A DNA stretch of 32,000 nucleotides from Candidatus Nitrosopumilus koreensis AR1. Lineage in GTDB: Archaea > Thermoproteota > Nitrososphaeria > Nitrososphaerales > Nitrosopumilaceae. Below the pieces are notes generated by a model. The model was not told the DNA's origin and ran no database searches. It was given only the letters and a program-made list of their open reading frames with translations. The DNA lies in assembly GCF_000299365.1 (NCBI RefSeq), contig NC_018655.1:960001-992000 (forward strand), read 5' to 3'. Every line of letters starts with the position of its first letter. Positions within the stretch are counted from its first letter, which is position 1. A program made the translations under genes and the position numbers. This document shows positions 1-32,000 of this stretch, piece after piece.

Positions 1-53
1 CTTGTCCTTGTTACGTTTGAACAAACCCATATTTTGTTAAAATTTTGAAATAC

Positions 54-61
54 ATTATAAA
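54..61 (+). promoter_or_regulatory. TATA-box-like element (attataaa) upstream of the first gene
   Basis: An A/T octamer lies 24 nt upstream of the ATG at 85. This spacing fits an archaeal promoter with a very short or absent leader. Motif only. Confidence 0.3.
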
Positions 62-84
62 GGATACGTGATTTTGGGAAAAAC

Positions 85-1224
85 ATGACGATAAAAAATA
101 TCACCGTTTTAGGTTCTGGAGTAATGGGACACGGGATTGCACAAGTATCAGCCACTGCAGGATACAATATTGTTCTAAGAGATATCGAGCAAGGATTCTT
201 GGATAAGGCAATGGAGAAAATAAGATGGAGTTTAGATAAATTAGTTTCAAAGGAAAAAATATCTAAAGAAGAGGCTGATGCAATTTTTGGTAGAATCAAA
301 CCAGTTGTGGATTTGAAAGAAGCTGTAAAAGATGCAGAGTTAGTAATAGAAGTAGTGCCAGAGATTATGGATTTGAAGAAAAAAGTCTATGCAGAACTAG
401 ATCAAGTTGCAGCACCAGAAGTCATCTTTGCATCAAACACCAGCACATTGCCAATAACAGAGATTGCAGATACGACATCGAGACCAGACAAATTTATTGG
501 AATTCATTTCTTCAACCCTCCACAATTAATGAAACTAGTAGAAGTAATTCCAGGTGAGAAAACATCTCAAGAAGTTACTGAACTGACCAAAGATTTTGTA
601 AAATCAGTTAACAAACAAGCCGTATTATGCAGAAAAGATGTTCCAGGATTTATCATCAATCGATTATTCATCCCAATGGTTCACGAAGCATGTTATGTAA
701 AAGATAGAACTGGGGCAACTCTTGAAGAGATTGATTCGGCAGTAAAATTCAAGCTAGGATTTCCTATGGGCATCTTTGAATTGGCAGATTTCACAGGCAT
801 GGATGTAATACATAAAGCAACAGTGGAGATGCATTTGAGAGACAAAAAAGTGATCAATCCACACCCATTAGTTGAAAAAATGTTTGATGAAAAAAAGTTA
901 GGTCAAAAATCAGGTGAGGGGTATTACAAATATTCAGATGACAAGTATGAAAGAGTTACACTGTCTGAGGAATTGGCACAAAAATGCAACCCAATTCAAC
1001 TTGTTGCCAACATTCTAAACAACGCAGCATGGCTTGTCACAAATGGAGCAAGTGATATTGAAGAGATTGAAAAAGCAGCACAGTTAGGATTAGGTCTAAA
1101 AAAACCATTATTTGAAACAGCAAAAGAGATAGGCATCAAAAATATTGTAGATGAGCTAAACAAACTTGCCAAAGAACACGGAGAGTTTTACAAACCAGAT
1201 CCGTTGTTAGTGTCCATGCAATAA
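85..1224 (+). CDS. hbd: 3-hydroxyacyl-CoA (3-hydroxybutyryl-CoA) dehydrogenase, NAD-binding
   Basis: 379-aa ORF with an N-terminal Rossmann motif (VLGSGVMGHGIA). It has the IHFFNPP motif and PGFIINR typical of the 3-hydroxyacyl-CoA dehydrogenase family, plus a C-terminal extension. Confidence 0.9.
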   Translation: MTIKNITVLGSGVMGHGIAQVSATAGYNIVLRDIEQGFLDKAMEKIRWSLDKLVSKEKISKEEADAIFGRIKPVVDLKEAVKDAELVIEVVPEIMDLKKKVYAELDQVAAPEVIFASNTSTLPITEIADTTSRPDKFIGIHFFNPPQLMKLVEVIPGEKTSQEVTELTKDFVKSVNKQAVLCRKDVPGFIINRLFIPMVHEACYVKDRTGATLEEIDSAVKFKLGFPMGIFELADFTGMDVIHKATVEMHLRDKKVINPHPLVEKMFDEKKLGQKSGEGYYKYSDDKYERVTLSEELAQKCNPIQLVANILNNAAWLVTNGASDIEEIEKAAQLGLGLKKPLFETAKEIGIKNIVDELNKLAKEHGEFYKPDPLLVSMQ

Positions 1225-1476
1225 TTAATGGATTCCCAGATGTTCTTTTATTTTACCTACATCTTCTCCAATCATTGCAATCTGGCTGCTTAGTGCCCAC
1301 ACAGAATTTCTTGACTGAATGTTTTGATTGTTTAGATATTTTACCAAAGTCATGGTAAATTCAGAATTTTTTGTAGTCTCAAGATAGCAGATGATTTCAT
1401 CTATCATTTGAGGAGGCAACCCCTTGTCTAATTTATCAATGAGTTGTTTGCATTCCTCATCATTTTGAATTACCAT
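1225..1476 (-). CDS. hypothetical small protein (83 aa)
   Basis: ATG-initiated ORF that fills the gap between two confident genes. No recognisable motif. Confidence 0.4.
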   Translation of the reverse strand: MVIQNDEECKQLIDKLDKGLPPQMIDEIICYLETTKNSEFTMTLVKYLNNQNIQSRNSVWALSSQIAMIGEDVGKIKEHLGIH

Positions 1477-1508
1477 TATACAATATACGAACTTTTGATT
1501 AAAGAAGA

Positions 1509-2018
1509 TTATGGGGAGAGTAATTCCAGAATTTTTTGAACTGCTTCTTGAGGAGTATCTGCTCCAACTATTTTGATATTTTCTCGGTGATCAAGATATC
1601 CATCAATGTATGGATCAACTGAGCTATTCAAATTTCTGATTGCAACCATAGGTTTTTTGTGCATGTATGCAGCACAGGTTTCAGACAAAGTTCCAGAACC
1701 ACCACCTACAATTATCACACCATCAGCAGACAATGCATTAAGAAAATCACGAGCAAGTCCCATCCCAGTTGGAATTACAATATCACAGAACTCGTTTGCT
1801 TCTGAAGGATCATTTTGAGGTATAATTCCAACAGTCAAGCCATTTGCATCTTTAGCACCATGAGCTGCAGCAGTCATTACACCACCTAATCCCCCACAAA
1901 TTAAAACAGAACCAGATTTTGCAATTTCTACTCCTACCTCATATGCAATCTTCTCATGGTTAGGCAAGCATCCCTTGGTATTATTGCCAATAACTAAGAT
2001 CTGCCTTTTCTTTACCAT
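1509..2018 (-). CDS. LOG/TIGR00725-family Rossmann-fold nucleotide-binding protein
   Basis: Motifs GGLGGVMTAAAHGA and VGGGSGTLSE (PGGxGTxxE-like) are present. I place the start at the internal ATG (MVKKRQILVIG, nt 2018). The 30-aa extension in the ORF track is hydrophobic junk that overlaps the promoter region. Confidence 0.7.
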   Translation of the reverse strand: MVKKRQILVIGNNTKGCLPNHEKIAYEVGVEIAKSGSVLICGGLGGVMTAAAHGAKDANGLTVGIIPQNDPSEANEFCDIVIPTGMGLARDFLNALSADGVIIVGGGSGTLSETCAAYMHKKPMVAIRNLNSSVDPYIDGYLDHRENIKIVGADTPQEAVQKILELLSP

Positions 2019-2107
2019 ATTCCAAAATAGAAAAATGGTTTGAAATAGCTTCCGAGAGAAAAGGATATTAGTAAAAAATACTGTTGTATAGCATGGAAAG
2101 ACGTTCA

Positions 2108-2215
2108 ATGCCAGTATGTTTTACTGAAAAACAATACAAAATGATCGAAGAGTATGCTAAGAAAAATGGAATGCTAAATGCAAGCCAAGCTCTTGAGAAG
2201 ATTCTAAGCGAATAA
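2108..2215 (+). CDS. possible 35-aa ribbon-helix-helix-like microprotein
   Basis: ATG..TAA ORF not in the track: MPVCFTEKQYKMIEEYAKKNGMLNASQALEKILSE. It shows a strand-helix-helix pattern and is followed by T-runs. The call is weak because the ORF is so short. Confidence 0.3.
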   Translation: MPVCFTEKQYKMIEEYAKKNGMLNASQALEKILSE

Positions 2216-2219
2216 ACGC

Positions 2220-2239
2220 TTTTTTGTTATTTTTATTTT
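2220..2239 (+). terminator. oligo-T tract, candidate archaeal terminator
   Basis: The run ttttttgttatttttatttt lies directly after the stop at 2215. Archaeal termination commonly uses T-runs. Confidence 0.3.
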
Positions 2240-2330
2240 GCTTACATTTAAGACATAAAATTCCAGTTTGGAATCGATCATGGGTCTAAAGTACCGTATC
2301 ATTAATGGGCGAATTTGATCTAATGAAGTT

Positions 2331-2423
2331 ATGGATAAAACATACAAGTGTTCTAATTGTTCAGAAGAGTTTCCAGTAGAGAAATTAGAGCACCATTTAA
2401 TAGAAAAGCATTTTTGGAATTAA
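2331..2423 (+). CDS. 30-aa C2H2-like zinc-finger microprotein
   Basis: Sequence MDKTYKCSNCSEEFPVEKLEHHLIEKHFWN, with a C-x2-C-x11-H-x4-H pattern. A clear paralog lies at 13295..13390; both end in HFW. It is below the ORF-track size cut-off. Confidence 0.45.
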   Translation: MDKTYKCSNCSEEFPVEKLEHHLIEKHFWN

Positions 2424-2505
2424 TTTTAGAAACAATAGAATTATAGAAATAGAACTTACATTTTGCTTTACATTTATAGAATAAGCTGTACTATGTAAAT
2501 TTGAA

Positions 2506-2916
2506 ATGGGATTATTTAGCAGAAAACCATCATTTTGTACTATTTGTAATAAAGAACTAACCCACAAACACAAACCAAAAAGAGAGTGGAACATCAAAGG
2601 CCCACTTTGCGGTGATTGTCATTTTGAAAAACAAAAAGAGTACTATGAGGGAAAAGTACGACAACCATGTGCAGAGTGTGGAAAAACTCAAAAAATAACA
2701 GACTTGTGGGAGCCAAGATGGCAATGGGATATGGAAGGACTTCTTTGCAAACCATGTTTTGATAAGAAAGAAGAATCATTTGGAAAAAAGAAAAATTTTT
2801 GCTCGTTGTGTGGTGCAAAGATGGGATTGATCAGATATAATCCAAAAGGAAAATGGAAGATTGACGGTCAGCTTTGCAGGAAGTGCTGGGATGAAAAAAA
2901 GGCAGAGTTTGGATAA
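2506..2916 (+). CDS. zinc-ribbon protein with three tandem CxxC...CxxC modules
   Basis: 136 aa with three repeats of C-x2-C-x17-19-W-x-(I/M)-x-G-x-L-C-x2-C-x-(E/D)-K: CTICNK..LCGDCHFEK, CAECGK..LCKPCFDKK and CSLCGA..LCRKCWDEK. Confidence 0.6.
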   Translation: MGLFSRKPSFCTICNKELTHKHKPKREWNIKGPLCGDCHFEKQKEYYEGKVRQPCAECGKTQKITDLWEPRWQWDMEGLLCKPCFDKKEESFGKKKNFCSLCGAKMGLIRYNPKGKWKIDGQLCRKCWDEKKAEFG

Positions 2917-2932
2917 CAGTTGGGTTTTTTAA

Positions 2933-3115
2933 AAAATAAAATGCAGTATTTGTGACAAGAAATTTTCAAAGCAAGAAGAATTGATGAATCACAAACAGAT
3001 TGTTCATGGAAAAGATTTGCAGTATGATTGTAAAGAGTGCGATAAATATTTCTCAAACATGGAAGATATGAGAACTCATTTACAAAGAGAACATAGTTAC
3101 AAAAAAGACAGATAA
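2933..3115 (+). CDS. tandem classical C2H2 zinc-finger protein; open frame without a canonical start codon
   Basis: The frame reads KIKCSICDKKFSKQEELMNHKQIVHGKDLQYDCKECDKYFSNMEDMRTHLQREHSYKKDR*. Both fingers fit C-x2-C-x3-F-x5-(L/M)-x2-H-x4-H. There is no ATG/GTG/TTG between the upstream in-frame TAA (2930) and the first Cys. An ATG at 2941 is one nt out of frame. Confidence 0.45.
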   Translation, partial: KIKCSICDKKFSKQEELMNHKQIVHGKDLQYDCKECDKYFSNMEDMRTHLQREHSYKKDR

Positions 3116-3319
3116 CTAAATTGCTTTTACTGTTTTGACTACAGGAGGTCTTGCTTTAACAAATACTCTAAATCCACAAATACATTTGATTTCAGGCAAG
3201 CGAGATAGTTCGCTGTTTGAGACTAGAGTTCCACATCTAAGGCAAGAGTAGTTTACATCAAATGTTTCTACAGTAGATTCTTCTTCGTCAAAGTTTTCTT
3301 CAGCCATGTTTATCATCAA
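3116..3319 (-). CDS. rpoP: DNA-directed RNA polymerase subunit P (Rpo12/RpoP)
   Basis: The C-terminal 45 aa (YSCLRCGTLVSNSELSRLPEIKCICGFRVFVKARPPVVKTVKAI) match the RpoP/RPABC4 zinc-ribbon pattern. There is an acidic N-terminal extension, and the start may be the internal ATG at 3307. Confidence 0.7.
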   Translation of the reverse strand: MMINMAEENFDEEESTVETFDVNYSCLRCGTLVSNSELSRLPEIKCICGFRVFVKARPPVVKTVKAI

Positions 3320-3338
3320 AATTTCTGTAATTTAGAGA

Positions 3339-3647
3339 TTATGTTAGTGAGAGTTCGATGTAGACATCATCAGGAATTTTCAGTCTCATTAATTGTCTAA
3401 TTGCTTTATCGTCAGCGTTGATATTGATAATTCTTCTATGCATTTTCATCTCCCATTTTTCATAGGTTTCAGTTCCACTTCCGCATGGAGATTTTCTAGT
3501 AGCAACATGTAATCTTTTTACAGGAAGTGGTGTTGGACCCTTTACCTTTACACCGGTTTTTTTACCGATACCCATGATTTCCCCACAAACACCATCTAGT
3601 TTAGGTAGACTGGTTGATGTGAGTTTGACACGGGCGGTTTGGGTCAT
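3339..3647 (-). CDS. rps10: 30S ribosomal protein S10 (uS10)
   Basis: 102 aa with the typical archaeal S10 sequence (RVKLTSTS...GPTPLP...HRRIINI) and the conserved position downstream of EF-1alpha. Confidence 0.9.
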   Translation of the reverse strand: MTQTARVKLTSTSLPKLDGVCGEIMGIGKKTGVKVKGPTPLPVKRLHVATRKSPCGSGTETYEKWEMKMHRRIININADDKAIRQLMRLKIPDDVYIELSLT

Positions 3648-3658
3648 AAAAAATCCGC

Positions 3659-4630
3659 CTATGGTTTGTACTCTTCGGTAATTTCCTTAACGATTCCTGC
3701 TGCGATAGTTGCACCCATATCTCTAAGGGCGAATCTACCCATCTCAGGGAACTCTTGGAATGTTTCAATACAAGTTGGTCTTACCGGTCTGATTTTTACA
3801 ATTGCAGAATCCCCAACTTTGAGGAATTTTGGATTCTCTTCCTCTACTGCACCAGTTGCTGGATTGATCTTTTGTAAGAACTCAGTAACTGTTGCTGCAA
3901 CTTGTGCAGTGTGTGCGTGCATTACTGGAGTGTAACCAGGTGCAATTGCTGTTGGGTGATGAATTACAATGATTTGTGCTTTGAATTCTTTTGCAACTTT
4001 AGGAGGAGCGTCAGGACTTCCCAGAACATCTCCTCTTTTGATATCTTTCTTCTCAACACCTCTAAGGTTGAAACCAATGTTATCACCTGCTTCTGCAGAT
4101 GGCATCTCTTGGTGGTGAGTCTCAATAGATTTGATTTCGCCAGGAGCACCAGAAGGCATTACAACAATTTTGTCGCCTGCTTTCATAGTTCCTGTCTCAA
4201 CTCTACCTACTGGAACAGTACCAACGCCAGTGATGGTATAAACATCTTGGATTGGCACACGTAGTGGTTTTCCAACTGGTTTTTCTGCTACAGTAAAGTC
4301 ATCAAATGCTTCAAGTAGTGTTTTGCCATTGTACCATGGCATGTTCTCGGATTTTTTAACCAAGTTGTCGCCTTTCCATCCAGAAACTGGAATGAATGGT
4401 ACGTTTTCTAGTTTGTAACCTACAGATTTAACTAATTTTTCGCCCTTCTCTTTGGCTAGTTTGAATGCTTCTTCAGAATAGTTGCTATCATCCATCTTGT
4501 TGATTGCAACAATTAGTTGGTTTACACCTAAAGTCTTGAGCAAGAATGCGTGTTCTCTTGCTTGACCACCTGCAGCAATTGCAGTATCGGTTTCACCTTC
4601 TTTTGCTGAAAGTACTAAGACTGCTGCGAC
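3659..4630 (-). pseudogene. tuf: translation elongation factor EF-1alpha, 5'-truncated (G1-G3 motifs missing)
   Basis: EF-1alpha similarity runs from AAVLVLSAKEGETDTAIAAGGQAREHAFLLKTLGVNQLIVAINKMD (G4 NKMD) through domains II and III to the stop at 3659. Above about nt 4630 the frame reads unrelated sequence and hits an in-frame TAG at 4679-4681. There is no P-loop (GHVDHGKST) or DAPGH. The first canonical in-frame start is TTG at 4543. Confidence 0.75.
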
Positions 4631-4745
4631 TGCGTGTCTGAGGGCATTTATTACTGTTATGAATTTTTGAAAAAAAATCTAAAATTTTTCAATTAATTTC
4701 AGATCAGAAGACTTTGCTAAAAGCACATAAATCAAAGGGACAAAA

Positions 4746-5891
4746 ATGGAAAATATGAAAATTACAGTTTCAGTTATCAAAGCCGATGTCGGCGGGATCG
4801 GAGGACATACAAAACCTAGTGACGGATTATTAGACGCAATTAAAAATACCGTCAAAAATTCAGCAGATTTGCTTATTGATTATTACATAGGATATTGCGG
4901 AGATGACACACATATTGTAATGTCCCATACTCATGGAGTAGACAATCAACAGATTCACAAATTAGCATGGGATGCATTCATGGCAGGAACTCAAGTCGCA
5001 AAAGAAGAGGGACTGTATGGTGCAGGACAAGATTTACTCAAAGACTCTTTTTCAGGAAATGTGAAAGGAATGGGTCCAGGAGTCGCAGAGATGGAATTTG
5101 AAGAAAGACCAAACGAGGCATTTACAGTGTTTGCAGCTGATAAGACAGAACCAGGAGCATTTAACTATCCAATCTACAGAATGTTTGTTGACGCATTAAG
5201 CAACACAGGATTAATTGTAAACAAGAATCTTGCAGAAGGAGTTAAAATCAACATCATGGATGTTGAAAAAGCTCAGATTGCAGAATTAGAATTATGGCAA
5301 GACAAACCAACAATTGAAGCTGCATTAATGTATCCAGGAAGATATGTCGTAGATTCAGTCACTACAAAAGATGGGGAGCCAATTCTAGCTGCATCAACTG
5401 ATAGATTACATAACATTGCAGGAACATATGTTGGAAAAGACGATCCAATCTGTGTCGTTAGAACACAAAAAAGATTCCCAGCAACTGAAGAAGTGGGCAG
5501 TGTCTTTAACAATCCGCACTTTGTTGCAGGAAACACAAGGGGAAGTCACAACATGCCCTTAATGCCTGTAAAACTAAACTCAGCTGCAACAATCAACTTT
5601 TGCATTCCAATAGTCGAATCACTTGTGTTTAGCATGCACAATGGAAAGTTTACTGGTCCATTTGACGGGTTCTCAACCCCAGACTGGGATCTAATTAGAG
5701 AAAGAGCCACAGAAAAAGCAATGGCAATCAGGAGTCAAGGATTCATACATCCAGCAACACTTGTTCCATCCGAGTTAGAATATGCTGAAGGATATAGAGC
5801 AAGAATGGATGTTCTTGAAAGTAAAATGAAGCCAATGGAAGGAACCACATCTAGTGGCGAGAAGAAAGAGAATTACGAAGATCCAGACTAG
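4746..5891 (+). CDS. fbp: fructose-1,6-bisphosphate aldolase/phosphatase (class V FBPase)
   Basis: 381 aa. The N-terminus MKITVSVIKADVGGIGGHTKP is the hallmark of archaeal bifunctional FBP aldolase/phosphatase. The start could instead be the ATG at 4755. Confidence 0.9.
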   Translation: MENMKITVSVIKADVGGIGGHTKPSDGLLDAIKNTVKNSADLLIDYYIGYCGDDTHIVMSHTHGVDNQQIHKLAWDAFMAGTQVAKEEGLYGAGQDLLKDSFSGNVKGMGPGVAEMEFEERPNEAFTVFAADKTEPGAFNYPIYRMFVDALSNTGLIVNKNLAEGVKINIMDVEKAQIAELELWQDKPTIEAALMYPGRYVVDSVTTKDGEPILAASTDRLHNIAGTYVGKDDPICVVRTQKRFPATEEVGSVFNNPHFVAGNTRGSHNMPLMPVKLNSAATINFCIPIVESLVFSMHNGKFTGPFDGFSTPDWDLIRERATEKAMAIRSQGFIHPATLVPSELEYAEGYRARMDVLESKMKPMEGTTSSGEKKENYEDPD

Positions 5892-5956
5892 TTACCACAT
5901 CTGCAAATCATAAGAAATAGTTAAATCAAAAAAGACACTATCAAACTTAGGGTAAA

Positions 5957-6364
5957 ATGGATTTTCAAAAGATTTTTGATTGGAAGACATACATATTCAC
6001 AGCAATAGCTGTTATTTCATTTTCAAATTTCATGGCAGTCCTATTTGGTCAAACCATACCAGGGGTAATTTTGGACTTTTTCAAAGTTGCAGGAGAATAC
6101 GTGGTATTAGGAGCAGTCTTTGTGTTTGCACTTGCATGGCTTCTAAAGGCAAAACCTCACAACCGTCCAAAACAATATTCAGTGATTCCATTTGACGTAT
6201 TTGGAAAGAAGAGCCAGATTGATGGGTTAAGAACAGAGTTCAAAACACATGATGTAGCATGGAGTTTTATGAAACAATACAAAAAATCATATCCATTATA
6301 CAATTTTGCGCTCGTATCTGATCTTCCAAAGTCAGACAAGCCAACAATTTTCAGATACATCTAG
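5957..6364 (+). CDS. hypothetical membrane protein (135 aa, 2 predicted TM segments)
   Basis: ATG ORF with two hydrophobic stretches (IFTAIAVISFSNFMAVLF and EYVVLGAVFVFALAWLL). No recognised domain. Confidence 0.45.
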   Translation: MDFQKIFDWKTYIFTAIAVISFSNFMAVLFGQTIPGVILDFFKVAGEYVVLGAVFVFALAWLLKAKPHNRPKQYSVIPFDVFGKKSQIDGLRTEFKTHDVAWSFMKQYKKSYPLYNFALVSDLPKSDKPTIFRYI

Positions 6365-6400
6365 ATTCAATTTTTATTCAACATTACGTAAAGAATTAGA

Positions 6401-8167
6401 ATGGAGTTTTCTGTGTTAGCTGATGCATTTAACAAGATGGAATCAACTAGAAAAAGATTAGAGCTAACTCAGTATCTGGTAGAATTATTTGAAAAGACAC
6501 CACAAGATGTGATTTCAAAGATAGTTTATCTTCTTCAAGGAAAGTTAAGACCAGATTTTGAAGGGATTGAATTAGGGATTGCAGAAAAACTTGCGATACG
6601 AGCAATCTCAAAATCTTCAGGAATTCCTGTTAAAAAAATTGAAGATGAGTACAGGAAAAGCGGAGACTTGGGACATGCTGCAACCATAATACTAGAACAA
6701 AAAACGCAAACAACATTTCTTGTAGAAGACATTACAGTAGAACGAGTTTACGAAACATTATTCAAAATTGCAAAGTCAGAAGGAAACAGATCACAGGACA
6801 TGAAGATGAAATACATTTCTAGTCTACTAAATGATGCAAGTCCGTTAGAAGCAAGTTTCATCCTAAAAATTTTGTTAGGAACACTCAGACTAGGTATTGC
6901 AGAAAATACAGTAATGGATGCATTGGCAATGGCGTTTTCAGGAAACAAAGAAAACAGAAAAGTCCTAGAACATGCATACAATGTTTCTAGCGACTTGGGA
7001 AAAGTCGCAGAGATTTTAGCAAAAGAAGGATTAGAAGAAGTTGAAAAACTCAAGATAATTTTGTTTAATCCAATCAGACCAATGCTTGCAGACAGAGTAA
7101 AGAGCGAACAAGAAGCAATTGAAAAAATGGGAGAATCATTTGCAGCAGAATACAAGTTAGATGGAGAAAGAGTTCAGTTACATGTTGAAGGGGACAAGGT
7201 TGTTTTGTTTTCAAGAAGTCTAGAAAACATTTCAAGTTACTATCCAGACATTATAGAAAAAATTCCAAAAACAATTCAGGCAGAGAACATAATACTAGAA
7301 GCAGAAGCAGTTGCAATCAATGAAAACACGGGAGAGTTTTTACCATTTCAGGAATTAATGCATAGAAGAAGAAAATACAAGATAGAAAAAGCAGTTACCC
7401 AATATCCAATCACAGTTAATCTGTTTGATATTTTGTATTGCAATGGAAAAAGCTGTTTAGAGTTAGCCTACAAAGAAAGAAGAGAAAAACTTGAAAAAGT
7501 TGTGAAAGAAGATGATTTTGTAAAACACATTCCAATGGCAATAGTAAAAAATGAAAATGACATTGAAGACTTTTTTGAAAACAGCATAAACGCTGGAAGT
7601 GAAGGCTTGATGCTAAAGATGCTGGATAAACCATACCAAGCAGGTTCTCGTGGAAGTCATTGGCTAAAACTCAAAAGAGAATATCAAAATGAACTGGGAG
7701 ACAGTTTAGATCTTGTAGTAATAGGAGGTTTCTTTGGAAAAGGAAGAAGAACTGGGAGCTATGGAACTTTGTTGTTAGCAACATATGAGGAAGACGAGGA
7801 TACATTCACAAGTATTTGTAAAGTTGGGACAGGATTTTCAGATGAAGATTTAGATCAATTGTATCAAATCCTAAATCCCAAAGTCACAATCAAGAAAAAC
7901 CCACGCATTGATAGCGAGATGGAAGCTGATGTGTGGTTTGAGCCAGAATTAGTAATAGAAGTAGTTGCATCTGAAATTACACTCAGTCCAATCCACAAAG
8001 CAGCAAGAGACAAAGTCAGAAAAGGTGCAGGACTTGCGTTGAGATTCCCAAAGTTTACTGGAAAGATAAGAGTTGAAAAAATGGCAGAAGACGCATCTAC
8101 AAATGAAGAAGTAATTACGTTATACCAAGGTCAGAAAAAAGTGGCACATGACAAAAGTCTCATGTAA
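6401..8167 (+). CDS. lig: ATP-dependent DNA ligase
   Basis: 588 aa with the adenylation motif I (AEYKLDGERVQLH, KxDG), EGLMLK, and a downstream OB-fold region (LDLVVIGG..GKGRRTG). Confidence 0.9.
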   Translation: MEFSVLADAFNKMESTRKRLELTQYLVELFEKTPQDVISKIVYLLQGKLRPDFEGIELGIAEKLAIRAISKSSGIPVKKIEDEYRKSGDLGHAATIILEQKTQTTFLVEDITVERVYETLFKIAKSEGNRSQDMKMKYISSLLNDASPLEASFILKILLGTLRLGIAENTVMDALAMAFSGNKENRKVLEHAYNVSSDLGKVAEILAKEGLEEVEKLKIILFNPIRPMLADRVKSEQEAIEKMGESFAAEYKLDGERVQLHVEGDKVVLFSRSLENISSYYPDIIEKIPKTIQAENIILEAEAVAINENTGEFLPFQELMHRRRKYKIEKAVTQYPITVNLFDILYCNGKSCLELAYKERREKLEKVVKEDDFVKHIPMAIVKNENDIEDFFENSINAGSEGLMLKMLDKPYQAGSRGSHWLKLKREYQNELGDSLDLVVIGGFFGKGRRTGSYGTLLLATYEEDEDTFTSICKVGTGFSDEDLDQLYQILNPKVTIKKNPRIDSEMEADVWFEPELVIEVVASEITLSPIHKAARDKVRKGAGLALRFPKFTGKIRVEKMAEDASTNEEVITLYQGQKKVAHDKSLM

Positions 8168-8233
8168 CCATGCTCAAAAAATATCAAAGATCATAGAGGA
8201 TTTAAATTACCTCAGGAATTGGTAGTTTTTGTT

Positions 8234-8887
8234 ATGTATAGTGGAGAGCTTGAAGTTCAAGCAAAAAGAAAGGCTATCGCAGTTTTACAAGACGAAATCA
8301 ACAGAATTCTTAATGCATCTAGAGAATTAGCAACACTTCCTGAACTGATGATGAAAAAAGACAAGACAGGAATCAAAAACACACTAGAACAGATTTCAAC
8401 AATTGAAGAAGAAGTAGAAAATCTAAGAAGAAAGATCACACGAGAAGTAGCAGATGTTGGAGGTTTGATCATGAACAGAGAAAATCTTCTAAACACAGCA
8501 TACACAATGGATGAGATTGCAGGCTACATTACTGGAATATCATTCAAACTCTCAAACGTAAAACCAACTACACTAAAAAGTTCAAAATTAGACAAAGACT
8601 TGACAAAACTAATTGAATTAGTTGTAGACGAAGTCTACAAACTAAATGAAATCATCAGAAGTCTTAACACAAACACTGCAAATGCAATTGAATTAGCACA
8701 AGAAACACAGACAATTGAAAGAGAAATAGACATCAAATACAGACAAGCAACAATAAAACTTCTAACCGAAGTCACCAACACCAAAGAACTGATGTTAATG
8801 AAAGATGTGATTGAAGGAATTGAAGAGATGGCAGACAAATGCCAAAGAGTATCAGATTCTTTCATTTTGTTAGCATTGAGCCTATAG
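8234..8887 (+). CDS. DUF47/PhoU-like (TIGR00153-type) helical protein
   Basis: The duplicated helical pattern I..IE.E.D.LRR...R and I..IE.E.D..YR, ending in IEGIEEMADKCQRVSD, resembles DUF47. The start is set at the ATG at 8234 rather than the TTG at 8219. Confidence 0.5.
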   Translation: MYSGELEVQAKRKAIAVLQDEINRILNASRELATLPELMMKKDKTGIKNTLEQISTIEEEVENLRRKITREVADVGGLIMNRENLLNTAYTMDEIAGYITGISFKLSNVKPTTLKSSKLDKDLTKLIELVVDEVYKLNEIIRSLNTNTANAIELAQETQTIEREIDIKYRQATIKLLTEVTNTKELMLMKDVIEGIEEMADKCQRVSDSFILLALSL

Positions 8888-8966
8888 AAAAACCAAAATC
8901 TACATTTTTACTTTATTTTCCATTCGAATCTAATGAATTCATATACACTAATGTTGTTGGGAAATT

Positions 8967-9503
8967 ATGAAAGGAGAGTTAATCGAAAACAGAGTGATTG
9001 TTTGGAATATTGAAGATTCACGCAAACTTTTCAGTAATGGATACTATGGAAAACCCATTGGAATTCCAAAACCAAAAATTGAAGAAATTGATGCACCTCT
9101 AGTTTTAGATTTAATTGAGTCATTGTATTTATTAGAAAACAAAAAAATTTCAATATCAAAATCAAAACACAAAGTTTCAGTTGAACAGATGATAGAAATT
9201 TGTAAAAAAGAACATCATGATTTTGATAAAAAATATCTAGTTTACAAAAACTTTAGAGACAAAGGTTACATCATCAATCCTGGAATAAAGTTTGGTTGTG
9301 ATTTTGCAGTTTATGAGAAAGGGCCAGGAATAGATCATGCACCATTCTTAATCCAAGTGTATAATCGAAATGAACCAATAACATCAACAGGAATTGTACT
9401 TGCCGGAAGACTAGCAACAACAGTAAGAAAACAATTCATTTTAGCAATTCCCAAAGGTAAAGACAGTGTTGACTTTTTAGCTTTAGATTGGTGGAAAGCC
9501 TAG
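8967..9503 (+). CDS. endA: tRNA-splicing (intron) endonuclease
   Basis: 178 aa. The C-terminal catalytic domain pattern YKNFRDKGYII..GIKFGCDFAVYEKGPG.DHAPFLIQV is typical of EndA. Confidence 0.8.
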   Translation: MKGELIENRVIVWNIEDSRKLFSNGYYGKPIGIPKPKIEEIDAPLVLDLIESLYLLENKKISISKSKHKVSVEQMIEICKKEHHDFDKKYLVYKNFRDKGYIINPGIKFGCDFAVYEKGPGIDHAPFLIQVYNRNEPITSTGIVLAGRLATTVRKQFILAIPKGKDSVDFLALDWWKA

Positions 9504-9877
9504 ATTGATTTTATGTGACCTGCAATGCGGTCATAAATATCAAAAAGATCTTTTGTGATTCCAAAAGACAAATGATTATCCCATTTACTACGGATTCTTA
9601 CTGCTTTTTCTGTTGGCTCTACATAGATTGTTGCATCTTTTACTGACTGTTTTGCAATCATCTCATTGAGTTCTGTATCAGCATTTAGTTTAGAGGCAAG
9701 ACTTCCAGGTCCATCCCATTCTACTTTTTCAACGGTTTTTGCAGCAAAATGGCCACGTGTTTTTAATTTGGTTTTTGCAACAAAATTACCTACAGATGTT
9801 CCAACATCTTTTCTTACAATGAAGTGTGCTTGATATCTGTCTAGTGCGCCCCAAGGCATTGGATTTGGATCTTGCAT
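9500..9877 (-). CDS. hypothetical protein (125 aa)
   Basis: ATG ORF that starts 2 nt after the stop of the upstream 78-aa ORF, preceded by aggggt (SD-like). No recognised domain. Confidence 0.45.
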   Translation of the reverse strand: MQDPNPMPWGALDRYQAHFIVRKDVGTSVGNFVAKTKLKTRGHFAAKTVEKVEWDGPGSLASKLNADTELNEMIAKQSVKDATIYVEPTEKAVRIRSKWDNHLSFGITKDLFDIYDRIAGHIKSI

Positions 9878-9879
9878 TT

Positions 9880-10116
9880 TTACCCCTTTTGAATAATTTG
9901 AATTACGTCTATGTTGGAGTTCTTGACATCAAGACATCCTCTATTAGTTATCATTCTTGCTGTGTGAGCAAAATATCTACTGTAATAATCACCTTGTTCA
10001 ACATCATCGGTTCCAATTTCTTTGGATTCAGAATCTACACCGATCTCTTTTAGCATACCACTAAATTTCTCAGGCCATGTTTGATAGACAAATGTATCTG
10101 GCTCTGTATCATGCAT
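9880..10116 (-). CDS. hypothetical protein (78 aa)
   Basis: ATG ORF, apparently the first gene of a two-gene unit with 9500..9877. Confidence 0.4.
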   Translation of the reverse strand: MHDTEPDTFVYQTWPEKFSGMLKEIGVDSESKEIGTDDVEQGDYYSRYFAHTARMITNRGCLDVKNSNIDVIQIIQKG

Positions 10117-10174
10117 AAAAAATCATGAATCATACCCACAAATAAAGATTAGTTGTGTATTTGATACATTAGAT

Positions 10175-10567
10175 CTAAATCGTAGTAATTGTTATTTCAT
10201 CAAACAATTCTTCGGCTTTTTTGATAATTCTCTTGTCATCGGCATCAGGTTCTGCAGTAATTAAAACAAGATTCTCTCCAATAGGGACACTAATTATCAG
10301 TTGATTTTTTCTCCTTGAGGCAATATAGTCAATAGGGCCCAGAATGTCATCTAGTTCTTGCCTCATGTTAAAGTCAAGCTGCATCTGCATGTATAGCATC
10401 CTTAACCTCTCATCTGGAAGCAAGGGCGTTATTCCTTTCTTAAAACCTCCTGCAACTAGTCTTCCTAATTCGTTTATGACTCCAACATAACGCACCTTTT
10501 CTTCTTCAAATAATTCAGTACAGGCCTTATCCAATTTCTTAAGATCATCAGCTGAAAGTAGAGCCAT
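10175..10567 (-). CDS. small alpha/beta protein, possibly roadblock/LC7-like; paralog of 28879..29259
   Basis: 130 aa. It aligns by eye with the ORF at 28879..29259: VRYVGVINELGRLVAGG vs IRYIGILDKMGSLVFEK, and LVLITAEPDAD vs IVMITLEPNEN. The fold assignment is inference only. Confidence 0.5.
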   Translation of the reverse strand: MALLSADDLKKLDKACTELFEEEKVRYVGVINELGRLVAGGFKKGITPLLPDERLRMLYMQMQLDFNMRQELDDILGPIDYIASRRKNQLIISVPIGENLVLITAEPDADDKRIIKKAEELFDEITITTI

Positions 10568-10709
10568 AATTCATTTTTGTATGATATTTAATATGTATTT
10601 CAAAAACCTAGTTTTCATTTTTTGTCTATGCAGGAATTCATTTGTTCCAGAGTCAGAATTATGCCAGGATCAATCCAATTAAATATTACAAAAGATTTGA
10701 GACTTTATC

Positions 10710-12476
10710 ATGCTAAAATTCCAAGATAAAGTTGCACTAGTTACAGGAAGTGGAACAGGTATTGGAAAAGCCATCGCAACAAAATTTGTAGAAAATGGTG
10801 CCAGTGTGATCATTCTCGGTCGAAGAAAAGAACCGTTACAAGAAGCTGCAGCAGAACTAGAGGGAAAAATCCCACAAGGAGTAAATGCAACAGTCAAAAT
10901 TTTTGCAGGAGTAGATGTTGCCGATGAGACAGCAATGAATGAAATGTTTGATACCCTAAAAAACGAAGGAGTAAATGTAGATTACATAATTAACAATGCA
11001 GGAGTTTCAGGACCAGTAACGTGTTTTGCAAACGCACCACTAGAGGAATTCAAAAGTACAGTTGGAATCCACTTAACTGGAACGTTTTGGGGTTCTGTGC
11101 AAGCACTAAAAGTTATGAAAGAAGGAGGAAAGATAATCACAATTTCGACATTCTTTACTGAAGAAAGGCCTTTAGAGCAAAGACCTTACAGATTTAGAAG
11201 TCCATATACTGCATCACAAGGGGCAAAGAACAGACTGGCTGAGGCCATGTCATGGGAATTAACAGATAAAGGAATAATATCAATTGCAACAAACCCAGGA
11301 CCAGTTCATTCAGATAGAATTTACAAGACAGTATATCCAAAAGCTGCAGCCGAGTTTATGAGAGTAAGTGGATTTGAAGATTTGAGTCCAGTTGAGGTTG
11401 AAGAGGCAAAAGATGATTTGCTAGAATGCATACAAGCAGAAGGAATAGACAAAGAGGGAGTTGCAAAGACAGCCGAAAAATTAGCAAACGGCAGAGATGT
11501 TGCAAAGTTAACGGAGACATTTACAAATCTATTAACCAAAATTCAAACTATAGCTGAAAAAGTTCAAAACAATACATCTCACATGATTGCAAACAGAGAA
11601 TTTTTGTCACAATCACAAGTTGCAGAATCAGTTCTGAATTTGTGTGATGATGAAATCGCAAAGATTCTAAACGGCAAAGTCATTCCAGGAGACAGAGTAT
11701 TTTATCCAGTAAAACCACACATTGGAACCACAACACCAGGAGTCCATCAACCAGATTTTAGTGGAAAAGCTGTAGTTTTCACTATTGATGGAACAGACAA
11801 AACAGATGCTGAGCGAGTAGAATTCTTGGCGGAACATGTTGAGAAAAATGGTGGTAAAGTTGCATGTTTCATTTCACAATCAACTCCTCAAGAAATTCAG
11901 GATTCTATCAGTGGAAAATTCCACTCACACGTTGTAGATATCAAAAACCCTGAAGAAGTAGAAAGATGGCTAAACACTGCCAAGACAAACATCGGAGACA
12001 TACTAGCAGTAGTTCACGTTACAGGGAAACTACCAGAAGTTGGAAAACTAACAGAATTAACCAGACCAGGATGGGAGGAGTTGGTTGCAAAATTCATCTC
12101 AACTCCAGCAACAGTTGCCCAAAGAGCACTAGAACAGTTTGTGCCAGGTGGAGGAAAAGACCCACGACTCTTCAAAGATACAACAGGGGCCATCATGATA
12201 ATTGGACCAGATTTGCCAATTGGACGTAAAGTAACAGGTACCCAAAGAGCACAAGTTGAAGTTTTCAGAGGAGCACTAAGACCATTTACAACTACAGTTA
12301 ATCAAGAACTAAGTGATGTTCTAAAATCAAAAATCAGGATGTTTACTATTTTCCCAGGTTCTGTTACTGGTTCAGAGCCAGACAATCAAAAAATTGCAGA
12401 TGCATTTAATTTCCTAGTATCTGAAAATGCTGCTTCATCATCTGAAGTAACTTTCTGTGTAGACGAATCAAGATAA
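10710..12476 (+). CDS. two-domain short-chain dehydrogenase/reductase (catalytic SDR + degenerate second Rossmann-like domain)
   Basis: 588 aa. The N-terminus has the classical SDR motif (KVALVTGSGTGIGKAI), NNAG, and Y-x3-K (YTASQGAK). The C-terminal ~250 aa are Rossmann-like but lack the Gly-rich motif. The overall layout resembles the N-terminal half of bifunctional malonyl-CoA reductase. Confidence 0.8.
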   Translation: MLKFQDKVALVTGSGTGIGKAIATKFVENGASVIILGRRKEPLQEAAAELEGKIPQGVNATVKIFAGVDVADETAMNEMFDTLKNEGVNVDYIINNAGVSGPVTCFANAPLEEFKSTVGIHLTGTFWGSVQALKVMKEGGKIITISTFFTEERPLEQRPYRFRSPYTASQGAKNRLAEAMSWELTDKGIISIATNPGPVHSDRIYKTVYPKAAAEFMRVSGFEDLSPVEVEEAKDDLLECIQAEGIDKEGVAKTAEKLANGRDVAKLTETFTNLLTKIQTIAEKVQNNTSHMIANREFLSQSQVAESVLNLCDDEIAKILNGKVIPGDRVFYPVKPHIGTTTPGVHQPDFSGKAVVFTIDGTDKTDAERVEFLAEHVEKNGGKVACFISQSTPQEIQDSISGKFHSHVVDIKNPEEVERWLNTAKTNIGDILAVVHVTGKLPEVGKLTELTRPGWEELVAKFISTPATVAQRALEQFVPGGGKDPRLFKDTTGAIMIIGPDLPIGRKVTGTQRAQVEVFRGALRPFTTTVNQELSDVLKSKIRMFTIFPGSVTGSEPDNQKIADAFNFLVSENAASSSEVTFCVDESR

Positions 12477-12478
12477 GA

Positions 12479-12928
12479 ATGAAGAAGTTTTCTGAATTCA
12501 GAGTAGGAGATTCATTTTATTCTACATGTAGTATTTCAGACAAAGAACTAGAAGAATATCTGAATTTTTCTAGAGTCAGAAACGCGTTCTTAGAAGACAA
12601 GCAAGGTGGAGAGCAAATAGTTTCAGGGCGAGCAATTTTATCAAGAATGGAAGGGGAATTTACAAGACTCAGTCAGATTTATGGAAATCACATTGTTTTT
12701 CTTGGAACAGATGGAGACCCAGATTGGGAAAATAGAAACACACGATTCCTCAAACCATTATACACCGATCAAGTGCTGAAATTAAAATTCACTATTTCAC
12801 AAACAGAAGATATCGACGATGAGTTTGGAAAGATTGCAGTAGACTATGAGGGAACAAACAATGAAGGAGAAATCATTGTACTTTCAAAAAGAAACATCTA
12901 CAGAATCAAAAAAGAGCCTCCACGATAA
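12479..12928 (+). CDS. MaoC-like / hot-dog-fold protein
   Basis: 149 aa. FRVGDSF...SGRAILSRMEG...RFLKPLY...G.IAVDYEGTNNEGEIIV follows the MaoC dehydratase/hot-dog pattern. The ATG lies 2 nt after the SDR stop, which suggests translational coupling. Confidence 0.5.
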   Translation: MKKFSEFRVGDSFYSTCSISDKELEEYLNFSRVRNAFLEDKQGGEQIVSGRAILSRMEGEFTRLSQIYGNHIVFLGTDGDPDWENRNTRFLKPLYTDQVLKLKFTISQTEDIDDEFGKIAVDYEGTNNEGEIIVLSKRNIYRIKKEPPR

Positions 12929-13029
12929 AATCTAACGCAGAATGTGTAGTTAGATAATAGCTAAGTTACTAATTTTTTAGCTGCTTTACAAGCTGATTCT
13001 ATTAACACACAGAACATACATAGTTGTAG

Positions 13030-13215
13030 ATGAGAATGTACAGAAAAGAGCCTGATTACTTGAAAGAGTTTAGCACTGCGGTAGATGAAAACCACACCAT
13101 AGAACACCTAGAAGAATTCATGTCAGATATGGCAAGCGGTTTTCAAAGATGCGAGCACAAGTTTTCCCATAATGGTACCATTTCATGCATAAAATGTGGA
13201 AAAACTATGATGTAA
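13030..13215 (+). CDS. hypothetical small protein with C-terminal Cys/His cluster (61 aa)
   Basis: ATG ORF with C-x-H...C-x2-C near the C-terminus (QRCEHKF...SCIKCGK). Weak call. Confidence 0.3.
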   Translation: MRMYRKEPDYLKEFSTAVDENHTIEHLEEFMSDMASGFQRCEHKFSHNGTISCIKCGKTMM

Positions 13216-13294
13216 TACATGCTTTTAAATCATTTAGAAATACTAGAATAATTTCTTAGTAAATTACTTTAATGAAAAACAACAATTTGAATTC

Positions 13295-13390
13295 ATGATG
13301 AAAAATTATACTTGTTCTAGTTGTTTAGAGAAATTTTCCATTATAGAATTAGAATCTCATTTAAAAAAATACCATTTTTGGAGCAATTAG
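13295..13390 (+). CDS. 31-aa C2H2-like zinc-finger microprotein (paralog of 2331..2423)
   Basis: Sequence MMKNYTCSSCLEKFSIIELESHLKKYHFWSN. It has the same length class, Cys/His spacing and HFW tail as the ORF at 2331..2423. Confidence 0.45.
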   Translation: MMKNYTCSSCLEKFSIIELESHLKKYHFWSN

Positions 13391-14184
13391 AGAGCTTTCA
13401 TGTGTTTATACAGTGCATAAATGATTAGCATAAATGCAGCAGACCAAAGAGAATTGATTGGATGGTTATGCGTAAAAGCCTCTATTGTTTCCAGATAATA
13501 ATAGATAGAGTCAGCTACAGTCCACAAAAATATTCCTAGTGCTAATAACAACCAAGTTTCTTTGAGAACAGAGTGACGAAAAACGCTTACACCTATAACT
13601 GCAAAAGCAAGAGTTACAGATATTCCAATAACAAAGATATTACTATAAGCCAGATCAAATAAAAGCTCATCATAAACTCCCCAAGCTTCATACGCAACTA
13701 CAGTAAAACTGCCAACTGCAACAATTGGAATGATGACAAGTGTGGCTTTCATAGCCGTACTCCATTGGGGTTTGAAGAATCTGGTGTTAAGTGAAAGATG
13801 CAAGATTGCAAAAACATAGTTTGCAGCAAAACCTGCATCAAATGGAGATGGCCAAGGATCAATGTCTAAAACAAACTGTTGATAGTAATACCCAAGGTCA
13901 CCAATAAACCAAGCAAAGAATCCCAATCCCAAAAACAGATATGCTTTTCCAAGCATTTCAGAGCCATGATATTTTTTGGCAACTACGATTGAAAATGCAC
14001 CAACTGTGGCAATGCCAGCCATGTAAAATCCATCTTTTATATCAAAATGAGTGCCCTCAAAAAAGTAAAAACCATAAAGAAGATCAACTATAGTAAGCCC
14101 TACAATTAACGCAATAATCTTGTAATTTATCCCGTGAGAAGTTTGCCCAATAGGGCTGCTGGCAGTTACTCCTTCATTACTCAT
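13387..14184 (-). CDS. integral membrane protein, about 7 TM, with internal duplication
   Basis: 265 aa and very hydrophobic. The motif LGLGFFAWFIGDLGYYY recurs as LALGIFLWTVADSIYYY. It lies 78 nt downstream of the 926-aa gene on the same strand. Confidence 0.6.
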   Translation of the reverse strand: MSNEGVTASSPIGQTSHGINYKIIALIVGLTIVDLLYGFYFFEGTHFDIKDGFYMAGIATVGAFSIVVAKKYHGSEMLGKAYLFLGLGFFAWFIGDLGYYYQQFVLDIDPWPSPFDAGFAANYVFAILHLSLNTRFFKPQWSTAMKATLVIIPIVAVGSFTVVAYEAWGVYDELLFDLAYSNIFVIGISVTLAFAVIGVSVFRHSVLKETWLLLALGIFLWTVADSIYYYLETIEAFTHNHPINSLWSAAFMLIIYALYKHMKAL

Positions 14185-14262
14185 TTGACGGGACTACATA
14201 AGGGATGAATAAATTAGTTTATGTCATCTATTAATTAATGATATTACTTTTATATGAAAAAC

Positions 14263-17043
14263 TTATTCAACGTCAGCAAATTTGGACCAGAAATTTTTCC
14301 AACCATAAGAATAATCAACAGCAGCTCTTGTAGCCAAAGCTATTAACAACATTAAGAATATAGACAAATTTTGTGTCCACCCATCATCAACATACGCAGG
14401 AGACACATATGCATAATGTATTGAAAATATCCATGCAAACATACCTATTATAATATCAAAAACTATCCATTCCAAATAAACAGGAGCATCCCTAACTTCA
14501 TCCCTCATATCATTCCAAGTAAAGATTGTTACCCATGCAGCATCAATGAAAACTAAAACCATCAAAAAACTAAGAAATGCATTAACATCACCTATACTTG
14601 CTGCTAAAAAGTAAACAACAATAGCTTGTAGTAAAATTACTAGAAAATTTACAAAGATTAATGGTTTATTTCCTAAAGTTAATTCCTCAGATGCATTTGC
14701 CGATAAAAAAATAACCCCTTGATGATAAAATAGTATACCAAGAGGAAAAAAACATAATAAAAGAATTATCATGTATTGATAATCTATAAAATTAGATTTT
14801 AGGAAATAATAGTCTGCATGATAGCAGTCATCAGCACCAAATTCCCCACAGTTTGCAGGTAATTGTAATGTATCAATAACAATATCCAAAGAATTTGTTA
14901 ACGCAACTGAAATTATTAGTGCAAAAACTACTCCAAAGAATACAATAGCTTTACCAGCTTTTACACCTTCAGGAAATCCAAATGATTTCACTATGCCGTG
15001 AACTGCACGAATTGTTCTATTTTTGTTCCATGCAACTTCAGTAGGATCTGGTTGAGGTTCTTTTTTCAACCAACTTTTGAATATTTTGTTGTAGTTTTTA
15101 TTTAATTTTTCAGAAATTGGTTCATCAGCTACTTCTATACCAGCATGCCTGTCTTTGTCCTTTTTACCATCCTCTTTCCATTTATAATAAATCGATCCCA
15201 TTGCCCTCCAATCAGAAGTATCCCATTCATTACGATCAATAAGCTTACATTGAATATTGTTAATTTTTTCACGTATCTCTTCATTAGAGTCCACAGTACA
15301 TTCAGGTACGATATCATCAAGATTCACATCAAAATCATTTTCGTCACTAGTCTTAGTACCAAACAATTTGTGCTCTATAGTTTCTATAGAATCAGTTACA
15401 ATAGATTTCAACTTCATTGCATCAACGTTTTTTTCTTGTAGTTCATTTGTACCACTAGTCTTAGTACCAAACAATTTGTGCCCTATAGTTTCTATAGAAT
15501 CAGTTACAATAGATTTCAACTTCATTGCATCAACGTTTTTTTCTTGTAGTTCATTTGTACCACCTGCATAGGGTACAGATAATTTGTTTTCGATAGTTTC
15601 TATAACACCTATTATTGTGGACTCTAAATCAATTCCACCAACATCTTTTTGTTGGGAGTCTTTTTTGACTCTAATTTTTTCAGTGGTGTGTAATTTTGCA
15701 TCTGCCAGAAGCCATCTAGTTGTTGCTTTTTCCAGACCACGTCTAAAATTTATCATCACAGCATAATATGCAACATCATTCTGAATTTTTCGTAGCAATA
15801 TTTTCTTTAATTCTTGAATTTTTTTTCCATCTTCAATGAAAATAGTCAATTCATTTAAAATTGCATCCAAGACTGTTTGATTATTTTCTAAATTCTTAAT
15901 AGACAATAAATTATTTCTAGAACTAAGTTTTCGTATTCGAAGTTTGGTATTTGTTAGTTTGGATTCAGTATCTTTTAATTCCGAAGATTTTAGCTTTTCT
16001 GAATTTGTTTTTAAAGTGTCTAAATCTTCCCCCATTTTTATTTTTATTTTATAATTCTTATCATATTCATTTGATTTATCTTCACGTTCTTTAGTTATTT
16101 TTTTTATTTTTTCATCAATTATTGTTTTTATAGCATCCAAATAATTTTCAGGAGTACTAGTTTTTTTAAATTCATTTTTTAATTTTTCTAAGATAAACAT
16201 TTTTTTCTTCAATACAACAATTTGATCATTGATTTCCTTCAATTCTTTGGTTTTTTTTATTAATTCAACTTTCTTTTCCCCTATATCATTATCAAGATCT
16301 TTGATGTTTTTAGGTTTTATTTTATCCAATTTTTTTTGTAATGTTATAAGATATTTTTCTTTAGCACTCAATTCATTTTGTATTTGTGTCTTAGTCATCT
16401 CCAATTCTTTTTTGATTTCAGAATTACTCATGTCAGGAACTAATTCAGGATTTGCAAAAAGTTCTAAACTACGATCCTTTTTTGGAATGAATTCACCTTC
16501 GTCATCTTTTTCAAAAACAATGCCTCCATCATTTTTATTTTCATAATTAATTTCATTCCATTCAGGCCATAATTTTTCAAATCCAATTTCATAAAACCGG
16601 TAGTCTATTTTTTCAGTAAATACATTATACCATTTTTCATTTTCATCAATAGGTTTCCAATCCAATAGGTCTTCTGTTTTTATCTCAAGTGCTTTTCCAT
16701 CATTAGATTCTTTTTTAAATGTACGACGATAAAATTCCTTTAATTTAGAATAGTCATTCTTGTCATCAACAAATTGAAAAAATTTTAAATCAAATTCAAG
16801 TTTATCATTTGCTAATTTTTCCAACCACGGGGTATATGAGGTATAGCCTTTTCGTGATAAATAGACAGTTAAAATCAAAAGAGACATCGCTATACCAAAT
16901 GCAATGTATATCCTATCTTGATATTCAAATGACTTTAGGTGTTTGTAAATACTTTCTTCTAACTCTATTCCTTCTAGTTCAGGATTTTTTTTTACAATTA
17001 GTTCTTTTGTGGTAACATATTCATGATTAGAAAATTCTAGCAA
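14263..17043 (-). CDS. giant coiled-coil membrane protein (926 aa) with 36-aa tandem repeats
   Basis: Long uninterrupted ORF that starts at TTG. It has one N-terminal TM (IYIAFGIAMSLLILTVYL), about 400 aa of K/E/N-rich heptad-like sequence, two 36-aa repeats, and a C-terminal region with at least 6 hydrophobic helices. No recognisable enzymatic motif. Confidence 0.7.
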   Translation of the reverse strand: MLEFSNHEYVTTKELIVKKNPELEGIELEESIYKHLKSFEYQDRIYIAFGIAMSLLILTVYLSRKGYTSYTPWLEKLANDKLEFDLKFFQFVDDKNDYSKLKEFYRRTFKKESNDGKALEIKTEDLLDWKPIDENEKWYNVFTEKIDYRFYEIGFEKLWPEWNEINYENKNDGGIVFEKDDEGEFIPKKDRSLELFANPELVPDMSNSEIKKELEMTKTQIQNELSAKEKYLITLQKKLDKIKPKNIKDLDNDIGEKKVELIKKTKELKEINDQIVVLKKKMFILEKLKNEFKKTSTPENYLDAIKTIIDEKIKKITKEREDKSNEYDKNYKIKIKMGEDLDTLKTNSEKLKSSELKDTESKLTNTKLRIRKLSSRNNLLSIKNLENNQTVLDAILNELTIFIEDGKKIQELKKILLRKIQNDVAYYAVMINFRRGLEKATTRWLLADAKLHTTEKIRVKKDSQQKDVGGIDLESTIIGVIETIENKLSVPYAGGTNELQEKNVDAMKLKSIVTDSIETIGHKLFGTKTSGTNELQEKNVDAMKLKSIVTDSIETIEHKLFGTKTSDENDFDVNLDDIVPECTVDSNEEIREKINNIQCKLIDRNEWDTSDWRAMGSIYYKWKEDGKKDKDRHAGIEVADEPISEKLNKNYNKIFKSWLKKEPQPDPTEVAWNKNRTIRAVHGIVKSFGFPEGVKAGKAIVFFGVVFALIISVALTNSLDIVIDTLQLPANCGEFGADDCYHADYYFLKSNFIDYQYMIILLLCFFPLGILFYHQGVIFLSANASEELTLGNKPLIFVNFLVILLQAIVVYFLAASIGDVNAFLSFLMVLVFIDAAWVTIFTWNDMRDEVRDAPVYLEWIVFDIIIGMFAWIFSIHYAYVSPAYVDDGWTQNLSIFLMLLIALATRAAVDYSYGWKNFWSKFADVE
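15345..15560. repeat. 2 x 108-nt near-perfect tandem repeat inside the 926-aa gene
   Basis: Copy 1 (15345-15452) and copy 2 (15453-15560) differ at one position (tgtgctctatag vs tgtgccctatag). They encode GTNELQEKNVDAMKLKSIVTDSIETI(G/E)HKLFGTKTS. A degenerate partial copy follows at about 15575-15625. Confidence 0.95.
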
Positions 17044-17242
17044 AATTTCATTTTTTGACGAAGCATGATTATCATCGATTGGAAATACAATAAAAGGTAA
17101 AAAATAAAAAATACTCCAAATAATAAGATAATTTCAATTTTTGTGAACTCAATATCCTCTATATAATTATCCACAAGAATGATGAAAACTAATATGATAA
17201 AACTTTATTCATATGTTACATTTTTCATACAAAAATAACTAC

Positions 17243-18055
17243 TCAAGACAGTTTTGCCTCTTGAAATGGCACACTTTGTTCCCAGCACCATTCAAAATAG
17301 TCACAACACCATTCACGAAACTTTGGATCGGCACTATAAAACATCTGACTCAGATCAATGGTTCCCTCAAGATCAGAGAAAAATACGGCTGCCTCCTTAT
17401 CAGTAACTAAAACAGCAATATCGACATCCTTTTTGATTTTCCTCTTCAAGTTTCCGCTCTGGATGTATTTTTGAAATCCTTTTTCTTCAAAGATTTTTTT
17501 CCGCTCTTCAGGAATTATGACATCGTCTGAAAAAATTGAATGGATTTCAATTTTATTTTTTAATTGCTTTGAAATGACTTCTACAACATCTCCAGAGTAT
17601 GGAACTTCAGACAAAATATTGTAGATGTATTTTTTAGCGTTTTCATGAATTTGACGCCACTTTTCCAAAGTTTTCACATATCCTTTGATATTTTTTTTAT
17701 TTGTTAATGCACCTAGTCTTTGAATAAATTTTGCATCGAGATTTCCCAATGTGTGCTTGCTAAAATATGATTTATTGTCAGAAAAGAAAGTGATAGAAGG
17801 AATTTGAACTAGTACTGCCTTACCATATGTAGTTAAGCTGTAATTTCCATCAGTGTCTTTTTCGATTAATCCAGATTTAGACAGTCGGGACACATTTCTA
17901 TGAATTTCAGGTTTAGTTGCATCCAAAATCTCTGCAAGTTTAGAATTGTTGAGTTTATTTTTTGATAGTTTTTGCAAAATATCTAGTCGCTGTTCACTAG
18001 CTAATTCAAACAATTCAGAAGATATACTTTCAGAATCCCAACTCACAAAAAGCAT
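17243..18055 (-). CDS. winged-HTH (ArsR-like) transcriptional regulator with DUF1724-type C-terminal domain
   Basis: 270 aa. The N-terminal part LFELASEQRLDILQKL...LAEILDATKPEIHRNVSRLSKSGLIEKD is an ArsR-type wHTH. The C-terminal region is shared with the paralog at 27945..28742. Confidence 0.7.
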   Translation of the reverse strand: MLFVSWDSESISSELFELASEQRLDILQKLSKNKLNNSKLAEILDATKPEIHRNVSRLSKSGLIEKDTDGNYSLTTYGKAVLVQIPSITFFSDNKSYFSKHTLGNLDAKFIQRLGALTNKKNIKGYVKTLEKWRQIHENAKKYIYNILSEVPYSGDVVEVISKQLKNKIEIHSIFSDDVIIPEERKKIFEEKGFQKYIQSGNLKRKIKKDVDIAVLVTDKEAAVFFSDLEGTIDLSQMFYSADPKFREWCCDYFEWCWEQSVPFQEAKLS

Positions 18056-18089
18056 GAAAAAAGATCAGACAAAAAGGTTACTATGACAA

Positions 18090-18215
18090 TTAAGATTCAG
18101 GCCAATTGCCATTGCATTCTAAGCACATTCCACGCATTCCAGAATAACGTACTTCATCGACAATTATTGCTGGTTTATGACAAGCTAAACAAATAGTATA
18201 ACACATTATTCGCAT
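18090..18215 (-). CDS. 41-aa zinc-ribbon microprotein upstream of the regulator
   Basis: ATG..TAA ORF not in the track: MRIMCYTICLACHKPAIIVDEVRYSGMRGMCLECNGNWPES, with two CxxC pairs. It ends 34 nt upstream of the regulator start on the same strand. Confidence 0.4.
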   Translation of the reverse strand: MRIMCYTICLACHKPAIIVDEVRYSGMRGMCLECNGNWPES

Positions 18216-18248
18216 ATTAGTAAAATAGGACTATTTTCATAAATATTT

Positions 18249-18270
18249 CAATTAACAAAAATGTTAATTG
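18249..18270. promoter_or_regulatory. perfect 9-4-9 inverted repeat (CAATTAACA-aaaa-TGTTAATTG), candidate operator
   Basis: It sits in the divergent intergenic region between the Zn-ribbon/regulator operon and the cyclase gene. It lies directly distal to an AAATATTT TATA-like element, 33 nt from the ATG at 18215. A related core occurs upstream of the paralogous regulator. Confidence 0.4.
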
Positions 18271-18393
18271 TTACAATAGTAGCTAATGAAAATTAATCTA
18301 TATTACGCACAAAACCATCAAAAATTACAAAATTATACAAAAAAGTTCCCATAACATTAAAAATTATCTTCATAAAATAAGAAATGAATTGTA

Positions 18394-19569
18394 TTGAGTA
18401 ATGAGGCACCTGAAGATTTAATCTACGCAGCATTTTTTTTCACAGACATTGTAGGATTGTCAAATCCCATTATTTCAACAGAGACCCAAAAAATGAAAAT
18501 TGAAAAATTAAATTCAATGATCTATGACTGTAAAACTTTTGCATTAACCAAAAAAAATGAATTATTTATTTTACCAACTGGAGATGGGATGCTACTTGCG
18601 TTCAAAGATGGATTAGAGCAACCCGTCTCTCTTGCAGTAGAACTGCATCAGAAACTCAGAAGATATAACGAACAAGCATATGATACTGAAAAGATCTTTA
18701 TTAGAATTGGGTGCAATGTAGGCCATATTTTTATTGTAAAAGACATGTTTGGAAATGTCAATTTATGGGGGCCAGGTGCAGTTCTTGCAAGAAGAGTGAT
18801 GGATCTGGGGGAATCTAACCACATTTTAATTCCTTCAAGCATGGTCAATGATCTCTTTGAATTATCAAATGACTATGAGAAAATGATTTTTCCCATTCAA
18901 AATTTTACAATAAAACACGGAGAAGATCTTTTAGTTTACTCTATACACGGTTCAGAATTTGGAAATAGTGAACCTCCAAAAAAAACTAATCAAATTACTA
19001 AAACACAATCAAATCATAGTTCCACATGTCAAAAGATTATTTTTAATATAAAAATAAAAGATTCAGAAAAAAACAATTTAGCATTTGAAAGGATTTATGA
19101 TTTTGTAAATAATTCAACAGAACCGATATATGATATTCAAATTGAAATTATGTCACATACAAAACTAGACATTGGTGATTTAAACATAAGAGCGTTTGAT
19201 GAAAACAAACAAGAATTAGAAATATCAAAAATTACATCTACTGATTTTTCCAAACAATTAACCATAAAACTAGCACGACCAGTCTTTAAAGGAAGTCAAG
19301 GACGCATAATCAGAGTAACATATGAAAAAAATGAACCAAGTAATTTCTTTGAACATAGATTTTTGATGGATACTGATAGTTTTGAATTAAATTTGATCAC
19401 ACCAAAAAATGTTTCAAACATACATCCAAAATTCTTTCTAATAGACAAAAACAATAAAAAAACTTGTCTAGAAGAAACACAAAAAACATCTAAAGGAATG
19501 TCATATGTTACTTCATGGCAAAAAAATGATAAAATATTTTTTGACGATATAATTAGAGTGGAATATTAG
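18394..19569 (+). CDS. class III nucleotidyl cyclase homology domain protein with unknown beta-rich C-terminal domain
   Basis: 391 aa with a TTG start. The N-terminal ~165 aa follow the cyclase pattern: FFFTDIVGLS (metal Asp 1), LPTGDGMLLAF (metal Asp 2), IRIGCNVGHI and WGPGAVLARR. The C-terminal ~200 aa have no recognisable motif. Confidence 0.6.
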   Translation: MSNEAPEDLIYAAFFFTDIVGLSNPIISTETQKMKIEKLNSMIYDCKTFALTKKNELFILPTGDGMLLAFKDGLEQPVSLAVELHQKLRRYNEQAYDTEKIFIRIGCNVGHIFIVKDMFGNVNLWGPGAVLARRVMDLGESNHILIPSSMVNDLFELSNDYEKMIFPIQNFTIKHGEDLLVYSIHGSEFGNSEPPKKTNQITKTQSNHSSTCQKIIFNIKIKDSEKNNLAFERIYDFVNNSTEPIYDIQIEIMSHTKLDIGDLNIRAFDENKQELEISKITSTDFSKQLTIKLARPVFKGSQGRIIRVTYEKNEPSNFFEHRFLMDTDSFELNLITPKNVSNIHPKFFLIDKNNKKTCLEETQKTSKGMSYVTSWQKNDKIFFDDIIRVEY

Positions 19570-19576
19570 ACGTACA

Positions 19577-20284
19577 CTACAACCCCAAAATCATTCGAAA
19601 TCCCTTGTTTTTAGACAATCTAGCAAAATCATGATCCACACGTAATTTTTCTTTGCAAACTAAATCATGTTTACATATATTTTCTAAAATTTCAAGACAT
19701 TTGGATTCATTTTCCAAAAATAATTCACATTTTGCCTGAGCATAAAGTGTTTTGAAATCATCATTTTTAACGTCTAATGCATGTGCAAAACAATCATTAG
19801 ATTCAACATATTTTTTCAGATGAAAAAAACACAATCCTTTGTTATACCAAAATTCATTATCCAGTTGTTTTTCATTAATAGCTAGATCGGCATATAACAG
19901 TGCTTTTTCAAACTTGTGAGCTTTTTTCAGTCGTTCTGCCTTTTTGTTACTTTGCAGATAGTTTTGATTTCTTTCTTCAGCTGCTTTGTTAAAACACTCT
20001 ATTGCTTCAGCATGGTGAGTTAATTGCATTAAAAGAAGTCCCTTTAAGAAAAAAGTTTCATAGCTTTTTTTGTGTACAGACAAATCTTTGTCAAGACAGT
20101 TCACGGCATCCTCATACTCCCCCAATTCACAGCAATGCACAGCTCGAGAATACCAAAAATTTTCAGATTCTTCTTCTTGTTTAATTTGAGTTGCTTTATT
20201 TGTCAGTTTCAGCGCCTCCTCGAATTTTTTATCCTTTTTTAATTTCTCAGCTTTTTTTGCATAAAATGAGGATATGTCATTCAT
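19577..20284 (-). CDS. tetratricopeptide-repeat (TPR) protein
   Basis: 235 aa with repeated W/F-Y-x-(K/R)-(A/G)-x5-(L/G)-x-Y-x-(E/D)-(A/S) units, e.g. FWYSRAVHCCELGEYEDAVNCLDK and FWYNKGLCFFHLKKYVESNDCFAHAL. Confidence 0.7.
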   Translation of the reverse strand: MNDISSFYAKKAEKLKKDKKFEEALKLTNKATQIKQEEESENFWYSRAVHCCELGEYEDAVNCLDKDLSVHKKSYETFFLKGLLLMQLTHHAEAIECFNKAAEERNQNYLQSNKKAERLKKAHKFEKALLYADLAINEKQLDNEFWYNKGLCFFHLKKYVESNDCFAHALDVKNDDFKTLYAQAKCELFLENESKCLEILENICKHDLVCKEKLRVDHDFARLSKNKGFRMILGL

Positions 20285-20354
20285 AATATCTCAATTATTT
20301 TATTCGTATTATGTTTTTTCAAATTTAGATTGTTAGTTGCACGAAACTCCATTT

Positions 20355-21080
20355 TTACCGATTTTTTAATTGAACCTTGTAAGCAGGGTAGGCAGACTTG
20401 AAGCCCACATTGTATCCACGGATTTGTTTGAAACTATATTTTTCTATTTTTTTTACAATCTCACGCAAATCTCCACCAATAACAAATTCATTATTTTGAG
20501 CAAGATGATTTATTTTTGTACACATGTTTACTGGAGGTCCTATCATATCAATTTCTACAGATTTGTTTGTATTCATGATTATAACACTGCCATAGTCCAT
20601 ACTTATCCTATAGTTTAAGGAAGGTAATTTTTTTAAAATTAATTCTCTAGAAATAATTTTTTGCGCCTTTGTCATTACCAAACCGCAATCAATAGATCTT
20701 CGCACATGTTCTAGATTATTTCCATTTTCAGACAGTGGGAAATAAAATAACAAACAATCGCCCACATTTTTAATTACTTTGCCATCAAACTTTCCCACAA
20801 TTACTGCCATTGAATTCAAAAAAGTTTCATAGTATTTCATAAGATTATCTCTAGATAATGATGCAGAAATTCTCGTTGAATTTACCATATCCACACAGCC
20901 CACACAGTATGCACGAGATTTTGTGGCAAATGCAACCAAATAATCTGAAATTCCCATAGGATCAGAATCAGTTTCTCGTAATGGATACTTTAGAATAGAA
21001 TAGGGAGGAGGTTCTAAATTTTGCACTACACCATCATTTGATAGTAATTCAGATAAATTTACACCTGCTTCCCATCTCAT
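20355..21080 (-). CDS. class III nucleotidyl (adenylyl-type) cyclase homology domain protein
   Basis: 241 aa. Motifs: CVGCVDMVNST (metal Asp 1), GKVIKNVGDCLLFYF (K-x-x-G-D, carrying the purine-specifying Lys position and metal Asp 2), YRISMDYGSV and MIGPPVNMCTKI (Asn present, Arg replaced by Lys). Confidence 0.65.
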   Translation of the reverse strand: MRWEAGVNLSELLSNDGVVQNLEPPPYSILKYPLRETDSDPMGISDYLVAFATKSRAYCVGCVDMVNSTRISASLSRDNLMKYYETFLNSMAVIVGKFDGKVIKNVGDCLLFYFPLSENGNNLEHVRRSIDCGLVMTKAQKIISRELILKKLPSLNYRISMDYGSVIIMNTNKSVEIDMIGPPVNMCTKINHLAQNNEFVIGGDLREIVKKIEKYSFKQIRGYNVGFKSAYPAYKVQLKNR

Positions 21081-21248
21081 GATTATATTACGTAAAAAAT
21101 TGTGTTATAGTTTGGTTAGCTCGTATGGTAATACTTTAGGAAAACAGCTACTTACATGATATATTTTCTAAAAATACTCAAAAAATAATGACATCAGGTA
21201 TGAGAATTATGAAAATATTAATTTATCATTAGTGTAACGTTATTAAAA

Positions 21249-22082
21249 ATGATAAAACAGCCAAGACCTCAAGATTTTGTCCAAAGAAGCAATTTGAGGG
21301 GATTTTCAGTGTTAATTTTTGACTGGAGTGTGATTTTTAGTGTAATAGGAATTAGTATTTGGGCCGATAGTTGGATAGTATATCTAATTTCAGTTTGGGT
21401 AATTGGAGCATTTCAATATGCAATTGGAGAATCTCTATTCCATGAAGCGTCACATGGAAATTTGTTTAAGACTAAAAAATTAAATGATTACTTGGAATGG
21501 CTTTATGCAATTCCATTTTTTGTAGACATGAATCAATACAGAAAAGAACACACAGACCATCATTATAAAATGAATACAAAAGATGATCATATAGTTAGAG
21601 ACTATAACATTCATGGACTCAATAATCCTAAAAAGAATCTCTTTTGGATGTGGTTTGTAAAACCAGTTATCGGATATGCAGGTCTTTTTTATCTTAGATT
21701 TGCAATTCAGTTAAACCCTCTAAAGAGTTCCATAAAATTTGCAATATTTTGGATACCAGTGATTGCCATATGCTGGCATTTTGAAGTATTACACATACTA
21801 GCGATGTATTGGTTTGTTCCATTTTTGTGGTCATTTGCTAGTTTCTTTTATTGGGCAGAAATTTCAGAACACTATAACACAAAATCAGGCAGCAGATCAG
21901 ACTTGGGGTTTTTGAAAAATTTGTTCCACCACAATGGTGGATACCACTACATACATCACAAGTATCCTACAATTCCATGGTACAAGTTACCTGAAGCTCA
22001 CAAAGTATTTGCCCCATCAGACATAGACATTTCATATGGATTTGTAGACACATACAGACAAATGAAAAATAATCAACAGTAA
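21249..22082 (+). CDS. membrane fatty-acid-desaturase-family (di-iron, three His-box) protein
   Basis: 277 aa with several TM helices and three His boxes: HEASH, HTDHH and HYIHH. Confidence 0.65.
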   Translation: MIKQPRPQDFVQRSNLRGFSVLIFDWSVIFSVIGISIWADSWIVYLISVWVIGAFQYAIGESLFHEASHGNLFKTKKLNDYLEWLYAIPFFVDMNQYRKEHTDHHYKMNTKDDHIVRDYNIHGLNNPKKNLFWMWFVKPVIGYAGLFYLRFAIQLNPLKSSIKFAIFWIPVIAICWHFEVLHILAMYWFVPFLWSFASFFYWAEISEHYNTKSGSRSDLGFLKNLFHHNGGYHYIHHKYPTIPWYKLPEAHKVFAPSDIDISYGFVDTYRQMKNNQQ

Positions 22083-22154
22083 ATTTTCATCAACCTGAAC
22101 AAATTAGCATCATAGCTAACCAGACCACATATAGGAAATTATCACATCTAAATT

Positions 22155-22427
22155 ATGAAAGCATATCATTTTACCATATCAGATAATTTAATGGAAAATA
22201 TCAAAAATTATCACAATCATTATTGTCAAACCAACAACACACGAGAGTTGAGGCAAACAATCACTATTTTGTTAAAATATGTTCTAGAAGATATCAAAGA
22301 TATTCCATTAAAGGAAGTTATTTCAATTGAGGTATTCTTCAGAGATAAAGAATACATTTTAGAGGAATTTTTAGACATTACAACTATAACATTTCAAACA
22401 GACGACTATTTGAGACAATACGCATGA
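22155..22427 (+). CDS. hypothetical protein (90 aa)
   Basis: ATG ORF in an otherwise empty interval. No motif recognised. Confidence 0.35.
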   Translation: MKAYHFTISDNLMENIKNYHNHYCQTNNTRELRQTITILLKYVLEDIKDIPLKEVISIEVFFRDKEYILEEFLDITTITFQTDDYLRQYA

Positions 22428-22480
22428 ATTCTAGAAATTTTTAGAGCAAAATAGAGCAATAATTATTTTTCATTATCTAG

Positions 22481-24154
22481 TTATTTAACATAAGAAGGAA
22501 ATGAATCATCAAGTAACACTTCATTTCTAGTATAGTCAACATCAACTGCAATTACAATTGGTTTGTCTTGTACTAGTTTTGCATCTTTTAGAGATTGTTC
22601 AAATTCCTGAGAAGATTTTACATGAAATCCCTTTGCACCAAAACTTTCTGCAATTTTAACAAAGTCAGGATTTCCAAATTCTGTAAATACACTTTTCCCA
22701 AATTCATGTTTTTGTTTGGTTGAAATTAGATTATAGTCATTATCAACCCATACAATTATGATAATAGGTAATTTCAGACGTACTGCAGTCTCTATCTCTT
22801 GAACATTCATCAAGAATCCTCCATCACCAGTCATTGCAACAATTGTTTTTTTTGGAAAAACTAGTTTTGCAGCAATTGTACCAGGAAGAGCAAATCCCAT
22901 CGATGCAAATCCATTTGGGATTATGCATGTGTTTGGCTCAAATGTCTGATAAATTTTTGAAATCCACAATTTATGGGTTCCAACATCAGAAATTACAATG
23001 TCTTTATGATCAAGTGCTTCTCTAACATCAAGGATTAGTTTTTCAGGTTTTATTGGGTATGCGTCATCGTCTTTGAACATGTTTATTCTGTCAATTACTT
23101 CTGAGCGAACTTTTTGGAAAATTTCGGGAATTTCCTTTCTAGGAAACGAATCAAAAGAAGGATGTTGAGATTGCAATGTTTCAATCTCTTCTAAAATAGA
23201 CTCCATAGCAGCGCCAATATCTGAATCAATTTCAACATCAGGTCGATAAAATGTGTAGACCTCAGAAGGTGTAAAATCAACATGAATTATTTTTTTATTT
23301 AGATCAGAATTCCACATCTTTGGGGAATATTCCACCAAATCATATCCCACAGATATTATTACATCAGCCTCCAATACTGCTTGCAAGGCATGATCTGCAG
23401 ACTTTATACCAATAGTCTGAAGATGAGTTTCACAGTCATCAGGAATAACTCCTTTACCCATGAATGTGTTAATTGAGAAAATTTTTGTTTTCTCTACAAA
23501 CTTTCTAATTTGTGTACTCTCATCTTCTCGAGCACATCCGTTTCCAACAATCAGAAGGGGTTTTTTTGCCTCTAGAATCATTTTTGCTGCTTTTTTTATT
23601 TGGTCTTGGTTTGCCTTTGGTCTGAAAATATTCTGAAACCCAATTGGAGGAATGTCTGACTCTCGTTTTGCTATATCTTGAGGAAGCTCAATGTGAGTGG
23701 CTCCGGGTTTTTCTGTGAGTGCAATCTTGAATGCCCTTCGTACAATTTCTGGAATGTTTTGAGGATTTCGTATAGACCAACTCCACTTGGTAATTGGTTC
23801 AAACATCTTTACGACATTGAGATTCTGATGAGACTCTTTATGCAAAAGATGAGAGTCAGTTTGTCCCGTAATTGCCAGTAATCTGGATCTATCCATGTTT
23901 GCATTTGCAACACCAGTTACAAGATTAGTGGCTCCAGGACCAAGGGTTGCCAAACATACACCAACACGTCCCGTCAACCTACCATAAACATCTGCCATGA
24001 ATGCAGCACCCTGTTCATGTCTAGTGAGAATAAATTTGATTTTTGATTCTGAAAGTGACATCATAAGATCTGCATTTTCTTCACCAGGAATTCCAAAGAT
24101 GTATTCAACACCCTCAGATTCCAGACATTTAACCAATAGATCAGATGCTTTCAT
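22481..24154 (-). CDS. thiamine-diphosphate-dependent enzyme, acetolactate-synthase-like
   Basis: 557 aa. The N-terminal part LLVKCLESEGVEYIFGIPGEEN...RHEQGAAFMADVYGRLTGR..GVCLATLGPGATN and the C-terminal GDGGFLMN TPP-binding motif are both present. Confidence 0.85.
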   Translation of the reverse strand: MKASDLLVKCLESEGVEYIFGIPGEENADLMMSLSESKIKFILTRHEQGAAFMADVYGRLTGRVGVCLATLGPGATNLVTGVANANMDRSRLLAITGQTDSHLLHKESHQNLNVVKMFEPITKWSWSIRNPQNIPEIVRRAFKIALTEKPGATHIELPQDIAKRESDIPPIGFQNIFRPKANQDQIKKAAKMILEAKKPLLIVGNGCAREDESTQIRKFVEKTKIFSINTFMGKGVIPDDCETHLQTIGIKSADHALQAVLEADVIISVGYDLVEYSPKMWNSDLNKKIIHVDFTPSEVYTFYRPDVEIDSDIGAAMESILEEIETLQSQHPSFDSFPRKEIPEIFQKVRSEVIDRINMFKDDDAYPIKPEKLILDVREALDHKDIVISDVGTHKLWISKIYQTFEPNTCIIPNGFASMGFALPGTIAAKLVFPKKTIVAMTGDGGFLMNVQEIETAVRLKLPIIIIVWVDNDYNLISTKQKHEFGKSVFTEFGNPDFVKIAESFGAKGFHVKSSQEFEQSLKDAKLVQDKPIVIAVDVDYTRNEVLLDDSFPSYVK

Positions 24155-24160
24155 GCCAGA

Positions 24161-24331
24161 TCAAATTTTAGAAAGAATCTTCTTCTTTTTTTCTTGAAAC
24201 TCTTTGTTAGTGATAATTCCTGCCTGGTTTAGGTGGCCTAGTTTTTCTAACAATTCCAGCTGGTCTGCAGTAGAAGAAGAAAGATTTTTGCTTGTGGCAA
24301 TTCCTTTTTTATTCCTAATCGAGTTCCTTTT
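24161..24331 (-). other. start-less open frame encoding a SHOCT-like C-terminal domain
   Basis: The frame reads KRNSIRNKKGIATSKNLSSSTADQLELLEKLGHLNQAGIITNKEFQEKKKKILSKI*. The tail fits the SHOCT pattern (L..L..L...G.IT..EF...K..IL). No ATG or GTG is present. The frame overlaps the 3' end of 24315..24686 in a different frame at an A6 run. Confidence 0.5.
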
Positions 24332-24686
24332 TTAATTTAGAGCCCAAAATCCCACTTTTTTTGAGAATGTTGTCACTGATTTTATGGCCTTTTTTCTGAG
24401 CCTGTGAAATAAATTCTTCAGATTTTTGTTTTGTGATGTCATCTATTGCAATACGCTTTCTTGCAAGTCTGGTCAAATCTTGAGTTTTCTTTTTGGCAAG
24501 ATGGGTCTGAAATTTTATATCTTTTATGATTTCATCTTTTGTTTTTCTTTTGAAGCGTCTAGTATACTCTTCAATAAGCAATACAGGAAAAGGTGAAAAT
24601 TCCACATCAAGATAATATTTGATAATGGTGTCATCAGGCAATGTTTTAAGATATTCTTTAATTGATTTTTCAGATTTAATATTCAC
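24315..24686 (-). CDS. hypothetical protein (123 aa), possibly the frameshifted N-terminal part of a SHOCT-domain protein
   Basis: ATG ORF encoding a Lys-rich helical protein. It stops 5 codons after an A6 homopolymer, where the SHOCT frame opens. Confidence 0.5.
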   Translation of the reverse strand: MNIKSEKSIKEYLKTLPDDTIIKYYLDVEFSPFPVLLIEEYTRRFKRKTKDEIIKDIKFQTHLAKKKTQDLTRLARKRIAIDDITKQKSEEFISQAQKKGHKISDNILKKSGILGSKLKKELD

Positions 24687-24798
24687 ATGTTAATTTCAAA
24701 ACCAGTATTAAAAAACATTCATGTGTTCTATTAACCAATTAAGATACAAAGAAAACATAAAATTCAATCATTAAATAGAATCATGACCATATAATTAC

Positions 24799-25239
24799 AT
24801 GTCAATAAAAATCAAAAAAATTCTAGTTCCATATGATGCTACTCCCAGCAGTGAAAAAGCAGTAAAAAAGATATTACCTCTCATTGAAAAACATGATTCT
24901 AAAATTATATTTTTAACGTGTATTCATGACAAAGCAACATTTGGGTTTTTCAAAACAAAATCAGATAAAAGAGAAATTGAGCAGGAAAAAAAGAAAATGG
25001 AGCAATATCATGAACGCTTAAAAAAAGAAGCTGCAAAATTTGGGATTCCATCAAGTTCTAAAATTATCAAGAGCGACCTAGAATCAAGGTCAATCATAGA
25101 ATATGCAAGGGATCAGAATGTAGACCTCATAGTAATGAGCAAATCAAAAATGGGAACTCATGCTGAAAAATTATACTATAACAGCACAGTTGATGCAGTC
25201 TTTAATAAAACTCCGTGTCCATTATTGTACATTCCATAA
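24799..25239 (+). CDS. universal stress protein (UspA family)
   Basis: 146 aa. KKILVPYDATPSSEKA...DLIVMSKSKMG...STVDAVFNKTPCPLLYIP matches the USP pattern. Confidence 0.8.
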   Translation: MSIKIKKILVPYDATPSSEKAVKKILPLIEKHDSKIIFLTCIHDKATFGFFKTKSDKREIEQEKKKMEQYHERLKKEAAKFGIPSSSKIIKSDLESRSIIEYARDQNVDLIVMSKSKMGTHAEKLYYNSTVDAVFNKTPCPLLYIP

Positions 25240-25252
25240 AAATTTTAGAGCA

Positions 25253-25546
25253 TCATAATTTTTCGCAGGAACCGCCAATTTTTCGCCAGCTTTTTCCACC
25301 CTCACGTCTGCATTGGGTTTTTGTCACTTTTCTTGACAAGACACCCCTGCAATTTTTTTCAAGATAACAAGTGCCCAATGTCCTAGTGGTTTTTGTGCCA
25401 TGATGTGGTTTTTTTGGAGTTTTTGCAGTGATTCTGCCCGTAGATAATGTGGGTTTTGCTTTTACAATACGCTTACGTTTTGAAATTAATGGTTTTTTGA
25501 TTTTTGGGATTCTAGGTTTTCTAATTACAGGTTTACGGATTGACAC
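25253..25546 (-). CDS. highly basic small protein with C-terminal 4-Cys cluster (97 aa)
   Basis: ATG ORF with an N-terminal K/R/P-rich part (IRKPVIRKPRIPKIKKPLISKRKR). The C-terminal pattern is C-x6-C-x12-C-x13-C. No family recognised. Confidence 0.4.
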   Translation of the reverse strand: MSIRKPVIRKPRIPKIKKPLISKRKRIVKAKPTLSTGRITAKTPKKPHHGTKTTRTLGTCYLEKNCRGVLSRKVTKTQCRREGGKSWRKIGGSCEKL

Positions 25547-25587
25547 ATGTTTAGTTAGAAGATTTAGTATTAAACTAATTCTATAAT

Positions 25588-27192
25588 CTACTGTTTTGGA
25601 GATTCATTATTTTCTAAAAGTTCCAGTATTTTTTCTGCAGTAACTACTCCAACAAGTTTTGAGTCTAGTGGTTCCATTACAGGTACGATACTAGCTGGAT
25701 TTGAATTTAATTTTTGGATTGCAAAAAACAGCGGTTCTTGTGGAATTGCAGTTCGGAATTTTTTATGCATTACATTTTTCACAGCAGTTTTTCTTCGTAA
25801 TTTTTTTTGCGCACGTTCAAGATCACGTTTTGAAACTAGTCCAACAAGGTTGTTTTCATCTAACACTACAAAAAATTCATTGTCATTATTTTTCAATGCA
25901 TCATCAACAGAAATGTCAGGAGACAATGTTGGGTAATCCAACACCATTGCATTTTCAGCAGCATATTCAGATACTGCTCTTCTAAAATAGACAGGTACAA
26001 GAGCTAATTCTTGTGATCCTATCTTGACTGGAACTATTTTTTTCAATGTTCGTTGGAGTTCGACACTTGAAATTATCATGGTAATTAAAGTTCCAAAAAC
26101 AAGTAAAGAGAACAAATTATTTTCTAATAATTCTGCATTTAACAAAGACAGCATCAGTGCCAAGTCAACGGCACCTTTTGACATTATTCCATATGCAACA
26201 GTACGGGCAGGTTTCATATGAGCTACTTTTGCAGCCAGATATGAGCCGATAAATTTGGCACCAACTATTATGGCTAAAAAGCCACCAATTACCCACAAAG
26301 GAAGTTCAAAGAAACTCAAGGTAAAGTGCAAACCAATTCCGGCAAAAAAGATTGGGATGAAAATCCCATAGCCAATAACATGGACACTTTTTGAGATCTC
26401 AGTATACTCTTTTTTGTTCATTCTAGAAACTGCAATTCCTAGCAATAGTGCACCAATTGCACCATGTATACCGCTGATTTCTGCAAAGTATGCCACAAGC
26501 AAAATGACTCCAATTACTACTGCAAAGTATACCTGTTGAGCTTGGAGATGTTTTCTGATAAATCTAAAAAAGTGCGGCAATGCAAATACAGACAATAATC
26601 CTGCCACAGCAAAGAATAGAATCATCTTTGCAAACAACCATGCAAAGTCTTCGATTTCAGGGTTCAGAGAAGAATCAACCTGAATTACAACACTGGTAAA
26701 AATAATGGCAATAAATTCGATAATTCCTGCCATCGTAAAAATTTCAAGGCCTATTTTTGAACGAAGTTTGCCCATATCCGTAAGGACCTTAGCAGTAACA
26801 CCAAGACTCGAAGCACCTATCACACTAGCAATTGCAAGAGATTTTACAAAATCCATATCCATTGCCAAGAATCCAAAGACTCCTGCTGCAACAAACGGGA
26901 TCAAAAATCCCAATGCAGAGCCTGCAAAAATTCTCCCTCTCAATACTTTGAATAGGGCAGTAAGATCAATTTCTTCAAGACCAATCAAAAAGAACAAAAA
27001 GAAGACACCTATTGAAACAAAAATTTCAATTTCATCAATTGGCTCTACAAGAAAAAACAACGCAGGTCCAACAATTATTCCTGCAAGAACATTTCCAATA
27101 ATAGTTGGCTGATTAATTCGATGTAATGCCTCACCAAATATTTTTGCCGATAAAATCAATACAGCAATATACAAAATTGCCTCAAATGACAT
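25588..27192 (-). CDS. cation:proton antiporter (CPA2/Kef-type) with C-terminal CBS domain pair
   Basis: 534 aa. The N-terminus LSAKIFGEALHRINQPTIIGNVLAGIIVGP is typical of Na+(K+)/H+ exchangers. There are about 11-12 TM helices, and the C-terminal ~130 aa carry CBS-like repeats (VVLDENNLVGLVSKRDL and VPVMEP..KLVGVVTAEKIL). Confidence 0.85.
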   Translation of the reverse strand: MSFEAILYIAVLILSAKIFGEALHRINQPTIIGNVLAGIIVGPALFFLVEPIDEIEIFVSIGVFFLFFLIGLEEIDLTALFKVLRGRIFAGSALGFLIPFVAAGVFGFLAMDMDFVKSLAIASVIGASSLGVTAKVLTDMGKLRSKIGLEIFTMAGIIEFIAIIFTSVVIQVDSSLNPEIEDFAWLFAKMILFFAVAGLLSVFALPHFFRFIRKHLQAQQVYFAVVIGVILLVAYFAEISGIHGAIGALLLGIAVSRMNKKEYTEISKSVHVIGYGIFIPIFFAGIGLHFTLSFFELPLWVIGGFLAIIVGAKFIGSYLAAKVAHMKPARTVAYGIMSKGAVDLALMLSLLNAELLENNLFSLLVFGTLITMIISSVELQRTLKKIVPVKIGSQELALVPVYFRRAVSEYAAENAMVLDYPTLSPDISVDDALKNNDNEFFVVLDENNLVGLVSKRDLERAQKKLRRKTAVKNVMHKKFRTAIPQEPLFFAIQKLNSNPASIVPVMEPLDSKLVGVVTAEKILELLENNESPKQ

Positions 27193-27296
27193 CTGTAAAC
27201 AACTCTAAATGATTAGAAATAATGTATCTTATTTAGATATTTGAATTAAAACAAGCATGTCCAAACTTATTAAAGAAAAGAATATGTAAATTATTC

Positions 27297-27413
27297 ATGG
27301 TAAGAGTGGATGAATGTTTCAAATGCGGGGCAAGAGAAAAAGATGCCAAATTGATTTTCAGAACAAATGAGCCAGTACTATGTGAAAACTGCTACAAAAA
27401 GTTAGAAAAATGA
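27297..27413 (+). CDS. 38-aa zinc-ribbon microprotein
   Basis: ATG..TGA ORF not in the track: MVRVDECFKCGAREKDAKLIFRTNEPVLCENCYKKLEK (CxxC...CxxC). Confidence 0.35.
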   Translation: MVRVDECFKCGAREKDAKLIFRTNEPVLCENCYKKLEK

Positions 27414-27491
27414 TTATTTTTTATTGGTTTTAGACAGGTACGCCCTTTAGGAATTTAAGAGATATATCGTACTTTCTACAAATTAATAATT

Positions 27492-27821
27492 GTGCCAATA
27501 ATCTCAGAAGTCATCAATGATAGAAAATTATGGGTAATTATTAGTTCTAGAAAAGATGGAGGTTCAGATGAATTAGAGGTAATTCGACCAATAATTGAAA
27601 AATTAAATGAGCAATGGTTTGAGAAAGGGGATTTTGTTTGGACAGGGAGATTTGATGATAAAAAAACAAGCATGGCTATTTTTGAGTCAACAGAAGACAA
27701 AGCTAAAAATTATTTTGAAGAGTATTCCAAAATTTGTGCAGATTCTCTTGATACGAAACTGTACCAATGGGATGCTCTTCCATTATTTACTATTTTAGAG
27801 CGAATTCAAGGGAAGATCTAA
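27492..27821 (+). CDS. hypothetical protein (109 aa), weak YciI-like pattern
   Basis: GTG-initiated ORF. The pattern LWVIISSRKDG...W...G.FVWTGRFDD....MAIFES.ED.A loosely recalls YciI-type alpha+beta proteins. Low certainty. Confidence 0.4.
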   Translation: MPIISEVINDRKLWVIISSRKDGGSDELEVIRPIIEKLNEQWFEKGDFVWTGRFDDKKTSMAIFESTEDKAKNYFEEYSKICADSLDTKLYQWDALPLFTILERIQGKI

Positions 27822-27944
27822 AAATAATTTAAAATTATTAGAAAAAAATGAGGTCATGCAATATTTGTAAAAATAGTATTTTTTATTGCGTAAACAAAGG
27901 TTATGAAAATAAGCTATTGTCATGACATGCCACATATAGACACA

Positions 27945-28742
27945 TCAAGACGTTTTTGGATGGTTCCTGGAGATTGTTTTTGCCTTTTTCCAATAATGCT
28001 CAAAGAAATCCAGACACCAATCTTGAAAAGATGAGCTCTTACCATAAAACATATGTCGCAAATCAGGTTCGTCATTATTGGGAAAAACTATTGCAGCCTC
28101 TTTTTCGCTGACAATTAAGATAAATCCGGTGTTGTTTACCTCCTTTCGCAGAATTTTTCCATTTTGAATCAAATCATAATATCCAATTTTTTGCAAATGT
28201 CCATCTCTGTCAGAGTATTCTTCAAAATCACTACTGAAAATATGTCTATACTTTACGCCTTTTTTGACACGGCCAACCAAAACATCATCCAGTCCTGCAG
28301 GATATTCACTGGTGACATCGCATACAAATTCTGAAGCATTGTTTAAAATTTTCTTCCACGTGTCAATGACATTGGTGACCCCCCTAACATGAGTACACGT
28401 TTCAAGAACGCCTAATCTACGGCTAAATTTCTTGGGCAGAGAGTCAAGATCATGAGTTGAAAAATATTTTTGGTTCTTTGAAATAAAAAGTACCAAAGGC
28501 ATCTGGCTAAGTACAAGTCTTCCAATAGAAGTTATACGGAAATGTTCATCTGTACCCTTTTTTACAAATCCTGATTTTGACAACCTATCCATATTTCTGT
28601 GAATTTCTTGAGGAGTTAGTTCCATTTTTTTAGCAAGTACTGAGAGTCGATAGGGTTTTGAAGACAGATTATCTAAAATTTTCAAACGTTGTTCGCTTGC
28701 CAGTTCTAAAAATTGTGATGCCACAATTTCGAACTTATCCAT
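27945..28742 (-). CDS. winged-HTH (ArsR-like) regulator with DUF1724-type C-terminal domain (paralog of 17243..18055)
   Basis: 265 aa. FLELASEQRLKILDNL...EIHRNMDRLSKSGFVKK and the C-terminal EKEAAIVF...MFYGKSSSFQDWCLDFFEHYW align along the full length with 17243..18055. Confidence 0.7.
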   Translation of the reverse strand: MDKFEIVASQFLELASEQRLKILDNLSSKPYRLSVLAKKMELTPQEIHRNMDRLSKSGFVKKGTDEHFRITSIGRLVLSQMPLVLFISKNQKYFSTHDLDSLPKKFSRRLGVLETCTHVRGVTNVIDTWKKILNNASEFVCDVTSEYPAGLDDVLVGRVKKGVKYRHIFSSDFEEYSDRDGHLQKIGYYDLIQNGKILRKEVNNTGFILIVSEKEAAIVFPNNDEPDLRHMFYGKSSSFQDWCLDFFEHYWKKAKTISRNHPKTS

Positions 28743-28776
28743 AGCAATTTTGTATGTTTAATGTGATATATTATCT

Positions 28777-28791
28777 TTAAACAAATGTTAA
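28777..28791. promoter_or_regulatory. TTAAACAAATGTTAA motif related to the 18249..18270 palindrome
   Basis: It shares the core AAC-A(n)-TGTTAA. It lies 34 nt from the regulator ATG at 28742 and just distal to a gatatattat TATA-like element, the same layout as at the paralog. The palindrome here is imperfect. Confidence 0.25.
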
Positions 28792-28878
28792 GGAAAATAT
28801 TATTGAAATTCATGCCTGAGCTTAAATTCACAAAGATAGCTTAAGCGAACTTATGAGTTGAGATAATCAACATAATAC

Positions 28879-29259
28879 ATGCATGCAAAAGTTTCTTCAA
28901 AATTACTTGATGATACATGTAACATATTGTTAGCTAATAAAAAAATTCGATACATTGGTATTCTGGATAAAATGGGTAGTTTAGTATTTGAAAAACAAAA
29001 AGATGGAGTAGACCTGTCGCTGCCAGACAGCAAATCACGTTCTTTATACATAAAGTCGGTATTAGAAATTTTGTTAAAGAAAGACTTTGATGAACAAATG
29101 GGCCTTTTGAAATACAATGTCAGTCACAGATCAAAAATAGATGTGATAACTATTCCCATCTTCAACAACATCGTGATGATTACTTTGGAACCAAACGAAA
29201 ATTGCGATTTAATTGCAAATAGCGCTATAATGATTTTTGAAAAAATATTTATGAAATAA
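28879..29259 (+). CDS. small alpha/beta protein, possibly roadblock/LC7-like (paralog of 10175..10567)
   Basis: 126 aa. It is divergently transcribed from the regulator at 27945..28742 and is similar by eye to 10175..10567. Confidence 0.5.
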   Translation: MHAKVSSKLLDDTCNILLANKKIRYIGILDKMGSLVFEKQKDGVDLSLPDSKSRSLYIKSVLEILLKKDFDEQMGLLKYNVSHRSKIDVITIPIFNNIVMITLEPNENCDLIANSAIMIFEKIFMK

Positions 29260-29327
29260 TTTTACGTGTTTTATTCAAAATCATGTAATAGTTATTTTAG
29301 GTAAATCATCTACGACAATACGTTTTC

Positions 29328-29486
29328 TTAATGCAACAAATCATCTAGTTTTCCTTTTTTGGCCATATCAAAAACAAAAGATTCTACTTTAGTTATGCCA
29401 CATCTTGGAAATTTTTTTACATGCCGATTTTTTTCCACTATTATCTCATCATCTAGAACATAGACGTTGACTTTTGAATCAAACAT
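29328..29486 (-). CDS. hypothetical 52-aa protein coupled to the RAM-domain gene
   Basis: ATG..TAA ORF not in the track: MFDSKVNVYVLDDEIIVEKNRHVKKFPRCGITKVESFVFDMAKKGKLDDLLH. The ATG starts 2 nt after the upstream stop. Confidence 0.3.
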   Translation of the reverse strand: MFDSKVNVYVLDDEIIVEKNRHVKKFPRCGITKVESFVFDMAKKGKLDDLLH

Positions 29487-29487
29487 T

Positions 29488-29736
29488 TTACGAAGTTACT
29501 AAAAGTGGGGCAGTACGCAGTGGAAGAATACTTCGAACATCATCCAAAGGCCTGATGCTAGAAATTACAAGACGAGATACATCCTCAGAAGGCATTTTCT
29601 CAGTTTTAACTATGCAATCAAATGCGCCATGTACAGGCACTGCTTCTTTGACTCCAGACAATTCCTGAAGCGTATTTGCCACATCTACATTCTTAGTAGG
29701 AGTGCATGAAATTAACAAATAAGTAAAATCCATCAA
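29488..29736 (-). CDS. stand-alone Lrp/AsnC-type ligand-binding (RAM) domain protein
   Basis: 82 aa. YLLISCTPTKNVDVANTLQELSGVKEAVPVHGAFDCIVKTE....DVSRLVISSIRPLDDVRS follows the beta-alpha-beta-beta-alpha-beta RAM pattern. Confidence 0.6.
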   Translation of the reverse strand: MMDFTYLLISCTPTKNVDVANTLQELSGVKEAVPVHGAFDCIVKTEKMPSEDVSRLVISSIRPLDDVRSILPLRTAPLLVTS

Positions 29737-29839
29737 ATAGATTAAGGTGCAATTACTATTATCATTTCATAAGCTGATTTGCTTAATTTCAATTAGATTG
29801 TTGATGACTGAATATAGCGCATGCAAGTGCAATTATCAT

Positions 29840-30838
29840 ATGGCAAAAATCGTGATTTGGAAGAATATGAAAGAAAGCGATTGGAGAAATGGAGAATTGG
29901 CAGAAAAAACTATTCTTGAAACAGAACTAAGGCATTGTTTAGCAGACAGCCACAAATCTCCAGTTACAGATGTCAATGCAGGAGAGATTATTTGCAGTGA
30001 TTGTGGTATTGTACTAGAAGAGAGAGCAGTAGACAGGAATAACGATTCAAAAACTTTCACCAAAGAAGACTATTTGAATACGGCACGAAATGGCCCTCCA
30101 ACAAAAATTTCCATATCAGACATGTCAAGTTCGTCTATCATATCCAAGAAAAATTTTGATGCAGTTGGAAAGAAAATGCATTCAAATAACATAAGACATT
30201 TTTCCAGAATGCGATTTTGGGATTCAAGAAGTAAAAGCAACAACAAAGAACAGAATCTAGTAAAAGCATTTACCGTTTTGGATGCATATTCAAACAAGCT
30301 AAACATGCCAGAAAATGCAAAAGAGCATGCAGCATACATCTATAGAAAAGCAGTAGACAAAAAGATCATCAGAGGCAATTCAATTCCATCCATGATGGCA
30401 GCATCAGTCTATGCATCATGCAAACAATTAGGAATTCCCAGAAGCGTTGACGAAATATCAAAAATCACAAACATCAACAGAAAAAAACTTTTAAGATCAT
30501 ACAAGAGACTAGTCAAAAAACTAGAGATCAAAGTAGACTCTACAGGAATAAATTATGTTTCCAAGATATCAAGTTCGTTATCAGTTAGTGAAAAGACTTC
30601 AAGATTAGCAAACAAGATTCTTCACGACGCAAAACAAGAAAAAATCCACGTAGGAAAAAACCCAATTGGGGTTACAGCAGCGTCAATCTATCTTTCTGCA
30701 ATAAACCATGGAGAACATGTTCCAATAGCAAGAATTGCCAGGAAGACCAACATAAGCACAGTCACAATTCGTAAAATTATAAAGATGTTGAGGCCTTTTG
30801 CTGCAAAATACATCAAAAGCATAGACATCGGAGCATAA
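29840..30838 (+). CDS. tfb: transcription initiation factor B (TFB) paralog
   Basis: It has an N-terminal ribbon remnant (CLAD...GEIICSDCGIVLEE) and two cyclin-fold repeats (AAYIYRKAV...RGNSIPSMMAASVYASCKQLGIPRSVDEISK and RLANKILHDA...GKNPIGVTAASIYLSA). The start is set at ATG 29840 because an aatata TATA-like element lies about 24 nt upstream. The track's GTG at 29747 would add 31 unlikely residues. Confidence 0.8.
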   Translation: MAKIVIWKNMKESDWRNGELAEKTILETELRHCLADSHKSPVTDVNAGEIICSDCGIVLEERAVDRNNDSKTFTKEDYLNTARNGPPTKISISDMSSSSIISKKNFDAVGKKMHSNNIRHFSRMRFWDSRSKSNNKEQNLVKAFTVLDAYSNKLNMPENAKEHAAYIYRKAVDKKIIRGNSIPSMMAASVYASCKQLGIPRSVDEISKITNINRKKLLRSYKRLVKKLEIKVDSTGINYVSKISSSLSVSEKTSRLANKILHDAKQEKIHVGKNPIGVTAASIYLSAINHGEHVPIARIARKTNISTVTIRKIIKMLRPFAAKYIKSIDIGA

Positions 30839-30860
30839 AAAAAATCATCATTGTTTTGAT

Positions 30861-31061
30861 ATGGAAATAAACTCCAACATTTCAAATAATGCCAAAGTAA
30901 ACATTATTGTTTTTGCAATATTTGGATTTTTACTTGTTTCAGGAATAACTGTCATTAATTTTATGGGTATTTTTTCAGAAAACTGGTTTATTGGTTTAGG
31001 ATTACTTTTGACAAGTATTGCAACTATTGCCGTATTCATAGTTATCAAATTAAAAAAATAA
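30861..31061 (+). CDS. small membrane protein (66 aa, 2 TM)
   Basis: ATG ORF with two hydrophobic helices (IIVFAIFGFLLVSGITVINFMGIF and GLGLLLTSIATIAVFIVI). Confidence 0.4.
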   Translation: MEINSNISNNAKVNIIVFAIFGFLLVSGITVINFMGIFSENWFIGLGLLLTSIATIAVFIVIKLKK

Positions 31062-31083
31062 AAATGGTTTGAGTACAGATACT

Positions 31084-32000
31084 TTAATCATACAGAGATT
31101 TAGGTTCTAGCATAGAATTCAAAATATGTCTAGCCTTGTTTTCTTCCCAAATCAACTTGTATTTGATATCTAGTCTGTCTAGCTTGTTTGAATTGGTATT
31201 TGCATAGTCGTAACTTTTTGCATCTTCCAAGTCTGTAAACTCTTCAGTACATGCAGGACACAACTCTAGCAATTGGGCAATTGCATCATTTGCTTTGTCT
31301 GTTTTATAATTTCCAAACTCTGAATGCGTTCTTGTAAACACATCAGTGGCCTCATCCTGTACCCTTTCTTGCTTGATGTAGTCTTTGCTCCATGTTCCAT
31401 ATTGGAATGTCCATGTATCTCCAAACTCATCTACTGCTGTAGTCTTGCTTGTTTCAGTCAGGTGGTATATGTGCCCCTTGTTTATTCCGTCATATTCCTT
31501 TGGAGGGTTTAGAGATTCTCCTGCCACCTCGATTCCGTGATTGTAATAGTTTTGCCATGAGCTGCGTTTAGTGTCCCATACATCTGTTCCAACAATGTTA
31601 AAGTCCAATGGTGCTCTGAACATATGCTGGATTGACACCTTCAAGCACTCGTTAGTGGAGTGCTCCATGCATGATACCTTGCTTGTAGTGACTTTGATGT
31701 TATCTAGTGCATTTTCAGGATCAGTCACTGTAACTGTCTCTGTTCCATCAAAATCAATGTCTAGTTCAATCTTTGCCTTGCTTTGTGAGATTATCTCTCC
31801 TTCAGCCATGCCAAATGCAAACGTAAAGTGCCTGATGTTGTGCACCCCAGTATTTTCATAGATCTTAAACTCTGCAACGTTTGTCTTTCCAATATCAGCT
31901 GTGATTAGCGGGTATGGTGTGAAATACCTCTCAACGTCAACTGTGTATCCGTTGTATGAGAAGCCACCGGTCACCTGACGCTTTCCACTAGAGTCAATTC
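31084..32000 (-). CDS. hypothetical protein, 5'-partial (runs off the window)
   Basis: The frame stays open upstream of the track's GTG (31974) to nt 32000. It is a beta-rich, Cys-containing, probably extracytoplasmic protein. No family recognised. Confidence 0.55.
   Translation of the reverse strand, partial: IDSSGKRQVTGGFSYNGYTVDVERYFTPYPLITADIGKTNVAEFKIYENTGVHNIRHFTFAFGMAEGEIISQSKAKIELDIDFDGTETVTVTDPENALDNIKVTTSKVSCMEHSTNECLKVSIQHMFRAPLDFNIVGTDVWDTKRSSWQNYYNHGIEVAGESLNPPKEYDGINKGHIYHLTETSKTTAVDEFGDTWTFQYGTWSKDYIKQERVQDEATDVFTRTHSEFGNYKTDKANDAIAQLLELCPACTEEFTDLEDAKSYDYANTNSNKLDRLDIKYKLIWEENKARHILNSMLEPKSLYD

Follow-up and report, generated by a model that had tools for sequence, protein, structure and literature searches.

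The window, a stretch of 32,000 nucleotides from the chromosome of the ammonia-oxidising archaeon Candidatus Nitrosopumilus koreensis AR1, contains two genes for proteins with cyclase homology, here named CycB and CycA. CycB (20355..21080, minus strand) is a stand-alone class III cyclase domain of 241 aa and CycA (18394..19569, plus strand) a protein of 391 aa with a TTG start, which reach 35.4 and 23.6 bits, respectively, with PF00211 and thus both exceed the Pfam gathering cut-off of 21.9 bits. Between them lies the gene of a cytosolic TPR protein of 235 aa (19577..20284, minus strand; TPR_2 52.6 bits, TPR_1 45.1 bits), which is convergent with CycA, with 7 bp separating the two stop codons. 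Divergent from CycA is a regulator operon. Its first gene encodes a Zn-ribbon protein of 41 aa (18090..18215, minus strand) with the pattern CxxC...RYxGxRGxCxxCxGNWPES, and it continues with a transcription factor of the Msr/FilR1 type of 270 aa (17243..18055, minus strand), which combines a wHTH (HVO_A0261_N, PF25213, 48.9 bits) with a DUF1724 domain (now FilR1_middle, PF08350, 39.5 bits). Downstream of the wHTH gene and co-directional with it is the gene of a 926-aa coiled-coil protein (14263..17043, minus strand), which has C-terminal transmembrane segments, no Pfam match and, at 15345..15604, a 108-bp tandem repeat. A further gene encodes TM265, a polytopic membrane protein of 265 aa (13387..14184, minus strand) that is a frequent member of the cluster. 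All ORFs and motifs named in a sequence-only reading of this DNA were found again when re-read. As stated there, the cluster lies in an AT-rich stretch (27-32% GC), but GC content is lowest (25%) at 16-17 kb, in the adjacent gene of the 926-aa protein. The neighbours of the cluster are housekeeping genes, with a fatty-acid desaturase and a TPP-dependent enzyme encoded next to it and EF-1alpha, S10, FBPase and DNA ligase at a distance of 10-15 kb. The AT-rich, rearranged region also fits a flexible or accessory island.

Two unlike cyclase-homology proteins

CycB carries an N-terminal extension of ~55 aa with an SDYLVAF motif, and its cyclase domain contains the motifs VDMVNST, IKNVGDCLLF and GPPVNMC. 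The catalytic residues are the metal-binding Asp64 and Asp108, the adenine-type pair Lys104 and Asp178, Arg158 and Asn185, and the position of the canonical transition-state Arg is occupied by Lys189, which had been missed before. Lys104 and Asp178 are assigned to the adenine-specifying positions because Lys104 aligns with the Lys of Pseudomonas aeruginosa CyaB and Asp178 stands seven residues before Asn185. Among 69 CycB-family sequences, 58, the window protein included, have the same catalytic string DSTKDRDNK and thereby the pattern D-K-D-R-D-N-K, and CycB is 100% identical to a database entry "adenylate cyclase" of Ca. Nitrosopumilus koreensis AR1. Similar to the bacterial homodimeric class III adenylyl cyclases, such as CyaB (PDB 3r5g) and Spirulina CyaC (1wc1), CycB aligns across the entire catalytic domain (E 3.8e-18 for a profile of 27 family sequences against 3r5g) and has both metal Asp, the Lys four positions before the second Asp, the phosphate Arg in an R-I-x-x-x-x-G strand and the Asn. 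In contrast to these enzymes, the family nearly always has Lys for the transition-state Arg, and CycB has Asp instead of Thr at the second specificity position, is archaeal, has the N-terminal extension and, in marine ammonia oxidisers, lacks a fused sensor domain. With neither metal Asp lost and Lys, Asp and Asn all in place, CycB can form complete sites as a homodimer. It would most likely be an active homodimeric class III adenylyl cyclase forming 3',5'-cAMP, with the Lys as a family-specific substitute for the transition-state Arg; judged from its residues, cAMP is the probable product. A pyrimidine specificity, which had been considered before, is not in agreement with the adenine-type pair, as Pycsar cyclases have other residues four positions before the second metal Asp (PMC11224242). 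What counts against activity of CycB is Lys189, since the Arg usually found at this position makes a large contribution to catalysis.

In soil relatives (Nitrososphaeraceae) the CycB homologs are fusions of a cyclase and a receiver domain. In both soil loci examined (L028, L050) the fusion gene is followed by a gene for a MASE3-HisKA-HATPase kinase, and in L050 it also lies beside a gene for a metallophosphoesterase, the family of which includes CpdA-type cAMP phosphodiesterases. The soil orthologs would be under phosphorylation control via the receiver domain and, in these two loci, the MASE3 histidine kinase, and CycB of the Nitrosopumilaceae, without a receiver, is paired with the Zn-ribbon protein and the wHTH-DUF1724 transcription factor.

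CycA is very different from CycB, as had been noticed, and hhalign gives no match between the two family profiles; each family has hundreds of homologs, which excludes chance. Residues ~1-195 of CycA form a divergent cyclase-homology domain (AF2 pLDDT 85) with the motifs FTDIVG, LPTGDGMLLAF and LARR, which Foldseek matches to cyclases (target-normalised TM 0.7-0.82). Asp18/Asp64, Arg104 and Arg134 are kept, while Leu60 replaces the Lys, Asn123 the Asp and Val130 the Asn. Among the CycA orthologs both metal Asp and the two Arg are invariant, and Lys, Asp and Asn are absent from all of them, the specificity position being variable (N/T/I). The C-terminal half, described before as beta-rich and free of recognisable motifs, has no Pfam match and is all-beta in the AF2 model (pLDDT 91). 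Residues ~205-391 are predicted to form a lineage-restricted beta-sandwich, which resembles most the N-terminal beta domain of M1 aminopeptidases/LTA4H and ribophorin I (query-normalised TM 0.57-0.62) and is matched by only 40 clusters among 1.84 billion representatives. CycA belongs to a separate cyclase subfamily, among the distant relatives of which the cyclase domain is joined to TPR/STAND modules (TPR, NB-ARC-TPR or DUF4062-AAA_16-TPR). Multidomain proteins of the cyclase-STAND/TPR kind comprise AC-ATPase-HTH proteins of the type of Rv0386 from Mycobacterium tuberculosis; CHD-NB-ARC-TPR and CHD-TPR proteins were found on metagenomic contigs (L119/L120). In common with them, CycA has the signature LPTGDGML, in which the Lys position is hydrophobic, together with Asn in place of the Asp, RVMDxG, VKH, a GNxxxPxK tail and the association with TPR repeats. 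However, CycA has lost the Asn of G-x-x-V-N, contains no STAND NTPase, has its TPR repeats encoded by a separate convergent gene and continues from the cyclase domain into a beta-sandwich that is found almost only in its own family. With neither the purine-specifying Lys/Asp nor the ribose-orienting Asn and with the metal Asp pair and two Arg retained, CycA would probably act together with the adjacent TPR protein, which it may contact physically, and perhaps with TM265, either as a weak or non-canonical cyclase under sensor control or as a nucleotide-binding regulator.

Gene linkage and a putative common operator motif

A genome scan seeded with CycB recovered the cluster from Nitrosopumilus, Nitrosarchaeum and Nitrosotenuis, its genes being arranged in varying order. 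A metagenome scan seeded with CycA yielded CycA-TPR(-TM265) nearly always, and CycB, wHTH and Zn-ribbon genes on most of the longer contigs. The cluster is therefore kept in three genera and the TPR protein does belong with the cyclase-homology proteins, but the cyclase/TPR/cyclase triad proposed as functional unit is replaced by two sub-modules, CycB with Zn-ribbon and wHTH, and CycA with TPR and in many cases a membrane protein. Where a Nitrosopumilus-type locus extends far enough downstream, CycA and TPR are nearly always arranged tail-to-tail, usually followed by a membrane protein, which in most Nitrosopumilus loci is TM265. TM265 is homologous to the N-terminal membrane domain of Nitrosarchaeum histidine kinases (phmmer 1e-12 to 1e-17; ORFs of ~600 aa with HisKA and HATPase_c). 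The wHTH gene adjoins CycB or CycA in all three genera and has the Zn-ribbon gene upstream in most loci covering that region. It is uncertain whether the 926-aa protein belongs to the module, as its gene is found only in the closest relatives, in one of them (L006) directly after the wHTH gene. Both sub-modules also occur separately: CycA-TPR-TM265 units have no CycB within 6-7 kb in L085, L094, L099/L100 and L102, and paralogous CycB-wHTH pairs lack CycA in L001, L003, L025, L026 and L039. Moreover, deletions across the cluster in two Nitrosopumilus genomes (L005, L064) show that it is dispensable.

The cyclase genes are tied to the regulator operon by the intergenic region between the Zn-ribbon gene and CycA, for which the sequence-only reading had reported a perfect palindrome. 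This palindrome, CAATTAACA-AAAA-TGTTAATTG at 18249..18270, is present and is part of a conserved putative operator. Putative operator 1 (18249..18286) consists of the perfect palindrome TTAAC-N6-GTTAA, inside CAATTAACA-N4-TGTTAATTG, and of AGCTAA at 18281..18286, and reads TTAGCT-N13-TTAACA-N4-TGTTAA on the minus strand. Six close relatives have TTAGC-N6-GCTAA at this position, from which the window differs in both arms with the dyad kept. By this comparison the palindrome is a compensatory variant, the local form of the family-wide motif TTAGCT-N14-TTAGCT. Across 886 kb of related loci there are 21 exact copies of the motif versus 0.15 expected (Markov simulations, maximum 2), each of them upstream of the Zn-ribbon gene, i.e., the regulator operon, or of a CycA or CycB gene. 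At the regulator operon of most Nitrosopumilus loci it lies in a divergent intergenic region of ~100 bp common to CycA; it also precedes CycB, in other genera within the region from which CycA and CycB diverge. Metagenome loci have further exact sites at the same places, although some of these contigs duplicate genome loci, and near-matches are located upstream of CycB in other loci. Putative operator 2 of the window (21116..21151, minus strand; GTAGCT-N14-TTACCA-N4-AGCTAA; PWM score 14.9) lies upstream of CycB, and in the alignment 7 related loci retain the block (A/G)TAGCT-N14-TTAACA-N4-AGCTAAC. The best PWM score in the window, 21.1, belongs to candidate operator 3 (12955..12983, plus strand; ATAGCT-N14-TTAGCT), which precedes a Cys/His-rich ORF of 61 aa (13030..13215) by ~45 nt. 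The operator of N. koreensis has diverged, with a ~70-bp insertion between operator and CycA promoter and three mismatches in the CycB site.

From its co-localisation with the motif, the wHTH protein is presumed to be the operator-binding protein. Its recognition-helix region is highly conserved (Glu50, Arg53, Asn54 and Arg57 invariant, His52 nearly so), and it would bind TTAGCT-N14-TTAGCT, in the N. koreensis clade in the form TTAGCT-N14-TTAnCA-N4-AGCTAA. Since the motif is placed at the regulator operon as well as at the cyclase genes, regulator and cyclases would form a local feedback regulon, the direction of which we infer. The protein has the same two-domain architecture as the Msr/FilR1-type archaeal regulators, and as for Methanosarcina MsrC/MsrX and Methanothrix FilR1 its gene lies beside, or is fused to, that of a signaling enzyme or domain. 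In contrast to those, the partner is a cyclase instead of a kinase or receiver, the operon opens with the 41-aa Zn-ribbon gene, and a specific operator can be proposed.

Proposed signaling role of the cluster

Considering the observed domain identities, residue conservation, gene linkage and motif enrichment and placement, we give about an even chance to a signal-transduction cluster that ammonia-oxidising archaea carry on the chromosome and inherit vertically, with two sub-modules, one common cis-regulatory element and the roles of CycB, CycA and the transcription factor as proposed above. Against this reading count Lys189 of CycB, the lack of a cyclic-nucleotide receptor in the neighborhoods examined, the diverged operators of N. 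koreensis, the dispensability of the cluster and the AT-rich, rearranged state of the region. An obligate heterodimer of the C1/C2 type, in which CycA gives the metal Asp pair and CycB the base- and ribose-binding residues, would combine an active site with a degenerate, regulatory one, like mammalian adenylyl cyclase. Indeed, as in that pseudo-heterodimer, two divergent cyclase domains are encoded together, mostly as neighbors with a common operator, and the substrate-binding half of CycA is degenerate, with Lys and Asn present in CycB only. However, CycB is not C2-like because its own metal Asp are kept in nearly all homologs, and for the same reason a heterodimer is not forced. Furthermore, CycA keeps an Arg that is absent from CycB, so neither mixed site would be canonical, both genes are never co-transcribed (convergent-separated or divergent), and relatives of the CycA subfamily work within single STAND/TPR polypeptides. 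With the full residue set of CycB and with CycB, also as receiver fusion, and CycA-TPR each found apart, the asymmetric pair suggested before is given up as quite unlikely. It is also unlikely that CycA, and possibly CycB, are pseudo-enzymes, i.e., non-cyclising nucleotide-binding regulators in a locally regulated operon set without second messenger. This would agree with the residues lost from all CycA orthologs, the missing canonical Arg of CycB and the marine loci, where neither receptor nor phosphodiesterase was found; none of the neighborhoods examined contained a cyclic-nucleotide receptor (CNBD or GAF). In turn, the rest of the CycB catalytic set is complete and does not vary even among deeply diverged homologs (31-66% identity), a constancy that a loss of catalysis would hardly account for. 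The CycA orthologs likewise all keep the metal Asp pair and two Arg, and the CpdA-related metallophosphoesterase gene of L050 adjoins a CycB-receiver gene.

The least likely reading is a Pycsar-like or other cyclic-nucleotide defence against viruses, in which an infection-sensing cyclase signals to an unrecognised effector, e.g., the TPR protein, the 926-aa protein or TM265. CycB, like PycC a small stand-alone class III cyclase domain, scores better with the PADLOC PycC models (54.8 bits, E 2.3e-15) than with Pfam, the region is AT-rich and shows inversions and, in some genomes, deletions, CycA-type domains are also part of STAND/TPR proteins of a kind typical of conflict systems, and in Nitrosarchaeum limnium a CycB-wHTH pair lies among caspase/CHAT genes. 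Against this, no CNBD-, TIR- or pore-type effector adjoins the cyclases, and the absence of CNBD, TIR and nuclease effectors noted before was borne out. The purine-type Lys/Asp pair differs from characterised PycC enzymes (PMC11224242), and CycB is not sporadic but kept across three genera and the Nitrososphaeraceae in strict synteny to housekeeping genes such as the desaturase. A dedicated transcription factor with operator is atypical of abortive-infection systems, CycB orthologs are wired to two-component systems, and a scan of viral contigs found no relative of the CycB family. The earlier caution that neither a sensory nor a defence role can be claimed is revised, as a sensory role is now supported by vertical conservation as well. 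Because of the receiver fusions of the soil relatives and the adjoining histidine kinases in two soil loci, the evidence points to sensory signaling and not to defence. The conserved cluster, together with a regulator and its likely binding motif, therefore offers a testable entry into the almost unstudied cyclic-nucleotide signaling of archaea.

Gene content and conserved units of the cluster

The cluster around the two class III cyclase-homology proteins CycA (391 aa, 18394..19569, plus strand) and CycB (241 aa, 20355..21080, minus strand) is real and more structured than the sequence-only reading could see. The ORFs, motifs and domains named there are all present according to an ORF and Pfam check, and so is the perfect palindrome CAATTAACA-AAAA-TGTTAATTG at 18249..18270. 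A TPR gene (19577..20284, minus strand, 235 aa) with a TPR_2 match of 52.6 bits sits between both cyclase genes. On the strand opposite to CycA, and divergent from it, lie a gene encoding a 41-aa Zn-ribbon protein (18090..18215, CxxC...CxxC) and the gene of a wHTH-DUF1724 regulator (17243..18055). The cluster had also been placed in the most AT-rich part of the window, which is right insofar as its GC content is only 27-32%, but the minimum of 25% falls into the adjoining gene of a 926-aa coiled-coil/membrane protein (14263..17043, minus strand). This gene carries a 108-bp tandem repeat at 15345..15604 (2.0-2.4 copies, 99% identity), which doubles a 36-aa segment. A fatty-acid desaturase and a TPP-dependent enzyme are encoded next to the cluster, and EF-1alpha, ribosomal protein S10, an archaeal FBPase, DNA ligase and a tRNA-intron endonuclease 8-15 kb off in the window. 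No RNA family was found by an Rfam search of the window, and PADLOC and NCBIfam gave nothing except generic TPR matches for CycA, the TPR protein, the 926-aa protein and the 265-aa membrane protein TM265 (13387..14184, minus strand). The locus is recognisable neither as a mobile element nor as a defence island.

Homologs of each cyclase family number in the hundreds and are essentially all from Nitrosopumilaceae. A scan with the CycB profile, using one genome per species, yielded 66 loci, whose six-frame ORFs were then searched with the window proteins. In Nitrosopumilus, Nitrosarchaeum and Nitrosotenuis, both the Zn-ribbon/wHTH operon and CycA are found no more than a few kb from CycB, with a clade-dependent gene order and orientation (wHTH-Znr and divergently CycA>, then <TPR and <CycB in the window; CycB>, then <wHTH-Znr and divergently CycA>, then <TPR in the related locus L009). 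Among these three genera, the TPR gene is restricted to Nitrosopumilus-type loci. Furthermore, paralogous pairs of CycB and wHTH genes occur without CycA (the second pair of L001, L003, L025, L026 and L039), most of them with a Zn-ribbon gene. In Nitrosarchaeum limnium SFB1 (L003/L004, 1..13210), paralogous CycB, wHTH and Zn-ribbon genes stand amid genes for caspase (Peptidase_C14), CHAT and TPR-caspase proteins, surroundings that are typical of conflict or programmed-death systems. Reciprocally, metagenomes were searched with the CycA profile, and in nearly all contigs reaching far enough the TPR gene is tail-to-tail with CycA, usually followed by TM265. Most of the longer contigs also hold CycB, wHTH and Zn-ribbon genes, and for a few units of CycA, TPR and TM265 genes, CycB is missing from the surrounding 6-7 kb (L085, L094, L099/L100, L102). 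The conserved units are thus CycB with Zn-ribbon and wHTH on the one hand and CycA with TPR, partly also with TM265, on the other, which are usually juxtaposed. The linkage expected among relatives is therefore found in three genera, but along these two units and with a TPR gene of Nitrosopumilus type only, instead of as a cyclase/TPR/cyclase trio. Two Nitrosopumilus genomes (L005, L064) have deletions across the cluster, which is therefore dispensable, and the same end-points in both suggest a recombination-prone region. A truncated TPR gene abuts a truncated TM265 gene in L005 (10704..11651), and in L064 (9998..10975) the first ~100 codons of CycB are joined in frame to TM265.

Catalytic residues and architecture of the two cyclases

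Both proteins exceed the gathering cut-off of PF00211 (21.9 bits) in a Pfam search, CycB with 35.4 and CycA with 23.6 bits, which bears out the proposed homology. CycB is 100% identical to a protein of Candidatus Nitrosopumilus koreensis AR1 labelled 'adenylate cyclase', and its family profile aligns to CyaB of P. aeruginosa (3r5g) with an E-value of 3.8e-18. From this alignment Arg158 corresponds to the phosphate-binding Arg and Asn185 to the ribose-orienting Asn. The metal-binding pair Asp64 and Asp108 is kept in 66 of the 69 aligned sequences, and the adenine-specifying pair Lys104 and Asp178 is invariant in the family alignment, the position of Lys104 being set by the CyaB alignment (four residues ahead of the second Asp) and that of Asp178 by sequence (seven residues ahead of Asn185). 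The canonical N-x-x-x-R motif is incomplete, since Asn185 is there and the transition-state Arg is replaced by Lys189, again with Lys in 66/69 sequences. The whole catalytic string D-S-T-K-D-R-D-N-K is the same in 58 of the 69 sequences, which come from marine and soil lineages and share 31-66% identity. To judge by these residues, it is the signature of a putatively working enzyme of the adenine-specific type with one family-wide Arg-to-Lys change.

CycA is different. The whole-protein AF2 model has a pLDDT of 85, and its residues ~8-185 can be superposed on class III cyclases of solved structure (Foldseek E-value 4.5e-9, target-normalised TM 0.7-0.82), so that the fold search upholds the cyclase assignment. 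Invariant are the metal pair Asp18 and Asp64 as well as Arg104 and Arg134. In the alignment, Leu, Phe or Val takes the place of the Lys, Asn, Thr or Ile that of the Asp, and Ile or Val that of the Asn; CycA therefore has neither this Asn nor a Lys/Asp (or Glu/Cys) pair that would specify the substrate. Distant metagenomic relatives share the signature LPTGDGML, RVMDxGxxxHILL, VKH and a GNxxxPxK tail, likewise with the Lys replaced by a hydrophobic residue and the Asp by Asn; the Asn-x-x-x-Arg pair, however, is retained in them. Due to this common signature CycA can be placed in a separate cyclase subfamily, in which it has further lost the Asn. A recent paralogy of CycA and CycB was considered and rejected, as hhalign finds no significant alignment between the two family profiles.

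Modelled alone, the C-terminal domain of CycA gives an all-beta sandwich (pLDDT 91, pTM 0.87), which most closely resembles the beta domain at the N-terminus of M1 aminopeptidases/LTA4H and ribophorin I (query-normalised TM 0.57-0.62, ~10% identity). The predicted fold is of a non-catalytic scaffold type. An exhaustive HMMER search among 1.84 billion representatives found only 40 clusters with this domain. The longer matches (~320-500 aa) carry it C-terminally as CycA does, and the remaining ones are short (84-280 aa) and probably fragmentary; the domain thus appears to be essentially confined to the CycA family. The CycA proteins of Nitrosarchaeum and Nitrosotenuis have an additional N-terminal helical extension of ~75 aa.

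The signalling context is given by fusions and neighbours in other genomes. Distant cyclase domains of the CycA type are fused to TPR arrays, NB-ARC-TPR and DUF4062-AAA_16-TPR, which argues in the Rosetta-stone sense that CycA works with the adjoining TPR protein. In Nitrosarchaeum, histidine kinases of ~600 aa are encoded close to the cluster, and their membrane domain is homologous to TM265. In Nitrososphaeraceae, the CycB ortholog carries a receiver domain at its C-terminus, and the cyclase-receiver gene is followed by that of a MASE3-HisKA-HATPase kinase in the two soil loci that were looked at (L028, L050), with a stand-alone receiver also nearby in L028. In L050 a calcineurin-like metallophosphoesterase (15956..16954; PF00149, a family including CpdA-type cAMP phosphodiesterases) is encoded between two cyclase-receiver genes; a DDE transposase gene is located near it. 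The window itself also encodes a LOG-like, nucleotide-binding SLOG cluster-4 protein (1509..2108, minus strand) and a universal stress protein (24799..25239, plus strand). Both families include nucleotide-binding members, and neither gene accompanies the cluster in other genomes.

The wHTH-DUF1724 regulator and its candidate operator

The wHTH protein matches PF25213 with 48.9 bits (cut-off 35) and PF08350 (FilR1_middle, formerly DUF1724) with 39.5 bits (cut-off 27), the latter being matched by 13 of 14 family members. It has the same make-up of N-terminal wHTH and DUF1724 as Msr/FilR1-type regulators. DUF1724 has been called uncharacterised in FilR1 and in the Msr regulators of Methanosarcina, which adjoin signalling enzymes. 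When the family profile was searched against PDB sequences, only an ArsR-like wHTH region was matched and nothing for the DUF1724 half. A kinship to TrmB effector domains was dropped, as it was seen only in the second wHTH paralog of the window and not among the top matches of the family. This paralog (27945..28742, minus strand; 35% identity) has weak PF08350/TrmB-like C-terminal matches and is divergent from a DUF6659 gene (28879..29259, plus strand); another DUF6659 gene lies at 10175..10567 (minus strand). The Zn-ribbon protein has a C-terminal RYxGxRGxCxxCxGNWPES that is nearly invariant across three genera, and no family match was found for it.

Inspection of upstream regions revealed a repeated TTAGCT ahead of the Zn-ribbon gene across related loci. 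The exact motif TTAGCT-N14-TTAGCT occurs 21 times in 886 kb of related loci, compared to a mean of 0.15 and a maximum of 2 in dinucleotide-Markov simulations, and 21 of 23 TTAGCT pairs with spacers of 8-20 nt have one of 14 nt. All exact copies are located just upstream of the Zn-ribbon/wHTH operon, in the divergent CycA/CycB intergenic region or upstream of paralogous CycB genes. Metagenome loci add exact copies at the same positions (some of these contigs duplicate genome loci), and a PWM scan gave near-matches upstream of CycB in further loci. Extra PWM matches (L003 14060, L063 18652, L010 18603) are near small or unannotated ORFs. The N. koreensis clade has the form TTAGCT-N14-TTA(G/T/A)CA-N4-AGCTAA, which is kept in the Zn-ribbon/CycA intergenic region (18249..18286 in the window) and upstream of CycB (21116..21151). 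The palindrome of the window is the inner dyad of this operator, reading TTAAC-N6-GTTAA instead of TTAGC-N6-GCTAA as in six relatives; both arms are altered with the symmetry kept, which speaks for a function of the dyad. The outer half-site directly adjoins the probable TATA box of CycA (AGCTAACATTAAAAAT) in the relatives. Compared to six close relatives, the window has an insertion of ~70 bp (18287..18360) between operator and TATA box, which may uncouple CycA from the regulator in N. koreensis. From their co-localisation we infer that the wHTH protein is the operator binder. The recognition-helix region has Glu50, Arg53, Asn54 and Arg57 invariant and His52 nearly so, and this strong conservation agrees with that of the operator half-site. 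The best operator-like site of the whole window, ATAGCT-N14-TTAGCT (12955..12983), is followed ~45 nt downstream by a Cys/His-rich ORF of 61 aa (13030..13215) and then by a CxxC...HxxxxH ORF of 31 aa (13295..13390), which may represent further members of the regulon or small zinc-finger proteins that lack an annotation.

A candidate sensory module and its alternatives

We give an even chance to the reading that the cluster is a sensory cyclic-nucleotide module. CycB would make cAMP as its presumed product, the wHTH-DUF1724 regulator and its Zn-ribbon partner would use the TTAGCT operator to control the cyclase genes as well as their own operon, and CycA with the TPR protein, perhaps also with TM265, would form a sensor-regulated branch that is catalytically weakened or non-canonical. 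It is doubtful whether the wHTH-DUF1724 protein with its Zn-ribbon partner moreover acts as receptor for the nucleotide product of CycB and/or CycA; by acting on TTAGCT-N14-TTAGCT, it would then close a feedback on the cyclase genes.

The asymmetric catalytic sets had suggested a C1/C2-type heterodimer of CycA and CycB. Such pairs show a complementary loss, one partner being without the metal Asp and the other without Lys, Asp, Asn and Arg, whereas CycB keeps two Asp in a complete site and CycA keeps the Arg. Moreover, instead of co-occurring obligately, each partner is found independently in the loci examined, CycB without CycA and CycA-TPR without CycB, which makes the heterodimer quite unlikely. 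That one of the proteins, mainly CycA, is a pseudo-enzyme is unlikely as well. Rv0386 of M. tuberculosis, a fusion with ATPase and HTH, has Gln/Asn at the specificity positions and is an active cyclase of relaxed specificity; activity of CycA is therefore conceivable. CycA also shares its cyclase-domain signature with cyclase-STAND-TPR proteins, which are single polypeptides, whereas CycA has no NTPase domain and its TPR partner is a separate gene.

A defence role like that of Pycsar is suggested by the match of CycB to the PADLOC PycC profile PDLC02370 (54.8 bits, E-value 2.3e-15; CycA has no PADLOC match), by the plasticity of the region and by the caspase/CHAT neighbors in N. limnium. However, the effector, a cyclic-nucleotide-binding domain with TIR or transmembrane helices, is missing beside CycB, whose neighbors are TPR, wHTH, Zn-ribbon and desaturase genes; there was no PADLOC effector match and no PF00027 in any neighborhood table. 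The proposed pyrimidine specificity is not supported for CycB, since it has the purine-type residues Lys104 and Asp178, unlike the non-purine specificity residues Phe100/Arg142/Gln144 of EaPycC and Tyr50/Asp94/Arg97 of BcPycC (PMC11224242). Vertical conservation and two-component wiring speak against this role, too, and it is very unlikely. No CycB relatives were found in the viral contigs scanned.

In the papers found by full-text searches, thaumarchaeal class III cyclases are mentioned only as COG2114 counts (PMC9289680), and none was found that describes the cluster, the CycA architecture or the operator. The cyclases themselves are of a known kind; what is new is how the partners are combined, a family with Lys for Arg, the architecture of CycA and the candidate operator. 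As a candidate for such a sensory module, the cluster is compact, conserved and amenable to experiments, and its hosts are ammonia oxidisers of global abundance. One cyclase is probably active and has an unusual catalytic Lys; the second is degenerate, with a domain restricted to the lineage and a TPR protein as its putative partner; and there is a dedicated regulator, together with a sharply delimited candidate operator. Reports of cAMP in archaea go back decades, and to our knowledge no archaeal cyclase-receptor-output circuit has been defined. If the receptor reading is true, wHTH-DUF1724 would be an archaeal functional counterpart of CRP with an unrelated ligand domain, and the cluster would provide the first defined transcription circuit in archaea that responds to a cyclic mononucleotide, as well as a function for DUF1724. 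In any case, the cluster suggests a role for this uncharacterised domain, and it links marine and soil lineages, the same cyclase being coupled to a transcription factor in the former and to a two-component phosphorelay in the latter.
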